This document shows positions 1 to 64,000 of a stretch of DNA of 64,000 bases, one piece after another. Made by a program: the position numbers and the translations under genes. Location: contig CAZZFP010000002.1 in assembly GCA_964653575.1 (NCBI GenBank), positions 63,303 through 127,302 of the forward strand. Direction: 5' to 3'. How positions within the stretch are numbered: position 1 is the stretch's first letter; the number at the start of each line of letters is the position of its first letter. The DNA comes from an uncultured Lachnospiraceae bacterium (GTDB lineage Bacteria > Bacillota > Clostridia > Oscillospirales > CAG-272). A model generated the notes under the pieces. That model was not told the origin of the DNA. It worked only from the letters and a program-made list of their open reading frames with translations, and did no database searches.

Positions 1-351
1 TCAAATTTCGGTATGAGCGATACTTTGATCGGACTTACCATAGTCGCTATCGGAACATCTCTGCCGGAGCTCGTTACCTCAATGGTAGCCGCTCGCAAGG
101 GAGAGAGCGATATCGCACTCGGTAACGTAATAGGCTCGAATATATTCAATATCATATTTATCTTGGGTATGAGCTCTGCCATTTTGCCTATCACAGTGGA
201 TATTCTCGCCGTATATGATACGCTCATACTTATTGCCGTAAGCATTGTGTGCCTTATCTTTGCAAGGACAAAGCACAAGGTGTCACGCGTCGAGGGACTT
301 ATAATGATCCTTATGTACGTTGCTTATTCCGCATACATAATCATAAGATAA
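1..351 (+). CDS. Ca2+/Na+ antiporter (CaCA/YrbG family), C-terminal fragment truncated by window start
   Basis: ORF 13..351 stays open in frame to base 1. It carries the GTSLPEL...GNVIGSNIFNI alpha-repeat signature of sodium/calcium exchanger membrane proteins. A hairpin plus T-run follows. Confidence 0.8.
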   Translation, partial: SNFGMSDTLIGLTIVAIGTSLPELVTSMVAARKGESDIALGNVIGSNIFNIIFILGMSSAILPITVDILAVYDTLILIAVSIVCLIFARTKHKVSRVEGLIMILMYVAYSAYIIIR

Positions 352-376
352 TCCTCTTGCTTTAACAGATGAAAAT

Positions 377-417
377 AACGCCACACGGGCCCGTCTAAGG
401 TCAGCGTGGCGTTTTTT
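377..417. terminator. Hairpin (AACGCCAC...GTGGCGTT) followed by TTTTTT, lying between convergent genes
   Basis: 8-bp GC-rich stem at 377-384/406-413 with a T-run at 411-417. The A-rich upstream flank allows function in both directions. Confidence 0.6.
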
Positions 418-431
418 GAGTATTTTTTATT

Positions 432-1145
432 TCATACTCCGTATTTTATTTTTATCCTTTGAAGCTTATCTCCAAACGGCTTTGAAAGATAAAACAGAAA
501 CAAAAAATTCGATATTGAATAGAGTATGGTATGAGGCAATGCCGTTACTATTGCCGAGAGATACAGAGCTGTGTCAAATCCATCATTATACCACAGTACC
601 GTCCATACGTCCATTATCAATGAGAAGGCGACTCCCGAAATGACACCGAAAATCAGCAAAAATATCTTGCTTTTTTTCAGTGGCTTTGCAAGTGCTCCCG
701 CGGCAAGCCCGATCAGTCCCCACGCAAGCATTTGAAACGGAGTCCACGGACCTTGACTGAAATAAAAATTCGATATAAGTGCCGAAAAAGCACCGACGGC
801 AAATCCCGCCTCGCCACCGAGATATATAGCGGTTATCACGGTCAGCGCCGTTACCGGTTTAAAAAACGGTATAAACCGTCCGACGACAGATAATGCTGTC
901 ATAATCGAAACTATAACGGTCCTTCGCGTGCCGATTTCTTTCTTTTCAAACCCGATTACAAACAGGATGATCGTAAGAATAGCTATAAAGAGCGACACAA
1001 AGAGATGCTTTTTTTCGTCGAAAACGAGCGTGCCCATAACCGCCGCTGTCGGTATTATCACAAACGGTAAAAGTATTTTTAGGGCTTTTCGAACACCGCG
1101 GCTCTTAATTACCGTCATCGCCGTTACCGCCTCGCTTTCTCGCAC
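432..1145 (-). CDS. ECF transporter substrate-specific (S) component-like integral membrane protein, last gene of the B12-riboswitch operon
   Basis: Multi-TM 237-aa ORF immediately downstream of the ECF A-A' and T genes and overlapping the ATPase stop. An alternative start is at 1118 (MTVIKSRG). Substrate cannot be assigned from sequence alone. Confidence 0.65.
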   Translation of the reverse strand: MRESEAVTAMTVIKSRGVRKALKILLPFVIIPTAAVMGTLVFDEKKHLFVSLFIAILTIILFVIGFEKKEIGTRRTVIVSIMTALSVVGRFIPFFKPVTALTVITAIYLGGEAGFAVGAFSALISNFYFSQGPWTPFQMLAWGLIGLAAGALAKPLKKSKIFLLIFGVISGVAFSLIMDVWTVLWYNDGFDTALYLSAIVTALPHTILYSISNFLFLFYLSKPFGDKLQRIKIKYGV

Positions 1146-2748
1146 CGTTTTCTTTGCAAAGCTGTGCTATATCCTCCACCGTTATCGCGTTTTCAAAGTA
1201 TCCCTTTGCAATACGCGCCGCGGATGTGGTGTAGAAACAGTTCTCCGAGAAGAATTCATGCGGAGTACCGCAAGAAACAATATTGCCGCGGAAAAAAAGC
1301 GCGCATCTGTCGGCGCAAGCCGCGGCAAATTCCACATCGTGAGTAACCGCGAGTACCGTCACGCCGTCGGCTTTCAGCTTTCTGAGTATGTCGATAAGGA
1401 TTCTCTTTTTTTCGGCATCGAGTCCCTTGGTTGGCTCGTCCAAGAGCAACAATCGAGGATTCGTTGCAAGTACCTTGGCAAGCGCAAGAAGCTGCTGCTC
1501 TCCGCCCGAAAGATCGTAAGGATGTTTCTCGAACAAATGCGAAAGCTCGAAGGGAAGTGAGCTTGCGTCCACGTGTGCGTCTTCAAGCTCCTCTCGTACG
1601 GAGTTGCAAAGAAACACATTCTGCACATCCTGCGGAAGTAGTGCAAGACAATTTCGATACAGCGACTGTCCCGGGTATTCCTTCTGCCGCTTTCCAAATA
1701 CGCGTATCTGACCGCCGTATATTTTTCTTATGCCGCAGGCGCAGGAAAGTGCCGTAGTTTTGCCTGAGCCGTTTCCGCCGAGGATGCAGAATATCTCGCC
1801 GGCGTATATTGTAAGATCCAATCCCTTTAGCACATCCGGTGCATTTTTTTCGTAACGAAAATATGCTTTTTTGAATTCAAGCGCCGTGCTCTCGCTGTGA
1901 ACGTAGGGAGAGATCGAGAGACTCGTGATATGATTGGAATATTCCGTCTCGATAAATCGTCTGCCATCGCCCACCGTCAGCGGACATTCGGCGCCTGACC
2001 CGAGCAGGCGATACAGTCTTGCCGCTGTCGGCATAGAAGCAAGGAGCGGACAGTCGTCCGACAGCTCCGAGATAACATTCCGAGGCTTTCCGTCGCCGAT
2101 GAGAGTCCCTTTGTCCATCACGAGCAGTCGGTCGCACATGGGTATAAGCTTCTCAAGACGATGCTCGGCGATGATAACGGTCAGCGAAAGATCGCGGTTG
2201 AGCTTTTTTACCGTATTTAGAAAGTCCGAGGTTGCGATGGGGTCGAGCTGTGACGTCGGTTCGTCGAGAATAAGGATATCGGGATCCATCACCATAACCG
2301 AGGCAAGATTTAAAAGCTGTTTCTGACCGCCGGAGAGCGTTGAAACGTCGCGCTCGAACCAGCCTTCGATACCGAAGTAGGATGCCATCTCTGCCACTCT
2401 GCGTGCTATAACGTTTTGAGGCAATCCGAGGTTTTCGAGTCCGAAGGCAAGCTCCGAATATACACGGTCGGTCACTATTTGCTCATCGGGACGCTGCGAG
2501 ACGAATCCTATCCGCTCGGCGGGTATCTCATTTATCGGTCTTCCGCCGAAAAGTATTTCGCCTTTTTCGCTTCCGCGTGGCGCGATCTCTCGCTTCAAAA
2601 GTCTCAGGAGCGTGGATTTCCCGCCGCCCGTTGCACCGCATAAAACGATAAAATCTCCCGATGCGACTGAAAAAGAAACATTACAAACTGCGGCTCTTTC
2701 GCACACGGGATATGTGAATGTCAGATCTTTGACTGTAAGTATTTCCAT
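1105..2748 (-). CDS. ECF/ABC transporter fused double ATPase (EcfA-EcfA')
   Basis: Two Walker A motifs (GATGGGKST, GGNGSGKTT), two LSGGQ-type signatures (LSGGQKQ, LSGGEQQ) and two Walker B motifs (ILILDEPT, LLLLDEPT). Confidence 0.9.
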   Translation of the reverse strand: MEILTVKDLTFTYPVCERAAVCNVSFSVASGDFIVLCGATGGGKSTLLRLLKREIAPRGSEKGEILFGGRPINEIPAERIGFVSQRPDEQIVTDRVYSELAFGLENLGLPQNVIARRVAEMASYFGIEGWFERDVSTLSGGQKQLLNLASVMVMDPDILILDEPTSQLDPIATSDFLNTVKKLNRDLSLTVIIAEHRLEKLIPMCDRLLVMDKGTLIGDGKPRNVISELSDDCPLLASMPTAARLYRLLGSGAECPLTVGDGRRFIETEYSNHITSLSISPYVHSESTALEFKKAYFRYEKNAPDVLKGLDLTIYAGEIFCILGGNGSGKTTALSCACGIRKIYGGQIRVFGKRQKEYPGQSLYRNCLALLPQDVQNVFLCNSVREELEDAHVDASSLPFELSHLFEKHPYDLSGGEQQLLALAKVLATNPRLLLLDEPTKGLDAEKKRILIDILRKLKADGVTVLAVTHDVEFAAACADRCALFFRGNIVSCGTPHEFFSENCFYTTSAARIAKGYFENAITVEDIAQLCKENGARKRGGNGDDGN

Positions 2749-3599
2749 TTTAGTCTTTCCTCCGTTTCTGTAATAGTGGGGAGTATTGCGAGGATCCCGT
2801 ACGCTGCGTATGCCGCTGTGGAGAGAGGCGTCGGATCGGCAGACAAAATAATTGGATAGAAGGTGAAATCAAGTGCGCCGAGTGCCATTCCGATGAGAGT
2901 CAGTGTCGTACACGAGAGAATGATGCCGAGCATTATTACGTCGCAAAGGCAAAATCCGAATATCGAATAATATGTTCTTTTATGCTTTCCGTATGCACGA
3001 GCCGACATACTGTCGGCGGTCGTGATACCGTTTTCGAGTGCCCACGTGATAAGAATGGAAAACACACGAAGGTCGCTTTTTATTTTATCAATCACATTTT
3101 CATCCTTGTAGAGTCCAATGGCTCTCTGGCTTTCGGATATGAGACGAGCTCTTTCTTTGAAGAGAGCTACGTATCTGAGTGACATTGAAAGAACGAGAGC
3201 AAGCCTTGGGGAGAGCTTTCCGAATACATAAAGAAGCTTGTCCCGTGTCATAATACTGCTGAACGAACGAAACAGATACAGAACCGTTACGATGATCCCC
3301 GCATTGACGACACCGTATACAGTCGCCTCAAGCGTTATTGGGGAGTTGTTGATAACGAACAATACCGTTTTCCCGTTGTGATAGGTGAGCGGATTTATTA
3401 CGCTTAAAATCGCAAACAAAGCAATGTAAAACAGATGCGAGAGAAATGAGTTTTCCTTGTTACGTAACAAAAAATATGTCAATGCTCCGATAGCTCCGAT
3501 GAGAAGAAGCACGGGATTTTGCGAGAACATCAGTATTAGCATCATTGCAAGAAAATATATCGTTATGACAATAGGATTGCAATCTTCGAGACGTCGCAT
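2721..3599 (-). CDS. ECF transporter transmembrane T component (EcfT/CbiQ family)
   Basis: 292-aa polytopic membrane protein directly upstream of, and overlapping, the ECF ATPase gene. Length and topology are typical of CbiQ/EcfT. Confidence 0.85.
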   Translation of the reverse strand: MRRLEDCNPIVITIYFLAMMLILMFSQNPVLLLIGAIGALTYFLLRNKENSFLSHLFYIALFAILSVINPLTYHNGKTVLFVINNSPITLEATVYGVVNAGIIVTVLYLFRSFSSIMTRDKLLYVFGKLSPRLALVLSMSLRYVALFKERARLISESQRAIGLYKDENVIDKIKSDLRVFSILITWALENGITTADSMSARAYGKHKRTYYSIFGFCLCDVIMLGIILSCTTLTLIGMALGALDFTFYPIILSADPTPLSTAAYAAYGILAILPTITETEERLKWKYLQSKI

Positions 3600-3635
3600 A
3601 TCCTTCTCCTTTCCTCTTTTTCGTAATTCAGCCTA

Positions 3636-5354
3636 TCATTTCAGATCTTCTCCGAGCGCGCAGGTGTAGAGCCATTCTATTTTGTCGCCGTCTTTGAGAA
3701 TATATTGCCCCGCGCCGACGGACGGACATTCTCCGTTTACGTAGTACATCCATCCGGAAAGGTCTCCGTATTCGGTCTCGTAAATGTAAGCGATACCCGA
3801 AATGTATACGTACGTTGCATCTCCGTCATTTTCAAGCTGTATTTTGTAGGTGCGTGCGGCTTCTGTCAGGACAGTGTATACCGTGTCGCCGTCGGCAATA
3901 TCAAATTCGGTGATATCAAGTATTATTCCGTCATCCGGAATATGATCGGCGCGTCCCGCAACGGTGTCGCATCTGATAGTTAGTGTTACCGTGCCGGTGG
4001 TGTTTTCCTTTGACACACTGTCACCGTTGTAATATTCATCGGCCGAGCGTATCTCTGTTGAGCAAACGATCAAAAGCGAGACAGACACGACGATCAGAAC
4101 GGCAATAAAATTCTTTATATTTCGTTTTTTCAATGCAAACAGAAGGACGCATACGGCACCGCCAATACAAACGATGATAAGACAGGCTAAGGGCTTGTAT
4201 CCGCCCGACGAGTTATCGCTGTCGGTTGTAGTCGGTGCGCTTTCGGATCCTTGCGAGGGGGAAGATGTATCCGTTTCGGGTAAAGGATCCTTTTCGGTGT
4301 CAGAGGGGGAGCTTGTATCGGTGTTGAGATCGAAGCTCGGCTCGGTTTCCGGGGTGCTCTCCGATCCAAAGCTCGTATCGATATCGGTGCCGTTAAACGA
4401 CATCGAATCAAGCATATAAAGGGAAGGCTTGCCGCTCGTCATACGCAGATATGATACTGCGGCGCACAATACCTGAACCGTGGCAGTTCCGTCGGAGTTG
4501 CCGCCTACGTTGTGGCAAAAGCTTCCGTCCGGAAGTCTGTATTTGGCTATTCCGTCAAAAAGCGTGTTGCCGTTTTTGATAAACCTCTCATCATTTGCCG
4601 CGTCGATGCCGAGCGACGACAGCGCTATAACTACCTGCGCTGTACTTTCCGGATTTGCCGAGCCGTAGCTTGCGAAGTCACCGTCGTCAAGCTGACGCTC
4701 CGACAAAAGGCTCAGTGCGCAGTCTATTGCAGATCTGATGTCGCTGTCGGAAGAATAAAAGGGTGCAAGTGCCTGTATCGCCATGGCGGTGGCATCAACG
4801 TCACCGTACTGACCCATGACCGTCCAGCCCCCGTCACTTGTTCGCAGATCAAGAAGCTTTGCCTTAACTTGTTCCGCCGTATATTTTCCACCGCTGTAAC
4901 CATTGTTCAAAATGTGCAGACCGAATATCCAGCTCATCAGTCCTTGCTCTCCGACGGAATCTTCCAGCGCTGTCGAGATATAAACGTCGTCGCTGCCGGA
5001 GGCGGCAAGGCAGAGCGCATATTTCAGCCTTGACGACGCAGAATGTACCGTATTGCTTTTGAGATAGGAAAGAAGTGCCGACCTGTACGATGAAAGATCG
5101 TATTTTTGGTATTGCGAGAGGGCAATAATGTACCACTCTGCGGACGTGCCCGCACTTTGGGTCAGGTATCCGTCTATCCACGATTGGACCTTGTCCGATC
5201 CCGATATGCCTTGATAAGCCAAGATACCGTCGATAAGGCTTTGTGCCTCAACGACGGTATTTTTCGTTGACTTTTCTGCGTGGCACGGTATCGCTCCGAG
5301 CAACAATGCGGCAATAACTAACAGTATTGCCGCCGCGGAAAATTTAGATCTCAT
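3636..5354 (-). CDS. Secreted/membrane-tethered protein: prenyltransferase-like alpha/alpha-barrel domain + Ser/Thr/Pro/Asp linker + two-TM hairpin + C-terminal DUF4430 domain (transcobalamin-like domain pair)
   Basis: Signal peptide MRSKFSAAAILLVIAALLLGAIPCHA. Repeated SDGGW/LDDGDF/LPDGSF barrel repeats. TM hairpin at aa 386-432. C-terminus reads GDLSGWMYYVNGECPSVGAGQYILKDGDKIEWLY, typical of DUF4430. Confidence 0.8.
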   Translation of the reverse strand: MRSKFSAAAILLVIAALLLGAIPCHAEKSTKNTVVEAQSLIDGILAYQGISGSDKVQSWIDGYLTQSAGTSAEWYIIALSQYQKYDLSSYRSALLSYLKSNTVHSASSRLKYALCLAASGSDDVYISTALEDSVGEQGLMSWIFGLHILNNGYSGGKYTAEQVKAKLLDLRTSDGGWTVMGQYGDVDATAMAIQALAPFYSSDSDIRSAIDCALSLLSERQLDDGDFASYGSANPESTAQVVIALSSLGIDAANDERFIKNGNTLFDGIAKYRLPDGSFCHNVGGNSDGTATVQVLCAAVSYLRMTSGKPSLYMLDSMSFNGTDIDTSFGSESTPETEPSFDLNTDTSSPSDTEKDPLPETDTSSPSQGSESAPTTTDSDNSSGGYKPLACLIIVCIGGAVCVLLFALKKRNIKNFIAVLIVVSVSLLIVCSTEIRSADEYYNGDSVSKENTTGTVTLTIRCDTVAGRADHIPDDGIILDITEFDIADGDTVYTVLTEAARTYKIQLENDGDATYVYISGIAYIYETEYGDLSGWMYYVNGECPSVGAGQYILKDGDKIEWLYTCALGEDLK

Positions 5355-6156
5355 AACGCTTTTTTGCCGTTAAAGCGAGAGCGAGTACTCCGCAAAGTGA
5401 CGCTGCAAAAAGAACGATGTAAACGAGCGAGTTGTCACCCGTCAAGGGATTTTCGACAACCTTTACTGTAACTGCGGGGGGGACAAGTGTTTGAGTTGCG
5501 CTTGTGGCACTGATAACGAAAGAACCTACGTTATCAATTTTTACCGTGACCTTGCCGTCCTCGCCTGTTTTAAATTCCGTTGCAACACCGTTGACGGTGA
5601 TGACGGCATCCTTTACGGGAACTGTTATGGGATTGGAATCCTTGTCAAATTTTGCCGCGTTAAGTATGAGAGTGAGCTCGCCGTTCTTTCCGACTTGTGC
5701 CGTGTTGACGTCAAAGTAGCAATATGTGTCGCTGTAGCCCGAAAGGTCTGTATATACGAAGGCGTTGATAAAGTCACCGTCTTTTATTGCGTCGGTAAGT
5801 CCGGATGCCGAAAGGTTATTGACATAATAGCCGTATGAGCCGCCGTTCTCTACTCCCCAGAGCTTTGTGAGAGAAAGTCCCCACGTTGAGAGCGCGGATC
5901 CGTATCCTGCCGATGCGCCGCCCTCAAACTTTGCTTCGTGAGCACAGTACAGAGCATCGTTTAACGTCAACTTGGAATCATCGTCGATGTCTGTTACGGT
6001 TATCTTTTCCTGCGTAAGTACGAGCTTTCCGTTGTCATCCGCAATGGTTACGTAAACGTCTGCGGATAAGGAAGCGCCGCTTTCTGCGAATACGCCGAGT
6101 GCCAAAGTGCTCAAAAGCACTAAGATTGCCAATGTGATAGATAAGATCTTTTTCAT
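5344..6156 (-). CDS. Cell-wall-anchored DUF4430-like protein with Ig-like domain and sortase-type sorting signal
   Basis: Signal peptide. YGYYVNN...IKDGDFINAFVY matches the DUF4430 pattern. A beta-rich Ig-like segment follows. The C-terminus has NPLTG, then a hydrophobic helix, then a KKRYEI tail. Confidence 0.75.
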   Translation of the reverse strand: MKKILSITLAILVLLSTLALGVFAESGASLSADVYVTIADDNGKLVLTQEKITVTDIDDDSKLTLNDALYCAHEAKFEGGASAGYGSALSTWGLSLTKLWGVENGGSYGYYVNNLSASGLTDAIKDGDFINAFVYTDLSGYSDTYCYFDVNTAQVGKNGELTLILNAAKFDKDSNPITVPVKDAVITVNGVATEFKTGEDGKVTVKIDNVGSFVISATSATQTLVPPAVTVKVVENPLTGDNSLVYIVLFAASLCGVLALALTAKKRYEI

Positions 6157-6245
6157 TTTTATACCTCTTTGTTTTGATTATATTTTTTGATCCGCTTTCG
6201 CCGATCAAATATTCGACTTTGATTTTGATAATGTATGATGCTTGC

Positions 6246-6548
6246 TCAATCCTGTTCGCTGTCCGCCTTGGGTTTTGTTTGTGCTTCGGCGCTTTTGCGT
6301 GCGGTAAGACGTGCACGCTTGGCTCTCACTCTCTTTTCTCTGTTTCTTTGGAGGCGATCATCGTTTCTCGGCGGCTTTATGCCGGCGGCTTCGAGCGCAC
6401 GCGGCCAAGGCCCGAGAAAAGCTTTTATTGCCACGACTTCAGCCTCGTCGAAATCGGATCTTTGAGGATAACGAGCTTTTTCGAGTTCGCTGTATTTGAT
6501 ACATAGAAGGCGAATGCACTCCTCTTTACTGTACTTTTTTTGATCCAT
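6246..6548 (-). CDS. Small basic protein (100 aa), single homing-endonuclease-associated-repeat-like motif plus Arg/Lys-rich tail; first ORF after the cobalamin riboswitch
   Basis: Strong RBS (GGAGGTG, 6 nt before the ATG). The motif YSKEECI...FLGPWPRALEAAGI resembles the HNH-associated repeat (tentative, by eye). Confidence 0.6.
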   Translation of the reverse strand: MDQKKYSKEECIRLLCIKYSELEKARYPQRSDFDEAEVVAIKAFLGPWPRALEAAGIKPPRNDDRLQRNREKRVRAKRARLTARKSAEAQTKPKADSEQD

Positions 6549-6564
6549 ACGACACCTCCGAAAT

Positions 6565-6830
6565 ACAAAAAACGCTTTTCTACCTCAAACGGTAAAAAAG
6601 CGCAGCTATCCTATCGGTCGAAAAATGGGCACACTTCACCCATATACCAACGAAAACGGCTACGCTCTTCAAGTCCAAAAACGATTGTGCGAAACGCACA
6701 CTACCTGTCGCGGTTTTGGCGAGTATTCCGACTTATGAGATCTGTGTCTCAATTACGGTAATGACGGTTGCGACGGATTTTCACCGAACTTCCCTCTGAT
6801 CTGCGGAAAGCAGAGCCAAACTGCGAAAAA
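6565..6830 (-). promoter_or_regulatory. Cobalamin (B12) riboswitch
   Basis: Minus strand carries CAGAGGGAAGTTCGGTGAAAATCCG (plus coordinates 6775-6800). A B12-box-like AGTCGGAATACTCGCC sits at plus coordinates 6718-6733. A terminator hairpin lies downstream. Confidence 0.8.
6572..6604 (-). terminator. Riboswitch expression-platform intrinsic terminator
   Basis: Minus strand reads GCGCTTTTTTACC-GTTTGA-GGTAGAAAAGCGT followed by TTTTTTG, just upstream of the RBS of ORF 6246-6548. Confidence 0.7.
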
Positions 6831-6891
6831 TATTTAATTTTTATTTATGCTATGCGGAAACAGCAAAGCAAACTTATATCATCGAGACAGT

Positions 6892-6920
6892 ATTATATCA
6901 CCTTTTTATCAGATTGTCAA
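6892..6920 (-). promoter_or_regulatory. Consensus sigma-A promoter for the riboswitch operon
   Basis: Minus strand reads TTGACA-17 nt-TATAAT (TGTCAA at 6915-6920, ATTATA at 6892-6897 on the plus strand). Confidence 0.6.
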
Positions 6921-7032
6921 GCCGTTGATTCAAATAGTTTTTGATTTTGAAATCGAGGTCGAAAGTCTTAACTAAAGTAATGTGCGCGGCATATACTCTT
7001 AGCAAGAAATACGCCAAAAGGAGGCAAAAGCG

Positions 7033-7254
7033 ATGCAATTCGACCGTGAAGCGATAGATAAGCTGCTTTCACTCAATGATTTTCAACTTAAAATAGTGGT
7101 AACAAGACTTCTTAAGGAAAACGGCATAGACCCGTCAATGCTAAACATCGACACTAAAAATATGGCGACACTAAGAAGGACGCTTCAAAATGCAACGGAG
7201 GCAGATATTGAAAGAGCCGCGCAGCTGTTTTCGAGGTTCAAAGGAGGACAGTAA
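7033..7254 (+). CDS. Hypothetical small protein (73 aa)
   Basis: RBS AAAGGAGG precedes the ATG. No recognisable family. Confidence 0.5.
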   Translation: MQFDREAIDKLLSLNDFQLKIVVTRLLKENGIDPSMLNIDTKNMATLRRTLQNATEADIERAAQLFSRFKGGQ

Positions 7255-7290
7255 AAGTTACGATCTAATGTGAAAGGGGGAGAATATACA

Positions 7291-7893
7291 GTGGCACAGG
7301 GAGAAAACAAAGGCGGATCCGACAACGGCAATTCTGCCTTGAGCAAACTTTTGGGCGACCCCGAGGCGCTCAGATCGATCGCCGCGCTTGCGGGCGCTTT
7401 TGGTAAGAGTACGGGCGGAGAGAACGATGCCGCAGGCGCTCAAAACGCGCCGTATGGAGGCGGGGAAAACAAAGGATTTAAAATTCCCGACGGATTATTT
7501 GATGACTTGCCGGAAGGACCGCAAGAAGCTGAAGGTATCGATGTCGAACATAATAACCAAAACGCTGATGATGCCGGTAACGCAGACGCTACCCGTTCGG
7601 AGGCTGAAGCGGCATCGGTCGGCGGAGACATTCTCGGATCTTTGATATCTTCGGAAATGCTTTTGAAGCTTCCCGAGGTGATCGCGGCAGCGGGACCATT
7701 GATGCAGTCATTCGGACGATTGCGGGAGGATGGCGCGAAAGGTGGAAAGACGTTTCGGCGCGGGCGTGTTCCCGCGGAAAAAAGATGTGCCTTGCTCGCG
7801 GCGATGAAGCCGTATCTCAGCGAGCATAGATGCAATACTGTGGATATGATGATAAACCTCAGCAAATTCTCATCGATTTTTGAACGCAAATAA
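7291..7893 (+). CDS. Hypothetical acidic/Gly-rich protein with conserved-looking C-terminus (KRCALLAAMKPYLSEHR)
   Basis: The ORF opens at 7270 (GTG). The GTG at 7291 has the better RBS (AAAGGGGGAG, 8 nt upstream). Confidence 0.5.
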   Translation: MAQGENKGGSDNGNSALSKLLGDPEALRSIAALAGAFGKSTGGENDAAGAQNAPYGGGENKGFKIPDGLFDDLPEGPQEAEGIDVEHNNQNADDAGNADATRSEAEAASVGGDILGSLISSEMLLKLPEVIAAAGPLMQSFGRLREDGAKGGKTFRRGRVPAEKRCALLAAMKPYLSEHRCNTVDMMINLSKFSSIFERK

Positions 7894-7912
7894 GCCGAGA
7901 AAGGAAAATATT

Positions 7913-8341
7913 ATGTATTCACGAATAGGACGCCGAGACATCCCACAAACGGATCGTAGCATAAATATTCCCGAAAATTACAGCGGCTCTGCATTTAACG
8001 GCGGACTTCTTGGAGACCTTTCCGAGAAGCTTCCGGAGGATGTATCCGTAACGGCGAGCACGGATATGTCAGCTAATGTGACCGAACACGCAAGCTTCGA
8101 CGAGGTGGAAAACGGCACCGATCCGAGCGGGGCTGTGTGCGAGCGTGATTCGAACGCAGATGCTTATGACGGCGATCTCGTGTCTTGCTCCTTGCCCGGT
8201 CATATGGCGGTCGGTACAAAAGAGTCGCGCATACTGCCGTTTGATAACGACCAACTGCTGATACTCGGATTGATACTTTTACTTAACAACGGAACGTTTG
8301 ACGAGGATATACTCGTGCTGCTTATACTACTGCTTTTGTGA
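7913..8341 (+). CDS. Hypothetical protein with PENYSGSAF motif and Leu-rich C-terminal tail
   Basis: RBS GAAAGGAAA precedes the ATG at 7913 (MYSRIGRRD). The hydrophobic tail LLILGLILLLNN...LVLLILLLL is followed by a terminator. Confidence 0.55.
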   Translation: MYSRIGRRDIPQTDRSINIPENYSGSAFNGGLLGDLSEKLPEDVSVTASTDMSANVTEHASFDEVENGTDPSGAVCERDSNADAYDGDLVSCSLPGHMAVGTKESRILPFDNDQLLILGLILLLNNGTFDEDILVLLILLLL

Positions 8342-8364
8342 TAAGTAAAAAATCAAAAAATATT

Positions 8365-8394
8365 ATGTCGCTGACACGGAGCGACATTTTTCTT
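8365..8394 (+). terminator. Intrinsic terminator
   Basis: ATGTCGCT-GACACGG-AGCGACAT followed by TTTTTCTTT. Confidence 0.7.
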
Positions 8395-8465
8395 TCAGCC
8401 TCTGTGATAAAATCATATTTGAAGAATACATAATGCCAAAGTCAAAAAGAAAGGAATTGAAAAGT

Positions 8466-8798
8466 ATGATAAAAAAGACGGGTGGCTTTGAAAAGAGCCT
8501 TGAAAATGATAGCCTTGTGATAAAAATACGGGGCGAAATAGACCATCACAGCGCGGTTGACATACGCGGAGATATAGATCGGTTGATATACGAGACCTCT
8601 CCGCGCAGGCTCGTGATGGATCTTTCGGTGGTGGATTTTATGGACAGCTCCGGGCTGGGGCTCATTATGGGAAGGTATTCGGTTATGTCGGGGCTCGGCG
8701 GCGAAACGGTACTGCGCGATCCAGCGCCGTCAATACTTAAGATTATCAAGCTTGCGGGGCTTGAGAGAATGATAAAAATCGAGAAAAGCAAGAAATAA
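8466..8798 (+). CDS. spoIIAA: Anti-sigma F factor antagonist SpoIIAA (STAS domain)
   Basis: STAS pattern (DLSVVDFMDSSGLGLIMG) and position upstream of spoIIAB-sigF. The ORF opens at 8433, but the ATG at 8466 has an RBS. Confidence 0.85.
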   Translation: MIKKTGGFEKSLENDSLVIKIRGEIDHHSAVDIRGDIDRLIYETSPRRLVMDLSVVDFMDSSGLGLIMGRYSVMSGLGGETVLRDPAPSILKIIKLAGLERMIKIEKSKK

Positions 8799-8825
8799 GC
8801 CGAGCAACAGAAAGGAAGGCAAAAT

Positions 8826-9302
8826 ATGAAAAAAAACACTGTAAAAAAAGATATGACCGTGCTTAACAGAGTAAAGCTCGTTATTCCATCGCTGTCCGTA
8901 AATGAAGGCTTTGCCCGTGCGGCAGTGGCGGCATTCTGCGCGCAGATAAATCCTTGCGCCGCCGAGCTTGCGGATATAAAATGTGCGGTTTCCGAGGCGG
9001 TTACAAACTGTATCGTTCACGCATATAAAAATACCCCGGAAGGAATGGGGAATATCACACTGACCGTAAAGCTTTGTGCCGACAGAGTGGTTATCGTCGA
9101 GATAAAGGACAGCGGTTGCGGAATACCCGACGTAAAAATGGCGAGGACTCCGCTATTTACCACAGACGCGGCGGATGAGCGGAGCGGAATGGGATTTACG
9201 GTTATGGAAAGCTTTATGGACAGGCTTAGAGTAAGCTCGAAGGTGGGACGCGGGACTAAGGTCACTATGTACAAGTACCTCAAGGATCAGGAGAGCCTCT
9301 GA
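8826..9302 (+). CDS. spoIIAB: Anti-sigma F factor SpoIIAB (serine protein kinase)
   Basis: HATPase_c motifs (AVSEAVTNCIVHAY, DSGCGI, GMGFTVM). Gene order is spoIIAA-AB-sigF. Confidence 0.9.
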   Translation: MKKNTVKKDMTVLNRVKLVIPSLSVNEGFARAAVAAFCAQINPCAAELADIKCAVSEAVTNCIVHAYKNTPEGMGNITLTVKLCADRVVIVEIKDSGCGIPDVKMARTPLFTTDAADERSGMGFTVMESFMDRLRVSSKVGRGTKVTMYKYLKDQESL

Positions 9303-9337
9303 ATACATAACAAGATCCTTATCAGGGAGGGGAAAAC

Positions 9338-10195
9338 GTGAGCTATTGTGAAAATGAAGTACACGGTCTCGGAGAATATCAAAACGGTGGCGCTTGCAAA
9401 GAGACGGAGGAGAGCGGGGAGGTGAAGGAGACCTCTGCCGCGGATATCGGCAAAATGCGGGATGCAAGTCCGCTTTACGCTAAGAATACCGAGCTCGTAA
9501 GACGCGCCGCCGAGGGGGATGAAAAAGCGCTTGAGGAGCTGGTGCTTTCAAATATGGGGCTTGTACGAAGCATCGCGCGTAAGTTTATCGATCGTGGCAC
9601 GGACTACGAAGATCTTGTTCAAATAGGCATTATGGGAATGCTCAAAGCGGCGGAAAGCTTTGATATTACCAGAGGGACGGTATTTTCGACCTACGCGGTA
9701 CCTCTCATTGTGGGGGAGATACGAAGACATTTGCGCGACGACGGTATGATAAAGGTCAGCAGGCAATATAAGCGGCTCGGAATGGCGCTCAGTCGTGAAC
9801 GGCATCGTATACTGACCGAAGAAGGACGCGAGCCGCGCATAGAAGAGCTTGCGGCGCTTTGCGGTTCGACCCCGGAAGAATGCGCTATGGCACTTGAAGC
9901 TATATCTCCCGTTTCTTCTTTTTCGGACACGGTGGGAGGAGACGAGAGTATGACGCTTGAAAGCACACTCGCCGATGCCGACAGCGAGGCGGAAATCGAG
10001 CGTATAAACGACCGCCTTGCGCTTAATCAGGCTATATCCAAGATGCAACCGACGTGGAGAAAGATCGTGCTTTTGCGCTATTACAGAGGAAAAACTCAGC
10101 AGGAAACCGCGGATCTGCTCGGACTTTCTCAGGTCAAAGTATCAAGAGAAGAAAAGAAGATCATGGAGTTTCTTCGAGGGGAGCTTGTGGTATAA
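9338..10195 (+). CDS. sigF: RNA polymerase sporulation sigma factor SigF
   Basis: Sigma-70 regions 2-4 (DLVQIGIMGMLKAAESFD, QQETADLLGLSQVKVSREEKK). GTG start with RBS GGGAGGGG. Confidence 0.9.
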   Translation: MSYCENEVHGLGEYQNGGACKETEESGEVKETSAADIGKMRDASPLYAKNTELVRRAAEGDEKALEELVLSNMGLVRSIARKFIDRGTDYEDLVQIGIMGMLKAAESFDITRGTVFSTYAVPLIVGEIRRHLRDDGMIKVSRQYKRLGMALSRERHRILTEEGREPRIEELAALCGSTPEECAMALEAISPVSSFSDTVGGDESMTLESTLADADSEAEIERINDRLALNQAISKMQPTWRKIVLLRYYRGKTQQETADLLGLSQVKVSREEKKIMEFLRGELVV

Positions 10196-10254
10196 GAAGC
10201 ATCTGAAAAATGCAGTGAACGAAAAATATATGTCGAACATTACGTAAAAAATCC

Positions 10255-10308
10255 GATCCTTTTAGGGTAGTCGCTCAAAAATGCTTTTGAGGCTACGCTA
10301 AAGGGATC
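10255..10308 (-). terminator. Long imperfect nested hairpin, U-run on the minus strand (terminator of 10386-10775; may also stop sigF)
   Basis: GATCCTTTTA..GTAG..CTCAAAA-ATGC-TTTTGAG..CTAC..TAAAGGGATC. The A-run at 10246-10251 gives a U-run on the minus strand. Confidence 0.55.
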
Positions 10309-10385
10309 GAATCATACGCTACAACAAAGCCGTTTTTTACATTCCGACGCTTGGTAAATCAATAATCAGCATCCGAACGACTCTT

Positions 10386-10775
10386 TCAGTTCTTCTTTGG
10401 AATAAGCGCAATAATGATAATCACTACTGCCGCAATAATGACGATGGCTATTATAATACCGACGATGCTTCCCGCGTCGTCATCATCTGCCGTGTCATTC
10501 GTGACGGATTCACTCTGACTCGGAGCCCTCGTTACAGACTCCGCCGGAGTACCTGTTCCGCTGCCGGAAGGCGTGTTCGACACAGTGCCGTCGTCGGGTG
10601 CGGCAGTAAGCGTGTCGCCTATAAGCCCGTCACTGTCGGAGACATTTCCGCTGACCGTAGCCGATGCGCCTATGGCCGCAAGCCAGATCATAACGAAAGT
10701 CAAAGCGAGGATCAACGCACTTTTTCTCCTCAGTTCGCCTGCCTTTGAAAGTCTTTGTTTACTGTTATTTTTCAT
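10386..10775 (-). CDS. Hypothetical membrane protein (N- and C-terminal TM helices, Ser/Thr/Asp-rich middle)
   Basis: 129-aa ORF with two hydrophobic helices. No family recognised. Confidence 0.5.
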   Translation of the reverse strand: MKNNSKQRLSKAGELRRKSALILALTFVMIWLAAIGASATVSGNVSDSDGLIGDTLTAAPDDGTVSNTPSGSGTGTPAESVTRAPSQSESVTNDTADDDDAGSIVGIIIAIVIIAAVVIIIIALIPKKN

Positions 10776-11026
10776 TTTACAGTCCTCTTTTCGTGATAGT
10801 TTTGATGGTTGAATTATGGATAATTTAACTATGTAAGTATATTTTTGACCGTTCGAGACATAAATATACGCTCAAACACATATCCGCTCTGCATCAAGAC
10901 GGGTTTTTACCGCAAAAATCGAAAAAACACTTGAAATTCAAAGCAAAATAGTGTATCATATATTCGTAAGCTTGCAGAACACGGATCTGCGTGTAACAAA
11001 TTTTCAAATGAAAGAGGTAACGTAAT

Positions 11027-11995
11027 ATGAAGCTTAGCGTTCTTGCAAATCTGTACAGAAATTATTCGCTTGATAAAACGCTCTCTATTTTGTCGGAGCT
11101 CGGTGTTCATACGGTCGAGCTCGGTGCGGGAGGATATCCCGGGAAGGAGCATTGCAACCCTGCGGAATTGCTCGCAGATGACGCAAAATATAATGAGTTT
11201 ATTGCAACTTTGAAAAAATATGACACTACCGTATGTGCACTTGCCTGCCATGGGAACGCACTCCATCCGAACAAAAAAATTGCGGCGGAGTTTGACAAGG
11301 ACTTCAGAGAAGCCGTCCTTCTCGCGGAAAAAATGGGAGTGGATACCGTTATCACATTTTCGGGGTGTCCGGGTGACAGTGATAACTCTCTATATCCCAA
11401 CTGGGTAACTTGCCCGTGGCCCGAGGATTTTCTTACAATACTCGATTGGCAGTGGAATGAAAAGCTTATTCCTTATTGGAAAGAAGCTGCGTCATTTGCC
11501 TTATCTCACAATGTAACGAGGATCGCGTTTGAGATGCACCCGGGATTTTGTGTTTACAATCCCGAGACGCTTCTTCGCCTGCGCGCGGCAGTTGGCGACG
11601 TTATCGGAGCAAACTTTGATCCCTCGCATCTGATCTGGCAGGGAATGGATCCCGTTGCCGCCATTCGCGAGCTTAAGGGGGCTATCTATCACGTTCACGC
11701 AAAGGATACCAAGGTTGATAAATATAACACTGCAAGAAACGGTGTGCTCGATACCAAGCATTACAGCGACGAACTCGGCCGTGCGTGGGTGTTCAGGACG
11801 GTCGGATACGGAAACGGCGAAACTTATTGGCGAGATATTGTAAGCAATTTGAGACTTTGCGGCTATGACAGAGTGCTTTCGATAGAGCACGAGGACAGTG
11901 TTATGACTATCGATGAGGGACTTCGCAAAGCAGTTGAATTTTTGAATGGTATCATAATTACCGAGGAAAAGCCTACCTCGATGAGCTGGGCTTGA
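11027..11995 (+). CDS. Sugar phosphate isomerase/epimerase (xylose isomerase-like TIM barrel)
   Basis: Typical AP_endonuc_2 pattern (HTVELGAGGYPG, FEMHPG, HVHAKD, SIEHED). Confidence 0.85.
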   Translation: MKLSVLANLYRNYSLDKTLSILSELGVHTVELGAGGYPGKEHCNPAELLADDAKYNEFIATLKKYDTTVCALACHGNALHPNKKIAAEFDKDFREAVLLAEKMGVDTVITFSGCPGDSDNSLYPNWVTCPWPEDFLTILDWQWNEKLIPYWKEAASFALSHNVTRIAFEMHPGFCVYNPETLLRLRAAVGDVIGANFDPSHLIWQGMDPVAAIRELKGAIYHVHAKDTKVDKYNTARNGVLDTKHYSDELGRAWVFRTVGYGNGETYWRDIVSNLRLCGYDRVLSIEHEDSVMTIDEGLRKAVEFLNGIIITEEKPTSMSWA

Positions 11996-12017
11996 TCTTC
12001 AAAATACAATATTCTTT

Positions 12018-12047
12018 CGGCGGACGGTATTGCTGTCCGCCGTTTTT
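12018..12047 (+). terminator. Intrinsic terminator
   Basis: CGGCGGAC...GTCCGCCG 8-bp stem followed by TTTTT. Confidence 0.75.
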
Positions 12048-12088
12048 GCGTAGAAAAAATATAAATACGCCGATAAGGCAAAAAAATG

Positions 12089-12117
12089 TTGACTTAAGTC
12101 GAAAACGGATGTATAAT
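12089..12117 (+). promoter_or_regulatory. Sigma-A-type promoter upstream of cls
   Basis: TTGACT-17 nt-TATAAT. Confidence 0.55.
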
Positions 12118-12155
12118 ATAGTGTATAGTATGCAGTATATATTGAAAGAGAGGAG

Positions 12156-13751
12156 ATGCAATTGAAAAAAACGAACAAGGAGAACAAAAAGAACAAAGGT
12201 CTCAAACTTCTTAAGCGCGGAAAGCTTGCCTCACTTCGAGCCATATTCAGCCGTAGTTTGATAATGCTTTCGTTGCTTGCCTTTCAAGTATTCGTTATCG
12301 TTGCTGTTCAAGTCCGGTTTGAACAGCTCTTGCCGCATTACGTGTGGATAAACACTGCGCTGACGGTCGTGATGGTTCTGTACCTTATCAATTGCAACTA
12401 TGACCCTTCGGCAAAGATCACCTGGCTCGTTGTCATAATGGTGCTTCCCGTATTCGGTACGCTTTTTCTCATATATACGAAAAGTGATATCGGGCATAGA
12501 GATCTCAAACATTCAACGGATAAGATGCTTCTTACCACCAAGGACATCCTGACGCAGGATGCAGAGGTGTTTGACGAGCTTGAGCGGAAAGATGCCGGGG
12601 CGGCGTCACTTGCCAGATATTTAAGGAAAAGCGGTGGATTTCCCGTATATCGGTGCAACGGAGTCAAGCATTTTCCGCTCGGAGAGGATAAGTTCGAGGA
12701 GCTCAAAAAACAGCTTGAAGGTGCGGAGCGTTTTATTTTCCTTGAATATTTCATAATAAATGAGGGGGCTATGTGGGGCGAGGTGCTCGAGATACTTGTA
12801 AGAAAGGTAAAGGAAGGCGTTGATGTGAGAGTCATATACGACGGCACCTGCGCTTTTACATATCTTACGAGCGATTATCCGAAGCGTCTTGAAAAGCTCG
12901 GCATAAAATGCAAGGTGTTTTTGCCGATATATCCGATAATCTCAACAAGGTTCAATTACAGAGATCATCGAAAGATCGTAGTTATCGATGGTCATACGGC
13001 GTTTACGGGCGGGATCAATCTTTCGGACGAATACATCAACGAGACCGAACGCTTCGGTCATTGGAAGGACACCGCCGTTATGATCAAAGGCGAAGCGGTA
13101 AAAAGCTTTACGTTGATGTTTCTTCAGATGTGGGAGCTTTACTCAAAGGCTCCGGTATTCGATGACTACGTAAACGTCTGTCTTCCCGAGCTGACGGAAA
13201 GTCAAGGGTTTGTGATACCTTACTCCGACTGTCCGCTCGATGCTTACAAAACCGGCGAGATAGTATACATCGATATTCTTAATAGGGCAAAGAAGAGCGT
13301 AAATATTATGACTCCGTATCTTATTCTTGACGGTGAGCTTGAGACTGCGTTGAAATTTGCCGCGGAGAGGGGAGTCAAAGTGACCGTGCTTTTGCCGGGA
13401 ATACCTGATAAAAAGGTTCCGTACGCGTTGGCAAAGACACATTACAAGTCTCTGATTGAGTCGGGAATAGAAATATACGAATATACTCCGGGCTTTGTTC
13501 ACGCAAAGCAGATGGTGGCAGATGGAAAGGAAGCTGTTGTCGGAACTATCAATCTTGATTACCGCAGTCTTTATCATCATTTTGAGTGTGCCGCATATCT
13601 TTACGATGTTGATTGCATTGAAGGAATGGAGAATGACTTCAAGGCGTGTGTCGAAAACAGCAGGCGCGTGACATTTGAAACGGTCAAAAAGGAAAAGCTT
13701 AGCATTAAAATATTGGGCTTTGTTATGAAGGCGATAGCGCCGTTACTTTGA
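12156..13751 (+). CDS. cls: Cardiolipin synthase
   Basis: Two PLD HKD motifs (HRKIVVIDG, HAKQMVADG) and N-terminal TM helices. An alternative TTG start is at 12162. Confidence 0.9.
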   Translation: MQLKKTNKENKKNKGLKLLKRGKLASLRAIFSRSLIMLSLLAFQVFVIVAVQVRFEQLLPHYVWINTALTVVMVLYLINCNYDPSAKITWLVVIMVLPVFGTLFLIYTKSDIGHRDLKHSTDKMLLTTKDILTQDAEVFDELERKDAGAASLARYLRKSGGFPVYRCNGVKHFPLGEDKFEELKKQLEGAERFIFLEYFIINEGAMWGEVLEILVRKVKEGVDVRVIYDGTCAFTYLTSDYPKRLEKLGIKCKVFLPIYPIISTRFNYRDHRKIVVIDGHTAFTGGINLSDEYINETERFGHWKDTAVMIKGEAVKSFTLMFLQMWELYSKAPVFDDYVNVCLPELTESQGFVIPYSDCPLDAYKTGEIVYIDILNRAKKSVNIMTPYLILDGELETALKFAAERGVKVTVLLPGIPDKKVPYALAKTHYKSLIESGIEIYEYTPGFVHAKQMVADGKEAVVGTINLDYRSLYHHFECAAYLYDVDCIEGMENDFKACVENSRRVTFETVKKEKLSIKILGFVMKAIAPLL

Positions 13752-13785
13752 GCGATCTTGAGATGTAAATTTTGGGTCGATCCTA

Positions 13786-13814
13786 TTGACAGGCTCGGTT
13801 TTGTGTGTTATCAT
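13786..13814 (+). promoter_or_regulatory. Sigma-A-type promoter upstream of the yerC-like gene
   Basis: TTGACA-17 nt-TATCAT. Confidence 0.5.
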
Positions 13815-13869
13815 ACTAAAGTGATAAAGCAAGCCTTGCGCGGCTTGCAAAAAAAGAGAGGGAAAGGTT

Positions 13870-14160
13870 ATGGATCTGCTTGAAAACGAAGGGTACCGCT
13901 TGGTACTCAAAGCGCTTGTTGCGGCAAAGACCGAGGAGGAGTGTCACGCACTGCTTGACGATCTTATGACTCGAAAGGAAATATTGGATATCGCACAGAG
14001 AATGCTTGTGGCGAAGCTTTTATCTGAGCAGACCGTTTATACAAAAATAGTCGAGGAAACGGGAGCAAGTACGGCGACGATAAGCCGTGTAAACCGTTGT
14101 TATCTTTACGGCTCGGGTGGCTACAAAACCGCGCTTGAACATATTAAGGATTACGATTAA
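13870..14160 (+). CDS. TrpR-like YerC/YecD family protein
   Basis: The ~96-aa length and TGASTATISRVNRCYLYGSGGY are characteristic of YerC/YecD. Confidence 0.85.
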   Translation: MDLLENEGYRLVLKALVAAKTEEECHALLDDLMTRKEILDIAQRMLVAKLLSEQTVYTKIVEETGASTATISRVNRCYLYGSGGYKTALEHIKDYD

Positions 14161-14251
14161 AGGTTAAAACTCCGCGATAACAAAAATGACCGAGACACGG
14201 CAAAAAGGCTTTGCCGTATCATATTTTCGGTGTACAGATGTTTCAAATAAT

Positions 14252-14298
14252 AAAACGATCCCAATCCGAGACAGTAAAGTCGGGCGGGGATCGTTTTG
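14252..14298. terminator. Bidirectional terminator hairpin between yerC-like gene and sulfatase
   Basis: AAAACGATCCC...GGGGATCGTTTT with A/T runs on both flanks. Confidence 0.6.
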
Positions 14299-14314
14299 AT
14301 CTTATGAATTTTTG

Positions 14315-15847
14315 TTATTTAAACGAATGGCTCGTAAGCTGACCGTGACCTCTTACGTCCTCCTTCGAGCCGTCGAACTCTGGGGTGACGTATTTATCAA
14401 ACCATTCGGAAAGCTTTTGCTTCAAAAGCTTTATTACCTCGGCGCACTCGGGGTCATCATATCTGTTGATGTATTCGTCCGGATCATCTTTAAGATTATA
14501 GAGCTCATTGGGACCGTCGGGACCGCGGAAAACGAGCTTCCAATCGCGGTCGGTCACCATCCTTGTAATTCCGTATTCATCAAAGACGAAAACATCTCCG
14601 TCTTTGTCAAAGTCACCCTTGCCGCAGAGCATAGGCGCAAAGCTCTCGCCCGGCATATCGTCGGTTTTCTCAAACGGAACGTCTACAAAATCGAGCACCG
14701 TATGGAAAATATCATAGTGACTTACCTTAGCTTTGGCAACGACACCGGACGGAATAGTTCCGGGGCAGGAGAATATACCGGGAACGCGGGTAGAAGTTTC
14801 ATACATATTTACGGGATAGGTTCCGTTTCCCTTGCCGAAGATGCCGTGATGTCCCATATTACTGCCGTTGTCGCTTGTAAAGATTATGAGGGTATCCTCG
14901 GTAAGCCCGTCGGCTTCAAGCTTGTCGAGCAATCTGCCGAGCGCCTCGTCCATAGCCGATACCGCCGCAAAGTATCCGCGCAGACTCTCTTTACGGTATT
15001 CCTGCCAGACTTCTTTTATGGGAGCGTAATTTGCGTAAAGAAATCTGACTCCCGGATGAGGAATCTTTTTCCAATCTTCAAAGCTTACGTCCGCACCCTC
15101 GACCCACGGGTGTGGTGGAAGGTTGGGTATCGAATCAAACGGACAGTTATCATACATATCTATGTACTTTTTTGGGTGACATTCCTTTCCCCAGGGGGAG
15201 TGAGGTGCACTGTAATTTACGCAAAGGCAAAATGGCTTTTCCTTGTCTCTCTGATCGAGAAAATCCATAGCACGGTCGGTGATATAGTCGGTTATGTATT
15301 CACCGCTGAGCAATTCCATCTTACCTTCCTTGAGAACAACAGCGTTTATGTAATCCGCACCGCCGATAGCACAAGTTGACCAAAATGAAAATCCTGCTTG
15401 CGGCTCGTCTGCCGCGCCTATATGCCATTTGCCCGAGAGCCCACATTCGTAGCCGTTATCGGCAAGTACCTCGGTAAAGGTCTTGTGACCGTCAAGATAT
15501 CTTATGCCGACATCATCCTTAAGCTGGCTTTTGGGCCAACGGTATTTAAACGGCGGGTCGTCCATAGCGAAGGCTTCCTTGAGCTCATCCGAAAGGCAGT
15601 CTGAGGTTATCTGTCCCTTTGCAAGCCAATCGTGTACTCCGTGCTGAGAGGGGATCTTGCCCGTAAGCAACGAGGCGCGTGCGGGCGAGCATACGGGAGA
15701 CACGCAGTAAAGATTTTCAAATCTTACGCCGCTTGCCGCAAGTCTGTCGAGGTTGGGAGTTTTAAGCTCCGGGTTTCCCGCACAGCCCATAGCCCAAGCG
15801 CCTTGATCGTCTGTCAGTACGAAGAGTACATTTTTCCTTTTTTTCAT
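14315..15847 (-). CDS. Sulfatase (Cys-type, formylglycine-dependent), no signal peptide
   Basis: N-terminus reads VLTDDQGAW...CSPARASLLTG (C-x-P-x-R sulfatase signature). Confidence 0.9.
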   Translation of the reverse strand: MKKRKNVLFVLTDDQGAWAMGCAGNPELKTPNLDRLAASGVRFENLYCVSPVCSPARASLLTGKIPSQHGVHDWLAKGQITSDCLSDELKEAFAMDDPPFKYRWPKSQLKDDVGIRYLDGHKTFTEVLADNGYECGLSGKWHIGAADEPQAGFSFWSTCAIGGADYINAVVLKEGKMELLSGEYITDYITDRAMDFLDQRDKEKPFCLCVNYSAPHSPWGKECHPKKYIDMYDNCPFDSIPNLPPHPWVEGADVSFEDWKKIPHPGVRFLYANYAPIKEVWQEYRKESLRGYFAAVSAMDEALGRLLDKLEADGLTEDTLIIFTSDNGSNMGHHGIFGKGNGTYPVNMYETSTRVPGIFSCPGTIPSGVVAKAKVSHYDIFHTVLDFVDVPFEKTDDMPGESFAPMLCGKGDFDKDGDVFVFDEYGITRMVTDRDWKLVFRGPDGPNELYNLKDDPDEYINRYDDPECAEVIKLLKQKLSEWFDKYVTPEFDGSKEDVRGHGQLTSHSFK

Positions 15848-15909
15848 CGTATTACCTCTTTATTTCATTTTTTTGAAAAATGCAAACTGAAATTGTGGGT
15901 TCAAAAGCC

Positions 15910-16737
15910 TTATTCGACACCGAGCTCATCGAGTGCATCGGGAACATTGCCGTGCTTGCTGAGAAGAGCCGCCGCTGTTTCTCTGTCGCATCCGCTGAGA
16001 GTCATAATTATTCTTGTTGCGCGCTCAATAAGCTTTTCATTTGATGGCTTAACGTTTACCATAAGGTTGCTTCTTACTTTGCCGGTCTTTATCATAACTC
16101 CCGTGGATATCATATTGAGCACGAGCTTTTGCGCCGTGCCCGCCTTGAGCCTTGTCGATCCGGAAATAACCTCCGGACCTACGAAAGGCGCAATGGTCAC
16201 GCGGCAAAGAGGCTTCATAAGTGAGTCGGGATTGCAGGTAATTCCTACCGTGATCGCCCCTATTTCATTTGCCCTTTCAAGTGCGCCGAGTACAAAGGGA
16301 GCGCGTCCCGCGGCGGAAAGTCCCACGACCACGTCCTTGTCGGTTATTTTATCGTTATCAACGGCGTCACGACCCATTTCGCGGCTGTCCTCTGCGCCTT
16401 CCACGGCACGGAACATAGCATCCTCGCCGCCGGCGATTATTCCCCTTACAAGTCTCGGATCAACGCCGAATGTGGGAGGACATTCGGACGCGTCTACGAC
16501 TCCGAGTCTGCCTGATGTGCCGGCTCCGAAGTATATCAGATTTCCGCCTTTTTTCATCGCTTCTGCAATAAGGTCCACCGCCTCTGCAATCTCGGCAAGC
16601 TGTGTGTCAACCGCGTCATTGACAATGCGGTTTTCTTCGTTCATAACGCGCATCATCTCAAATGTTGACATCTTGTCGATGTTCATGGTGCGCGGATTTC
16701 TTCCTTCTGTTTTTAAATTATCGTAATTGTCTCTCAA
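15910..16737 (-). CDS. murQ: N-acetylmuramic acid 6-phosphate etherase
   Basis: Near full-length similarity to MurQ (GAGTSGRLG..DASECPPTFGV, RLKAGTAQKLVLNM). Confidence 0.9.
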   Translation of the reverse strand: MRDNYDNLKTEGRNPRTMNIDKMSTFEMMRVMNEENRIVNDAVDTQLAEIAEAVDLIAEAMKKGGNLIYFGAGTSGRLGVVDASECPPTFGVDPRLVRGIIAGGEDAMFRAVEGAEDSREMGRDAVDNDKITDKDVVVGLSAAGRAPFVLGALERANEIGAITVGITCNPDSLMKPLCRVTIAPFVGPEVISGSTRLKAGTAQKLVLNMISTGVMIKTGKVRSNLMVNVKPSNEKLIERATRIIMTLSGCDRETAAALLSKHGNVPDALDELGVE

Positions 16738-17606
16738 TTTTGTGATGTTCCTTTCAAGTTTTTATCTGGGTCGGAATGTTCTCCGTTTTTGACGGGGCAT
16801 ATACCCTCGAATATTATTCCGTCCGCTTTTTTGCCGTTTGAATATTTTTTGAAGTCTTCCTCGGTCTTCACGGTCCAAACAAATCTTGCCGGTTTGAAAA
16901 GATTAAGACAGAGGCGGAGCAGGGGTTTATCCTCGTGTTCAATATCGTATGCTATGAAGTCGGGGCGTGATATCGAATTTATCATCATCGAGTCGGCAAA
17001 GGCACGCAACTTCGGCTGCGGCTTCTTCAAATCGGTATATAGCTGTCCCCGCGGTATCTTTGGACGGTTCTTTTTGAACCATCCCATAAGGAAAGAGTTA
17101 AAGGATTCGACACAGAAGAGTCCCTTATATTCGTCGAGCACTGCCGCGACTTTCGGACAGAGCGTCTTGTCTCCCATATCCGCTTTAAGCTCGACAAGGA
17201 GAGGTACCTTTCCATTTACGAGCGCGAGTACGTCTGTAAACAGAGGAATAGGCTCCTCGGTTTCACCAAGGCGTAGAAGCTCTATCTCGCTGTCGTGCGT
17301 TTCTTTAAATTTTTTATCGACACCGCACATACGCTTAAGGTTATCATCGTGGAATATATACAAAGTGCCGTCTGCGGATTCACGCACGTCCAGCTCGATG
17401 CCGACTCCGACATCGACCGCGCGTTCAAATGCTTTCATAGAATTTTCCGGGATTCCGTTGCCGTGCAATCCCCTGTGAGCGTAATTCGTCAGCAGTCCTT
17501 TCATATTCGGACGGTCGAATACTCTCGGTGCAGAGGCTACGAGATATGCGCCCGTTACCGCCGCAGATGCGGCGAATATCGTCTTTGCTTTCATAGAAAT
17601 CTCCAT
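16734..17606 (-). CDS. Glycerophosphodiester phosphodiesterase family protein with N-terminal membrane anchor/signal
   Basis: GDPD motifs (HRGLH, PENS, ELDV). 4-nt overlap with murQ. Confidence 0.85.
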   Translation of the reverse strand: MEISMKAKTIFAASAAVTGAYLVASAPRVFDRPNMKGLLTNYAHRGLHGNGIPENSMKAFERAVDVGVGIELDVRESADGTLYIFHDDNLKRMCGVDKKFKETHDSEIELLRLGETEEPIPLFTDVLALVNGKVPLLVELKADMGDKTLCPKVAAVLDEYKGLFCVESFNSFLMGWFKKNRPKIPRGQLYTDLKKPQPKLRAFADSMMINSISRPDFIAYDIEHEDKPLLRLCLNLFKPARFVWTVKTEEDFKKYSNGKKADGIIFEGICPVKNGEHSDPDKNLKGTSQN

Positions 17607-17651
17607 TCTGCAGATTTAATTTATGCGTAACAGATCGTTTTGATCAAATTT

Positions 17652-19175
17652 TCAGTCCCCCGAGCCGAGCGTTTCTATAACGCTTTTATCGTTTATCGGT
17701 TTAGAGTCACCGTGTTTTACAAAGAACATAGTAACGAGGGAACCGAATGTGAATATCGTTGCATAGGGGAAGAGAGTGGTGAACTTGATGTCGAGGAATA
17801 TTCCGCTGAGCACGGGGGTAACGGTCTGAGCCGCCATACTTGCGGTGTAATAGAAGCCGGTATATTTTCCGACGTCGCTGCCTTTTGCGAGCTCAACGAC
17901 CATAGGATATGAGTTTACGTTTATGGTAGCCCAGCCTATGCCGGCGAGCGCAAACAGGCAATTCATAATAATGGGCGAGCTTCCCGCGCGCATAAATGCC
18001 GCCACGCCGAATGCGGTGCCGAGCATTACGATTCCCGCCATAATAGTCTTCCTTCTTCCGAACTTTGAGGAGATGATTCCGACGGGAATATATGATATGA
18101 TAGCCGCCGCCTGAGCTACGATGAGCGTAAGATTGTAGTCAAGCTCGAGAACCTTGCCTGCATAAACGGAATATTTGCTCGTTACCGCATTATATCCCAT
18201 ATACCAAAGCACGACGGACGCAAGTATCAGAATGAGTGAGGCGAACTCTCCCTTGGAAAGTTTCTTTTCTCCTTGCTCCGAGTTATCCTCTCCGTCATCA
18301 ATACCGTATTTTGCGGATTCTTCTTGCATTTCTCTAACAAGCTTCGGCTCTTTGACCGTGAGCATAAAGATTATGAGTGCTCCCAGCATTATTGCGGCAA
18401 CGACGGAGAAGAATACAGTGTAGTTCATGAGAGCGTTCTTAGTCGATCCCGTGCCGAATACCATACCGAGTACGAGCACCAGGATACCTCCTGCCGTACC
18501 CATAAGATTTATTACGGCGTTAGCCTTTGAACGGAGCGGCTTTACGGTTACGTCCGGCATAAGCGCGACCGCGGGAGAGCGGAATATACCCATAGCAACG
18601 AGCACGACAAGCAAAAGTCCGGAGAAGAATATCAGCGCCGTCGGAGATTTCATAGTCTGCTGCCAAGCATAGCTCTGCCTTGCGGGGACTACGTATTCAG
18701 AGTAATCGGCGGAGTCGATCGTGATCGCGGTAAACTCATCGCGGGTAAATTTCTCTTTTATGGAAAATTCCACGCCGTCGGGAGTTTTTAAGGTCTTATC
18801 GTATTCATTGTCGTAAAGGATCTCGAGCGCCTCGGTCGAGCCGACATCGCCGACCTTGCCGAGATTTGTGAGCTGCATATTGTCGGCGAAGGACAATCCG
18901 ACGAAAAGCACAGCCGCAACTATTGTTCCTATCAAAATATACGGGGTACGTCTGCCGAGCTTGGAGTGTGTTTTATCCGACAGAGCTCCGAATATCGGCA
19001 AAAGGAAGAGAGCCAAAATGTTGTCCAGCGCCATTACCGCGCCCGAAAGGCTCTGAGACATACCGAATTTATCGGTAAGTATCTTCGGAATTATTGTGTC
19101 GTATGCCTGCCAAAAGGTCATAATCAGGAAAAAGGCAAATCCGACGAGTATGGTCTTTTTGTAATTGAGCTTCAT
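17652..19175 (-). CDS. MFS transporter (GPH/SLC45-like, 12 TM with large central loop)
   Basis: 507-aa polytopic ORF with the MFS signature GALSDKTHSKLGRRTPY. Confidence 0.85.
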   Translation of the reverse strand: MKLNYKKTILVGFAFFLIMTFWQAYDTIIPKILTDKFGMSQSLSGAVMALDNILALFLLPIFGALSDKTHSKLGRRTPYILIGTIVAAVLFVGLSFADNMQLTNLGKVGDVGSTEALEILYDNEYDKTLKTPDGVEFSIKEKFTRDEFTAITIDSADYSEYVVPARQSYAWQQTMKSPTALIFFSGLLLVVLVAMGIFRSPAVALMPDVTVKPLRSKANAVINLMGTAGGILVLVLGMVFGTGSTKNALMNYTVFFSVVAAIMLGALIIFMLTVKEPKLVREMQEESAKYGIDDGEDNSEQGEKKLSKGEFASLILILASVVLWYMGYNAVTSKYSVYAGKVLELDYNLTLIVAQAAAIISYIPVGIISSKFGRRKTIMAGIVMLGTAFGVAAFMRAGSSPIIMNCLFALAGIGWATINVNSYPMVVELAKGSDVGKYTGFYYTASMAAQTVTPVLSGIFLDIKFTTLFPYATIFTFGSLVTMFFVKHGDSKPINDKSVIETLGSGD

Positions 19176-19205
19176 TTGATAGTGTTCCTTTCTGTTATCA
19201 TATTT

Positions 19206-19799
19206 TCAGCGCTGTTCTCGGCGCTTGAGACCGATATATACTTTAAGTATTGCCGCCTGAGTCTTGGCGTCAGTCAGCTGTCCGTTAAGTATCATTTCGA
19301 CTGTTTCCTCGAGCGGGAGCTTTACCGTGTCTATGAATTCATCATCGTCGGGGTGAGAGATACCTTTCGTCAGACCGTGCGCGGAATACATATGTATCAC
19401 CTCGTCACAAAAGCCGACCGTAGTGTGTATGTCGCCGATAAAATTCAGCTCGCGGCAGGAATAGCCCGTCTCCTCCTCAAGCTCGCGAAGCACCGCGGAC
19501 GACGGATCCTCGTCCTTGGAATTGAGCTTTCCCGCGGGGATCTCGAGCACCATTTTGCCGAGAGGATATCTGAACTGACGTACGAGTATTACCTCGCCGT
19601 CATCAGTCACGGGTACGATGCAGACCGCGCCGATGTGGCGTATCACCTCGCGTATAGCAGATCTTCCGTCGGGAAGCGTGACTTTATCTTTGTAAAGATG
19701 GACTATCGCGCCGTCGTAAATAAGCTCAGAGGACTGCGTTTTTTCGGTAAACTGTCCGTATTCGTCGCATAACAAATTATTTAACCGATTTATATTCAT
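19206..19799 (-). CDS. NUDIX hydrolase (ADP-ribose pyrophosphatase-like)
   Basis: Nudix box GKLNSKDEDPSSAVLRELEEETGY. Confidence 0.85.
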   Translation of the reverse strand: MNINRLNNLLCDEYGQFTEKTQSSELIYDGAIVHLYKDKVTLPDGRSAIREVIRHIGAVCIVPVTDDGEVILVRQFRYPLGKMVLEIPAGKLNSKDEDPSSAVLRELEEETGYSCRELNFIGDIHTTVGFCDEVIHMYSAHGLTKGISHPDDDEFIDTVKLPLEETVEMILNGQLTDAKTQAAILKVYIGLKRREQR

Positions 19800-19815
19800 A
19801 TTATCGTCCTTTCAC

Positions 19816-19844
19816 TTGAAAAATCAGCGGATTTGTGTTAGAAT
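19816..19844 (+). promoter_or_regulatory. Sigma-A-type promoter upstream of tcdA
   Basis: TTGAAA-17 nt-TAGAAT with TG at -15/-14. Confidence 0.5.
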
Positions 19845-19894
19845 ATATCATAAGCGTTAAGAGCTTACATAACTTTTGCTTTTGAGGTTTTTAT

Positions 19895-20632
19895 ATGAGT
19901 AGCGTTAAAGAAGAATTTATCAGGATCGCGTACCTTCTCGGAGATGATGCCGTAACAGAGCTTTCACGAAAGCGAGTTGCCGTTTTCGGCGTCGGCGGCG
20001 TCGGTGGGCATATCTGCGAGGCGCTTGCACGCTGCGGCGTGGGAGCTATAGATCTTTTTGACGCGGACTGCGTTTCCGTGTCAAATATCAATCGTCAGAT
20101 CGTGGCTCTTCATTCCACCGTCGGACGTCCGAAAGTCGAGGTTATGAGGGAACGTATACTTGATATAAATCCCGCGTGTGTCGTGAATACTTTCGAAGTG
20201 TTCTATCTCCCGGACAATGCGGACAAGTTCGACCTTTCGTGCTATGATTACATCGCCGATGCTGTCGATACCGTCAAGGCCAAGATCGAGCTTTGTGTAA
20301 GAGCTAAGCAACTCGGAATTCCGATAATATGCGCTATGGGAGCGGGGAACAAGCTTAATCCGACCGGATTCAAGGTCTCGGACATTTCAAAAACCGCTGT
20401 CTGTCCTTTGGCTAAGGTGATGCGCCGCGAGCTCAAGGCGCGCGGTATATATCACTTAAAGGTGGTATACAGTGAGGAACAGCCTTCTAAGGCTACGATT
20501 GCGGACGAGCCTATGCCCGAGGGGAAGCGGAGCGTGCCCGGAAGTCTTGCATTCGTTCCGTCCGTTATGGGACTTATTATGGGCGGAGAGATAGTCAAGG
20601 ATCTTGTAAAGCAAAGTACATCAATATTATAA
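19895..20632 (+). CDS. tcdA: tRNA threonylcarbamoyladenosine dehydratase (ThiF/E1-like)
   Basis: GVGGVGG Rossmann motif, with length and pattern of TcdA/CsdL. Confidence 0.85.
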   Translation: MSSVKEEFIRIAYLLGDDAVTELSRKRVAVFGVGGVGGHICEALARCGVGAIDLFDADCVSVSNINRQIVALHSTVGRPKVEVMRERILDINPACVVNTFEVFYLPDNADKFDLSCYDYIADAVDTVKAKIELCVRAKQLGIPIICAMGAGNKLNPTGFKVSDISKTAVCPLAKVMRRELKARGIYHLKVVYSEEQPSKATIADEPMPEGKRSVPGSLAFVPSVMGLIMGGEIVKDLVKQSTSIL

Positions 20633-20692
20633 CCGTTATTTCCACATAAATCAAGTGGTAATGGTAAAAAAATAAAGAGGATAGTTGATTTT

Positions 20693-21127
20693 ATGAAACA
20701 CGTTGATATATACACCGATGGTGCCTGTCGCGGAAATCCGGGCAGGGGCGGCTGGGGTGCGATACTCGTTTACGGTGGCAAGGAGAAGGAGATGTCGGGC
20801 GGTGAAAAGCTGACGACGAATAATCGTATGGAGCTTACGGCGGCTATAGAAGCACTCGGAGCCCTTAAAGAGCCTTGTGAGGTAACACTGTATTCGGACT
20901 CCACTTATCTTGTCAATGCGATCAGCAAAGGTTGGCTTAAAAATTGGCAGGCTAAGAATTATCGCAAAAATTCAAAAGAGGAGATACCTAACAAGGATCT
21001 TTGGATAAAGCTAACCCCTCTCCTCGAAAAACACACGATCACATTCGTTTGGGTAAGGGGACACAACGGTCACGACTATAACGAAAGATGCGACGGGCTT
21101 GCAACGGCTTTTGCGGATTCGCTTTGA
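20693..21127 (+). CDS. rnhA: Ribonuclease HI
   Basis: DGACRGNPG...TNNRMEL...DS.Y...GH.G...NE.D catalytic pattern. Confidence 0.9.
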   Translation: MKHVDIYTDGACRGNPGRGGWGAILVYGGKEKEMSGGEKLTTNNRMELTAAIEALGALKEPCEVTLYSDSTYLVNAISKGWLKNWQAKNYRKNSKEEIPNKDLWIKLTPLLEKHTITFVWVRGHNGHDYNERCDGLATAFADSL

Positions 21128-21136
21128 TGACGGAGG

Positions 21137-22132
21137 ATGCAGCATATGGATAAAAAACCTTTTGTGCTTGCGATCGTGGGACCTACCGCATCGGGAAAAA
21201 CAGCGTTGTCCGTGCGTCTTGCCAAAGAACTTAACGGCGAGATCGTCTCCTGCGATTCGATGCAGATATACCGCGGAATGGACATAGGTACGGCAAAGCC
21301 GACCGAGGAAGAAAAGCAGTGCGTTCCGCATCATATGATAGACGTAGCCGATGTAAGAGAGCCGTTTTCCTCGGCAGATTATGCGGCACAGGCTTCAAGG
21401 TGTATTGAAGATATTACCGCAAGAGGGAAACTTCCCGTTATCTGCGGCGGTACGGGACTCTACCTTGATGCGCTTCTGCGCGGAGATGATAACAGCGGCG
21501 GAGGAGCGGATCTTGAATATCGTGCAAGAGTGGAAGCTTTGGCGCTCGAAAAAGGCAAGGAATACGTTCACGGTCTGCTTGCCGAGTTTGATCCGGAGTC
21601 GGCGGCAAATATTCATCCGAATAACATAAAACGAGTCATCAGGGCTCTTGAGATACGACACGTTACGGGTACCAACAAGAGCGAGCTTGACAGACTCTCG
21701 CGCGAAAAAGTCAAAAGATATGATTCTCTTGTGCTGGGACTTCGATACAACAACAGGCAAACGCTCTACGACAGGATAGATCGTCGCGTTGATGATATGA
21801 TAGCCAAAGGGCTGTGCGACGAGGTGAAAGAGCTTTATGACAAAGGCATCTTTGAGAGCAAGACTGCGTCGCAAGCGATAGGTTATAAGGAACTGCTCGG
21901 ATATGTGAAGGGCGAGCTTGCGCTTGAGGTTTGCGTGGACGAGCTCAAGCGTGCAACGAGACGGTATGCCAAACGGCAGATGACTTGGTTTCGCGCACTT
22001 GAGGGGATCAATTGGATCGACGTTGACGGCGAAAGCACGGGCATCGGTGACGAAAAAATAAAAACATTTGAAGATATTGTAAACATTGCAAAAAAACTAC
22101 TTGCAGATTTCAAAGGCTGTGGTATAATGTAA
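21137..22132 (+). CDS. miaA: tRNA dimethylallyltransferase
   Basis: GPTASGKT P-loop, SCDSMQIYRGMDIGTAKP. Confidence 0.9.
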   Translation: MQHMDKKPFVLAIVGPTASGKTALSVRLAKELNGEIVSCDSMQIYRGMDIGTAKPTEEEKQCVPHHMIDVADVREPFSSADYAAQASRCIEDITARGKLPVICGGTGLYLDALLRGDDNSGGGADLEYRARVEALALEKGKEYVHGLLAEFDPESAANIHPNNIKRVIRALEIRHVTGTNKSELDRLSREKVKRYDSLVLGLRYNNRQTLYDRIDRRVDDMIAKGLCDEVKELYDKGIFESKTASQAIGYKELLGYVKGELALEVCVDELKRATRRYAKRQMTWFRALEGINWIDVDGESTGIGDEKIKTFEDIVNIAKKLLADFKGCGIM

Positions 22133-22220
22133 GATGATGTGTTGTATGCTGTATTTTTAAAAGGTGCTTTAGCCGAATATGGGTGTACACGTGATCTGAG
22201 TTAACGGCGGGAGCGAGAAT

Positions 22221-23519
22221 ATGGAAAATAATAATATTTTTAAATACCGCTCCGGTTCAAGAGCTGTTACCGTGATCGTAACGATCGTCACTCTTATGGC
22301 GGTTCTGTTTGTCTCGACCTACCTTTGCTATCATTCGGTCGCCGTATTCGACGATCTTTATATGACGGGAGTTATAGACAAGGCAAGCACGAAGGTTTAT
22401 ACGGAGCTTGAAGCCGTATTGTTTCGCGATGACGAGATAATCGAGTTTGATGGCGCACGTGACGGAAATATTCGGTATATGCTTTCCAACGGATCCAAGG
22501 TTGGATACGACTGCGAGGCGGTACGCATCTACACGGATACTCATATGACAAGCAGTGAGAATATGAGTCTTATATCCCAAATGCGAGAGATAGAGCTCGA
22601 AATTGAGTATATCGATGAACTGCTCGATCTTCGACACACTACTTACTATTCCGCCGCAAGTCGTGTACAGAGCGCGTATACATCATTTTTGTCGGCACTC
22701 GGCACCGAGGATCCACAGAACGCAATACTTGCCTCGCAGGGGCTTTCCACGGGGCTCAACAGATTTGATGCGATCAAAAACGGCAAGGCGGGACTTGAAA
22801 AGCTTCGAGAGACGCTTGAAACCGAATATGAGAGCTTAAGTGAGAAATATTACGGTAATTATTACAGTGTACTTACGAAGAAAAGCGGATACTTTTTCGA
22901 CCGCTCGGAGATAGATGGGTACGAGGAAGCTTTTTCGACCGATCTGCTCAGATCCATAAATGCGGATTCGCTCCGCGCTATGATGAACAGCGAGCCTGCC
23001 GAAGTGCCGAAGGACGCGGTGGGAAAGATGACTTATTCCTACGATTGGCGTATTGCAACGGTCGCGGACGACAGCCTGTGCCGAAGCCTTGAGATAGGCG
23101 CACAATACCGCGTCACGTTTAAGGATAGCGGCGAGGAGCTTGTGTTTGTGCTTGAAAGAATAGCATCGGTCATTAACGGCGAGGGTGTTTTGATCTTTAA
23201 ATGCAGTACCATGCCTCAAGGATTTAACTATTCGAGAATAAGCAGTATAATGCTTGAGACGGGCGAGATCGAGGGGCTTTCTGTTCCCTCGTCGGCAATT
23301 TATAACGAAGATGGTATCAAATGTATCTACACTCTGAAGCGAGGCAAGCTGGTAAAGAAAAGAGCAGAGGTACTTTACGAGGATAACGGAATGTGCATAG
23401 TTGCCGAGGAGCCGTCGGAGAGCGACGGAGAAGGTGACGGAGGGCTGCCTTATCCGACGTTTAATGACGTGATAATTATCTCGGGCGATGATCTTTACGA
23501 CGGCAAGGTGCTCGGCTGA
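22221..23519 (+). CDS. Membrane-anchored coiled-coil protein (HlyD/membrane-fusion-like), upstream of yggS-sepF
   Basis: N-terminal TM helix, central coiled-coil segments and a beta-rich C-terminus. Family assignment is tentative. Confidence 0.55.
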   Translation: MENNNIFKYRSGSRAVTVIVTIVTLMAVLFVSTYLCYHSVAVFDDLYMTGVIDKASTKVYTELEAVLFRDDEIIEFDGARDGNIRYMLSNGSKVGYDCEAVRIYTDTHMTSSENMSLISQMREIELEIEYIDELLDLRHTTYYSAASRVQSAYTSFLSALGTEDPQNAILASQGLSTGLNRFDAIKNGKAGLEKLRETLETEYESLSEKYYGNYYSVLTKKSGYFFDRSEIDGYEEAFSTDLLRSINADSLRAMMNSEPAEVPKDAVGKMTYSYDWRIATVADDSLCRSLEIGAQYRVTFKDSGEELVFVLERIASVINGEGVLIFKCSTMPQGFNYSRISSIMLETGEIEGLSVPSSAIYNEDGIKCIYTLKRGKLVKKRAEVLYEDNGMCIVAEEPSESDGEGDGGLPYPTFNDVIIISGDDLYDGKVLG

Positions 23520-23552
23520 TGTCGGTCTCAACGGAGGGCTTGGTTATCGGAT

Positions 23553-24275
23553 ATGGAAGAAATGAAAGAAAAGGATTATTCGTATATTGACATAAATGTT
23601 GCGTCGGTAAAGGAACGCCTTGAACGAGCCGCTCTGTCGGCGGGCAGAAGATCGGAGGATATAACCTTTCTTGCGGCTATAAAGAGTGCAGAGATCGGCG
23701 AGATAAACTACCTGCATCAAAAGCTTCTTGTCGATCATTTCGGCGAGAATCGTGTTCAACAGCTTATGTCCAGGTATGATGAGATAGATAAACAGGGGCT
23801 TAAGCTTCACTTTATCGGCAAGCTTCAGCGAAACAAGGTGAAATACATAATCGACAAGGTGGATATGATACACTCGGTAGACAGCAAGGCTCTGGCGGAC
23901 GAGATATCATCCCGCGCTATCAAGGCTCAAAAATGTATGGACGTTTTGATGGAGATAAACATAGGCGAGGAACCGGATAAGAGCGGCGTTATGCCCGAGC
24001 TTGCCAAGGAGACGGCTGTGTACATAGATAAACTTGAAGGAATAAAGCTTTGCGGATTTATGACTATGGCTCCCGTTTGTCAAACGGATGAGCAGTACAG
24101 AGCGTATTTTTCAAGGATGCGTGAGCTTTCGTTTGAGATATGGAGTCGAGATCTCCGAAAAGAAGGCAACCCCGAGCTTTCTATGGGAATGTCGGGCAGC
24201 TTTGAGGCGGCGGTAGCCGAAGGTGCGACCATCGTCAGAATCGGCAGATGCCTTTTTCAAAAGGATGTGCTGTAA
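23553..24275 (+). CDS. yggS: YggS family pyridoxal-phosphate-dependent protein
   Basis: The pattern LAAIKS...FGENRVQ...HFIGKLQRNK is typical of YggS/YlmE. Confidence 0.85.
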   Translation: MEEMKEKDYSYIDINVASVKERLERAALSAGRRSEDITFLAAIKSAEIGEINYLHQKLLVDHFGENRVQQLMSRYDEIDKQGLKLHFIGKLQRNKVKYIIDKVDMIHSVDSKALADEISSRAIKAQKCMDVLMEINIGEEPDKSGVMPELAKETAVYIDKLEGIKLCGFMTMAPVCQTDEQYRAYFSRMRELSFEIWSRDLRKEGNPELSMGMSGSFEAAVAEGATIVRIGRCLFQKDVL

Positions 24276-24330
24276 CTGTACAAAATAAAAAACAATTCAA
24301 AATAAATGATAAATAAGTGAGGGTGGAACC

Positions 24331-24963
24331 ATGAAACAAGAAGACATTTCAATAGGCGCATTTTTTAAGAGCCTTTTCGGCAAAGCCGAGACCAACGTGC
24401 AGGCGGATATTCCCGACGATTCGGACGCGGAATATTACAGAATGGATACCAGATCGTCCAAAAAAGCCGAGCCGGCAATCACATCTGACGTTGCAGAAGA
24501 GGTGCATACCGAGCCTGCTAAAAGAATGGAATATACTGCTCCCAAGACCTCGGTCGCCGATGTTGATGACTTCGACTTTGTCGATGACGGTGATATTGAT
24601 GACGAGATAAAGGGAGGGTACGGAGACGAATATGAATCCGATTCCGATCGCGAGCCCGAGGAGCAGGAGTCCTATGCTGATGAGGACGTGATCGATGCCA
24701 AGATCAAATATATAGAAAATGCCACTCTCGATGACGCGACAGAGGTGGCTGATGCGATCATTGACGGTGCTTTTACGGTCGTTGATATAGCCAATACTCC
24801 TGTCGAAGAAAAGACTCGTATGTTCGACTTTATCTCCGGCGTGGTCTATGCCTGTGGCGGCAAGGTTGAGAAGCTTCAGGGGGGCAGGTGTGTACTTGTA
24901 CTTCCCGAGGGAATGGATATGGATGACTTCAAGGCGGCTATGGCGGCTATGGAGAATAACTGA
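24331..24963 (+). CDS. sepF: Cell division protein SepF
   Basis: Acidic linker plus a C-terminal DUF552-like core (DATEVADAIIDG...MFDFISGVVYACGGKVEKL). Position after yggS matches the ylm operon. Confidence 0.8.
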   Translation: MKQEDISIGAFFKSLFGKAETNVQADIPDDSDAEYYRMDTRSSKKAEPAITSDVAEEVHTEPAKRMEYTAPKTSVADVDDFDFVDDGDIDDEIKGGYGDEYESDSDREPEEQESYADEDVIDAKIKYIENATLDDATEVADAIIDGAFTVVDIANTPVEEKTRMFDFISGVVYACGGKVEKLQGGRCVLVLPEGMDMDDFKAAMAAMENN

Positions 24964-24998
24964 TAATATTGCGAAAAAAACAAGGATAAGAAACAAAA

Positions 24999-25544
24999 AT
25001 GCTTTTATGGACATTGATTATCATAGTACTGGTATATCTTGATCAGATGTCAAAGTACCTTGCGGTGATCTTTCTCAAAGGGGAGGAGTCCTTTCCCCTG
25101 TGGCGGGACGTTCTTCACTTTACCTATGTTGAAAATCGCGGCGCGGCGTTTGGTATGCTAAAGGATCACAGATGGGTGTTTATGATCATATCGACGGTAG
25201 CTATTATCGGAATAATCGTATATCTCTCACTTCATTACAAGGACGGCAAACTTCAAGCTTTATCGCTTTCAATGCTGATCGCAGGCGGTATCGGAAATAT
25301 GATAGATCGCATAGTGCTCGGATACGTGATAGATTTTATAGATTTCACTCTGATAGATTTTGCGGTATTCAATATAGCTGATTCCTGCGTGTGCGTTGGT
25401 GTCGGACTTCTGATGCTGTGTCTTATTATCGATACAATTAAGTCGTATAAGGAAGAAAAGTCCGCAAAACTTGCGGGGGCTGCGTCAGGCGTCGAATCGG
25501 CAGACGCATCGGATAAGACGTCCGATAACGAAAACGGCAAATAA
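24999..25544 (+). CDS. lspA: Lipoprotein signal peptidase II
   Basis: NRGAAFG, GGIGNMIDR and FNIADS motifs. Confidence 0.85.
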   Translation: MLLWTLIIIVLVYLDQMSKYLAVIFLKGEESFPLWRDVLHFTYVENRGAAFGMLKDHRWVFMIISTVAIIGIIVYLSLHYKDGKLQALSLSMLIAGGIGNMIDRIVLGYVIDFIDFTLIDFAVFNIADSCVCVGVGLLMLCLIIDTIKSYKEEKSAKLAGAASGVESADASDKTSDNENGK

Positions 25545-25584
25545 GGTCGCATCGTAAAACTCGAAAGGCGCATCGTATATTTGT

Positions 25585-26538
25585 ATGGATAGTAAAAAAA
25601 GAGCGGTCGTTTACGTGAGGGCTGATGATGTCGGCAAAAGGCTTGACCTTCTTCTGTCGGAAAATCAAAATATGTCGCGTTCTGCTGCGGCAAGGCTTAT
25701 CGAGCAGGAGCGAGTTACGGTAAACGGAAAGATGCCGCAAAAAAACTGCAAGCCTCGTTTAAACGATGTAATAGAAATAGAATATCCTCCGATCGTTGCA
25801 TATGAAGCGGTGGCGGAGGACATTTCTCTTGACGTCGTATACGAGGACAATGATATTATCGTTATAAACAAGCCGACGGGTATGGTGGTTCATCCCGCGG
25901 CGGGAAATTACAGCGGAACGCTCGTAAATGCCTTGCTTTATCATTGCAAGGGTTCTCTCTCGGGAATCGGAGGCGTAGCGCGTCCCGGCATCGTGCACAG
26001 AATAGACAAGGATACCAGCGGGCTTTTGGTCGTGGCGAAGAATGATGAGGCTCATTTGAGCCTTGCGGAACAGCTTAAGACGCACACGGTGAGCCGCGTA
26101 TATTTTGCTGTTGCGGTGGGGAATTTTCGTGATGACAGTGGCACTGTATCGGCACCGATAGGAAGGCATCCCGTGGACAGAAAAAGGATGGCAGTTTATC
26201 CGGAGGGCGACAGCCGCGCCAAGGACGCGATTACCCACTACACCGTACTTGAAAGATATAACGGTTTTTGCCTCATAAGGTGTGAGCTCGAAACCGGGCG
26301 AACACATCAGATCAGAGTTCATATGGCGTATAAGGGGCACCCTTTGCTCGGCGATGAAGTCTATGGTGGAGACAAAACGAAATTTTACGGCTTGAATAAG
26401 AATATTATAAGCGGTCAGTGTTTGCACGCGGGAAAACTTAGGCTACGGCATCCGCGAACGGGTGTGGAGATGGAGTTTGAGGCTCCTATTCCCGATGATA
26501 TGTGCGCTGTTATCGACAAACTGCGTCGTATGAATTGA
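25585..26538 (+). CDS. rluD: 23S rRNA pseudouridine synthase, RluD subfamily
   Basis: S4 domain plus HRIDKDTSGLLVVAKN and GRTHQIRVHM. Gene order lspA-rluD is conserved in Firmicutes. Confidence 0.9.
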   Translation: MDSKKRAVVYVRADDVGKRLDLLLSENQNMSRSAAARLIEQERVTVNGKMPQKNCKPRLNDVIEIEYPPIVAYEAVAEDISLDVVYEDNDIIVINKPTGMVVHPAAGNYSGTLVNALLYHCKGSLSGIGGVARPGIVHRIDKDTSGLLVVAKNDEAHLSLAEQLKTHTVSRVYFAVAVGNFRDDSGTVSAPIGRHPVDRKRMAVYPEGDSRAKDAITHYTVLERYNGFCLIRCELETGRTHQIRVHMAYKGHPLLGDEVYGGDKTKFYGLNKNIISGQCLHAGKLRLRHPRTGVEMEFEAPIPDDMCAVIDKLRRMN

Positions 26539-26585
26539 GGCGGCGTATTTGACAAAAGGTCGAGACTAATTATTGAAAGGTATCT

Positions 26586-27422
26586 ATGATGATGGATCCG
26601 AAAAACGTGTTGATTGTCAGCGATATAGACGGTACTTTTTTAGGAAAGGGAAGTCGTATAGTTGAAAAAAATATTGAAGCAATAGAATATTTTAAGTCGA
26701 AGGGCGGGCGCTTCACGTTTGCAACGGGGAGAGCGATCGTGAATATCAAAAAGAATGTTCCTATGGTGGAAAAGCTCTTAAACGCTCCTGCGGTACTCGC
26801 AAACGGTGGATATATCTATGATTACGACGAGCACAGAACTGTTTGTGCCGATTATCTGGATTCGAATATTATTTCTCGGGTCATAAAGTATGTAGATGAG
26901 AATTTTCCGTCTGTTACGGCGAGGGCTATGACTGAGGATCATTTTTGGCTTACGCGATTTGAGGGGCTTGTGAAAAACGACGTTCTTCGTATGTTGAATG
27001 ACGGTGACTATACCGTAGCTCCTGTCGAGGAGTGGCCTTGCGGTAAGATGATAAAATTTGTCATTCGCGGAAGCGCCGAGGACATCGACAAAGTAAGAGA
27101 CGCTCTTGAGGAAAGGTTCGGAAGGTTTGCGGAGTGCAATAAATCCGCGTCTACATTTCTTGAATATCAGAAGCTTGGATGCAGCAAGGCGACGGCAATA
27201 CTTGCTTTAAAGGAATATTACAGGCAAAGGGGAAGAGACGTTACTTTGATCGCCGCGGGAGACTATGAAAACGATCTTGAAATGCTTAAAGCGGCTGATA
27301 TCTCGGTGTGTCCTTCAAATGCACTTGATGCCGTTAAGGAAGTGTGCGACTATTGTCTTTGTGATCACGACGAGGGACTCATCGCAAATATCATAGAGCT
27401 CATCGAGAGCGGCAAAATATAA
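26586..27422 (+). CDS. Cof-type HAD-IIB family hydrolase
   Basis: SDIDGTF motif I and GDYENDLEML motif IV. Confidence 0.85.
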   Translation: MMMDPKNVLIVSDIDGTFLGKGSRIVEKNIEAIEYFKSKGGRFTFATGRAIVNIKKNVPMVEKLLNAPAVLANGGYIYDYDEHRTVCADYLDSNIISRVIKYVDENFPSVTARAMTEDHFWLTRFEGLVKNDVLRMLNDGDYTVAPVEEWPCGKMIKFVIRGSAEDIDKVRDALEERFGRFAECNKSASTFLEYQKLGCSKATAILALKEYYRQRGRDVTLIAAGDYENDLEMLKAADISVCPSNALDAVKEVCDYCLCDHDEGLIANIIELIESGKI

Positions 27423-27510
27423 GCCGACGCGGCACACGCCATCGGCTCGATATTCTTAACGATAAACGCCATATTGTTTTTTAAAAAATGTTTTACGGAG
27501 GTAGATACCT

Positions 27511-28269
27511 GTGGCACTCATTACAGCCGAATTTCGTTCAAAAGCACTTTCTCACGATACCAAGATAACCGTGATACTTCCAGAGGACTGCCCGAAGGAT
27601 AATATTCCGACTCTTTATCTTTTGCACGGTATGCACGGAAATAACTCATCATGGGCACGCAAAACTCTTATAGAGCGTTATGCGAACGATCACAAGATCG
27701 CTGTCGTATGCCCCGATGGGGAAAACAGCTTCTATAACGATATGAGATACGGAAAGAAGTTCTATACCTATATTTCGGATGAGCTGGTCGATTATACGAG
27801 ACGTGTGTTCAGACTCAGCACCGAACGAGAAAATACCTATATCTGCGGTCTCTCGATGGGAGGCTACGGGGCACTCAGAACGGCACTTATGAAGCCCGAA
27901 CAGTATGCGGCGGCGGCAAGCCTTTCAGGATGCTTGGATATTTTGGCAAGGCTGAAAAAATGTCCGTGGCCGACGGAAGCGCGCAGTATTTGGGGTGACG
28001 ATTACTATGACTACGCCAAGGATACCGATGTGGATATTATGTGGCTTATCGATCATTTTCCGTCGGACAAGCCCAAGCCGAGGCTCTATGCGGCTTGCGG
28101 CACGGAGGATTCTCTTTACGTGGACAATATAACCTTCCGCGATTTTATGAAGGACAAGGACTTTGACTTTAAATTTGAAGACGGTAGCGGCGTACACAAT
28201 TGGGAATTTTGGGACACTTGGGTAAAGATTGCTATGGATCATATGCTCCCCGCGAGGGATGCAAAATGA
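27511..28269 (+). CDS. Esterase family alpha/beta hydrolase
   Basis: GLSMGGYGA nucleophile elbow and LLHG oxyanion region. GTG start with RBS GGAGG. Confidence 0.8.
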   Translation: MALITAEFRSKALSHDTKITVILPEDCPKDNIPTLYLLHGMHGNNSSWARKTLIERYANDHKIAVVCPDGENSFYNDMRYGKKFYTYISDELVDYTRRVFRLSTERENTYICGLSMGGYGALRTALMKPEQYAAAASLSGCLDILARLKKCPWPTEARSIWGDDYYDYAKDTDVDIMWLIDHFPSDKPKPRLYAACGTEDSLYVDNITFRDFMKDKDFDFKFEDGSGVHNWEFWDTWVKIAMDHMLPARDAK

Positions 28270-28276
28270 GGCGCGA

Positions 28277-28603
28277 ATGCCAATAGGTCAAAATGATGAC
28301 GCATTCGGCGTGATCACGTTAATATTCGCCGCAATCGGTAATATCATAAACCTTCCGTGGACGGCGTGGCTCGTTGCGGAGCAAATCAAAACAGGCTTCG
28401 GCTTCGGAACGGATATGGAAATGGCGGCACTTCTTCCGTGGATCGCGGAAGTGCTTTCTCTTCCGGTGATCGTTTTGGGTATCGTATATTTCGTCACGAT
28501 GATCTTGAAGGGGAAGAGCAAGAGATTCCTTAAGCCGAATGTGATATTTTACGCTTTACTGATATTTCAAATAACGATTACAAATCTCTTTATGTGGATC
28601 TGA
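28277..28603 (+). CDS. Hypothetical small membrane protein
   Basis: Three predicted TM helices. The ATG at 28277 is preferred over 28229 because of the GAGG RBS and because it avoids overlap with the esterase. Confidence 0.45.
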   Translation: MPIGQNDDAFGVITLIFAAIGNIINLPWTAWLVAEQIKTGFGFGTDMEMAALLPWIAEVLSLPVIVLGIVYFVTMILKGKSKRFLKPNVIFYALLIFQITITNLFMWI

Positions 28604-28716
28604 CGCAATAATCCGCTGTTACAAAACACAGAAATGAAAACGTGCGCGCACTTTTATCGTGTGCGCACTTTTTTGCTCTTGTTGAAGGATACAACCGCCA
28701 TCATCGCCGGTGTGGC

Positions 28717-29865
28717 TTATTTCATACTTTTTGATATCTTGTATATTTCATCGCAAAATGCGACGACCTCGCTTTTGGTATTGTACATTCCGAAGCTGAC
28801 CCTTACCGCTCCACCATCGGGAGTATTGAGTGTGGAGTGTGCCAGCGGAGCACAGTGATATCCACTGCGAACGCATATGCCGACTTTATTCAGCTCTCCG
28901 CCTACAACGTCGCTCGGTACGCCGTCAATGTTGAAAAGCAATGTATGCCCTACGTGCGACGGAGCGTATACCGTGATGCCATTCATATTTTTCAGCCTTC
29001 CGAAAAGCTCGGTATAAAGCGAGCGCTCTACCCTTGAAATGTGCTCAATACCGCTCTTTTTCACGGCTTTTATTCCCTCGCAAAGTCCCGCTATCGACGG
29101 TGTCGGAAGAGTGCCCGCCTCGTACCTTTCGGGTAGGATATCCGACATATCTCCGTCGAGCGAATTGATGCCGTTTCCTCCTTCAAGCACAGTCTCGGGG
29201 AGAGTGTTTTTATTAAGTAGCATCATACCGCTGCCCTGCGGACCGTAAAGTCCCTTGTGTCCCGGGATGCAGAGCGCGTTTATGTTCATTTGTGTCATAT
29301 TTATCGGGATATGACCTGCCGATGCCGCAGCGTCAACTATGAAGTATATTCCGCATTCACGGCACAGTTTACCTATGGCTTGTATCGGCATTACGGCTGA
29401 GCATATGTTTGAGGCGTGGACCGAAACGATAAGTCCGGTGTTTGGTCGTATGAGAGATTTTATGTTTTCGACTATATCGCTTTGGATTTGCTCGTCGGCG
29501 CTGCCTGACGAATATACGCTGTATTCTATCAATCCGAGCTCGTGAAGCTTCTTTATGGGGCGAAGCACCGCGTTGTGCTCCATATCGCTTATTATCACGT
29601 GATCTCCGACGTGGAGCAGTCCTTTTATTGCTATATTAAGCGCCTCGGTGGTGTTATGCGTGAATATCACTCGAGTCGGATCTCCTAGCGCAAACATATC
29701 CGAGGCAAGCTCACGACATTCGTAAACTTTTTCTGCGGCTTTCAGAGACAGCGAATGCCCGGATCGACCCGGATTTCCGCCGTAGTTTCGTATACACTTG
29801 TATACCTCTTCGGAAACGTATGGCGGCTTTGGAAATGTAGTCGCGGCGTTATCAAAATATATCAT
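28717..29865 (-). CDS. Cysteine desulfurase family protein (aminotransferase class V)
   Basis: PLP-lysine region IPGHKGLYGPQG and catalytic Cys loop RSGYHCAP. Confidence 0.9.
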   Translation of the reverse strand: MIYFDNAATTFPKPPYVSEEVYKCIRNYGGNPGRSGHSLSLKAAEKVYECRELASDMFALGDPTRVIFTHNTTEALNIAIKGLLHVGDHVIISDMEHNAVLRPIKKLHELGLIEYSVYSSGSADEQIQSDIVENIKSLIRPNTGLIVSVHASNICSAVMPIQAIGKLCRECGIYFIVDAAASAGHIPINMTQMNINALCIPGHKGLYGPQGSGMMLLNKNTLPETVLEGGNGINSLDGDMSDILPERYEAGTLPTPSIAGLCEGIKAVKKSGIEHISRVERSLYTELFGRLKNMNGITVYAPSHVGHTLLFNIDGVPSDVVGGELNKVGICVRSGYHCAPLAHSTLNTPDGGAVRVSFGMYNTKSEVVAFCDEIYKISKSMK

Positions 29866-29975
29866 TACTTATCGTGGCTCTCCTTTCGATGTGGGCTTCG
29901 AGACGGCGGCTGTCGTAAAGCTCTTGCGACAGCCCCGAATTTTATCAGCAGGTCTTTGATCGATGCACGCTCCTG

Positions 29976-30284
29976 TTACTCGGTGATATATTCTCTGACC
30001 TTTATGCCGTATGATGAGAGGATATACCGTACGTTGCGATACTGCTCGGGAGCAAATTCTATTCCGTAAATGCAACCGTTATTTGAGTGTCCCGAGCTTA
30101 TCTTAACCACGTCCGAACGTATCGCCGCCTTTGCAAGCGTTTTTTGCGCATTCATAGCCTGAGTCGTTGAGCCGATGACGGCTTTGTATCGGAACACTTT
30201 GCTTTTTTGATCCTTTCTGAATTTGTGGTCGTTCGCGAGGACGTCGCTGAATATAAGCGAGCCCTCAGTGAAAGTATATGTCAA
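29976..30284 (-). CDS. DUF3343-like putative S/Se carrier protein (tentative)
   Basis: ~100-aa ORF directly upstream of the cysteine desulfurase, with a single conserved-looking GC.YG motif. Assignment is by context and pattern only. Confidence 0.45.
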   Translation of the reverse strand: MTYTFTEGSLIFSDVLANDHKFRKDQKSKVFRYKAVIGSTTQAMNAQKTLAKAAIRSDVVKISSGHSNNGCIYGIEFAPEQYRNVRYILSSYGIKVREYITE

Positions 30285-30389
30285 AAAATATACATTTGTG
30301 TTGGTATATTTAGGTTGAAAAGGATCGCGCTTTGATGTATAATATTAAATATGCCGTTCCTCGGTAAATGCTGCTTGCGGAGGTGTGTG

Positions 30390-31337
30390 ATGTCGGAGGA
30401 CATTTCGCTGAGAATAATTACCTATATAGTTGACGACTCGTACACGGACAAGCCGCTTAAGGATCTTATATGTGGGTATTTGCGAATATCTGCCAAGACC
30501 CTTGCAAAGCTCAAGCGCAGAGAAGACGGGATAACCGTTAACGGTGAGCGCGTGACGGTCAGATATGTATTGGAGAAGGGGGACCGCGTCACGCTTACAC
30601 TCGGCGAGGAGACGGTGTCAGGTGAACCAAACGCCGAGGTGTTGCCGAATAATATACCTGTAAATATAGTCTATGAGGATGAAGATATCGTTGTTGCGGA
30701 CAAGCCGCCGTTTATGCCTACGCATCCATCGCACGGGCATTACTGTGATACTTTGGCGAATGCACTTGCGTACCGTTATCTTAAAGAGGGAAGAGAGCAC
30801 TTTGTCTTTCGTTCCGTAAACAGGCTCGACCGCAACACGAGCGGACTTGTAGCCGTAGCCAAAAACAAATATTCCGCATCGATTATGTGTGCGTATATGT
30901 CGCAGGGAAGGATAAAAAAGACCTATTATGCTGTTCTCGACGGTATACCTTCGGAGCCTCGCGGAACAATAATAACGTACATAAGAAGGGAAAGGGAAAG
31001 CATAATCACGAGAGTCGTGTGCGATGAAAGCGATGAGGGGGCTTTGTCGGCGGTCACAGAATATGAGGTCGTGGCGAAAGGCGAGTACCATTCTCTCGTA
31101 AAGCTTATTCCTTTAACGGGGAGGACGCACCAGCTGAGAGTACATATGGCGCACATGGGATGCCCTATAACGGGAGACGGTATATACGGAAAAGAAAATA
31201 AAGATATCGGCAGACACGCGCTTCACGCCGCGCGCCTTGAGTTCCCGGATATAAGCGGAATGACAGTGAGTCTTTCGTCGGAACTTCCCGATGATATGAA
31301 GCTTTTGATCGAGCTGTATGGTATCAAGGGTATATGA
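30390..31337 (+). CDS. RluA family pseudouridine synthase
   Basis: NRLDRNTSGLVAVAKN and GRTHQLRVHM. The ATG at 30390 has RBS GGAGG (the ORF opens at 30351). Confidence 0.85.
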   Translation: MSEDISLRIITYIVDDSYTDKPLKDLICGYLRISAKTLAKLKRREDGITVNGERVTVRYVLEKGDRVTLTLGEETVSGEPNAEVLPNNIPVNIVYEDEDIVVADKPPFMPTHPSHGHYCDTLANALAYRYLKEGREHFVFRSVNRLDRNTSGLVAVAKNKYSASIMCAYMSQGRIKKTYYAVLDGIPSEPRGTIITYIRRERESIITRVVCDESDEGALSAVTEYEVVAKGEYHSLVKLIPLTGRTHQLRVHMAHMGCPITGDGIYGKENKDIGRHALHAARLEFPDISGMTVSLSSELPDDMKLLIELYGIKGI

Positions 31338-31384
31338 GTATCATCACGATCAAAATATAAAAAGCAGAGAGGAAAATAAGATTT

Positions 31385-32584
31385 ATGGAAAACAATATTT
31401 CGAGAGCTGAAAGCAGTGCGGACAAGCAGTGCGGCACGGCAAACCAAAATGAGAACGGATCTGCAACAGTATTCGTTCACTCGGAGCGAAAGATCTCAAA
31501 ATATGAAAGACTTTCAAAGGCATCCGTAGTTCTTTTTATCATTGCGGGTGTTTCACTGCTTTTGTATATTATTATGCGTCTCAGCGCGCCGTTCTCAGAT
31601 TTTTTTAATACCTATATCGCATCATTTTTCAGAGCCGCGCTTGCCTATCTGACAAATTGGTATCCCGCATCGGTAGCGGAGACTATGGTGCTGTTGCTTC
31701 CTCTTGCGACTGTGGTAATTATTTTTATAGCCGTCAAGTATTATTGTATTTCATGGAGAAGCGTACTTACGTACGTGCTGACGGTCATCTCATATGTGTC
31801 TCTGCTATTCTCGCTCTTCGTTTTTACGTTTGCCGCGGGCTACAACGGGTCGGATATTGATGATAAGCTTGGGCTCGAAAGGCACGATGTGAGTGCCGAG
31901 GAGCTTTACGAGACCTCTTTGGTGCTTGTCGATTGTATCAATAAAGAGCTTGACAGCATATACTTTTGTCAAGACGGCGCATCCGATATGATGTATACTT
32001 ATGAGGAGATGAATGATAAGCTTTTGAAGGCTTATGATTCGCTTTGCGACGATCATTCTTTTATACAGAAGCTTTACAGCCGTGTGAAGCCCGTATTGCT
32101 CAGCGAACCTTGGTCCTATACTCATACGACGGGGATATATACCTTTTTTACGGGAGAAGCAAATTTCAACAATGTGTTTCCCGATTACACGACTCCGTAT
32201 ACAGTAGCGCACGAGCTTGCGCATCAGAGGGGAATATCGCGCGAGGATGAGGCAAATCTCGTTGCCTTTCTTGTTTGCGAGCGCTCGGATGATCCGTATA
32301 TAAGATACAGCGGATATTTGAATATGTATCAGTATGTCGCGAGCGCACTGTCGCGAGCGGACAGAGATCTCTATAAAGAGGTCAGAGCCGAGCTTGACGA
32401 AAGGGTAACGGTAGAATTGAGAGCTTACAGTGAATTTTTTAAAAAATATCAGGATAACGTTGTGGCAAATATAAGCAACACCGTAAACGAAGCGGGAATA
32501 AAGTTTCAAGGCTCGCGAAGCTACGGAATGGTTGTGGATCTTACCGTGGCATATTACAAGAGCCGCGAAAATGTCGGAGACTGA
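31385..32584 (+). CDS. DUF3810 domain membrane protein (putative Zn-metallopeptidase, HExxH)
   Basis: N-terminal TM helices and the VAHELAHQRG motif. Confidence 0.8.
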   Translation: MENNISRAESSADKQCGTANQNENGSATVFVHSERKISKYERLSKASVVLFIIAGVSLLLYIIMRLSAPFSDFFNTYIASFFRAALAYLTNWYPASVAETMVLLLPLATVVIIFIAVKYYCISWRSVLTYVLTVISYVSLLFSLFVFTFAAGYNGSDIDDKLGLERHDVSAEELYETSLVLVDCINKELDSIYFCQDGASDMMYTYEEMNDKLLKAYDSLCDDHSFIQKLYSRVKPVLLSEPWSYTHTTGIYTFFTGEANFNNVFPDYTTPYTVAHELAHQRGISREDEANLVAFLVCERSDDPYIRYSGYLNMYQYVASALSRADRDLYKEVRAELDERVTVELRAYSEFFKKYQDNVVANISNTVNEAGIKFQGSRSYGMVVDLTVAYYKSRENVGD

Positions 32585-32960
32585 CGGCATCGGCTTTATC
32601 AAGCTTGAAACAATGATAATTCGGAATAAATTCTCTGTTGAATTTAGTTTTACTTGGCCGCGTAGCACGTTTTGGACAAGAATAATTGTAAAAAAATTGT
32701 AAACACTCAAAATAATTGAATTTTTCCTATTTTAATTTAGAAACTGTTGTGATATAATAATGTCATCAGTAGTCGAAAGCTGCCGAAAAACGAGAGTAAT
32801 ATTGATAATTGATTGAATTTACCGCTTCAAATGATTCAAATAAATCGATCTGTAAATAACTCTGAGGTTTCGGCAGATTTTTTATACACGCTGACTCTCT
32901 TAATGATTGTTAAAATAAATCTACAAGGAATCGGGAGCTCTTGGCCCGTTAGGAGGAGAA

Positions 32961-34250
32961 ATGAATAAGATAGTAGTCAACGGCGGGCGCACGCTGTACG
33001 GAGAAGTTTTTATAAGTGGTATGAAAAATGCCGCACTTCCCGTCATATTCGCTTCCATTCTCGCAAAAGATGTTTGCATTATCGATAATATTCCGCCTGT
33101 CGGGGATGTATCTTCGGCTCTCGATATTCTTTCCGAACTCGGTGCAAAGGTTCGCAGGATCAGAAAGAACACCGTTGAGATAGATACGACTTATTTTGAA
33201 CCCGAGATGCCTTCGGTCGAGCTGGCGGGAAAGATGCGCGCTTCGGCATATCTTCTCGGTGCAGAGCTCGGAAGATTCGGAAAAGCCGTGGTTTGCTGGC
33301 CCGGCGGCTGTGATTTCGGAACACGTCCGCTCGATTATCACTTGAAGGGCTTCAAATCTCTCGGCGCCGAATGTAATATTGAAAACGGTGCGATATTTGC
33401 CGAAGCGGAGGCTCCGCTTTCGGGATGTACGATCAACCTTCCGAGACCTTCGGTCGGAGCTACCGTAAACTTGATGATGGCGGCGGTATTTGCCGAAGGA
33501 ACTACCATTATCGAAGGCGCGGCGAGAGAACCGCACATAATCGATCTTGCGGGATTTCTTAATAACTGCGGCGCGAACATTATGGGCGCGGGTACTTCGG
33601 TGATAAAGATCAAGGGCGTACAGAAGCTTCACGGAACTACATACAAGATACTTCCCGATATGATAGAAGCCGGCTCGTATATGGCGGCTGTTGCGGCTAC
33701 CGGCGGTATGGTGACTATCCGTTCGGTCGTTCCGAAGCACCTTGATTCCGTAGCGGCATCTCTCAGGGAGATGGGGGTCGGCGTTGAATACGGCAGTGAT
33801 TACGTTACCGTTTCAAGTAACGGTATACTGAAGCCTACCGATATAACAACATTCTATTATCCCGGATTTCCAACCGATATGCACCCACAGTTCGCTGCGC
33901 TTCTTGCGATGGCTGACGGCGTTGGCTCCATAACCGAGGGCGTCTTTGATTACAGATTCAGATATGTAGATCAGTTCAGAAAGATGGGCGCTCAGATCGC
34001 CGTTGATACGCATAAGGCTATGTTTACGGGCACAAAGCTCGGAGGAGCACCGGTTGAAGCTGTTGATCTTCGTGCAGGCGTCGCACTTATAATCGCAGGA
34101 CTTGCGGCAGAGGGAACCACCGAGATATCCAATATCGAGCTTATCGAGAGAGGATATTACAACATTATCAGCAAATTCAGAGCACTCGGTGCAGATATCA
34201 GTATGCGCTACGAGCCCGACGCGGTCGTTACCGTTCCCGCAACAGTGTAA
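32961..34250 (+). CDS. murA: UDP-N-acetylglucosamine 1-carboxyvinyltransferase
   Basis: Full-length MurA pattern (GMKNAALP, active-site GGCDFGTRP, EGTT repeats). Confidence 0.95.
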   Translation: MNKIVVNGGRTLYGEVFISGMKNAALPVIFASILAKDVCIIDNIPPVGDVSSALDILSELGAKVRRIRKNTVEIDTTYFEPEMPSVELAGKMRASAYLLGAELGRFGKAVVCWPGGCDFGTRPLDYHLKGFKSLGAECNIENGAIFAEAEAPLSGCTINLPRPSVGATVNLMMAAVFAEGTTIIEGAAREPHIIDLAGFLNNCGANIMGAGTSVIKIKGVQKLHGTTYKILPDMIEAGSYMAAVAATGGMVTIRSVVPKHLDSVAASLREMGVGVEYGSDYVTVSSNGILKPTDITTFYYPGFPTDMHPQFAALLAMADGVGSITEGVFDYRFRYVDQFRKMGAQIAVDTHKAMFTGTKLGGAPVEAVDLRAGVALIIAGLAAEGTTEISNIELIERGYYNIISKFRALGADISMRYEPDAVVTVPATV

Positions 34251-34307
34251 GCTTGTGCACGTACGAAGACCGTCGGTTCTCAAAGAGCTAAAATACAAAT
34301 AAAAAAA

Positions 34308-34354
34308 GACCGTTGGCTTTTCTCGCATCGCGATAAGCTGACGGTCATTTTTTA
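34308..34354 (+). terminator. murA terminator
   Basis: GACCGTTGGCTT...AAGCTGACGGTC (with G-U pairs) followed by ATTTTTT. Confidence 0.6.
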
Positions 34355-34472
34355 TTCCAATTCTGTGAGGCGTTCGATAGGAAATCGAACGCCTCGTATA
34401 ATTATTTGTCGTACATTTTGCCATTCTGCCTTTGTTTCGATCCTGACATAGCAAGGGCGGAAAGATGAGATA

Positions 34473-35795
34473 TTATTTGTATTCCGGCAACCAACCCTTG
34501 TGAGCCTCAATAAGATCGTCACAAAGGGATATGATGTCGTCTATGCTGAGCTCCGTGCTCGTGTGCGGATCCATCATAGCCGCTTGGTATATAGTCTCCT
34601 TTTTCTTCGTAACCGCCGCTTCTATGGTAAGGAGCTGAACGTTTATGTTGAGTCTGTTGAGTGCCGCAAGCTGTTCGGGAAGCTCTCCTACGCACGTCGG
34701 CTGAATGCCGAGCTTGTTTACAAGGCAGGGAACCTCTACGCAGGCATTGGCGGGAAGGTTGGTGATAAGTCCCGTGTTGAGCACGTTTCCGCCGATCTTG
34801 TACGGAACATCGGTGACGATGGCTTCCATTATGTATGAAGCGTACTCGCCGGTGCGCTTGTGCGATACATCGTTGTTGAGATATTTTTCGCGATCGGCTT
34901 TCCACCTTGCGATCTGATTTACACAGCGGCGCGGATATTCGTCGAGCGGAATACGATAGCGATCAATAAGCTCGGGATATTTTGATTTTATAAAGAACTG
35001 ATTGTACTCTGCGTTGTGCTCGCTTGATTCGGTGCAATAGTAGCCGAAGCGTCTTATATATTCAAGACGCACAAGATCCTTGAAGCCTTCGGGAGGATTG
35101 TCGAGTATCTCGCAAGCGCGACGTCTGATCTCGGGGTAGAGGTCATTTCCGTCGGCATCCTCAAGCTCAAGAAGCCATGCCATATGATTGATACCCGCGA
35201 TCTTTTCCCTCAGCGGACGCTTGGCTTCTATACCGAGCTCCTTAAGCAGACCGTTTGAACATACTTGAACGGAATGGCAAAGTCCCACGGTCTTTATACC
35301 CGTGTATCTCTGCATATACCCGCTGAGCATAGCCATGGGATTGGTGTAGTTGAGAAAATATGCTTTGGGGCAAACCGCTTGCATATCGTTTGCAAAATCC
35401 TCAAGAACGGGGATAGTGCGGAGCGCACGGAAGATGCCGCCGATTCCGAGGGTGTCTGCTATTGTCTGACGGAGACCGTACTTCTTCGGAACCTCAAAGT
35501 CTGTTACCGTGCAGGGTTCGTAAAGTCCCACCTGAATTGCGTTTACAACAAAATCTGCTCCTCTGAGCGCATCGCGGCGGTTTTCGACTCCGAGATATTT
35601 TGATACTTTCGCGCGACCTTCATTGATGTTTCGGTTGAGCGCACATACCATAATATATGACTCTTCAAGCCTTTCCGCGTCGATGTCGTAAAGAGCAAGC
35701 TCCGAGTCCCAAAGCGCGGGCGTTAGCATAACGTCGCCGAGCACATTCTTTGCGAATACTGTTGAGCCTGCGCCCATAAATGTAATCTTAGCCAT
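34473..35795 (-). CDS. Glycoside hydrolase family 4 alpha-glucosidase/alpha-galactosidase
   Basis: N-terminus MAKITFMGAGSTVFAKN (NAD-binding), plus GLCHSV and NHMAW motifs. The ATG at 35795 has an RBS (the ORF opens at 35930). Confidence 0.9.
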   Translation of the reverse strand: MAKITFMGAGSTVFAKNVLGDVMLTPALWDSELALYDIDAERLEESYIMVCALNRNINEGRAKVSKYLGVENRRDALRGADFVVNAIQVGLYEPCTVTDFEVPKKYGLRQTIADTLGIGGIFRALRTIPVLEDFANDMQAVCPKAYFLNYTNPMAMLSGYMQRYTGIKTVGLCHSVQVCSNGLLKELGIEAKRPLREKIAGINHMAWLLELEDADGNDLYPEIRRRACEILDNPPEGFKDLVRLEYIRRFGYYCTESSEHNAEYNQFFIKSKYPELIDRYRIPLDEYPRRCVNQIARWKADREKYLNNDVSHKRTGEYASYIMEAIVTDVPYKIGGNVLNTGLITNLPANACVEVPCLVNKLGIQPTCVGELPEQLAALNRLNINVQLLTIEAAVTKKKETIYQAAMMDPHTSTELSIDDIISLCDDLIEAHKGWLPEYK

Positions 35796-36124
35796 TTTGT
35801 TTACCTCTCTTCTGTTTACGTTTGCTTTGATTTTGAAGGTACCGGTTGTCGGTGATATTTCCGGTAGCTCATCCTGCGAACAGATCAAAAAAATCATTTG
35901 TAGGCTCCCGCGCGCTTTTTGCTTGCACACGGCTTCCTATGGGTTTAGTATACCAAAACGAAAATACAATGTCAAGTCATTTTTGCAAAAACAAATATTT
36001 TTACATTTTTTTGATATGTTGCAGAGCAGTTGATCCTTTGTTTCGATATGGGAAAATGATAGTAAATAATAATTACCGATCTATTGTCTACTTTGATATT
36101 ATTTGGAGTTCAAAAATTGTGCAA

Positions 36125-36171
36125 ATCACTAAATATGGAGTTTTGAAGAAAAAAACTCACAATATATAGTT
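36125..36171 (+). promoter_or_regulatory. Tandem NrdR boxes
   Basis: ATCACTAAATATGGAG (36125-36140) and CTCACAATATATAGTT (36156-36171), with centres 31 bp apart. The second box overlaps the -35 of the nrdD promoter. Confidence 0.55.
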
Positions 36172-36198
36172 GCAAAGCCGAAAAACTTGTGGTATAAT
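36170..36198 (+). promoter_or_regulatory. nrdD promoter
   Basis: TTGCAA-17 nt-TATAAT with an extended -10 TG. Confidence 0.55.
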
Positions 36199-36294
36199 AT
36201 GTTTCACAGTTTATCTGGATATCGACATAATCTGACGTGATATCCTTACTATAAATATATTGTTACAAAAATCATTGACGAAAGGAAAACGCTT

Positions 36295-38700
36295 ATGTAT
36301 CGTGTTATCAAAAGAGACGGAAATGTTGTGGAATTCGATTTAGTAAAGATCAAGGTCGCCATTACGCAGGCATTCGACGCGGTCGAAAAGAACTATACCC
36401 CGGAGGTTATAGATCTACTTGCACTCAGAGTTACGGCGGATTTTCAATCTAAAATAAAGGACGGACTTATTTCCGTTGAAGATATACAGGACAGTGTTGA
36501 GGTCGTGCTTATTCAGGCGGGATATGCCGACGTGGCAAAGGCATATATCCTCTATCGCAGGCAGCGCGAGCGTGTCCGTGAAATGAAGTCTACCATTCTC
36601 GATTACAGCGAAGTGGTCAACAGCTACGTAAAGGTCACGGATTGGCGTGTAAAAGAGAACAGCACAGTTACATATTCTGTCGGAGGTCTTATCCTTTCAA
36701 ACTCTGGTGCGATCACGGCTAACTATTGGCTCTCCGAGATCTACGACGATGAGATCGAGAAGGCACACAGAAATGCCGATATACACATACACGACCTTTC
36801 TATGCTTACGGGCTATTGTGCGGGTTGGTCGTTGCGTCAGCTTATCGTTGAAGGACTTGGCGGTATCCCGGGCAAGATATCTTCATCGCCCGCATCGCAC
36901 CTTTCAACGCTCTGCAACCAGATGGTGAACTTCCTCGGCATTATGCAGAATGAGTGGGCGGGTGCACAGGCGTTCTCTTCGTTTGATACTTATCTTGCGC
37001 CCTTTGTAAAGGCGGACAACCTCTCATATAAAGAGGTAAAGCAGTGTATTCAATCCTTTATATACGGCGTAAATACACCGAGCAGATGGGGAACACAGGC
37101 TCCGTTTACCAATATAACTCTTGATTGGACGGTTCCCGCGGACCTTGCAAACCTTCCCGCAATCGTCGGCGGCAAGCCCCAGGACTTCACCTACGGTGAT
37201 TGCGTTGAAGAGATGGCTATGGTAAACAAGGCATTTATTGAGATAATGATCGAGGGCGATGCTAACGGCAGAGGCTTCCAATATCCGATACCCACATATT
37301 CCATCACGAGAGATTTTGATTGGTCCGAGACTGAGAACAACAAGCTTCTCTTTGAAATGACCGCAAAATACGGTACGCCTTATTTTTCCAACTACATAAA
37401 CAGTGATATGGAGCCGAGCGACGTCCGCAGTATGTGTTGCAGACTGCGTCTTGACCTTCGTGAGCTTCGAAAGAAATCCGGCGGTTTCTTCGGAAGTGGC
37501 GAGAGCACGGGCTCGATCGGTGTCGTGACTCTCAATATGCCTCGTATCGCATACCTTTCCGAGAATGAAGAGGATTTCTATCACCGCCTTACACATCTTA
37601 TGGATATTTCCGCTCGTTCACTTAAGATCAAGCGTGATATCGTTACAAAGCTTCTCAACGAAGGACTTTATCCTTACACAAAGCGTTATCTCGGTACTTT
37701 TGAAAATCATTTCTCTACGATAGGTCTTGTCGGTATGAACGAGGCTTGCCTTAACGCAAAATGGATAAAGAAAGATCTTACAGACGAAAAGGCTCAAAAA
37801 TTTACAAAAGATGTTCTTAACTATATGAGAGAACGTCTTAAGGTATATCAGCAGGAATACGAGGCGCTCTTCAACCTCGAGGCAACTCCGGCAGAATCCA
37901 CGACTTACCGTTTTGCAAAGCACGATAAGAAAAGATATCCCGACATAATCACGGCAAGCGAAGGTAAGAACGGCGCACCTTATTATACCAACAGCTCGCA
38001 CCTTCCCGTTGACTTTACGGATGATATATTTGCGGCACTTGACATTCAGGACGAGCTTCAAACTCTCTATACATCGGGAACCGTATTCCACGCATTCCTC
38101 GGACAGAAGCTCCCGGATTGGAGATCGGCGGCAAATCTTGTTCGCAAAATAGCCGAAAATTACAAGCTGCCTTATTATACGCTTTCTCCTACTTATACTG
38201 TCTGCGGATACCACGGATACATAGCGGGCGAACACTTTACCTGTCCCAAGTGCGGCAAACCCGCAGAGGTATACAGCCGTATCACGGGCTATTATCGCCC
38301 GGTTCAGAATTGGAACGACGGCAAGCGTGAAGAATTTAACGAGAGACGCGTTTATAACGTTACGGATAATGTCAATACTCCGTGTGAAGACTCTGCAAAG
38401 AAAGAGACTTGCACCTGTTGTAAAGAAGAAAAGACGATCGCGAGCGCAACGTTAGGCTCTTCTGCCCGCCTTGTGCTTGTTACGGCAACCAAGTGCCCCA
38501 ACTGCGCTATGGCAAAGAGGTTTCTTGATTCAAAGGGACTTGCTTATGACGTTGTCAACGGAAGCGAGGACGCGGAATTTGCAGACAAATTTGAGATAAA
38601 ACAAGCGCCGACGCTTCTCGTGTTTGACGAAAACGGAGCGCTTTCGGGTAAATATGTAAATCTTTCCAACGTGAGAAAATTTATTGAGGAGCAAGCGTGA
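36295..38700 (+). CDS. nrdD: Anaerobic ribonucleoside-triphosphate reductase with ATP-cone and fused C-terminal thioredoxin-fold (CPNC) domain
   Basis: ATP-cone N-terminus; GYCAGWSL; SMCCRLRLD finger loop; Zn ribbon CGYHGY..CPKCG; glycyl radical motif SRITGYY. About 110 extra C-terminal residues follow, with a CxxC Trx-like fold from aa 725. Confidence 0.95.
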   Translation: MYRVIKRDGNVVEFDLVKIKVAITQAFDAVEKNYTPEVIDLLALRVTADFQSKIKDGLISVEDIQDSVEVVLIQAGYADVAKAYILYRRQRERVREMKSTILDYSEVVNSYVKVTDWRVKENSTVTYSVGGLILSNSGAITANYWLSEIYDDEIEKAHRNADIHIHDLSMLTGYCAGWSLRQLIVEGLGGIPGKISSSPASHLSTLCNQMVNFLGIMQNEWAGAQAFSSFDTYLAPFVKADNLSYKEVKQCIQSFIYGVNTPSRWGTQAPFTNITLDWTVPADLANLPAIVGGKPQDFTYGDCVEEMAMVNKAFIEIMIEGDANGRGFQYPIPTYSITRDFDWSETENNKLLFEMTAKYGTPYFSNYINSDMEPSDVRSMCCRLRLDLRELRKKSGGFFGSGESTGSIGVVTLNMPRIAYLSENEEDFYHRLTHLMDISARSLKIKRDIVTKLLNEGLYPYTKRYLGTFENHFSTIGLVGMNEACLNAKWIKKDLTDEKAQKFTKDVLNYMRERLKVYQQEYEALFNLEATPAESTTYRFAKHDKKRYPDIITASEGKNGAPYYTNSSHLPVDFTDDIFAALDIQDELQTLYTSGTVFHAFLGQKLPDWRSAANLVRKIAENYKLPYYTLSPTYTVCGYHGYIAGEHFTCPKCGKPAEVYSRITGYYRPVQNWNDGKREEFNERRVYNVTDNVNTPCEDSAKKETCTCCKEEKTIASATLGSSARLVLVTATKCPNCAMAKRFLDSKGLAYDVVNGSEDAEFADKFEIKQAPTLLVFDENGALSGKYVNLSNVRKFIEEQA

Positions 38701-39620
38701 TGTCAGAGCACATCTATGATATAGCGGTTATCGGCGCGGGCCCTGCGGGGCTTGCCGCCGCAATATATGCACTGCGCGCAGGTCACGACGTTGTCGTTAT
38801 AGAAGGGGCAAGCATAGGCGGTCAGATATCATCTGCCGCCGAGGTTGAAAACTATCCCGGATTTAAAAGTATTTCGGGCATGGATCTTGCACTTTCATTT
38901 TACGAGCAGGCAGAGGCGTTAGGAGCGGCGTTTGAGTTTGAGGCTGTTACCGAGGCAAAGCTTGATGGTGACATCAAGGTGCTTTTGACCACGGGCGGGG
39001 AGATCAAAGCCAAGAGTGTTATAGTTGCCACGGGCGCGCGTTGCCGCAGGCTCGGAGTGGAACGCGAAGAAGAGCTTACGGGCTCGGGAGTGTCGTATTG
39101 TGCTGTGTGTGACGGAGCATTTTTCAGAGGCCGCGCGGTCGCCGTTTCGGGTGGCGGCAATTCGGCGTTTGATGATGCACTGTATCTTGCCGAATATTGC
39201 AGCAAGGTGTACCTTATTCACAGAAGAGATTCATTCAGATGCGAAAATGCCAAGCTTGAGCTTGCCAAGAAAAAAGGAAACATTGAGTTTGTGACCAATA
39301 GCCGTGTAAGTGAGCTGCTGGGAGATACTTCGCTGAGCGGGGTCGTTGTAGAGTCTACCGTTGAAGATTATGAGAAGCGCACTTTGGATGTAAGCGGACT
39401 TTTTGTCGCGGTGGGACGTGAGCCTCAAAATGAGTTTCTCGGTGGCGTTGAGCTTGATGGCGGCTATGTTGCCGCGTCGGAAGATTGCAGAACTAATATC
39501 AAGGGCGTGTTTGCGGCAGGCGACTGTCGTACCAAAAATGTAAGACAGCTTACAACGGCGTGTGCCGACGGATCGGTCGCGGCTCTCGCGGCAAGCGAAT
39601 ACGTAAAGCGAATGAATTGA
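38697..39620 (+). CDS. trxB: Thioredoxin-disulfide reductase
   Basis: GAGPAG FAD motif, redox CAVCDG, GGGNSA NADPH motif. ATGA overlap with nrdD. Confidence 0.9.
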   Translation: MMSEHIYDIAVIGAGPAGLAAAIYALRAGHDVVVIEGASIGGQISSAAEVENYPGFKSISGMDLALSFYEQAEALGAAFEFEAVTEAKLDGDIKVLLTTGGEIKAKSVIVATGARCRRLGVEREEELTGSGVSYCAVCDGAFFRGRAVAVSGGGNSAFDDALYLAEYCSKVYLIHRRDSFRCENAKLELAKKKGNIEFVTNSRVSELLGDTSLSGVVVESTVEDYEKRTLDVSGLFVAVGREPQNEFLGGVELDGGYVAASEDCRTNIKGVFAAGDCRTKNVRQLTTACADGSVAALAASEYVKRMN

Positions 39621-39640
39621 TAAAAGCAGAATTAAAAAAT

Positions 39641-39671
39641 AAAAAGACGTTGCCGTGTGCAGCGTCTTTTT
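39641..39671. terminator. Bidirectional terminator between trxB and nrdG
   Basis: AAAAAGACGTTGC-CGTGT-GCAGCGTCTTTTT. Confidence 0.7.
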
Positions 39672-39690
39672 AATGTGGGTTTTACAAATT

Positions 39691-40404
39691 TTATTCCGAA
39701 TATCCTCGCATTTTGACGACGGGGATAAGCTCGTTCAGTATTCGTGCAAAGCTTTCCGCTTGATCTTTTTCGATCGGAGCGAGCGGGGCAGAGGATATAC
39801 AGTTCCGCTTATCCTCAAACTTCTGAAGAAAATATCTCGGTGCGCCCTCGAGCCATTTGCCGATTATCAGCATATCGTCCTCCGTGTGATGCCCTTTGAC
39901 CAACGTGGTCCTGAATTCGATATCAACGGCACGGCTTTTGTAAGCGTCTATGAGAAATCTTGCACTTTCAATGATGTTGTCAATATGCGCATCGCGCACG
40001 CCGGTGGTGAAAGGATACATATCCGGAGAATTTTTGATATCCATAGCGACGTAATCCAAAAGTCCGCTGTTTATAAGAGCTTTGAGCATTTGAGAATTTG
40101 TACCGTTTGTGTCCAATTTGATCTTGTAGCCAAGGGATTTGACGAACTTTATAAAATCGGGAAGCTCGGGGTACAGTGTGGGTTCGCCGCCCGTTATGCA
40201 GACCGCATCAAGTATGCCTGTGCGCCGCCGCAGATAATCTTCAATATATGCGTTATCTATGGTCGGCTCCGAATTTGGATCCAGGACAAGCGCGGCGTTC
40301 TGGCAGAATGGGCAACGGTAGTTGCACCCCCCCGTAAACAGGGTGCAGGCGGTGTATCCGTCGTAATCGACCAGCGAAAATTTTTCAATTCCGTGAAATT
40401 TCAT
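39691..40404 (-). CDS. nrdG: Anaerobic ribonucleoside-triphosphate reductase activating protein (radical SAM)
   Basis: GGCNYRCPFCQN cluster motif. The ATG at 40404 is preferred (the ORF opens with GTG at 40434 and overlaps the upstream gene). Confidence 0.9.
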   Translation of the reverse strand: MKFHGIEKFSLVDYDGYTACTLFTGGCNYRCPFCQNAALVLDPNSEPTIDNAYIEDYLRRRTGILDAVCITGGEPTLYPELPDFIKFVKSLGYKIKLDTNGTNSQMLKALINSGLLDYVAMDIKNSPDMYPFTTGVRDAHIDNIIESARFLIDAYKSRAVDIEFRTTLVKGHHTEDDMLIIGKWLEGAPRYFLQKFEDKRNCISSAPLAPIEKDQAESFARILNELIPVVKMRGYSE

Positions 40405-40417
40405 TGTCCGAGCCGCC

Positions 40418-42100
40418 TCATCCGTTGAATTCACCCTTTAAGATGATGTTTCTGTTGAATACGAATACATAACATCCGCCCGATGTAAACTGCTCCACGA
40501 GACTTCCGTCCGATGTGATCTCATCCCAGTGATCCGTTTCCTGTGCGGTTTCGTATTCCGACGAGGAGAGAATAACAAAGTATTTGTCAATGCCCGGCTG
40601 ATCCTCGTACCAGAGCCTTGAAGACTGATAGTAGTCTGTGATGATACCGTTGCTGTTGACGAGCGTTTCGCGACATTTTACCTTGGAGTCCGAGATGACC
40701 GTGATCGCCTGAGAACGCCAGAAGGTCGCATATCCGTATTCAAGCCCTCTTTCTTCAAGGTCCGAGGCAAGGATATGCAGGTAATTGTCCTGACCGTAAT
40801 CCTTCGGCATTTTGCGTATTTCAGCCGCATTTACCGTGCATACGAGCACAAGGATCGCGGAAAGTACTGTCGCAAGTCTGAATTCCACGGGACGCTCCTT
40901 AAGATCTCCGAAAAACTCTCTCAGTATCGCAACAGTAGACATAATGGCTGTGCCAACCATAGGCGTGAGCCTCCAATTGGCATTGGAAAGCCTTCCGCAG
41001 ACGAAGCCTACCATAATTACGGCACTTACCGCTACGTGTGTCCAGAGCAGTATTTTAGTGCTGTGTTCCTTGATCGATTTGTAGGTGCAAAGTCTTACTA
41101 CGGGTAGCACCAATATGAGTACGCCGCCTACCATACGAATGAGGTAGGGAATAGACTCTTTGCCGAACAGCTCGGAGCCCTTCGAGGCGTTGACACCGAT
41201 GAGTGTAAGATAGTCCTCAAAAAAGTTTGTGAAATTGCCATACCAATCGGAAACGCTTGAAAAGGTAGAATATATCGAGGTATAGTTTGCGATCTTGTCG
41301 CCCTTCAATATCTTAAGCAGGACAACTCCGAGCGCGGTTGCGACGACTATGAGTACAAGATTTACGGCGGCGGGCAAATTTTTCTTTGAAAACAGTTTTG
41401 TCTTGCCGTCAAAAAATCTTTCCGCGAATATTGCCGCAAGCACGGGAAGCGTGGAGATAGCGATCACCTGAAAGCCGTTTGTTGCGTTGCCTGCGAACAG
41501 TATTGCTATCAGCGCGGCAAATATTACGGACCTTGACATACTTATCTTTTCGGCTTCAAGATTTTTTGAGAGTCTTTGACAAAGTCCGAGCGCGACACAT
41601 ATTACTATCAACGCCAGACTGTAATAAATTACGTGTCCCCACATTATCTCACGCAGTTTGTCACTGCCCGAAAGTCCGAGCAAAAGCGCCGAGATCATAC
41701 CGCAGCTTGCGGCTATGCTCCAACCAAAGCTTCGGCACATAAAATATATAGCCGCCGTGAAAAGTACGAGAAATATCGCCATTCCCGCAAGCTGAACATT
41801 CATCGTCATACCGAATATCGATATGAGAGGCACATACCAAAGCGATGATGAGAATGGGAGCATGGCGGCATATCTGAAGTTCTCGTCAAATACCTTCCCA
41901 CTTTCCACGGTCGCGTTAGCCCATAGAAGCGAGTCTGTGCAATCCGAATGAAAATATCCCTGCGAGGGGTAAAGAATATAGTAAAGACAAATTCCGAACG
42001 AGACGATCGCGGCGATCACGGCAACAAATGTAAGCGCATATTTTTTTACCGTACCGACTACATCAAACCAAGGTCGGCGGCTGTTTTCTGAATTTTCCAT
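40418..42100 (-). CDS. Large polytopic membrane protein with C-terminal extracytoplasmic domain (GT-C-like glycosyltransferase candidate)
   Basis: About 11-13 TM helices. An acidic first-loop motif (YFHSDCTDSLLW) and a ~130-aa soluble C-terminus. Fold assignment is inferred. Confidence 0.65.
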   Translation of the reverse strand: MENSENSRRPWFDVVGTVKKYALTFVAVIAAIVSFGICLYYILYPSQGYFHSDCTDSLLWANATVESGKVFDENFRYAAMLPFSSSLWYVPLISIFGMTMNVQLAGMAIFLVLFTAAIYFMCRSFGWSIAASCGMISALLLGLSGSDKLREIMWGHVIYYSLALIVICVALGLCQRLSKNLEAEKISMSRSVIFAALIAILFAGNATNGFQVIAISTLPVLAAIFAERFFDGKTKLFSKKNLPAAVNLVLIVVATALGVVLLKILKGDKIANYTSIYSTFSSVSDWYGNFTNFFEDYLTLIGVNASKGSELFGKESIPYLIRMVGGVLILVLPVVRLCTYKSIKEHSTKILLWTHVAVSAVIMVGFVCGRLSNANWRLTPMVGTAIMSTVAILREFFGDLKERPVEFRLATVLSAILVLVCTVNAAEIRKMPKDYGQDNYLHILASDLEERGLEYGYATFWRSQAITVISDSKVKCRETLVNSNGIITDYYQSSRLWYEDQPGIDKYFVILSSSEYETAQETDHWDEITSDGSLVEQFTSGGCYVFVFNRNIILKGEFNG

Positions 42101-42162
42101 TGATCTAATCCTTTCAATTCAATTTCAAAATTGTGATTTCTTTGCTGTCAAGTCCTCGGCGG

Positions 42163-44250
42163 TCAATGGCCGAAAAACTCAGCGAGCCACACGAACACAC
42201 GTGCGTCGTAACCGGCAAGATTGCCGTTTATCGAAACGAGGACCGAGAAGCAAACAAAGATCGATACGAGCATAAGCATCTTTTCCGTGATGCGGCAAGC
42301 CTTTGCCGTTCCGTTTGCCTCTGTCATATTTTCGTTGAATGAGAACATCAGCAGTATCGACACAACGGCGGCAAGCAGAGTCATATCCGATGTATATCTG
42401 AATATAACACCGCCAAGGCAGAAGTTGACAAATGATATTACAAAGAATCCCGAAATGAGCGACAATACCAAGCTTTTGACAAATGTCGTCTTCTTTTTAT
42501 CGAGTGCAAAAGGAAGCGCAAGAATCAGACCGAGCATAACCGGAATCGAGAATAATCCCATACCCGTGTCAACGTAGACATATGTGCCGTAGTTGTAAAG
42601 GTTTGAATAAAACAGTGTAAAATTGGGGAAGTTGCCCGAGATACCGAGCGGCTGAATAAAGTAATGATACAGGGCACCGGAAATTCCGCTGAAACGGAGT
42701 TTGTTTTTTGAAATATCGCTTACGGTAAGCTGGTATTTGGTTCCGAATTCAAACGGACTGCCAAAACGGGCGTTGTTGTACCAAAATGTAAAGACGAGCG
42801 CGACTGCAACGAAAGCACCGAGTGCGCAGATATCGACGAGTTTTCCTCGTGTGCTTCTTTCAATGCTCTTGCCGTTTCCGATCTCTGGCTCGGGACGTGA
42901 AAGGATCACTCCGAAGATAAGTATCGGTACGACCGCAAACGCTGTCAGCAACGCCATATTGAGCCTTGATAGGAACAGCATAGCATAGGAGAGTCCGGCA
43001 AGCGCAAAGAATAGGGGACGACGGATCCTATGCCGTGAATTGACGGCGAGCAGTATGAAGAACATAAATTCCGCAAGGTATGCCATCCCGGCGATAGAAG
43101 CGATGTAGTAGAAATGTTGAACTCCGCGCGCCATCAAAAGTATGTTCGAAGAGAAAAGAAGAGCAACTATTCCGAGGCAAAGGAGGGAAACGGGAACCTT
43201 CTTTTTGTATATCGTGACATAAGCTATGACGAAGAGAGCGGAGAAGAGTACCGCCGAGAGTGCGTAGAAGGATATTACCGTATTTTCGGACGGAAGCGAG
43301 CCGCTGAGCAAATAATGCGGTAAATATACATTCAATATCGGAGCTATACCAAAATAAGAGTAGTATTTGCCGTCGTACATAGCTCGATCCCAAAGATAAT
43401 AGATCCCATCTCGGGCACTGTAATCATAAGGATTTTCGAGCTCAAGTAACGAGTCGGAAACGGGATAGTCGATATTTAACTGTCCTTTAAGGAAAGCGTC
43501 GGTCTGCTGAACATACGGGTTGTAAGTGTTGACTCCGTTTTGAAGCGGATATTCTACACTTCCGTGTCCACCGACAAATATTGCACAAAAGAGCGCGGTA
43601 AATATGATGCAAAGCGAGACCGTGCCGATAACGGCAACGTTGTGCGAGAATTTTTTCGGATCGTACGGCTCCGAATTCAGCTTGAAGGATATCGATCCCC
43701 ATATGATAAGACCTATGGCAAGCAGGATCATCATTCTCGCAAAATTGAACGTTATCAGCTTGCGACTCGGATTTATTGTTATTTCGGAAACCGTTACATC
43801 ATCGGTCACATCCGAAAAAGAAAATTGAAGATAAGTGTCGGACGCAGGCGCAAGATCAAGATAAACGGTTTTTTGAGAGCTTTTGCCGTTACCGGGGGCG
43901 ATATAAGTCGTTGCAATGGTGGAAAGCGTGCCTCCGCGCTTTTCGTCATAGGCTTTTATCAGTACCTTGACCGGTTTGCTGAGGATGATGCCTTCCTCGA
44001 CCGATGAGCAGATCCTTATCGCATATATATCGCTTGGAAGGTCTTTGATCTTGTGCTGGCTGTCTTTTCCCGATGTCAAGGCTATCACCGTGTCATCGAG
44101 GCAATCGAAGTCGGTCACGTATTCATCCGTATCTATAAACAAATTGCGGTAATTTGAAATAGCAAATTCCAACATTACCGCAACGCATATAAGTATCACG
44201 GATATCAGTGCCCGACGCACAAAAGGCTTGCGGGACGGATTTCCTGACAT
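42163..44250 (-). CDS. Large polytopic membrane protein (GT-C-like glycosyltransferase candidate) with N-terminal extracytoplasmic domain
   Basis: Motif LWDRAMYDGKYYSYFGIAPIL and more than 12 TM helices. The ATG at 44250 has RBS GGAGG and abuts the stop of the upstream gene (the ORF opens at 44331). Confidence 0.65.
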   Translation of the reverse strand: MSGNPSRKPFVRRALISVILICVAVMLEFAISNYRNLFIDTDEYVTDFDCLDDTVIALTSGKDSQHKIKDLPSDIYAIRICSSVEEGIILSKPVKVLIKAYDEKRGGTLSTIATTYIAPGNGKSSQKTVYLDLAPASDTYLQFSFSDVTDDVTVSEITINPSRKLITFNFARMMILLAIGLIIWGSISFKLNSEPYDPKKFSHNVAVIGTVSLCIIFTALFCAIFVGGHGSVEYPLQNGVNTYNPYVQQTDAFLKGQLNIDYPVSDSLLELENPYDYSARDGIYYLWDRAMYDGKYYSYFGIAPILNVYLPHYLLSGSLPSENTVISFYALSAVLFSALFVIAYVTIYKKKVPVSLLCLGIVALLFSSNILLMARGVQHFYYIASIAGMAYLAEFMFFILLAVNSRHRIRRPLFFALAGLSYAMLFLSRLNMALLTAFAVVPILIFGVILSRPEPEIGNGKSIERSTRGKLVDICALGAFVAVALVFTFWYNNARFGSPFEFGTKYQLTVSDISKNKLRFSGISGALYHYFIQPLGISGNFPNFTLFYSNLYNYGTYVYVDTGMGLFSIPVMLGLILALPFALDKKKTTFVKSLVLSLISGFFVISFVNFCLGGVIFRYTSDMTLLAAVVSILLMFSFNENMTEANGTAKACRITEKMLMLVSIFVCFSVLVSINGNLAGYDARVFVWLAEFFGH

Positions 44251-44251
44251 A

Positions 44252-45808
44252 TTATTGTTTTGCCTCCTCGTGATACTCTTTCTCTGTATTAACGTTCCAT
44301 ACCGTGGTTTTGTCTGTGCTTCCGCTTGCAACGGCGCGTACAGCTTCTATTGCCGTGAGCATGGAGTGATCCATATTGTTGTATCTATGCTGTCCGTTTC
44401 TTCCTATGCACCAGAGGTTTTCTATGCCGTCGAGATAGTTTCTTACGGTGTCAAATTCCTTGTACGTGTCAAAGTACGCGGGATACGCTTTTTTGACCTT
44501 GATGCGCGTGCCGTCAAGTACGTCCTCGGCGTCGATAACGTCGATCTTTATGAGCTCCTCGGTAGCGAATTTTATAAACTCCTCGTCGCCCATACTCCAG
44601 AGCTCATCGCCTTCGTTGCAGAAATATTCGAGACCTATCCACATAGTGTTCTCGGGATCGTTTACCATATAGGGAGACCAATTGTTAAAGAGCTGAAGAC
44701 GTCCGAGACGCACTTCACGTTCTTGGACGTAGATCCAACAATCGGGTACGTTGCCCGTGAGAGTCTTTGTCTTGGTCTTATTCTCCAATTTGAGCTTCTT
44801 TACAAGCAGACCGACGGTGATATAGTCACGGTACGGAAGTCCTTCGGCGACTCTCTTAACATCGGCGGGCGGTACGTCGCCCATTCCTGAGACCAGGTCT
44901 TTGATCGGCATGGTAGAGAAGAATACATCGGCTTCAAGCTCTCTGCCGTCCTCGGTTATCACCTTTTTGACTTGCTTGCCGTCGGCAGACAGTACGATAT
45001 CTTTGGCTTTGGTATTCATCAGTATCTCGCCGCCCATAGCACGTACGTCATCAGCCAAGAATTCCCAGAGCTGTCCCGGACCCTTTTTCGGATAATAGAA
45101 CTGCTCGATAAGGGATGTCTCTACCTTGTCCTTTGAGCGGAACGGCTTGGAGATAACGTTCCATACCGCTTTGCTGAGAGAAAGTCCCTTTACTCTCTGT
45201 GCGCCCCAATCCGCGGATATCTGAGAGGGATGTCTGCCCCATAGATTTTCCGTGTAGTATTCAAAAAACATTTCATAAAGAGGTCTGCCGAAACGGTTGA
45301 TGTAAAAGTTCTCGAGCGAGTCCTCTTTTTTCTTAACGATACAACTGCCGATATAGCCGAATCCTGACTTTACGGTTCTCGCAAATCCCATATTAATAAA
45401 GGTCTCGGGCTTTAATGATATCGGATAATCGAAAAACTTGTGTAGGAAGAATATCCTTGAAAGACGGTTGCGCACGAGCATAACTCTGTCCTCGGTCTCG
45501 GGATCGGGACCGCCCGCGGCAAATTCTTTTTCCGTTCCGAGTATCTTGTCATCATATGCGGGCTTGCCCTGAAGCGGCATAAGCTCCTGCCAGAGCTGAT
45601 TGACCTCTGAATTTTTTGAGAAAAAACGGTGTCCGCCAAGGTCCATACGGTTCCCCTTGTATCTTGCCGTCCTCGATATACCGCCTATAAATTCACTCTC
45701 CTCAAGAATTATGGGCTTTATATCGGTCTCTTTAAGAAGCTTGTAAGCTGCGGTAAGTCCCGCAGGACCTGCTCCGATAATGATAGCCGTTCTTTGTTTG
45801 TTTTCCAT
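44252..45808 (-). CDS. NAD(P)/FAD-dependent oxidoreductase, UDP-galactopyranose mutase-like
   Basis: The [13 protein letters not shown] dinucleotide fold and [17 protein letters not shown] resemble the Glf/UGM substrate loop. The ATG at 45808 has RBS AAGGAGAG. Confidence 0.75.
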
Positions 45809-45827
45809 ATAGTCTTCTCTCCTTATT

Positions 45828-46268
45828 TTATTTTCCCCTGTATACAAAGATCTTTCTTCCGAGATAATTCCAAACGAGCACAACTCCCTTAACGCAACAG
45901 CTGAGCAAAAGATACCATATTCCCTCGTCTCCGATGAGGCTCGTTCCGAGTATAGTCAAAAGCTCGGTGATACCGAATCCGATCACACCGACGGCTACAT
46001 ATATGGCAAATGCGCCGAACGTCTTGCCTTTTTCTTTTTGTTCGGCGGATTTGAACACGAATATATTTGAGAGAATGAAGTTTGTCGCAAGCCCGACAAT
46101 AAAGCCCGCCGCTACCGACACGGCAACCATGGCGGTATCATCCTTCGTTGCCCTTAGGATGTAGTACAGCATAGCGTAGTTCACACCCATATCGATGACG
46201 GCGGATATTCCGCCGACCACGGCATAACGCAAAAATTCAAATATCGTTTTCTTTAGATCCGATCTCAT
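45828..46268 (-). CDS. GtrA family membrane protein (polyprenyl-phosphate-sugar handling)
   Basis: [19 protein letters not shown]-terminal signature and four TM helices. Confidence 0.8.
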
Positions 46269-46610
46269 AAGCTTTTCCTTTCTTGGCGTTATGATCGCCG
46301 AGTCGCGGTACATAACGACATCTTACCGTTTTATTTTACAACACAAAGTCCGATTTGTCAATAGGAGAGCATAATAAATAATGTAAAGCTTTTTGCCGAG
46401 CACGACCGTATGCGTCGAATTCTGCCAAAATTCGTACGCCATATCTCGGGGGACGCGATGCTTGAATTTCGAAAGTGGTATTATGTACACAAATATTTAA
46501 AAAATATCTTTAATTTCATTATCAAAGTCGGATGATATTGTGGTATAATACAGCGTGAACAATTAATGCTTGACATTTTTAACATTTCGATATTCAGAAA
46601 GGAAAAAAAG

Positions 46611-48434
46611 ATGACAAAAAAGTTAAGTCTTATACTGTTGCTTGTGCTTGTTTGCTCTTTACTGCTTACAGCCTGCGACAACACTCCCAATCCCGGACCT
46701 GACAGTGGTTCCGACAGTGACACATCAACCTCCGCTCCATCCGACTCCGGTTCTGAGTCTGATTCCGAGTCGGAAAGCACTACACCGGATATTTCAACGA
46801 GCGATCTCGGTATCGTTGTTGACGGAATTGCCGAGTACAGAGTAATACGTTCTGAGACCGCATCGACTGCTGCATCGACTGCGGCAAACATTGTATACAA
46901 CGCTATTTTGGAAGTCACGGGCGTAAGACCGGATTTTTCGGATGATTACATTCTCCGCGGACAGGAACCGAAGCCCGAAGATAAAGAGATACTTATCGGT
47001 ATAACAAACCGCGATGAGTCTCAGGAAGCCTTCAAGGATCTTCCTTACGGCGAATATCTCATAAAGAAGGTCGGCGCAAAGCTCGTCGTTATCGCCTGGG
47101 ATGACAATTCGTTGTTCGACGCTTGCCAGAAGTTGGCGGCGCACATCAGGAGTACAGGTGAGAAAGACAGCCTTACGATATCAAAGGATTATACGGTATC
47201 CGGTACGGGCGTTGATATGCTGAAAGATTTGCCCGTGTATGAATCCGAATCATACAAAGGACAGATAGTAGATCTTGCGGATGAAAGCTATATGTTCTAC
47301 CTTGAAGGTACTAACAAGGCTGAGTTTGACGCATATCTCAAAAAGCTTGAGAACGAGGGATACAAGCAGTTCGCAAGAAAAGAGACCAACGAGTGCATAT
47401 TCACAACATATACAAGTGATAAGTATGTTATCAACACGACGTATACGGGATTTGAAAATAACGTGAGAGTTACCATCGATAATTCCTACGATATGTCTAT
47501 CTTTGAAAAGACGGAATATACAAAGGTCTGCGAGCCTTCCGTAACTATGGTCGGACTTGAGACATACAAGGGCAGTAACGACAGCTACAAATACAACCAG
47601 ATAGGACTTTTCCTCATATTCAGACTTGAGGACGGAAGATTTATCATAGTTGACGGTGGCGGATATACAAGCTATCTTCCCAAAGTCATCTACGAGAATC
47701 TCCAAAACCTCGCAGTAGACAAGAATAACATAACAGTCGCTGCATGGATATTTACACACGCGCACGGTGACCATACAGGCGGCTTTATTCAGTTTGCGAA
47801 CAGTTCTTACAAGAGCAAGGTAAATGTCGAAAACTTTATATTTAACTTCACTACATATTCTCAGTATGAGGGTATTTCCGAAGGAGCCGACCACGGACGT
47901 GCAGATCAGACAAGAGAGGCTATCGCATCCAAATATCCGAAGTCTACCGTAATTAAGGTACATACGGGTCAGGTGCTTCAAGCGGCTGACGTCGAGATGG
48001 AATTTCTCTACACATTTGACGATATTCTTCCCGCAAATCTTACCTATCACAACACGACCTCGCTCGTATTCCGTTACAAGTCGAACGGCTACACCGTTAT
48101 GTGTCTCGGAGATGCTTACACGGTAACGTCCAAACGCCTTGTTAAAATGTACGGAGAATATCTTAAGAGCGACATGGTACAGATCGCGCACCACGGATAT
48201 GTCGGAGGCACCAACGAGCTCTATAAGAACATTGCCGCAACCGTTAACCTCTGGCCGGGCGGTGTCGAAGCGTTCGGCGGAAAGAGAAACCTCAGCGGCG
48301 AGAGCTACAATAAGTACGCGCTTTCGCTTAAATCCGTAAAGGAGACATACGTTGCAGGTAACAAGGTATTCACGTTTGCGGTTCCGTACACACCGGATCC
48401 CAACAATCAGAATACTCTGATAAAAGGCGAATAA
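46611..48434 (+). CDS. Lipoprotein with C-terminal MBL-fold metallo-hydrolase domain
   Basis: Lipobox LLLTAC, Ser/Asp/Thr-rich linker, HxHxDH motif (THAHGDHTGG). Confidence 0.8.
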   Translation: MTKKLSLILLLVLVCSLLLTACDNTPNPGPDSGSDSDTSTSAPSDSGSESDSESESTTPDISTSDLGIVVDGIAEYRVIRSETASTAASTAANIVYNAILEVTGVRPDFSDDYILRGQEPKPEDKEILIGITNRDESQEAFKDLPYGEYLIKKVGAKLVVIAWDDNSLFDACQKLAAHIRSTGEKDSLTISKDYTVSGTGVDMLKDLPVYESESYKGQIVDLADESYMFYLEGTNKAEFDAYLKKLENEGYKQFARKETNECIFTTYTSDKYVINTTYTGFENNVRVTIDNSYDMSIFEKTEYTKVCEPSVTMVGLETYKGSNDSYKYNQIGLFLIFRLEDGRFIIVDGGGYTSYLPKVIYENLQNLAVDKNNITVAAWIFTHAHGDHTGGFIQFANSSYKSKVNVENFIFNFTTYSQYEGISEGADHGRADQTREAIASKYPKSTVIKVHTGQVLQAADVEMEFLYTFDDILPANLTYHNTTSLVFRYKSNGYTVMCLGDAYTVTSKRLVKMYGEYLKSDMVQIAHHGYVGGTNELYKNIAATVNLWPGGVEAFGGKRNLSGESYNKYALSLKSVKETYVAGNKVFTFAVPYTPDPNNQNTLIKGE

Positions 48435-48459
48435 TAATTTTTGGAAGGCAAAGTAGGCT

Positions 48460-48876
48460 ATGACCCAAAGCACGAGCAATTTTTTGGCGTATCTCGATAA
48501 CATCGGGGTGCTTTACAAATACACAGAGAGGCACGGCAGATCCGATATCATTTCTTTTCGGTATAAGCTTGATAACGGAAGGGCCGTGGAAGTGATCGCG
48601 TTTTTTGAGCCCGACGGTAAGAATGCCGCATTCAGATGCTATATGGGTCTTAGCCCTACGCCTTCGAAGAGACTTAAAGCCTTGGAATTTATCAATTCCG
48701 TTAATCAAAAATACAGATGCGTGAAACTTTATCTCGATGAGGATGAGCTTGCCGCAGGGTGCGATGTCCTATTGCCGACGGAAGACACGGGCGGGTATTG
48801 CTACAGATACCTGGAGCTTTTTATATACGTTCTGAACGAGGTGTACGAAAAGGCGGTAAACGAGCTCATAAAGTGA
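48460..48876 (+). CDS. YbjN-like (type III chaperone-fold) domain protein, paralog A (tentative)
   Basis: 138 aa. Shares a collinear pattern with 49397-49816 (DG K.AA.RC, N..N..YR.V, CY..L). Family is assigned by eye. Confidence 0.55.
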   Translation: MTQSTSNFLAYLDNIGVLYKYTERHGRSDIISFRYKLDNGRAVEVIAFFEPDGKNAAFRCYMGLSPTPSKRLKALEFINSVNQKYRCVKLYLDEDELAAGCDVLLPTEDTGGYCYRYLELFIYVLNEVYEKAVNELIK

Positions 48877-48880
48877 GGCT

Positions 48881-49228
48881 GTGTCCGAAGCTTTTGAACA
48901 TTGGCGCGAGGATATAGATCACCAACGGCATTTTAAGGAGAATTTTGGTATGCTTATTAAGAAAACTCAAAGGTGGGAATTTAAGGACGGAGATAAGATC
49001 TATCAGATATCGCTTTCGGTTCCTTTGTTTATTCGCCGTACCGTAAGATTCAAGATTAACGACAGGGAATATCTTCTCAAGCCGCTCAAGGCGATCTCGT
49101 TCGGATTTAAGAGAGAGGAAGCTTTTGCGTTGGGCGGTAACAGAGGAATTCTGCGTATTGCCTTCAACGGAGATGCTTGCATTTTTGTCAACGGAGAAGA
49201 AATAGAAAAAAGCATAAATAACAGCTAA
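48881..49228 (+). CDS. Hypothetical small beta-rich protein
   Basis: GTG start at 48881. An alternative ATG at 48950 has RBS AAGGAG. A strong terminator follows. Confidence 0.45.
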   Translation: MSEAFEHWREDIDHQRHFKENFGMLIKKTQRWEFKDGDKIYQISLSVPLFIRRTVRFKINDREYLLKPLKAISFGFKREEAFALGGNRGILRIAFNGDACIFVNGEEIEKSINNS

Positions 49229-49241
49229 AGTCTGATACAAT

Positions 49242-49318
49242 AAAAGAGCAGAGCCGATCTTGATACTATGTCCAAAGCATTTGATCTTTTGGATGCGAGT
49301 CTTCGGCTCTGCTTTTTT
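49242..49318 (+). terminator. Nested-hairpin intrinsic terminator
   Basis: AAAAGAGCAGAGCCGA...TCGGCTCTGCTTTTTT with an inner TCCAAA..TTTGGA hairpin. Confidence 0.7.
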
Positions 49319-49396
49319 GCTTTTTTGATTGACTTTTTTGAGTTTGCGTAATATAATATAGTATGCTACAACCAATACATACGGAGGGATAATTGA

Positions 49397-49816
49397 ATGC
49401 TCGATACAACCGTTTCATTTGTGAAGTTGCTTGACAGGGAAGGGAAAACATATGATTGCGAGGAGAGACCGGGGCAGTCGGACGTTATTACGCTGAAATT
49501 TGCAGGGGAAAACTGCAACTCTATGGTGATAAGATTTTTCTTTGACGCCGACGGAAAGAGTGCCGCTGTTAGGTGCTTTTCAATATGCAAATTTACCGAT
49601 GAGCAGGCTGAGCTTGCCATAATGGAGTCGAACAAGCTCAACAATGAATACCGCTGGGTCAGATTTTCGGTCGATTCGGATAACGAGGTCGCTGCTTCGT
49701 ACGACGTGATACTGACACCTCAGAATTCCGGAGAAGTATGCTACGAGATACTTGCGAGAATGGTAAATATCATAGATAAGGTTTATCCGAGATTTATGAA
49801 GATACGTTGGAATTGA
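49397..49816 (+). CDS. YbjN-like domain protein, paralog B (tentative)
   Basis: RBS GGAGGG. Collinear similarity to 48460-48876. Confidence 0.55.
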   Translation: MLDTTVSFVKLLDREGKTYDCEERPGQSDVITLKFAGENCNSMVIRFFFDADGKSAAVRCFSICKFTDEQAELAIMESNKLNNEYRWVRFSVDSDNEVAASYDVILTPQNSGEVCYEILARMVNIIDKVYPRFMKIRWN

Positions 49817-49844
49817 TCCGGAGTAATATGTCAATGGGGCTGTT

Positions 49845-51227
49845 TTAATGAGACAGCCCGTTTTTTATTCTTTTCAAAAAGCTATCCGTTTCGGCCTTTA
49901 CCTCGCGGCTCATGCCGCATAGGATGGGAACATTTATAAGAGTCATAAGCCCGAGAGCGAGATCCGAGATCGTCCATATATCATTTGGCGCTATGACGGA
50001 TCCTGCGGCAATAAGCAGGCAGTAAATTGCCTCAAATACGTACACCGCGTTTTTGTTATCGAATAGATATCGAACACATTCAATTCCGTAATGAGCCCAA
50101 CATACTACGGTGGCGTATCCGAAAAGCAGTACGGAGATGGCGAGCAGAGCACCTGCCCAACCGCCGAGCACGGCGGAGTAGGCGCTTATCGTCATCATAA
50201 CGGGATCTTCGGAAAGATGCGAAACGCTGTCGTAGCTTATGAGCACGACCAAAGCCGTCATGGTGCAGAGCACTATCGTGTCTATAAAGACCTCCGCTAT
50301 GCCGAGCACACCTTGCTCGGCGGCAGATCCCGCGTTGGATTCGGCGTGAGCTATCGGCGCGGTTCCGCAACCCGCTTCGTTTGAGAGTACGCCGCGTATC
50401 GTACCGAGGCGCACGGCTCTTGACATAAAAAATCCGAGCACTCCGCCGCCAAGACTTCTGAAGGATAAAGCCTCGGAAAATATGCTGACAAAGGCATCGG
50501 CACAGCGGTCGCTTTTCATTATTAAAACGGATAGGGATAAAACCACATATATGCCGCTCATTACGGGTACTAATACCTCGGTGACCTTAGATATCGCCGA
50601 GCTTCCTTTGACCAAGATTACGGCAACACTTATCGCAATGAGTACGCCGCATAAAAGCTTTGGAAGCTCAAAAACGCCCGATAACGCATACGAGACGGCA
50701 TTTATTTGTATTACGCACCCCATCGTCAGAGAGTCGATTATGCAAAGAACGGCGAAGAGTGCGGCGAGAAAGCCGCCGACACGTCGAAGCCCTGTGATGG
50801 AGAGGCAATCCTTGATGTAATACATAGCGCTTCCGTGCGGTCTGCCCGAGGCGTCAAATCGCCTGTGCCTGTGTGCCAACACGATCTCGCTATATTTCAG
50901 CAGCATTGCCGCAAATGCGCTTATCCACATCCAGAACACTGCGCCCGCACCGCCGAAGGATATGGCACTTGCCACACCGACGATGTTTCCGACGCCGAGC
51001 GTTCCCGCCAAAGCCAGAAGGAGGGCTCTTACGGGAGAGATTCCTTTTTTGTCGGAAGAGGGAGCTTTTTTTGCAAACAGAGGACGCCACAGCTTTATCG
51101 GATGAAGGAGATGAAAAGCCCTGAGTCTAACGATAAAGAAGAGTCCCGCGCCTATCAATACTATGGGTACCGAAGGTCCCACTATTTTTTCGTTGACAAA
51201 TTCCAAACATTTTAAGATCAATATCAT
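49845..51227 (-). CDS. Alanine/glycine:cation symporter (AGCS) family
   Basis: Polytopic 460-aa ORF with AGCS motifs (GGAGAVFWMW, SNEAGCGTAP). Confidence 0.9.
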   Translation of the reverse strand: MILILKCLEFVNEKIVGPSVPIVLIGAGLFFIVRLRAFHLLHPIKLWRPLFAKKAPSSDKKGISPVRALLLALAGTLGVGNIVGVASAISFGGAGAVFWMWISAFAAMLLKYSEIVLAHRHRRFDASGRPHGSAMYYIKDCLSITGLRRVGGFLAALFAVLCIIDSLTMGCVIQINAVSYALSGVFELPKLLCGVLIAISVAVILVKGSSAISKVTEVLVPVMSGIYVVLSLSVLIMKSDRCADAFVSIFSEALSFRSLGGGVLGFFMSRAVRLGTIRGVLSNEAGCGTAPIAHAESNAGSAAEQGVLGIAEVFIDTIVLCTMTALVVLISYDSVSHLSEDPVMMTISAYSAVLGGWAGALLAISVLLFGYATVVCWAHYGIECVRYLFDNKNAVYVFEAIYCLLIAAGSVIAPNDIWTISDLALGLMTLINVPILCGMSREVKAETDSFLKRIKNGLSH

Positions 51228-51477
51228 CGCCTCCGTATATACAGCCGACCGTATAAATACAGTATTTATGATTAAATTTATTCCGTATAAGCAATAATTA
51301 TGAATATTGACGCGGGGATGAGAGGAGCAAGATAAAATTTACAAATTTGCGATTATTTTGTTAAATGTCCGACTATAAGTATAAATTACGGTTGTGATAT
51401 AATACCTAAATAGAGGATAATTGAAATAATTATCGGATCAATAACGTTCTGAACAGAATACCGAAAGGAGACAGCAA

Positions 51478-51828
51478 ATGTCAGATATCAATGAAAAGAA
51501 GCTCTCCGCAGAAGAGCTCGAGTGCGATCATAATTGCGAGGCTTGCGAAGGCGGCTGCGAGGAATGCGATGATAATCTTATCGTGCTTTGCGATGAAGAG
51601 GGTAACGAGACAGTCTTTGAGTGGCTCGACACAGTAGAGTATGAGGGTGAATATTACGGTGTATTCATACCCGTTGATGAGGATACCGAGGATGTCGTTA
51701 TTCTCCATATTACCGTGAATGAAGATGAAGAAGAGATATACGACGGTATCGAAGACGAGGCACTCGTTATGAAGCTCTTCGAGCTCTTTAAGGAGCAGAA
51801 CAAGGATCAGTTCACATTCAGAGATTGA
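51478..51828 (+). CDS. DUF1292 domain protein with Cys-rich N-terminus
   Basis: The acidic core LCDEEGNETVFEWLDTVEYEGEYYGVFIPV is typical of DUF1292. The N-terminal segment is CDHNCEACEGGCEEC. Confidence 0.75.
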   Translation: MSDINEKKLSAEELECDHNCEACEGGCEECDDNLIVLCDEEGNETVFEWLDTVEYEGEYYGVFIPVDEDTEDVVILHITVNEDEEEIYDGIEDEALVMKLFELFKEQNKDQFTFRD

Positions 51829-51891
51829 GTTCTTTTGGATGCGGATCGGTGTTTATAATTTTAAATATATAGATTTGGAGGAAAAAACACT

Positions 51892-52179
51892 ATGACAATC
51901 AAACCTTTAGGCGACCGTGTAGTAGTTAAAGCGGTTGAAGCCGAAGAAAAAACAAAGACCGGTATCATTCTTACGACTGCGGCTCAAGAGAAGCCCCAAG
52001 TAGCAGAGGTAGTGGCAGTGGGCCCCGGCGGGATGGTAGACGGAAAAGAAGTAGTTATGACCGTTAAGGTCGGTGATAAAGTGATCACAAGCAAATATTC
52101 CGGTACGGAAGTTAAATGCGACGGCGTAGAATATAATATCGTTCGCCAGAGCGACATTCTTGCAGTCGTAGAAGACTGA
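51892..52179 (+). CDS. groES: Co-chaperonin GroES
   Basis: IKPLGDRVVVK...GIILT...EYNIVRQSDILAVV. Confidence 0.95.
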   Translation: MTIKPLGDRVVVKAVEAEEKTKTGIILTTAAQEKPQVAEVVAVGPGGMVDGKEVVMTVKVGDKVITSKYSGTEVKCDGVEYNIVRQSDILAVVED

Positions 52180-52193
52180 CTTTAAGGAGGTAA

Positions 52194-53846
<1,653 letters not shown>

Positions 53847-53932
53847 TAGCTTCCGAACTTGAAAATACAAGTTCGATCGGAGACTGAGCTTTAATCTCGG
53901 TTAAAGCTTGTACCGTTCCGAATCCAATATGG

Positions 53933-54002
53933 GGCAGACCCGAAATCGTGTGTCATAAAGCTTATGCTTTTGAGGACGCATATTGCGGGTCTGCCTTTTT
54001 TG
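53933..54002 (+). terminator. groEL nested-hairpin terminator
   Basis: GGCAGACCCG...CGGGTCTGCC followed by TTTTTTT. The inner apex is CATAAAGC-TTAT-GCTTTTGAGG. Confidence 0.7.
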
Positions 54003-54107
54003 TTGACAAAATGTATTGTGCTTTTTTAAAATATGTGATATAATACAAGTATATAAAGGTATGCTCGAGGCTTCGAATGTACCTAAAAATAAAAGGAGAT
54101 TATCTTT

Positions 54108-55541
54108 ATGCCAAAGCATATTTTGTTTATCTTTACCGATCAGCAACGCCGTGATACCATTCACGCTCTCGGTAACGAGTATATTCAAACCCCGTCATAC
54201 GATGCACTTGCCAATACATCGACGGTGTTCGAGACCGCATATACTCCGGCACCCGTCTGCGTTCCGGCACGGCTTTCTATGCTCGCCGGTCAATATGCCG
54301 CAAGAACAGGCTGTAGCAACAACGATTACGGTATCGTATATGACGGGAAGGGCTTCTATGATGCAGTAACCAAAGCCGGATACCGTTCCTGTTGCGTCGG
54401 TAAGATGCACAACGCACAGAGCCTCTATGCCTCGTTGGGATTTGAAAAGCGTTACAGCCAAGAGGAGCTCTCACATCCTGATGATGATTATACGAAATAC
54501 ATAAAGGAAAACTTTCCATATGTTTTTGACTATAACGGAATGAGAAGCGAAATGTATTATGTTCCACAGATCTCTCAGCTTCCGCCGTATGCCCATCCGA
54601 CAAATTGGGTAGGTGACAGGAGCCTTGAATTCCTTGACAGCGTGGACCCGAATGAGAATGTCTTCCTTATGTCCTCGTTTATTCATCCGCATCCGCCGTT
54701 TTGCCCGCCCGCACCGTGGAATAAATTGTACCGCGACGATCTTCCGCTTCCGTACAATCCCGAGCATCCCGAGGATTTTAACAAGCTTGTTACAAAAGCC
54801 TTTTTAACCTCCAATATGGATGTCAGTGACCGGGAGCTCATCAGACTTAAAAATGCTTATTATGCATGCGTTTCCTTCGTTGATTACCAAATAGGAAGAA
54901 TAATCGATAAGCTCAAGGAAAAGGGAATGTACGAGGATACGATGATAATTTGCGCAACGGATCACGGAGAAATGCTCGGAGACTTTTCCGTAATGGGCAA
55001 GCGCTCAATGCTCGACTCCTCCTGCCACATTCCGTTTATGATACATATGCCGGGTCAGACCGAGCAGGTAAAACGCACAGATCCCGTCTCGCTTGTGGAT
55101 ATCGCACCCACGGTTCTCGATTATGTCGGAGTTAAATACGATAAAAATGAATTTGACGGCGTGAGCCTTTTCTCGGGAGAGCATCACGAATATGTATACT
55201 CTCAATACGGCTGTCACGACAGAGGCGCATATATGGTAACGGACGGCGAGCATAAGCTTGTGTTTAACGGCAAGGAGAAAAAGTATTATTATTTTGATAC
55301 CATTCCCGAGGACAGAGCTGATAAATACGATGAAAACGACCCGAATGTTAAGATTCTTAAACCCTTGCTTGACGAATATATGGCAAGCGATGTTGCTCCG
55401 CTCGAAAAAGCCGAATCGGCGGAGAAATCCGAATCGAAAAAGAAGAGAAATCCCCACTATGCCTCAAGGATAGATCACGTCGTAAGACGAGAAGAGGAAG
55501 CCGCCTGCATACCGAAAGGGTATACGATAGATCTCGAATAA
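54108..55541 (+). CDS. Sulfatase (Cys-type), no signal peptide
   Basis: FTDQQRRD...PVCVPARLSMLAGQY (C-x-P-x-R), ATDHGEMLGD. Confidence 0.9.
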   Translation: MPKHILFIFTDQQRRDTIHALGNEYIQTPSYDALANTSTVFETAYTPAPVCVPARLSMLAGQYAARTGCSNNDYGIVYDGKGFYDAVTKAGYRSCCVGKMHNAQSLYASLGFEKRYSQEELSHPDDDYTKYIKENFPYVFDYNGMRSEMYYVPQISQLPPYAHPTNWVGDRSLEFLDSVDPNENVFLMSSFIHPHPPFCPPAPWNKLYRDDLPLPYNPEHPEDFNKLVTKAFLTSNMDVSDRELIRLKNAYYACVSFVDYQIGRIIDKLKEKGMYEDTMIICATDHGEMLGDFSVMGKRSMLDSSCHIPFMIHMPGQTEQVKRTDPVSLVDIAPTVLDYVGVKYDKNEFDGVSLFSGEHHEYVYSQYGCHDRGAYMVTDGEHKLVFNGKEKKYYYFDTIPEDRADKYDENDPNVKILKPLLDEYMASDVAPLEKAESAEKSESKKKRNPHYASRIDHVVRREEEAACIPKGYTIDLE

Positions 55542-55638
55542 AAAAGCAGAATCTAAAAAGATATAAAAAATATAAGAAGGACTTATCACCGTTTGTATAC
55601 AGTGATAAAGCCCTTTGCTTTTGATTTGATTTTACTTT

Positions 55639-55875
55639 TTACGCGGGAGAATATTCTCCTATTCCGCATTCGTGCCACATTTCGTATGTATTTCCGTTGT
55701 GAACACAACGCTTGTCATCGGTGCGGAAATATTTGCAGTTGCCGTAGCATTTTTTGTGATCGGGTTCAAAGTCACCGTATCGACCGCACTCCTCCGACGG
55801 AGATTTGGTATATCCGCTGAATGCGCATTTGTGCTCGCCGACGCGGAAATATCGGCATTCATAACATTTTGCCAT
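55639..55875 (-). CDS. Cys-rich mini-protein (78 aa) made of two 4-Cys half-repeats
   Basis: RBS GGAAGGA. The halves are CYECRYFRVGEHKC...C and CYGNCKYFRTDDKRC...C. Confidence 0.55.
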   Translation of the reverse strand: MAKCYECRYFRVGEHKCAFSGYTKSPSEECGRYGDFEPDHKKCYGNCKYFRTDDKRCVHNGNTYEMWHECGIGEYSPA

Positions 55876-55926
55876 TTTTGTTGATCCTTCCTTTGCTTTT
55901 TAGTGTATCCCGAATTTGTGATGAGT

Positions 55927-56613
55927 TTACCAATCGTTGTGAGAAAAATTGCCGTTTGTGGCGGTGTATGTTACATCAAAGCGACAAAAAGAACTCACAT
56001 TATACGGATCTTCTGATATAACTTTTGCGCCGATATCCTTGTCAAAAGGCATAGCATTGCGAATTTTGGGGATCAAAAGATCCTTTATGACTTCACTCAT
56101 ATTTAGAATTTCATTGTCGCCGGGGTTAAGATTTCTCAAGCCATAGCTTTGAAAATATATTTCTTTCGTAACGCCGTAGATGTCACATTCTAAGTGATCT
56201 TCATAAACGAAAAAGACAAGACTAACGCATATTTCGCTAACGCTAACATCTCTTTTGGCATCCTGTATTCCTTGGATAAAAAATTCGCTCATTTCTTGAA
56301 CAATCTCTCGAACATATTTGCTATCCATGAAAACAGCTTGTTTGGCTTTGGCTTGAGCTTTCTCTGCGCGTCTCGCTTCTTCCCATACACGTTTTTCTTC
56401 TTCCTCTTTGCGTTTCCGTTCTTCCTCTGCGCGTTTTCTTGCCGCCTCTCGGCGCAGTTCTTCAGCTTTTTGTTCTTTACCACGTTTTTTACTCTCTATT
56501 GCATCGGATATTCGTTCACCGAAGAAAAGAATAAGTGGAAAAAACACAATAATTAATGCAATCGGTATACCGATTATCATTGCTAAGATGTCCTCCATTG
56601 ACAATTCCTCCAT
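55927..56613 (-). CDS. Membrane-anchored protein with Lys/Glu/Arg-rich coiled coil and uncharacterised C-terminal domain
   Basis: N-terminal TM helix (ILAMIIGIPIALIIVFFPLILFF), then ~70 aa of KE/R-rich helix, then a 130-aa globular region. Confidence 0.6.
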   Translation of the reverse strand: MEELSMEDILAMIIGIPIALIIVFFPLILFFGERISDAIESKKRGKEQKAEELRREAARKRAEEERKRKEEEEKRVWEEARRAEKAQAKAKQAVFMDSKYVREIVQEMSEFFIQGIQDAKRDVSVSEICVSLVFFVYEDHLECDIYGVTKEIYFQSYGLRNLNPGDNEILNMSEVIKDLLIPKIRNAMPFDKDIGAKVISEDPYNVSSFCRFDVTYTATNGNFSHNDW

Positions 56614-56639
56614 TTCTTATTTACAATGATTTTTTGATT

Positions 56640-56658
56640 TGACATTCGGTGAATGTCA
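56640..56658. promoter_or_regulatory. Perfect inverted repeat, candidate XRE operator
   Basis: TGACATTC-GGT-GAATGTCA, located at about +5 to +23 of the minus-strand promoter. Confidence 0.5.
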
Positions 56659-56669
56659 GCTATGCCATT

Positions 56670-56698
56670 ATTGTAGCATACAATTTTAGGTAAGTCAA
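56670..56698 (-). promoter_or_regulatory. Promoter of the membrane protein / Cys-rich protein operon
   Basis: Minus strand reads TTGACT-17 nt-TACAAT. Confidence 0.5.
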
Positions 56699-56714
56699 GA
56701 GAAAAACGAAAAAA

Positions 56715-56972
56715 ATGAGGTTTTTAATGTTTATTAACAAAGCACCCGATGGAAAAAATAATGTTTGCGGCGGTAATATTGCAAAATTCAGGAAAAATTT
56801 AAAATTATCTCAACGAGCGCTTGCCGATAAGTTGCAGTTGTCGGGTCTTGATGTCGATAAAAATGCGGTTCAGAGGATTGAGGCGGGGAAACGATTTGTT
56901 ACGGATATCGAACTGATCGCGATTTCAAAGGCATTAAATATAAGCGTATGTGAATTGTTGGAAGTCGAATAA
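56715..56972 (+). CDS. XRE family HTH transcriptional regulator
   Basis: LSQRALADKLQLSGLDVDKNAVQRIEAGKR helix-turn-helix. An alternative start is at 56727. Confidence 0.75.
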   Translation: MRFLMFINKAPDGKNNVCGGNIAKFRKNLKLSQRALADKLQLSGLDVDKNAVQRIEAGKRFVTDIELIAISKALNISVCELLEVE

Positions 56973-56988
56973 CAGAGGAGTAATTTAT

Positions 56989-57321
56989 ATGGCAATTGAT
57001 TATGAATTGATAGGTTCTCGTATCAAAGTTGCGAGAAAAAGAAAGGATATGACGCAGGAGATGCTCGCCGAACGCTTGGATGTTTCGGTGGGATATGTAA
57101 GTCAGGTGGAGCGTGGGATAACAAAAATAAGTCTTGACCTTTTGGCAAGCATATCGGATATTCTCGAATGTGACATAGCGGAGTTTGTGTGCGCTTCATC
57201 GACTACCTCGGAAAATTACCTCAGTCGAGAGATAACGCAAAATTACGATAAGCTGAGCAATAAAGAGCGCAAGCTTGTAGACGGTATCATAAAGCTCATA
57301 CTTGAAAACAGATATATTTGA
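56989..57321 (+). CDS. XRE family HTH transcriptional regulator
   Basis: MTQEMLAERLDVSVGYVSQVERG helix-turn-helix. The ATG is at 56989. Confidence 0.8.
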   Translation: MAIDYELIGSRIKVARKRKDMTQEMLAERLDVSVGYVSQVERGITKISLDLLASISDILECDIAEFVCASSTTSENYLSREITQNYDKLSNKERKLVDGIIKLILENRYI

Positions 57322-57382
57322 AAAGCATTACGGCATAGGAGCACTTGTCGGAATGCTTTTTTGATTTTGTTTTGAACTGCTC

Positions 57383-57411
57383 TTGCAAAACGGAGAGGGA
57401 TGTGTTATAAT
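57383..57411 (+). promoter_or_regulatory. Strong sigma-A-type promoter driving a ~290-nt structured leader/sRNA upstream of ygiQ
   Basis: TTGCAA-17 nt-TATAAT with an extended -10 (TGTTATAAT). Confidence 0.55.
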
Positions 57412-57427
57412 ACACGCAGTGAGTTGC
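57404..57427 (+). repeat. Direct repeat copy 1 (GTTATAATACACGCAGTGAGTTGC)
   Basis: Repeated at 57526-57551 with a TA insertion and one substitution. Confidence 0.8.
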
Positions 57428-57525
57428 TTCGCAACTCTGCGGGCTTTTGCCCTTGTGCGCACTTCGTGCGCCCGCGTGATTGATGACCTCGTAAAAATGT
57501 CCGTGCAAGCACACATTTTTACTTC

Positions 57526-57551
57526 GTTATATAATACACGCAGTAAGTTGC
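57526..57551 (+). repeat. Direct repeat copy 2 (GTTATATAATACACGCAGTAAGTTGC)
   Basis: See copy 1. It also contains a -10-like TATAAT. Confidence 0.8.
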
Positions 57552-57585
57552 GGATACTCTCCGACACTCTAAGCTTCCAATATTG

Positions 57586-57663
57586 TTTTTTAAGTTCTTT
57601 GGGGGCTTGGACCCTTTCTTTCAAGAAAGGGTCCAAAAAAATTTCAAAAAAGGGTCCAAAAAA
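57586..57663. repeat. GC-clamped A/T-core palindromic repeat element, locus A
   Basis: TTTTTTAAGTTCTTTGGGGGCTT + palindrome GGACCCTTTCTT-TC-AAGAAAGGGTCC (57609-57634) + an extra half copy AGGGTCC (57651-57657). Confidence 0.75.
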
Positions 57664-57708
57664 TCGTCATCGTAATTGTAACTAAAAAAACAGGTAAAGG
57701 TATATTAA

Positions 57709-59706
57709 ATGGCTGAAAGAGCAACCGTCGGCAAGGAGTTTTTGCCTCTTTGTCGCGAGGAAATGATAAAACGAGGCTGGGACAGACCGGATTTCGTGTA
57801 CGTGACGGGCGACGCTTATGTTGATCATCCGTCATTCGGCGTCTCTATAATTTCTCGCGTGCTTGAGGACGCGGGCTTTAACGTGGCGATACTTTCACAG
57901 CCGGATTATAAGAGCTGTGATGCTTTCAAGGAATACGGCAGACCGAGACTCGGATTTCTCGTTACCTCGGGAAATATAGATTCTATGGTGATGCACTACA
58001 CCGCCGCCAAAAAGAAAAGAACTTATGATTATTACACACCCGGCGGCGTAATGGGCAAGCGTCCCGACCGTGCCGTTATAGTTTATTGTAACCGTATAAG
58101 AGAGGCTTACGGCGACGTTCCGATAATAATCGGCGGGCTCGAGGCGTCCTTGCGCCGATTTGCACATTACGATTATTGGGACGATAAGGTGCGGCGTTCG
58201 GTGCTCGTTGACAGCCGCGCCGATATTCTTACCTACGGTATGGGAGAGAACATCCTGCTTCGCATTGCCGAGCTTTTGAGACGCGGTATTCCCGTAAAGA
58301 AGATACACGACGTCAGAGGCACGGTGTATCTTACATCTCCCGACGACAAGATACACTATCCCGTGGCGGCTGAATTTGATTACGATGTTCTCAAGACCGA
58401 CAAAAGAGCATATACCGAGGCGTTCGGCGTTCAGTATCAAAATCAGGACTCCATAAACGGCAAGGCTATAATCGAGCATTACGGAAACAAGATACTCGTT
58501 CAAAATCCGCCTATGCCGCCGCTTGAAAGGGATGAGCTCGATCACGTTTATTCGCTTCCGTATGTTCGTACATATCATCCGTCGTACGAAAAGCTCGGCG
58601 GCGTGCCCGCGATCGAGGAGGTGCAGTTCTCGATAACACATAACAGGGGATGCTTCGGCGGCTGCAATTTCTGCGCACTTGCCTTCCACCAGGGAAGAAC
58701 CGTGCGGTCAAGAAGCATCGAAAGCGTTGTGTCCGAGGCGGAGGTCATTACAAAGCTCAAGGGATTTAAGGGATATATTCACGACGTTGGCGGACCTACG
58801 GCAAACTTCCGTTACCCCGCCTGCGATAGACAGCTTACGGAGGGTGTTTGTTCGACACGAAAGTGCTTAGCACCTAAGCCGTGCAAAAATCTAAAGGTGG
58901 ATCACACGGAATATCTCGAGCTCATAAAAGCCGTCGAGCGGGTCGAAGGCGTGAAAAAGGTGTTCATACGCTCGGGTATCCGATTTGATTATCTTATGCT
59001 TGATAAAAACGACGCATTTTTCGAAAAGCTCGTTAAAGATAACGTCAGCGGTCAGCTTAAGGTTGCGCCCGAGCATTGCGCGACGAATGTGCTGAACTGT
59101 ATGGGGAAACCCGAATTTTCGGTATATGAGGCATTCAGGCGAAAGTTCTTTGAGATAACGAAAAAAGTCGGCAAGGAGCAATACCTTGTTCCGTATCTTA
59201 TGTCAAGTCATCCCGGCTCGACTCTGAATGACGCCGTCGAGCTTGCGCTTTGCCTAAAGCGTGACGGATATGCGCCCGAGCAGGTGCAGGATTTCTATCC
59301 CACCCCCGGAACGGCATCGACGGTTATGTACTATACGGGAATTAATCCGCTTAATATGAAGCCGGTGTACACTCCGACGGATTATCACGACAAGCAAATG
59401 CAAAGGGCGCTTTTGCAATTCAATCGTCCTCAAAATTATAAGCTCGTCAGAGAGGCACTCAGGGCGGCGGGCAGAGAGGATCTGATAGGCAATTCTCCGA
59501 GCTGTCTTGTACGCGCGGAATACGGCTCCGTCGGTATGGGCAATCAGGCTAAGCGGCAAAATAAAGATAAGTCTCGTGTGCAAAAATCGGCATCCCACGG
59601 TAAAGGGCACACGAATACAAGATCCGCTAAAGGCGGGACGCAAAATAAGCGGCAATCGGCCCGCCAAAATTCAAAAAATTGGGAAAGGAAAAGTAATAAA
59701 AAATGA
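57709..59706 (+). CDS. ygiQ: YgiQ family radical SAM protein (UPF0313)
   Basis: N-terminus [22 protein letters not shown], radical [11 protein letters not shown], basic C-terminal tail. Confidence 0.9.
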
Positions 59707-60926
59707 GAGCATACGAAAGACTTCTTAAATATGTTACTGTTTGGACGGACAGTGACGAGGACAGCGGTACCGTTCCGAGCACGGCAAGGCAGTTTGACCT
59801 TGCGAAAATACTTGTTGACGAGCTTAAAGGTCTCGGACTTTCCGATGCCGAGGTGGATGACAAGTGCTATGTTTATGCAACTTTGCCGGCTACCGATGGG
59901 TATGAGGACAGAGCCAAGATAGGCTTTATCGCGCACGTCGATACGGCTCCCGATTTTTCGGGCAAGAATGTAAAGCCGAGACTTATTGAAAACTATGACG
60001 GAGAGGATGTCGTGCTCGGCGACAGCGGCAGAGTGCTTTCAAACAAAGATTTTCCGTGGCTCAAAGAGTTAAAGGGGAACACTCTTATCGTGACCGACGG
60101 AAACAGTCTTTTAGGCGGCGACGATAAGGCGGGAATTGCGGATATTATGACTATGATAGAGCAGATAAACGAGAGAGGGATCCCGCACGGGAAGATATCT
60201 ATCTGCTTTACACCCGACGAGGAGATAGGCGCGGGTGCGGATCACTTCGACATCGAGCGCTTCGGAGCCGACTTTGCATATACCGTGGACGGCGGCGGTG
60301 CGGGTGAGGTCGTATATGAGAACTTTAATGCCGCGGCGGCGGTGTTCAAGGTAAATGGTGTAAACATACATCCGGGTTCCGCTAAAAATACTATGATAAA
60401 TTCGCTTCTCGTGGCGATGGAGATAAATTCAATGCTTCCGAGCGGAGATGTTCCGTCAAAGACCGAGATGTATGAGGGCTTCTATCATCTTACCGATATG
60501 CAGGGAAATGTTACCGAGACCGAGATGCACTACATCGTTCGCGATCATTCCGCGAATATGTTTGAGGCAAGGCTCGAGACGCTTCGTCATATCGAAAAGG
60601 TAATAAATGAAAAATACGGACAGGGAACGGCAGTGCTGACGATCAGAGAGCAGTACAGAAATATGAAAGAAAAGATCCTTCCCTGTATACACATAGTCGA
60701 AAACGCTATCGAAGCGGCGCGTGAGCTTGGCATCGAGCCCGAGACGAGTCCGATAAGAGGCGGCACCGACGGCGCAAGGCTCTCGTTTATGGGACTTCCT
60801 TGTCCCAACCTCGGCACGGGCGGTAGCTACGCCTGCCACGGTCCGTATGAGCATGCCGTGGTCGAGCATATGGACACCGAGGTCGAGATACTCATAAATA
60901 TCGTCAAGCGATACGCAAAGGGCTGA
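59703..60926 (+). CDS. pepT: Peptidase T (tripeptide aminopeptidase, M20B)
   Basis: [31 protein letters not shown] motifs. ATGA overlap with ygiQ. Confidence 0.92.
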
Positions 60927-60960
60927 AGGACTCGGTCGCGTATCGGCAATAACGGTTATA

Positions 60961-61090
60961 TCGGGGGAACTTCTTGAAAGAAGTTCCCCCACACCCCCTC
61001 AAGAACTTTCAAAAAAGAAAGCAATAAAACTTCTTTTTAAGTTTTTCGGGGGTGCGGACCCCTTTTTTCAAAAAGGGGTCTGCGAAAAAA
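60961..61090. repeat. GC-clamped A/T-core palindromic repeat element, locus B (two palindromes plus inverted AAGTTCTT-GGGGG arms)
   Basis: GGGGGAACTTCTT-GA-AAGAAGTTCCCCC (60963-90) and GCGGACCCCTTTTTT-C-AAAAAGGGGTCTGC (61054-83). The segment 61033-61080 aligns with locus A. Confidence 0.75.
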
Positions 61091-61126
61091 GAAAATTATT
61101 AATCTAACCAAGGAGATTTAAAAAAT

Positions 61127-61915
61127 ATGTCAAAGTTCAGATTTCAAGCACACAGGGGAGACAGCAAATATTTTCCCGAAAACACATTGGTATCGCTCGG
61201 CGCGGCAGTAGAGCAGGGATACGATATAATCGAGATAGACACCAAATTTACAAAAGATAATGTATGCGTGCTTCTGCACGACGCATCGGTGAATCGTACG
61301 GGCAGACGTCCCGACGGAAGCGTTATCGCTGAGGAGAAGCTTCCCGTATCAAAGGTCACCTTTGAAGAGGTCAGAGGATACGATTTCGGACTCTTTATGG
61401 GCGAGCAGTTCAGAGGAACGCAGATCCCCACACTTGCCGAGGCACTTGCTTTTCTTAAGGGCAAGGGCGTACAGGTCAAGCTTGATAACGTATACCAGGG
61501 ATTTAACGAGGAGCAGTTTGAGATCTTCTGCTCGGTGATAGAGGCTGCCGATATGGAGGAGCAGATCTGCTTTACCTGCAAGACTCTTCCGTATTTCCGC
61601 TATCTTGCCGAGAGATTTCCGAAGGCAGAGATGCACTTTGACGGAAGCCTGACTCCCGCGGCGCTTTCGGAGTGCGAAAAAATGTCGAAGTATCGCCGCG
61701 TTACCGTGTGGATCCCCTACGACAACGCCAAGACCGCTTGGTTTGTCGGCAGAAAAGCCGACGCGGAATTCTGCCGTGAATTGCATCAGTATGGCGACGT
61801 CGGAATCTGGCTCATCGGCACAAAAGAGGAGCTTAAGGTATCAAAAGAGGATTTCGGCGCGGATGTCATCGAGACCAACGGCGAGCTTAAGCCTTATATG
61901 CTCGCAGAGATATAA
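61127..61915 (+). CDS. Glycerophosphodiester phosphodiesterase family protein (cytoplasmic)
   Basis: HRGDSKYFPENT, EIDTKFTKD and LHD motifs of GDPD. Confidence 0.85.
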   Translation: MSKFRFQAHRGDSKYFPENTLVSLGAAVEQGYDIIEIDTKFTKDNVCVLLHDASVNRTGRRPDGSVIAEEKLPVSKVTFEEVRGYDFGLFMGEQFRGTQIPTLAEALAFLKGKGVQVKLDNVYQGFNEEQFEIFCSVIEAADMEEQICFTCKTLPYFRYLAERFPKAEMHFDGSLTPAALSECEKMSKYRRVTVWIPYDNAKTAWFVGRKADAEFCRELHQYGDVGIWLIGTKEELKVSKEDFGADVIETNGELKPYMLAEI

Positions 61916-61937
61916 GCATACATACATTAAATAAGCA

Positions 61938-61987
61938 AAAAGCATATCCGTATCTACTTACAACCGTAAGTTTGCGGATATGCTTTT
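61938..61987. terminator. Bidirectional nested-hairpin terminator
   Basis: AAAAGCATATCCG...CGGATATGCTTTT with an inner CTTAC-AACC-GTAAG hairpin. Confidence 0.65.
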
Positions 61988-62010
61988 GATTTTTAAAGAT
62001 AAGCTTCAGC

Positions 62011-63195
62011 TTATTTTTTATCTTTGCGCAGCTCCTCGACAAATTCGCCGATGCGTTCGAGTGCTGTCGTGATGTGCTTGACCGAATATGCGTAGGATAT
62101 GCGGGCAAATCCCTCTCCGCAACTTCCGAAGGCGTTTCCGGGAACTATCGCACATTTCTTTTCATAGAGCAGACGCTCGCAAAATTCCTCGGACGAAAGT
62201 CCGAAGCCACCGATCTTGGGCCATATGTAGAAGGCTCCCTCGGGCTCAAATACTTCAAGTCCTATCTTTTGGAGTCCGTCGTAAATGTATCTGCGCCTGC
62301 GGTCGTATTCCGCAACCATTTCTTCAACGTCCGAGTCACCGTTTTGCATGGCCTCGATCGCCGCAAACTGAGACGTCGTCGGGGCGCACATAATGGCGTA
62401 TTGATGAAGCTTTAAGATGTGCTTTGTCAGCTCTCGGGGCGCGCACAAATATCCGAGTCTCCAGCCTGTCATAGCATAAGCCTTGGAAAATCCGCTGACA
62501 AGTATCGTGCGCTCGCGCATACCGGGGATATTTACTATCGATGTGTGACGCTTGCCGAAGGTCATCTCGGCGTAGATCTCATCCGAAAGGATAAGGATAT
62601 TCGTGTCTCTCAATACCTTTGCTATCCCTTCAAGCTCCTCTGCACTCATAATAGCACCCGTGGGATTGTTCGGATAGGGAAGCACCAAAAGCTTTGTACG
62701 CGGAGTTATCGCGGCTTTGAGTGCCTCGGGCGTCAGCTTGAATTTGTCCTCAAGGCGTGTGTCGATTATGACAGGCTTAGCTCCCGTCATACGTACGAGT
62801 GGCTCGTAGCACACAAACGCGGGATTGGGTATGATGACCTCGTCTCCCGGCACAAGTACCGCGCGCATAGATATGTCTATTGCCTCGCTTCCGCCGACCG
62901 TCACGATGATCTCCTTTTCCGGGTCGTACGGCGCTATGCCGAAGCGGCGCAAAAGGTAATCCGAAATAGCCGCGCGAAGCTCAAGCGTGCCCGAATTTGA
63001 TGTGTAGTAGGTCTTTGACCTTTCAAGCGATTCGATGCCCGCTTTTCTTATGTGCCACGGCGTCGGAAAATCCGGCTGACCGACAGTCAGACCGACCACG
63101 TTATCCATAGTCGAAAGCAGGTCGAAAAATTTTCTTATCGCCGACTGAGGCAGACTTACCGCGGTCGGCGACAGAACGGAATTATAATCTATCAT
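62011..63195 (-). CDS. Pyridoxal-phosphate-dependent aminotransferase class I/II (aspartate aminotransferase-like)
   Basis: PNNPTG, SGFSKAYAMTGWRLGY (PLP-Lys), RISYA. Confidence 0.9.
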   Translation of the reverse strand: MIDYNSVLSPTAVSLPQSAIRKFFDLLSTMDNVVGLTVGQPDFPTPWHIRKAGIESLERSKTYYTSNSGTLELRAAISDYLLRRFGIAPYDPEKEIIVTVGGSEAIDISMRAVLVPGDEVIIPNPAFVCYEPLVRMTGAKPVIIDTRLEDKFKLTPEALKAAITPRTKLLVLPYPNNPTGAIMSAEELEGIAKVLRDTNILILSDEIYAEMTFGKRHTSIVNIPGMRERTILVSGFSKAYAMTGWRLGYLCAPRELTKHILKLHQYAIMCAPTTSQFAAIEAMQNGDSDVEEMVAEYDRRRRYIYDGLQKIGLEVFEPEGAFYIWPKIGGFGLSSEEFCERLLYEKKCAIVPGNAFGSCGEGFARISYAYSVKHITTALERIGEFVEELRKDKK

Positions 63196-63674
63196 ATTAT
63201 GCCGACCCCTCTTTCGTCAATATCGGGGGACTTGTAAACAACGCCCTTGTCCTTGAATTTTTTGAGCACGAAATGCGTTGCGGTAGAGGTAACGTTTTCG
63301 ATAGTCGCAAGCTTTTGTGCAACGAAGAACGCGACCTCACGCAGGGTCTTTCCTTCTATCATAACGACAAAATCAAATCCGCCCGACATAAGATAAAGGC
63401 TCTTGACCTCGGGATAATTGTATATTTGCTCGGCAACCTTGTCAAATCCGCAGTCACGCTGAGGCTGGATGTTTACTTCGATGAAAGCCGTAACGTATTC
63501 GCGGTCGGTCTTGTCCCAATCTATAAGCGTTTGTCTGCCGAGGATAACGCCGTCGTTTTCATATTCATCTATAAGTTTTCTTATATCGCCCGTTTCTTTG
63601 CCAAGCATCGCCGCGAGCTGGGCGTCGGTAAGCGTCGCGTCCTTCTCTATGATAGAAAGTAATGTGTTTTCCAT
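63192..63674 (-). CDS. Lrp/AsnC family transcriptional regulator
   Basis: N-terminal HTH plus an AsnC-type RAM domain. ATGA overlap with the aminotransferase gene. Confidence 0.88.
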   Translation of the reverse strand: MENTLLSIIEKDATLTDAQLAAMLGKETGDIRKLIDEYENDGVILGRQTLIDWDKTDREYVTAFIEVNIQPQRDCGFDKVAEQIYNYPEVKSLYLMSGGFDFVVMIEGKTLREVAFFVAQKLATIENVTSTATHFVLKKFKDKGVVYKSPDIDERGVGII

Positions 63675-63768
63675 AATTAAAAACTCCTTGCTTTTTCTTT
63701 TCGAATGTATCTGCTATTAATTATATTACATTATTCCGATTATGTCAATAGAATTTTTTGCGGTATTG

Positions 63769-64000
63769 CTTGGCGTCTCTCCACCTTTTTTGAAAAAAAG
63801 GCAGAGCAAAAAAACTTCAAAAAATAACGTAGTTGTCTTGTAGATCTTTGGCATAGAACACTGTACTGTTGCAGTAAAAGTTTTCGCCCGCCTTTTTCAA
63901 AAGGCGGCGTAGTGGAGGGCGCGGAGTCCTCCTCGCGCTCCGCAGTGCGCGAAAAAATCTCTTGGCGTTTCTCTTTTGCTAACTTTTCTCTTTGCGCCCG
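63769..64000. repeat. GC-clamped A/T-core palindromic repeat element, locus C, bounded by direct repeats CTTGGCGTYTCTC; truncated by window end
   Basis: CCTTTTTTGAAAAAAAGG (63784-801) and CCGCCTTTTTCAAAAGGCGG (63888-907), followed by the GC-rich hairpin region 63913-63950. Direct repeats sit at 63769-82 and 63961-74. Confidence 0.65.

Follow-up and report, generated by a model that had tools for sequence, protein, structure and literature searches.

A conserved, riboswitch-linked operon joining a transcobalamin-like protein to a dedicated ECF importer in a gut or rumen Clostridia bacterium

The concept of a Gram-positive operon for the capture of vitamin B12 is not new. In the available part of their paper, Burroughs, Balaji, Iyer and Aravind (2007; PMC1796856) predicted from gene context the scavenging of B12 or its precursors by Gram-positive operons of the same concept, which encode signal-peptide and Gram-positive-anchor proteins in which an alpha/alpha toroid is joined to a beta-grasp (SLBB) domain of the transcobalamin type. 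The same operons carry genes for a CbiO-like ATPase and a CbiQ-like membrane protein, and often for a second extracellular protein. That work is purely computational, and the same part of the text makes no mention of riboswitch control, an S component of the CbrT type, a membrane hairpin separating the toroid from SLBB, or the p270-type N-terminal domain and orf100 described below. The only such operon with genetic data is lsa1836-1840 of Lactobacillus sakei, which we compare by its published description (bioRxiv 10.1101/864751); its five genes encode S, fused A-A' and T components and two extracellular proteins that resemble the beta and the alpha part of transcobalamin. Its reported function is heme import, and by the authors' account its S component has none of the residues that bind cobalamin. 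According to a 2026 review, extracellular capture in Gram-positives is 'entirely uncharacterized'. The earlier note on this DNA had likewise held that no such system was characterised experimentally; this stands for biochemistry with B12, but the concept had been predicted in 2007 and the L. sakei operon characterised genetically, as a heme importer.

Among importers, the closest described system is ECF-CbrT of Lactobacillus delbrueckii (PDB 6FNP; Santos et al. 2018, PMC5997447), likewise an ECF-type ABC importer, whose substrates are cobalamin and cobinamide. CbrT belongs to group II of the S components and works on a shared general ECF module, without a dedicated operon or extracytoplasmic partners. 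The Bacteroides proteins BtuG, BtuH, BtuJ and BtuK (PMC8941943, PMC13616437) share the logic proposed here, namely riboswitch-controlled surface corrinoid capture feeding a membrane transporter, but that system is unrelated in folds, in anchoring (outer-membrane lipoproteins) and in transporter (TonB-dependent BtuB plus BtuFCD). The 50 Foldseek matches listed for each of the two surface-protein models of the present locus include no structure of these capture proteins.

The window, meaning the whole 64-kb stretch of DNA that was analysed, comes from a gut or rumen Clostridia bacterium. All elements and genes of the operon lie on its minus strand, listed here in the order of transcription:

6892-6920, minus strand: sigma-70 promoter with extended -10 (TG), TTGACA-17-TATAAT, 12/12 positions matched
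6701-6834, minus strand: cobalamin riboswitch aptamer (RF00174), a short variant without most of the P6 peripheral extension
6572-6603, minus strand: intrinsic terminator of the expression platform, with a 13-pair stem, 6-nt loop and T-run
6246-6548, minus strand: orf100, 100 aa, cytoplasmic, with an HNH_repeat-like helical domain (Pfam PF18780, 27.9 bits) and a Lys/Arg-rich tail
5344-6156, minus strand: p270, surface protein of 270 aa (AlphaFold pLDDT 90)
3636-5354, minus strand: p572, predicted transcobalamin-like binder of 572 aa (Pfam DUF4430, 70.3 bits; AlphaFold pLDDT 81)
2721-3599, minus strand: EcfT, CbiQ-type transmembrane coupling subunit (Pfam CbiQ, 35.4 bits; cut-off 25)
1105-2748, minus strand: fused EcfA-EcfA' ATPase with two ABC cassettes (ABC_tran twice, E 1e-51)
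432-1145, minus strand: CbrT-like S component with two extra N-terminal TM helices (Pfam ECF_trnsprt, ECF-ribofla_trS)
366-412, minus strand: probable operon-end terminator, read directly from the sequence as a ACGCCACG...CGTGTGGCGT hairpin with a 16-nt loop, then TTATTTTC

The six genes are separated by gaps of 36 and 89 nt or overlap by 11, 28 and 41 nt, the 28-nt overlap being that of the EcfT and EcfA-A' genes. The earlier note had described six tightly packed or overlapping minus-strand genes behind a consensus promoter (6892-6920), a riboswitch and an intrinsic terminator (6572-6604), with a 572-residue alpha-barrel plus DUF4430 protein, EcfT and a fused EcfA-A' among the products. Every one of these elements was recovered in its place, the terminator at 6603-6572, and the riboswitch control it proposed is supported by synteny and riboswitch linkage across dozens of species. 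The exact promoter pattern occurs twice in the 64-kb window and in 0 of 100 shuffles, and lies approximately 58 nt upstream of the aptamer. The leader terminator carries the tail TTTTTTGTATT and is followed by a ribosome-binding site (GGAGG) and the orf100 ATG. At the other end of the operon, the terminator scan missed the 366-412 hairpin because its loop limit was 8 nt.

We consider that this operon probably constitutes a scavenging system for corrinoids, the vitamin B12 family, that is switched off in the presence of B12. B12-repressed corrinoid capture and import is well supported by the riboswitch, the fold likeness of p572 and an S component nearest to CbrT; the analysis bears out the regulatory RNA, the assigned folds and homologies, and a synteny that is conserved together with its link to the riboswitch. 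At low intracellular cobalamin, the leader aptamer would be empty and transcription would pass the 6603-6572 terminator into the six genes. We infer termination as the switching mechanism; in the minimum-free-energy structure the terminator co-forms with the folded aptamer. Once exported, p572 would be anchored in the membrane by its two-helix hairpin with the toroid and the SLBB/DUF4430 domain both facing outward, and the two domains may clamp one corrinoid between them, as transcobalamin and intrinsic factor do. Translationally coupled to p572, p270 would be presented at the wall or membrane by its xPxTG sorting signal as a putative partner for capture or relay. The ligand would then be handed to the CbrT-type S component, with uptake driven by the dedicated EcfT/EcfA-A' module, and it is in this sense that the system may practise the 'piracy' of the earlier note. 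De novo B12 synthesis is found in few rumen isolates (approximately 47/501; PMC6118326), which we count as ecological support.

The predicted architecture of p572 is the two-domain arrangement of transcobalamin. A signal peptide is followed by an alpha/alpha toroid (approximately residues 30-318), a disordered acidic and Ser/Thr-rich linker (319-382), a TM hairpin with a cytoplasmic KKRN loop (386-434) and a DUF4430/SLBB beta domain (445-572); the hairpin between the domains is conserved in 48/48 homologues. In Foldseek, intrinsic factor, transcobalamin and haptocorrin make up the best 15 PDB matches of the model (E 8e-8 to 2e-6), in alignments that span both domains. These animal carriers (PDB 2BB5, 3KQ4, 4KKI; Foldseek probability 1.00) likewise pair an alpha6/alpha6 toroid with a beta-grasp domain, but share only 12-14% identity with p572 and are soluble; a short linker joins their domains, where that of p572 has approximately 120 residues including the membrane hairpin, and the whole-chain rmsd of 15-18 Å indicates that the modelled domain arrangement differs. 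Pfam gives no Cobalamin_bind match for p572, and no transcobalamin chain is matched at the sequence level. In the L. sakei operon, by comparison, the alpha and beta domains reside on separate proteins.

Downstream of its signal peptide, p270 carries an unannotated N-terminal domain at residues 28-150 that has a DxDxDG loop and may be a divergent SLBB domain; a prealbumin/Ig-like beta-sandwich follows. An NPLTGD sorting motif comes next, with a hydrophobic segment and the tail KKRYEI after it. In one relative (P0401), the p270 N-terminal domain, toroid and DUF4430 are fused in a single chain. The same N-terminal domain also occurs in tandem within very large surface proteins, some of them with dockerins. 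The description of p270 as a sortase-anchored, DUF4430-like protein fared unevenly. The sorting motif is present, and xPxTG occurs in 25/44 family members, with Pfam matches to Gram_pos_anchor in 9/44 and to CarboxypepD_reg/DUF4198 in 37/44. A Pfam match to DUF4430 is absent in all 44 members, and the 50 Foldseek matches listed for the AlphaFold model are Ig-like only. A profile comparison with DUF4430 (hhalign, P 0.002) is consistent with the AlphaFold secondary structure, and p270 would on this basis be DUF4430-like only weakly.

It could be argued that the ECF module imports corrinoids while p270 and p572 stand off the uptake path, serving surface storage or sequestration against competitors, enzymatic action on corrinoids through the terpene cyclase-like toroid, or an adhesive or structural role. 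By sequence, the toroid is squalene-cyclase-like: squalene-hopene cyclases and class II terpene cyclases are nearest to it, and the DxDDTA motif survives in it as a DVDxTA remnant; the p270 domain recurs in the large surface proteins described above; and ECF transporters are normally defined as lacking extracytoplasmic binding proteins (PMC5997447). However, the third Asp of DxDD has gone from the family consensus (DVDVTA), the whole-protein fold of p572 matches B12 carriers rather than enzymes, and the two binder genes, which overlap each other, accompany the ECF genes in tight and nearly universal linkage. We therefore regard an off-path role as unlikely, though it is the most serious competitor to capture for import.

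For the importer itself, the assignment of the fused ATPase is reinforced by NCBIfam ECF_ATPase_1 (312 bits) and ECF_ATPase_2 (285 bits). Judged by the consensus N-terminus of its family, the S component probably starts at the ATG at 1118 (Met10). As a single sequence it matches CbrT (6fnp_A) with E 1.1e-5 in phmmer; its family profile does so across full-length CbrT with E 2.2e-15, against 1.5e-3 for the next solved S component (4hzu_S) and 0.012 for RibU (3p5n_A). The earlier note had asked whether it would cluster with S components of another substrate; by these profiles it groups with B12-specific CbrT, whose E value is 12 orders of magnitude better than that of the next solved relative. 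The similarity is nonetheless remote, and the window protein has approximately 65 extra N-terminal residues forming two hydrophobic helices. Unlike that of CbrT, its module is private, with a fused A-A' and its own T within the operon, and it is co-transcribed with two surface proteins.

The cobalamin riboswitch is real and conserved, with strong covariation. RF00174, which the earlier note had proposed as a check, is matched at 6834-6701 with 32.4 bits (E 1.8e-4; gathering 31.5), the sole Rfam match at gathering level in the window, and the GGUGAAAAUCC core and B12-box AGUCGGAAUACUCGCC fit its consensus. The margin over the cut-off is narrow because the aptamer lacks about 50 nt of peripheral P6, with 10 nt standing in for 61 model positions. 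A family-specific covariance model built from relatives (R1) scores the window aptamer at 119.8 bits and recovers 76 instances; of 80 related species-level loci, 70 have the element. Across 74 distinct relatives 89% of cells are paired and 19/27 pairs show double changes, values attained by 0/500 shuffles. The element lies a median of 174 nt upstream of the first gene. The five core genes are complete in 61/80 loci, 56 of which carry the riboswitch. This gene set is syntenic and riboswitch-linked in dozens of species, and the operon design is very common.

A further reading holds that the operon imports heme or another non-corrin tetrapyrrole and that the riboswitch merely coordinates the tetrapyrrole economy. 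Deletion of lsa1836-1840 in L. sakei impaired heme uptake, which complementation restored (bioRxiv 10.1101/864751), and ECF-type heme uptake is reported from S. lugdunensis (PMC7299338). Yet the heme-binding evidence in L. sakei is from docking only and a cobalamin riboswitch is unreported there, whereas here the R1 element precedes the equivalent operon in 70/80 species-level loci, always on the operon strand, and in four split loci (L057, L069, L075, L079) the binder half and the transporter half each have a cobalamin riboswitch of their own. CbrT is also by far the nearest solved relative of the S component, and ECF-CbrT did not accept hemin as a competitor (PMC5997447). Heme import thus seems improbable, more so than an off-path role for the surface proteins. 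One could also read the riboswitch as a false positive or decayed relic before an ECF operon for an unrelated substrate, as the narrow RF00174 score and largely absent P6 region might suggest. This reading is effectively refuted by the R1 instances, in which every variable helix shows compensatory changes; the 93 bits that some relatives (L049, L013) reach on RF00174 itself and the promoter and terminator that flank the aptamer appropriately also count against it.

Against this background of a probable corrinoid-scavenging operon, the new details are the membrane hairpin of p572, the unannotated domain of p270, the two extra helices of the S component and the small, conserved, riboswitch-linked orf100. 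The last is the first gene after the riboswitch and has more than 2340 homologues, with a cobalamin riboswitch upstream in 34/74 cases; such homologues also follow cobalamin riboswitches in operons that are laid out differently.

We consider it likely that the minus-strand genes lying between positions 6920 and 366 form a B12-repressed operon for the capture and import of corrinoids. Every element named when the earlier note proposed a riboswitch-controlled operon of surface capture proteins and an ECF importer was recovered at its place on that strand (by scan, Rfam, Pfam and NCBIfam). In order of transcription, the layout is as follows:

6920-6892, minus strand: sigma-70 promoter TTGACA-17-TATAAT, 12/12 positions with a TG extension (scan)
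6834-6701, minus strand: cobalamin riboswitch RF00174 (clan CL00101), 32.4 bits against a gathering threshold of 31.5, E 1.8e-4, full model span 1-189
6603-6572, minus strand: intrinsic terminator, 13-pair stem and T-run (scan)
6548-6246, minus strand: orf100, HNH_repeat-like domain with a basic tail
6156-5344, minus strand: p270, surface protein with a sortase-type C-terminus
5354-3636, minus strand: p572, toroid and DUF4430 domain
3599-2721, minus strand: EcfT, Pfam CbiQ at 35.4 bits
2748-1105, minus strand: fused EcfA-A', two ABC_tran domains in one 547-aa chain
1145-432, minus strand: S component, Pfam ECF_trnsprt at 42.5 bits
about 412-366, minus strand: putative operon-end terminator read from the sequence, a 16-nt-loop hairpin and then TTATTTTC, just 3' of the S component stop codon

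All six open reading frames are intact, with overlaps of 11, 28 and 41 nt and gaps of 36 and 89 nt, and a GGAGG followed by the ATG of orf100 lies 3' of the terminator at 6603-6572. The hairpin and T-run at 412-366, missed by the scan because of its loop-size limit, probably end the operon. The exact string TTGACA-17-TATAAT occurs twice in the 64-kb window and in none of 100 dinucleotide-preserving shuffles; the other perfect copy lies at 63720-63748 (minus strand).

The cobalamin riboswitch anticipated in the leader is the single gathering-level Rfam match across the whole window, and its GGUGAAAAUCC core and B12 box AGUCGGAAUACUCGCC align to the RF00174 consensus. The score is low because in the peripheral P6 region just 10 nt stand in place of 61 model positions, and, being marginal when taken alone, it led us to test the riboswitch comparatively. 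A scan for the p572 family at one genome per species returned at least 509 loci, of which 80 were taken for comparison. Rfam, run on 14 related loci, reported RF00174 in six of them, at up to 93 bits (L049 and L013). A custom covariance model, built on a trimmed alignment of six riboswitch elements from related loci, gave 76 matches in the window and the 80 loci, every one on the operon strand, and covered 70 of the 80; the median distance to the first gene in the related loci was 174 nt. Across 74 distinct sequences 89% of cells were paired and double-sided changes were seen in 19 of 27 pairs, values reached by none of 500 shuffles, whilst in slid-partner controls pairing fell to 28-51%. The riboswitch is therefore a genuine and conserved feature of this operon type, as its conservation and covariation across loci attest. 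It occurs before these operons in two forms, short (<150 nt) and long (>=150 nt), with the window carrying the short form, and the terminator stands about 100 nt downstream of the aptamer, with which co-folding is predicted. Other regulatory RNAs were also encountered in the related loci: L020 has an additional cobalamin riboswitch downstream of its operon (14119-14298), and at the edge of L072 (18-231, minus strand) there are two tandem matches to Gut-1 RNA (RF01706; 56.6 and 54.3 bits).

The 80 loci derive from rumen and gut Oscillospiraceae, Acutalibacteraceae, Lachnospiraceae and Ruminococcus, including the cultured R. flavefaciens Y1, MA2007 and YL228; the nearest relative, at 84% identity, is an uncultured Lachnospiraceae MAG (L001). 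Searching with the six window proteins by tblastn located all five core genes (p270, p572, ecfT, ecfA-A' and S) in 61 of the 80 loci, and the riboswitch was present in 56 of these 61. The most frequent order is riboswitch-(orf100)-p270-p572-ecfT-ecfAA-S; the order EcfT/EcfA-A'/S recurs in most of the 80 loci, and the ECF genes are placed first in seven. Several loci carry two riboswitches, one 5' of the binder genes and one 5' of orf100 and the ECF genes. Indeed, in L057, L069, L075 and L079 the binder pair has its own riboswitch and the transporter another, and hence both halves of the system would be independently under B12 control.

A different organization was found in seven further loci containing orf100 (L081-L087). 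Here riboswitch-orf100-(DUF2284) is followed by a second riboswitch, after which come large surface proteins, then a toroid and a DUF4430 protein, and finally CbiQ and an ABC/S fusion. In L081-L085, the toroid and the DUF4430 domain reside on separate proteins, as they do in L. sakei, a DUF2284 gene lies behind orf100, and very large surface proteins are added, one of them with faint dockerin and one with weak cohesin matches in Pfam. The fusion in L085 is an 881-aa protein joining two ABC cassettes to the S component.

A binding role is proposed for p572. Its DUF4430 domain (PF14478) scores 70.3 bits against a gathering threshold of 23.8 at residues 489-564 in Pfam, and NCBIfam detects weak squalene-cyclase similarity at residues 140-262. 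In the AlphaFold model (pLDDT 81) the signal peptide is followed by a helical toroid (33-306); a disordered linker (319-382) then leads to two long helices (386-407 and 413-432), and the C-terminal domain is rich in beta structure. Both helices are hydrophobic in 48 of 48 homologues, with a conserved basic KKRN loop between them, and by the positive-inside rule the toroid and the beta domain would both face outward. The transcobalamin-type alpha plus beta architecture that had been proposed for this protein was borne out by Foldseek: the best 15 PDB matches to the model are all B12 carriers, namely intrinsic factor, transcobalamin (rat, human and bovine) and haptocorrin, and they span both domains (560-586 columns, E 8e-8 to 2e-6). 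Class II terpene cyclases, matching the toroid only, follow next, and then 5no0 and 3u7z; the isolated transcobalamin beta domain 5no0 gives a target-normalised TM-score of 0.77. Whole-chain rmsd to the carrier crystal structures is 15-18 Å, so that the modelled domain arrangement differs from that in the crystals.

This likeness is one of fold. Cobalamin_bind (PF01122), the Pfam family of transcobalamin, intrinsic factor and haptocorrin, was absent from p572 at E<=0.1 in Pfam, and neither a PDB sequence match for p572 nor a profile match to any transcobalamin chain was found. Against the PDB, the p572 profile matched squalene-hopene and terpene cyclase repeats alone, and a profile of the beta domain only returned nothing but noise. 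Having a fold match without a sequence match, we treat p572 as an analogue in fold and architecture rather than as a sequence-defined family member, and it is probably a distant homologue of the animal B12 carriers. The toroid aligns to the repeats of squalene-hopene cyclase, its DVDxTA being a remnant of DxDDTA. We considered a terpene-cyclase enzyme and set it aside on three counts: degeneracy of the catalytic DxDD, the extracellular location of the protein and an overall fold closest to the B12 carriers.

On the import side, the operon encodes EcfT and an S component together with two ABC ATPase domains, as expected of a dedicated (group I-like) ECF module. The S component taken as a single sequence had one PDB match, 6fnp_A (E 1.1e-5), and a family profile of 25 orthologues (A6) extended this to E 2.2e-15 and 60 bits over residues 6-177 of 182, the runners-up being 4hzu_S at 1.5e-3 and RibU 3p5n_A at 0.012. 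It is thus nearer to CbrT, the S component of the Lactobacillus delbrueckii ECF-CbrT complex, than to S components for other substrates, in keeping with the importer first proposed; we infer that chain A of 6FNP is CbrT from its length and the S-type match. Transport of cobalamin or cobinamide is predicted, with indirect support from the regulation by a cobalamin riboswitch. In contrast to CbrT, the window S component has about 65 extra N-terminal residues (window 950-1145) that contain two conserved hydrophobic helices. The GTG start annotated at 1145 is probably wrong, since Met10 (ATG at 1118) fits the family consensus. It is tempting to speculate that the transmembrane hairpin of p572 and these extra helices might dock together.

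The surface partner p270 proved more difficult to place. Its AlphaFold model (pLDDT 90) shows a signal peptide, an alpha/beta N-domain (31-148), a beta-sandwich (152-234) and a C-terminal helix; Foldseek of the whole model returned Ig-like matches alone, the Ig-like domain having swamped the results. Within 44 family members, Pfam detected CarboxypepD_reg/DUF4198 in 37, Gram_pos_anchor in nine and EF-hand_1 in six, the last through a conserved DxDxDG loop, and DUF4430 (PF14478) in none. The sortase-type anchor ascribed to p270 in the earlier note is visible as NPLTGD, then the hydrophobic stretch LVYIVLFAASLCGVLALALTA, then the basic tail KKRYEI, an arrangement that fits a sortase signal although the first motif residue is not the canonical Leu. 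An xPxTG motif, mostly (S/A/T)PxTGD, is present in 25 of the 44 homologues, the other 19 having only a transmembrane segment and a basic tail.

Sequence searches of p270 against the PDB gave nothing useful, Smith-Waterman comparison with p572 did not rise above shuffles, and p270 was not matched significantly by an HMM for the C-terminal domain of p572. Whole-alignment hhalign of p270 and p572 gave an irrelevant 27-column match, and the first hhalign runs gave probabilities of 1-10%, trimmed narrow profiles giving 1%. As p572 profiles also fail to reach transcobalamin, HMM methods are blind at this divergence, and these negative results consequently carry little weight. A broad N-domain profile (200 domain copies; 125-sequence) did produce a weak hhalign match to DUF4430 (P 0.002), pairing p270 GYYVN...GD.I with the DUF4430 signature GWxYxVNG...DGD.IE, and the extended alignment is colinear with 5/5 core secondary-structure elements of both AlphaFold models. 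The N-domain may therefore be a very divergent SLBB domain.

This N-domain (residues 28-150; window 5707-6075, minus strand) is a mobile and so far unannotated module that comprises 1050 representative clusters and is characterized by the DxDxDG loop and an invariant His73. Often two to five copies stand in tandem, each with a prealbumin-like sandwich behind it; the surface proteins concerned reach 3720 aa, and some carry dockerins. In one protein, P0401, the p270 N-domain, a toroid and a DUF4430 domain are fused, a functional link between the N-domain and p572; we take p270 to be a genuine partner of p572.

The remaining gene, orf100, encodes one HNH_repeat-like domain with a basic tail and belongs to a real and conserved family of more than 2340 clusters. 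A cobalamin riboswitch lies directly 5' of orf100 in 34 of 74 cases. In L081-L087 (around 6001-6324), orf100 follows its own high-scoring short riboswitch, and a second riboswitch lies 3' of it.

The analysis establishes the regulatory RNA, the folds and homologies of the proteins, and the conservation of the linkage. In the mechanism that we propose, low B12 would lead to read-through of the leader terminator; p572 would clamp a corrinoid between its toroid and SLBB domain at the outer face of the membrane, with p270 helping in capture or in relay from the wall; and the CbrT-like S component would accept the ligand for import by the private EcfT/A-A' module. We hold the details of the relay from p572 and p270 to the S component less firmly than capture and import as such. 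The best-surviving alternative, in our judgement an improbable one, is that the binders act off the uptake path, in sequestration or in enzymatic or structural roles. Less probable again is that the operon imports heme, the claim made for L. sakei lsa1836-1840, a locus studied genetically for heme (bioRxiv 10.1101/864751). Judged from that paper's description, it holds the same set (S, A-A', T, transcobalamin beta-like and alpha-like); the window operon differs in carrying alpha and beta in one chain and in its additional p270. However, the conservation of the cobalamin riboswitch and the likeness of the S component to CbrT speak for a corrinoid, and in ECF-CbrT, the complex of structure 6FNP, cobalamin and cobinamide are transported and hemin is no competitor (PMC5997447). 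That the riboswitch is a false positive is effectively excluded.

Beyond B12-repressed corrinoid capture and import, a more elaborate combination can be envisaged, which taken as a whole we regard as rather doubtful: the first ECF transporter with an extracytoplasmic capture complex, together with hairpin docking, a new corrinoid-binding domain in p270, a dedicated orf100 and an ancestry shared with the animal carriers. Here the conserved hairpin of p572 would dock on the two extra N-terminal helices of the S component and deliver the corrinoid directly; p270 would add an SLBB-derived, Ca2+-loop-bearing corrinoid-binding domain that recurs as tandem copies in giant surface proteins, dockerin-bearing ones among them; orf100 would serve the B12 regulon as a dedicated small regulator or chaperone; and the p572 family would be the present-day bacterial counterpart of the animal carriers' ancestor.

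The class itself has precedent. Burroughs et al. 2007 (PMC1796856) describe Gram-positive transcobalamin-like SLBB proteins with signal peptides, wall anchors and fused alpha/alpha toroids; another extracellular paralogue often accompanies them, and their operons include CbiO-like and CbiQ-like genes. B12 scavenging was predicted, and lateral transfer to animals proposed. ECF-CbrT was first predicted by Rodionov et al. 2009, according to Santos et al. (PMC5997447). A 2026 review calls Gram-positive extracellular corrinoid capture 'entirely uncharacterized', and our literature search found no biochemical characterisation of this operon type for B12. The statement in the earlier note that no such system had been characterised thus holds for B12, but takes no account of the 2007 prediction or of the L. 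sakei genetics. Hence, the window operon belongs to the class predicted in 2007, within which its architecture is a distinct variant, and is not a new kind of system; because of that prediction it brings no conceptual surprise.

Its bearing is on the competition for corrinoids among Gram-positive bacteria of the gut and rumen; the operon type occurs across Oscillospiraceae, Lachnospiraceae and Ruminococcus, in more than 500 genomes at species level. The sole characterised ECF B12 importer has, to our knowledge, no surface partners. If binding and hand-off were confirmed, it would follow that ECF transporters can use binding proteins, the contested L. sakei substrate (heme or B12) could be settled, and a Gram-positive bacterial origin of animal transcobalamin and intrinsic factor would gain an experimental footing. 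With cultured R. flavefaciens strains among the carriers, the prediction is directly testable.

The genes that flank the operon, for housekeeping and sporulation, are unrelated to it (Ca2+/Na+ antiporter, spoIIAA/AB-sigF, cardiolipin synthase, sulfatase and MurQ). Neither a B12 biosynthesis gene nor a B12-dependent enzyme was seen among about 20 further window ORFs scanned, which included GroEL, a radical SAM enzyme and, at 36295-38700 (plus strand), NrdD, the anaerobic class III ribonucleotide reductase of B12-independent type (Pfam E 6e-191). Divergent from the operon promoter, three ORFs of 73, 207 and 153 aa at 7033-8341 (plus strand) had no NCBIfam match; two of the three are Gly/Asp/Glu/Asn-rich and of low complexity. 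At 8433-10195 (plus strand), ORFs that read as spoIIAA-like and spoIIAB-like precede SigF (NCBIfam, 244 bits), a cluster that marks the organism as a spore-forming Firmicute.

What the first reader, a model, noticed from the sequence alone, without database searches (positions are those of the whole stretch)
36295..39620. Class III ribonucleotide reductase fused to a thioredoxin-fold domain and translationally coupled to thioredoxin reductase
**Seen in sequence.** NrdD normally ends shortly after the glycyl-radical motif (here SRITGYY...EEFNERRVYN, ~aa 690). This ORF continues for ~110 aa. There is a Cys-rich linker (CEDSAKKETCTCC), then from aa 725 (nt 38467) a ~77-aa thioredoxin/glutaredoxin-like fold with a CPNC active site. 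The trxB start overlaps the nrdD stop (ATGA).

**Established knowledge.** Some class III RNRs use thioredoxin or NrdH-like redoxins instead of formate as reductant, for example the Thermotoga and Neisseria bacilliformis enzymes and the methanogen enzymes. Those use separate redoxin proteins.

**Inference.** A covalent NrdD-redoxin fusion with its own reductase would form a self-contained NADPH-to-nucleotide electron relay.
Basis: partly seen in the sequence, partly recalled or inferred. Interest (0 to 1): 0.6.

Follow-up and report, generated by a model that had tools for sequence, protein, structure and literature searches.

The report
Anaerobic ribonucleotide reductase with redoxin tail
This oxygen-sensitive enzyme that makes DNA building blocks carries its own small thioredoxin-like domain at the end of the chain and is followed by the gene for thioredoxin reductase, an arrangement found in about a fifth of sampled Clostridia but never studied, which suggests the enzyme draws its electrons from NADPH rather than from formate.

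Summary
ORF 36295-38700 (801 aa) contains an ATP-cone, a full class III RNR (NrdD, 1134 bits to NF006126, ending at aa 689), a disordered linker of about 35 aa, and a 77-aa thioredoxin-fold domain with an invariant CPNC.

- **Operon.** trxB overlaps the nrdD stop codon. nrdG lies convergent, beyond a shared terminator.
- **Active site.** It has the redoxin-type signature: Cys175, a Met380-Cys381-Cys382 finger loop, and Glu529 at the position of T. maritima Glu495. It also keeps the Met used in formate chemistry.
- **Distribution.** The fusion is not a one-off. It occurs in 189 of 401 genomes of the same order and 76 of 401 sampled Clostridia, 360 of which have NrdD. At least 562 species genomes carry it, including Lentisphaeria, Bacilli and Spirochaetes MAGs.
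- **Synteny.** trxB lies directly downstream in 64 of the best 80 loci.
- **Reductase.** The linked TrxB is the genome's only canonical one, so it is probably shared with free thioredoxin rather than dedicated.

Most likely mechanism, inferred and not shown: NADPH → TrxB → tail CPNC → active-site disulfide.

The literature I could search holds only a one-line table entry for a Grx:NrdD fusion in one organism. I rate this a new variant of a known kind, of moderate interest.

The parts
36127..36198 (+). Promoter region. Two NrdR-box-like palindromic elements, CACTAAATATGGA (36127-36139) and CACAATATATAGT (36158-36170), lie 31 bp apart. They overlap a -35 TTGCAA (from 36170) and precede an extended -10 TGGTATAAT (ending at 36198).
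   Evidence: The promoter scan scores 10 of 12 with a TG extension. These blocks are the conserved islands when the upstream region is aligned with two congeners, one of which is otherwise diverged. An NrdR gene is present in the genome (TIGR00244, 170 bits). The box consensus is recalled from memory, so the assignment is tentative.
36295..38700 (+). nrdD::redoxin fusion gene, 801 aa plus stop.
36301..36570 (+). ATP-cone (aa 3-92), the allosteric activity domain.
   Evidence: PF03477, E 1.5e-22.
36655..38355 (+). Class III RNR catalytic barrel plus glycyl-radical domain (aa 121-687). Key residues: Cys175 (36817-36819); finger loop Met380-Cys381-Cys382 (37432-37440); Glu529 (37879-37881); Zn-ribbon C637/H640/C650/C653 (38203-38253); radical Gly665 (38287-38289).
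   Evidence: PF13597 over its full length. Alignment to T. maritima 4coi and P. copri 8p23. All these residues are invariant in 52 full-length fusions. Coordinates.
38362..38466 (+). Disordered acidic linker (aa 690-724) with a Cys cluster, CTCC at 38410-38421.
   Evidence: pLDDT below 50. Across 80 loci the length is 18-72 aa, median 30. A CC, CxC or CxxC pair is present in 36 of 80 and absent in 40 of 80. One relative has a linker of only about 12 aa.
38467..38697 (+). Thioredoxin-fold redoxin domain (aa 725-801). Active site C734-P-N-C737 (38494-38505); cis-Pro P772 (38608-38610).
   Evidence: PF00462 at 30.9 bits against 22.9. AF2 fold. Foldseek and profile matches to thioredoxins, Mj0307 and NrdH. 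CPNC and P772 are invariant.
38700..39620 (+). trxB, an NADPH-type low-Mr thioredoxin reductase (306 aa from the ATG at 38700; alternative GTG at 38697). Motifs: FAD GAGPAG (38733-38750), redox CAVC (39099-39110), GGGNSA (39150-39167), HRRDSFR (39219-39239). SD GAGGAG at 38686-38691, inside nrdD.
   Evidence: TIGR01292 at 344.5 against 343.45. Nearest solved structure is 4zn0 (267.6 bits). The ferredoxin-dependent FFTR 6gna scores only 134 bits. Motif positions.
39640..39672 (.). Bidirectional intrinsic terminator between the convergent trxB and nrdG. It has a 14-bp stem, a 5-nt loop, and an A-tract and T-tract on either side.
   Evidence: strand folding gives -18.9 kcal/mol, z -3.4 against shuffles. 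Sequence.
39691..40434 (-). nrdG, the radical-SAM activase of NrdD. The true start is probably the ATG at 40404. The + strand ORF 39655-40428 is its shadow.
   Evidence: TIGR02495 at 187.8 bits against 131.15. The + strand ORF has no family hit.

Best explanation
This is a glycyl-radical (class III) ribonucleotide reductase of the double-cysteine, glutamate-bearing ('NrdD2-like, Met retained') type. It has acquired a small CPNC thioredoxin-fold domain on a flexible linker at its C-terminus.

The proposed cycle is as follows.
1. Each turnover oxidises Cys175 and Cys381 to a disulfide. Cys382 is the thiyl radical and Glu529 is the base.
2. The tethered redoxin reduces that disulfide by thiol-disulfide exchange.
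3. The redoxin is itself re-reduced by the NADPH-dependent TrxB, which is translated from the overlapping downstream gene.

The two-gene operon would then carry electrons from NADPH to the nucleotide without formate and without a free thioredoxin. NrdG installs the radical and the ATP-cone and NrdR regulate. The genes are nrdD::redoxin-trxB, under an NrdR-type promoter, with nrdG convergent.

Shown here: the domain architecture, the fold, the active-site residues, and the conservation of the fusion and of the trxB linkage.

Inferred: both electron-transfer steps and formate independence.
For: **Architecture and fold.**

[quoted passage not shown] The Glu column is T. maritima residue 495 (Burnim 2022).
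- Y174-C175 aligns to Tm Y124-C125.
- SMCCRL aligns to Tm SCCRL.
- NLE529ATPAE aligns to Tm NIE495QVPAE.
- NrdD1 of P. copri has MGC and Leu at these positions.

**Purifying selection.** C175, M380, C381, C382, E529, G665, both CPNC cysteines and the cis-Pro are invariant in 52 full-length fusions of 70-97% identity.

**Distribution.**
- The fused frame is found in 189 of 401 genomes of the order.
- The tail is found in 76 of 401 sampled genomes of the class, of which 360 have NrdD.
- At least 562 loci occur among species genomes. The best 80 are all NrdD C-termini, and come from Clostridia, Lentisphaeria/Victivallales, Bacilli and Spirochaetaceae MAGs and Clostridium transplantifaecale.

**trxB linkage.** trxB lies on the same strand directly downstream (gap -7 to +146 nt) in 64 of 80 loci and in all 12 relatives' loci. 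A free-standing copy of the same redoxin also sits directly before a trxB (L112).

**TrxB type.** It carries the HRRDSFR and GGGNSA NADPH motifs and is closest to NADPH-type reductases, not to FFTR.

**No alternative route found in this MAG (76% complete).**
- No other glutaredoxin-family gene.
- No PFL-like gene.
- No class I or II RNR.
- Two of five near-complete relatives with the fusion also lack any PFL-like gene.

**Precedents.**
- Thioredoxin-dependent N. bacilliformis NrdD.
- An NrdH-like reductant for NrdD3.
- A fused Grx shown to be a working RNR reductant in Facklamia ignava NrdB.
Against: - Met380 is retained. [quoted passage not shown]
- Three of five near-complete relatives that carry the fusion do have PFL-like genes.
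- The linked TrxB is the only canonical TrxB here and in most relatives checked, and free thioredoxins exist elsewhere. Its position may partly reflect housekeeping use.
- 12 of 80 loci have no trxB within the fetched flank and 4 have it 1.3-2.8 kb away.
- All fusions form one tight NrdD clade, so the co-occurrence of the tail with the NrdD2-type signature counts as about one evolutionary event, not many.
- No MCCR+Glu enzyme has been assayed, to my knowledge.
Confidence: 0.62

Rival explanations
1. The tail has a maintenance or activation role. Formate, acting through the Cys175/Met380 thiosulfuranyl route, remains the turnover reductant. The tethered redoxin and TrxB only keep cysteines reduced so that NrdG can install the glycyl radical. 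The cysteines concerned would be the Zn-ribbon C637/C650/C653 next to the glycyl-radical loop, or the finger-loop pair. This would matter especially after oxygen exposure.
For: [quoted passage not shown]
- The tail is attached 25-50 residues after the Zn-ribbon and the glycyl loop. The linker can be as short as about 12 aa, which places the domain next to the glycyl-radical domain.
- Met380 is invariant.
- PFL-like genes are present in 3 of 5 near-complete relatives.
Against: - The extra Cys381 and Glu529, which define redoxin-dependent turnover chemistry, are invariant.
- No PFL-like gene was found in this MAG or in 2 of 5 near-complete relatives.
- A translationally coupled NADPH reductase conserved in 80% of loci fits a stoichiometric electron supply better than an occasional repair. 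This last point is inference.
Confidence: 0.2
2. The enzyme accepts both reductants. It uses formate when the cell makes it and the NADPH/TrxB/tail relay when it does not. The Met-Cys-Cys loop supports both chemistries.
For: - Met, the second Cys and Glu are all invariant.
- Burnim 2022 notes that 83% of double-Cys class III enzymes keep the Met.
- Fusion-bearing genomes occur both with and without PFL-like genes.
Against: - No enzyme has been shown to use both reductants.
- Conservation of Met may have a structural reason.
- This overlaps with the best explanation and differs only on formate.
Confidence: 0.3
3. The tail is a tethered general-purpose thioredoxin, or a neutral relic of a gene fusion, with no role in ribonucleotide reduction.
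For: - TrxB is the only canonical reductase in the genome, so the operon could simply be the cell's thioredoxin system.
Against: - CPNC and the cis-Pro are invariant across at least 80 loci from several phyla, while the linker drifts freely.
- Free thioredoxins exist elsewhere in the same genomes.
- In the best 80 loci the domain is always on NrdD.
Confidence: 0.05

Closest known systems
Neisseria bacilliformis / Thermotoga maritima class III RNR (NrdD2; Wei et al. 2014, Aurelius et al. 2015)
   Same: Glycyl-radical NrdD with a beta-A Cys, an extra Cys next to the thiyl Cys, and an active-site Glu. The N. bacilliformis enzyme uses thioredoxin with TrxB and NADPH as reductant.
   Different: Those enzymes have an SCCR loop without the Met, no C-terminal extension, and use a separate thioredoxin. 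This one has MCCR and carries the redoxin covalently, with trxB in the operon. It is 801 aa against 651 for T. maritima. The match to the T. maritima chain scores only 142.8 bits (E 1.1e-40) over aa 152-687.
Methanosarcina NrdD3 with an NrdH-like redoxin
   Same: A class III RNR served by a small glutaredoxin-like protein (Table 1 of PMC9176816).
   Different: NrdD3 has QCCR/A without Met or Glu. Its redoxin is a separate protein. From memory, it is reduced by a ferredoxin:disulfide reductase rather than by TrxB.
Facklamia ignava Grx::ATP-cone::NrdB and other Grx fusions to RNR components (Rozman Grinberg et al. 2018)
   Same: A redoxin domain fused to an RNR subunit, shown biochemically to act as the RNR reductant. 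The same paper's Table S1 lists one 'Glutaredoxin:NrdD' protein (Lachnospiraceae bacterium TWA4, subclass NrdDd), so a Grx-NrdD fusion has been seen before.
   Different: The F. ignava fusion is an N-terminal, glutathione-type Grx on the class I radical subunit. The NrdD case was only listed: one organism, composition written alphabetically so domain order is unknown, no ATP-cone noted, and no analysis of active site, trxB linkage or distribution.
C-terminal cysteine-pair shuttles of class I and II RNRs (including the class II Zn-finger tail, Loderer et al. 2017)
   Same: A flexible C-terminal appendage carries a redox dithiol that relays electrons from a redoxin system to the active-site disulfide. 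About 45% of family members also carry a CC, CxC or CxxC pair in the linker.
   Different: In class I and II the tail is a short peptide or Zn finger that is reduced by a free Trx or Grx. Here the appendage is itself a whole redoxin domain. Lundin 2015 states that no such external cysteines exist in class III.
Small redoxin plus TrxB-like reductase pairs of Clostridia (YruB-family / Cp9-Cp34 of C. pasteurianum; NrdH-TrxB)
   Same: A glutaredoxin-sized CxxC protein reduced directly by a low-Mr TrxB-type flavoprotein. A free-standing redoxin-trxB pair with the same CPNC domain exists (L112). There are weak NCBIfam matches to the YruB and NrdH families.
   Different: Scores are far below those families' cut-offs (20-28 bits against 85-90). 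The CVQC and WSGFRP motifs of NrdH are absent. Knowledge of the Cp9/Cp34 system is from memory.

Membership tests
Class III ribonucleotide reductase (NrdD) | Full-length match to the NrdD family models | tested here: met
   PF13597 positions 1-562 of 562, E 6e-191. NF006126 at 1133.8 bits against 548. TIGR02487 at 527 against 326.
Class III ribonucleotide reductase (NrdD) | C-terminal glycyl-radical motif (RxTGY) preceded by a Zn-ribbon Cys cluster, and a finger-loop thiyl Cys | tested here: met
   SRITG665YY; C637/H640/C650/C653; C382 in SMCCRL. All are invariant in 52 homologues.
Class III ribonucleotide reductase (NrdD) | Cognate radical-SAM activase NrdG | tested here: met
   TIGR02495 at 187.8 bits against 131.15, at 39691-40434 (-), 70 nt beyond trxB.
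NrdD2 subtype (redoxin-dependent; Wei 2014 criteria as restated in Aurelius 2015) | A third active-site Cys adjacent to the thiyl Cys | tested here: met
   C381-C382 aligned to T. maritima C329-C330.
NrdD2 subtype (redoxin-dependent; Wei 2014 criteria as restated in Aurelius 2015) | Active-site Glu at the position of T. maritima Glu495 | tested here: met
   E529 in NLEATPAE aligned to NIE495QVPAE. Invariant.
NrdD2 subtype (redoxin-dependent; Wei 2014 criteria as restated in Aurelius 2015) | Activity with a thioredoxin system and not with formate | not testable with these tools
   Needs an anaerobic enzyme assay.
NrdD1 subtype (formate-dependent) | Single-Cys MGCR finger loop and no active-site Glu | tested here: not met
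   The loop is MCCR and Glu529 is present. P. copri NrdD1 shows MGC and Leu at these columns. The Met of the MGCR motif is kept, however.
NrdD3 subtype | QCCR/A loop without Met and without Glu | tested here: not met
   Met380 and Glu529 are present.
Glutaredoxin (PF00462) / GSH-dependent Grx | Pfam gathering score; CPYC-type site; glutathione-binding motifs | tested here: inconclusive
   PF00462 scores 30.9 bits against 22.9 but covers only model positions 2-42 of 60. The site is CPNC. All NCBIfam Grx models fall far below their cut-offs. The glutathione-binding motifs, and glutathione synthesis in the genome, were not examined.
NrdH-redoxin | TIGR02194 / NF007657 cut-off | tested here: not met
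   23.6-26.6 bits against 85.75, and 19.1 against 131.
Thioredoxin (PF00085 / TIGR01068) | Family score; five-stranded fold with N-terminal beta-alpha | tested here: not met
   No PF00085 hit for this protein at E 0.01. TIGR01068 scores 16 bits against 96.8. The model has four strands and three helices. Even so, thioredoxins are the nearest solved structures by fold and by profile. It works like a short thioredoxin without being a family member.
Low-Mr NADPH thioredoxin reductase (TrxB) | TIGR01292 cut-off; CxxC redox disulfide; FAD and NADPH motifs | tested here: met
   344.5 bits against 343.45, a narrow pass. CAVC, GAGPAG, GGGNSA and HRRDSFR are present. Closest solved structure is 4zn0, thioredoxin reductase.

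The most novel reading that the evidence does not exclude
Class III RNRs have convergently evolved the 'external dithiol' solution of classes I and II. A tethered redoxin relays NADPH-derived electrons into the active site. In about 45% of members it is preceded by a Cys pair in the linker that may act as a swinging shuttle. If so, the MCCR+Glu enzymes are thiol-dependent or dual-reductant in vivo rather than formate enzymes. These are the majority of double-cysteine class III RNRs and none has been assayed. Deoxynucleotide synthesis in a fifth of sampled Clostridia would then be wired to NADPH through a two-gene module that can be reconstituted from NrdD, NrdG and TrxB alone.
Probability: 0.35. 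Interest if true: 0.7.

Novelty: new variant of a known kind. Interest (0 to 1): 0.5.

Why it matters
**An open question in the field.** Which reductant class III RNRs use is unsettled for most of the family. Only formate-type (MGCR) enzymes and two SCCR enzymes have been assayed. Burnim et al. 2022 note that most double-Cys enzymes keep both sets of residues.

**What this locus adds.** A covalently attached redoxin with a translationally coupled NADPH reductase is a natural pointer to the physiological electron donor of one large MCCR clade. It also offers a minimal system for reconstitution: NrdD-tail, NrdG, TrxB and NADPH. Tail deletion and Cys variants are obvious controls.

**It qualifies a statement in a review.** Lundin 2015 says class III RNRs lack external C-terminal redox cysteines.

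**Scale.** The module is frequent in gut and rumen anaerobes: 76 of 360 NrdD-bearing sampled Clostridia species, and it also occurs in Lentisphaeria, Bacilli and Spirochaetes MAGs. It therefore bears on how these organisms couple DNA precursor supply to NADPH and to redox or oxygen stress.

**Limits.** All the parts are known kinds, and a Grx-NrdD fusion has been listed once. The surprise is moderate.

Tried and rejected
- **Complex prediction**, NrdD aa 100-690 against tail aa 722-801, each with a 52-row alignment. The result was no answer (score 0.00). It is reported here only, and counts neither for nor against docking.
- **Docking geometry.** The tools return no coordinates or contacts. 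I could not measure where the C-terminus lies relative to the active site or the Zn-ribbon.
- **Wei et al. 2014 (PMC4246965)** is not held. Its criteria were taken second-hand from Aurelius 2015, Burnim 2022 and Lundin 2015.
- **The search of earlier findings by sequence** returned nothing.
- **Rfam** on 35800-40600 returned no RNA family, so no riboswitch was found upstream.
- **Is the linker Cys cluster a conserved shuttle?** Rejected as a universal feature. It is absent from 40 of 80 loci.
- **Do many free-standing copies of the redoxin exist?** Most of the short hits among the top 150 of the representative search are gene-call fragments of fusions on tiny contigs. Only L112 looked like a true stand-alone gene.
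- **Is the + strand ORF 39655-40428 a gene?** Rejected. It has no family hit, and it is the shadow of nrdG on the opposite strand.
- **Assembly or frameshift artefact as the source of the fusion.** Rejected by its recurrence in hundreds of genomes.
- **My NrdR-box pattern search** of the whole window was only weakly enriched (44 matches against 25 expected). The box assignment rests on the phylogenetic footprint instead.

Full report
**What is in the sequence.**

ORF 36295..38700 on the + strand encodes 801 aa.
- Pfam finds an ATP-cone at aa 3-92. It finds the whole NRDD model at aa 121-687 (E 6e-191). It finds a Glutaredoxin-family match at aa 727-767, at 30.9 bits against a gathering score of 22.9.
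- The NCBIfam equivalog for ribonucleoside triphosphate reductase (NF006126) covers aa 2-689 at 1134 bits.
- The enzyme is therefore complete by residue 689, and about 112 further residues follow.

The next gene encodes a low-Mr thioredoxin reductase. It passes TIGR01292 narrowly, at 344.5 against 343.45.
- It carries GAGPAG, a CAVC redox site, and the NADPH motifs GGGNSA and HRRDSFR.
- Its closest solved relative is 4zn0, a thioredoxin reductase, at 267.6 bits. The ferredoxin-dependent clostridial FFTR scores 134 bits.

The junction reads GAGGAGCAAGCGTGATG.
- The nrdD stop is at 38698-38700.
- The trxB ATG is at 38700, with a possible GTG at 38697.
- A GAGGAG ribosome-binding site lies inside nrdD.
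- The two genes are translationally coupled. The overlap is TGATG or GTGA, not ATGA.

A 14-bp hairpin flanked by an A-tract and a T-tract lies at 39640-39672, with z -3.4. It separates trxB from the convergent activase gene nrdG at 39691-40434 (-), which scores 187.8 bits against 131.15 for TIGR02495. The + strand ORF over nrdG is a shadow.

**The tail.**

AlphaFold2 was run on the last 156 residues with a 12-row alignment.
- The segment at about aa 685-721 is disordered (pLDDT below 50).
- Residues 725-800 form a confident beta-alpha-beta-alpha-beta-beta-alpha domain (pLDDT 81-88).

Comparison with solved structures gives these results.
- Foldseek against the PDB returns thioredoxins first (1v98, E 3e-6, TM 0.76 normalised by target).
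- A profile of 12 tails matches thioredoxins (3die, 5e-9), the 85-aa archaeal redoxin 1fo5, protein disulfide oxidoreductase units, and NrdH (1r7h, 3e-6).

It is not a member of any curated redoxin family. NrdH, YruB, Grx3 and thioredoxin models all fall far below their cut-offs. It is best described as a short thioredoxin-fold redoxin with a CPNC site. C734, P735, N736, C737 and the cis-Pro P772 are invariant.

**The active site.**

The criteria come from three papers.
- Aurelius et al. 2015: NrdD2 means a third Cys plus a Glu, and some NrdD2 keep a Met.
- Burnim et al. 2022: the motifs are MGCR against MCCR, and the Glu column is T. maritima residue 495.
- Lundin et al. 2015.

In the HMMER alignment to T. 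maritima NrdD:
- Y174-C175 aligns to Y124-C125.
- S-M380-C381-C382-R-L aligns to S-C329-C330-R-L.
- N-L-E529 aligns to N-I-E495.

The formate-type P. copri enzyme shows M-G-C and Leu at the same columns.

The protein therefore has everything assigned to disulfide and redoxin chemistry. It also has the Met assigned to the formate route. This is the commonest double-Cys form and it has not been assayed. All these residues are invariant in 52 full-length fusions.

**Distribution.**

A word-indexed search with the tail gave 18 proteins of about 800 aa, all with ATP-cone, NRDD and Grx domains.

Whole-genome searches show much more.
- The fused frame was found in 26 of 41 relatives.
- It was found in 189 of 401 genomes of the same order. 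The listed matches almost all span the glycyl-radical end, the linker and the tail inside frames of about 800 aa.
- In an even sample of the class, 360 of 401 genomes have NrdD and 76 of the same 401 have the tail. Nearly all of those lie in frames of 780-870 aa.

The best 80 of those loci are all NrdD C-termini with an RSMCCRL loop.
- They come from Clostridia (records labelled Oscillospiraceae, Acutalibacteraceae, Christensenellaceae, Lachnospiraceae, Blautia), from Victivallales/Lentisphaeria, Bacilli and Spirochaetaceae MAGs, and from the cultured Clostridium transplantifaecale.
- Their cores are 68-97% identical to this one. That points to one clade spread by transfer among gut and rumen anaerobes.

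The nearest record (97% identity) is an 'uncultured Lachnospiraceae bacterium' MAG. The window's own genome is a MAG of 1.59 Mb in 109 contigs, 76% complete.

**Linkage to trxB.**

- trxB lies directly downstream on the same strand (gap -7 to +146 nt) in 64 of the 80 loci. It lies 1.3-2.8 kb away in 4, and was not found in the fetched flank in 12.
- All 12 loci from relatives show it too.
- nrdG is usually upstream in the same direction. Here and in the closest relatives it is convergent.
- A true free-standing copy of the CPNC redoxin also sits immediately before a trxB (L112). The redoxin-trxB pair looks like a pre-existing module whose first gene fused to nrdD. This is inference.

**Is the reductase 'its own'?**

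- In this MAG the linked gene is the only TIGR01292-level TrxB.
- In four of five near-complete relatives with the fusion it is the best TrxB, and in three of those the only one found at E 1e-30 or better. In the fifth the TrxB lies elsewhere.
- Free thioredoxins are encoded elsewhere in all of them.
- The reductase is therefore probably shared with general thiol metabolism.

**Formate.**

- No PFL-like gene, no other glutaredoxin-family gene and no class I or II RNR were found in this incomplete MAG.
- Among the five near-complete relatives, two lack and three have PFL-like genes.
- Absence of formate supply is therefore not a general property of fusion carriers.

**Linker.**

- Length is 18-72 aa (median 30) across the 80 loci. 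One relative has only about 12 residues.
- 36 of 80 linkers carry a CC, CxC or CxxC pair, often between acidic residues. 40 of 80 carry no Cys.
Its role is unexplained. It could be an optional shuttle dithiol like the class I and II tails.

**Mechanism.**

Best-supported reading (about 0.6): NADPH reduces TrxB. TrxB reduces the tethered CPNC domain. That domain reduces the Cys175-Cys381 disulfide left by each turnover, with Cys382 as the thiyl radical and Glu529 as the base. The architecture, residues and synteny are shown. The two transfers are inferred. The inference rests on the N. bacilliformis precedent, on NrdH-type redoxins being TrxB substrates, and on the F. ignava fused Grx, which was shown to be a working RNR reductant.

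Main rival (about 0.2): formate remains the reductant, and the tail keeps the Zn-ribbon or finger-loop cysteines reduced for activation by NrdG. This echoes the activating role of thioredoxin in E. coli NrdD (Padovani 2001).

A dual-reductant enzyme is a third possibility. I could not obtain docking evidence (see the tried-and-rejected section).

**Comparison with what is known, and novelty.**

- Redoxin-dependent class III RNRs have been known since 2014.
- Grx fusions to RNR subunits have been known since 2018. That paper's Table S1 lists one 'Glutaredoxin:NrdD' protein from Lachnospiraceae bacterium TWA4 without further comment.
- I found no paper in the searchable library that describes a C-terminal redoxin domain on NrdD, its trxB linkage, its active-site type or its distribution.
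- Lundin 2015 states that class III enzymes lack external redox cysteines.
- Public annotation calls these proteins simply 'ribonucleoside triphosphate reductase'.

I rate it a new variant of a known kind. It is common in nature, unstudied, and easy to test.

**Regulation (side observation).**

- Two NrdR-box-like palindromes lie 31 bp apart and overlap the -35 element of a good extended -10 promoter.
- They are the conserved islands in an alignment with two congeners.
- The genome encodes NrdR.
- Together with the ATP-cone, this places the operon under the usual nucleotide-sensing control.

Noticed in passing
window 36127-36198: Two NrdR-box-like palindromes (CACTAAATATGGA and CACAATATATAGT) lie 31 bp apart and overlap the -35 of a TGnTATAAT promoter upstream of nrdD. 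They stay conserved in a congener whose upstream region has otherwise diverged. NrdR is encoded on contig C6 of the same genome.
   Followed up: partly
window 38362-38466 and loci L031-L110: The linker between NrdD and the redoxin carries a vicinal or near-vicinal Cys pair (CC, CxC or CxxC, often between Glu/Asp) in 36 of 80 loci. It carries no Cys at all in 40 of 80. This is a recurrent but dispensable feature with no explanation yet.
   Followed up: partly
window 40418-42100 (-) and 42163-44331 (-): Two long ORFs (560 and 722 aa) next to nrdG have no Pfam or NCBIfam match at E 0.01.
   Followed up: no
P0120 (1314 aa, from the representative search): An NrdD-redoxin fusion with two large insertions in the catalytic core. 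One follows 'PSRWG' and one follows 'NLESAPAEST'. They look like inteins. The protein keeps MCCR, the Glu, a CEAC linker pair and CPNC.
   Followed up: no
P0021, P0042, P0038, P0056 (representative search): Odd relatives of the tail. One is a fragment with two tandem copies of the redoxin separated by repeated 'DACDGTRILGTAKAEP' linkers. Others are short proteins that join the N-terminal part of a TrxB directly to the CPNC domain. They may be deletions, chimeric assemblies or real TrxB-redoxin fusions.
   Followed up: no
L112 (501-bp metagenome contig): A free-standing 74-aa CPNC redoxin, with stops upstream in all frames, is followed 8 nt later by a trxB start in a low-GC organism. The redoxin-trxB pair also exists unfused.
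   Followed up: partly
G723 (complete 4.0-Mb genome of the same class), C1:515967-516185 and C1:532056-532274: Two copies of the tail domain lie 16 kb apart in one genome. One is in a 794-aa frame and one is in a 409-aa frame.
   Followed up: no
window 39655-40428 (+): A 257-aa ORF with no family match is the antisense shadow of nrdG and should not be annotated as a gene.
   Followed up: yes
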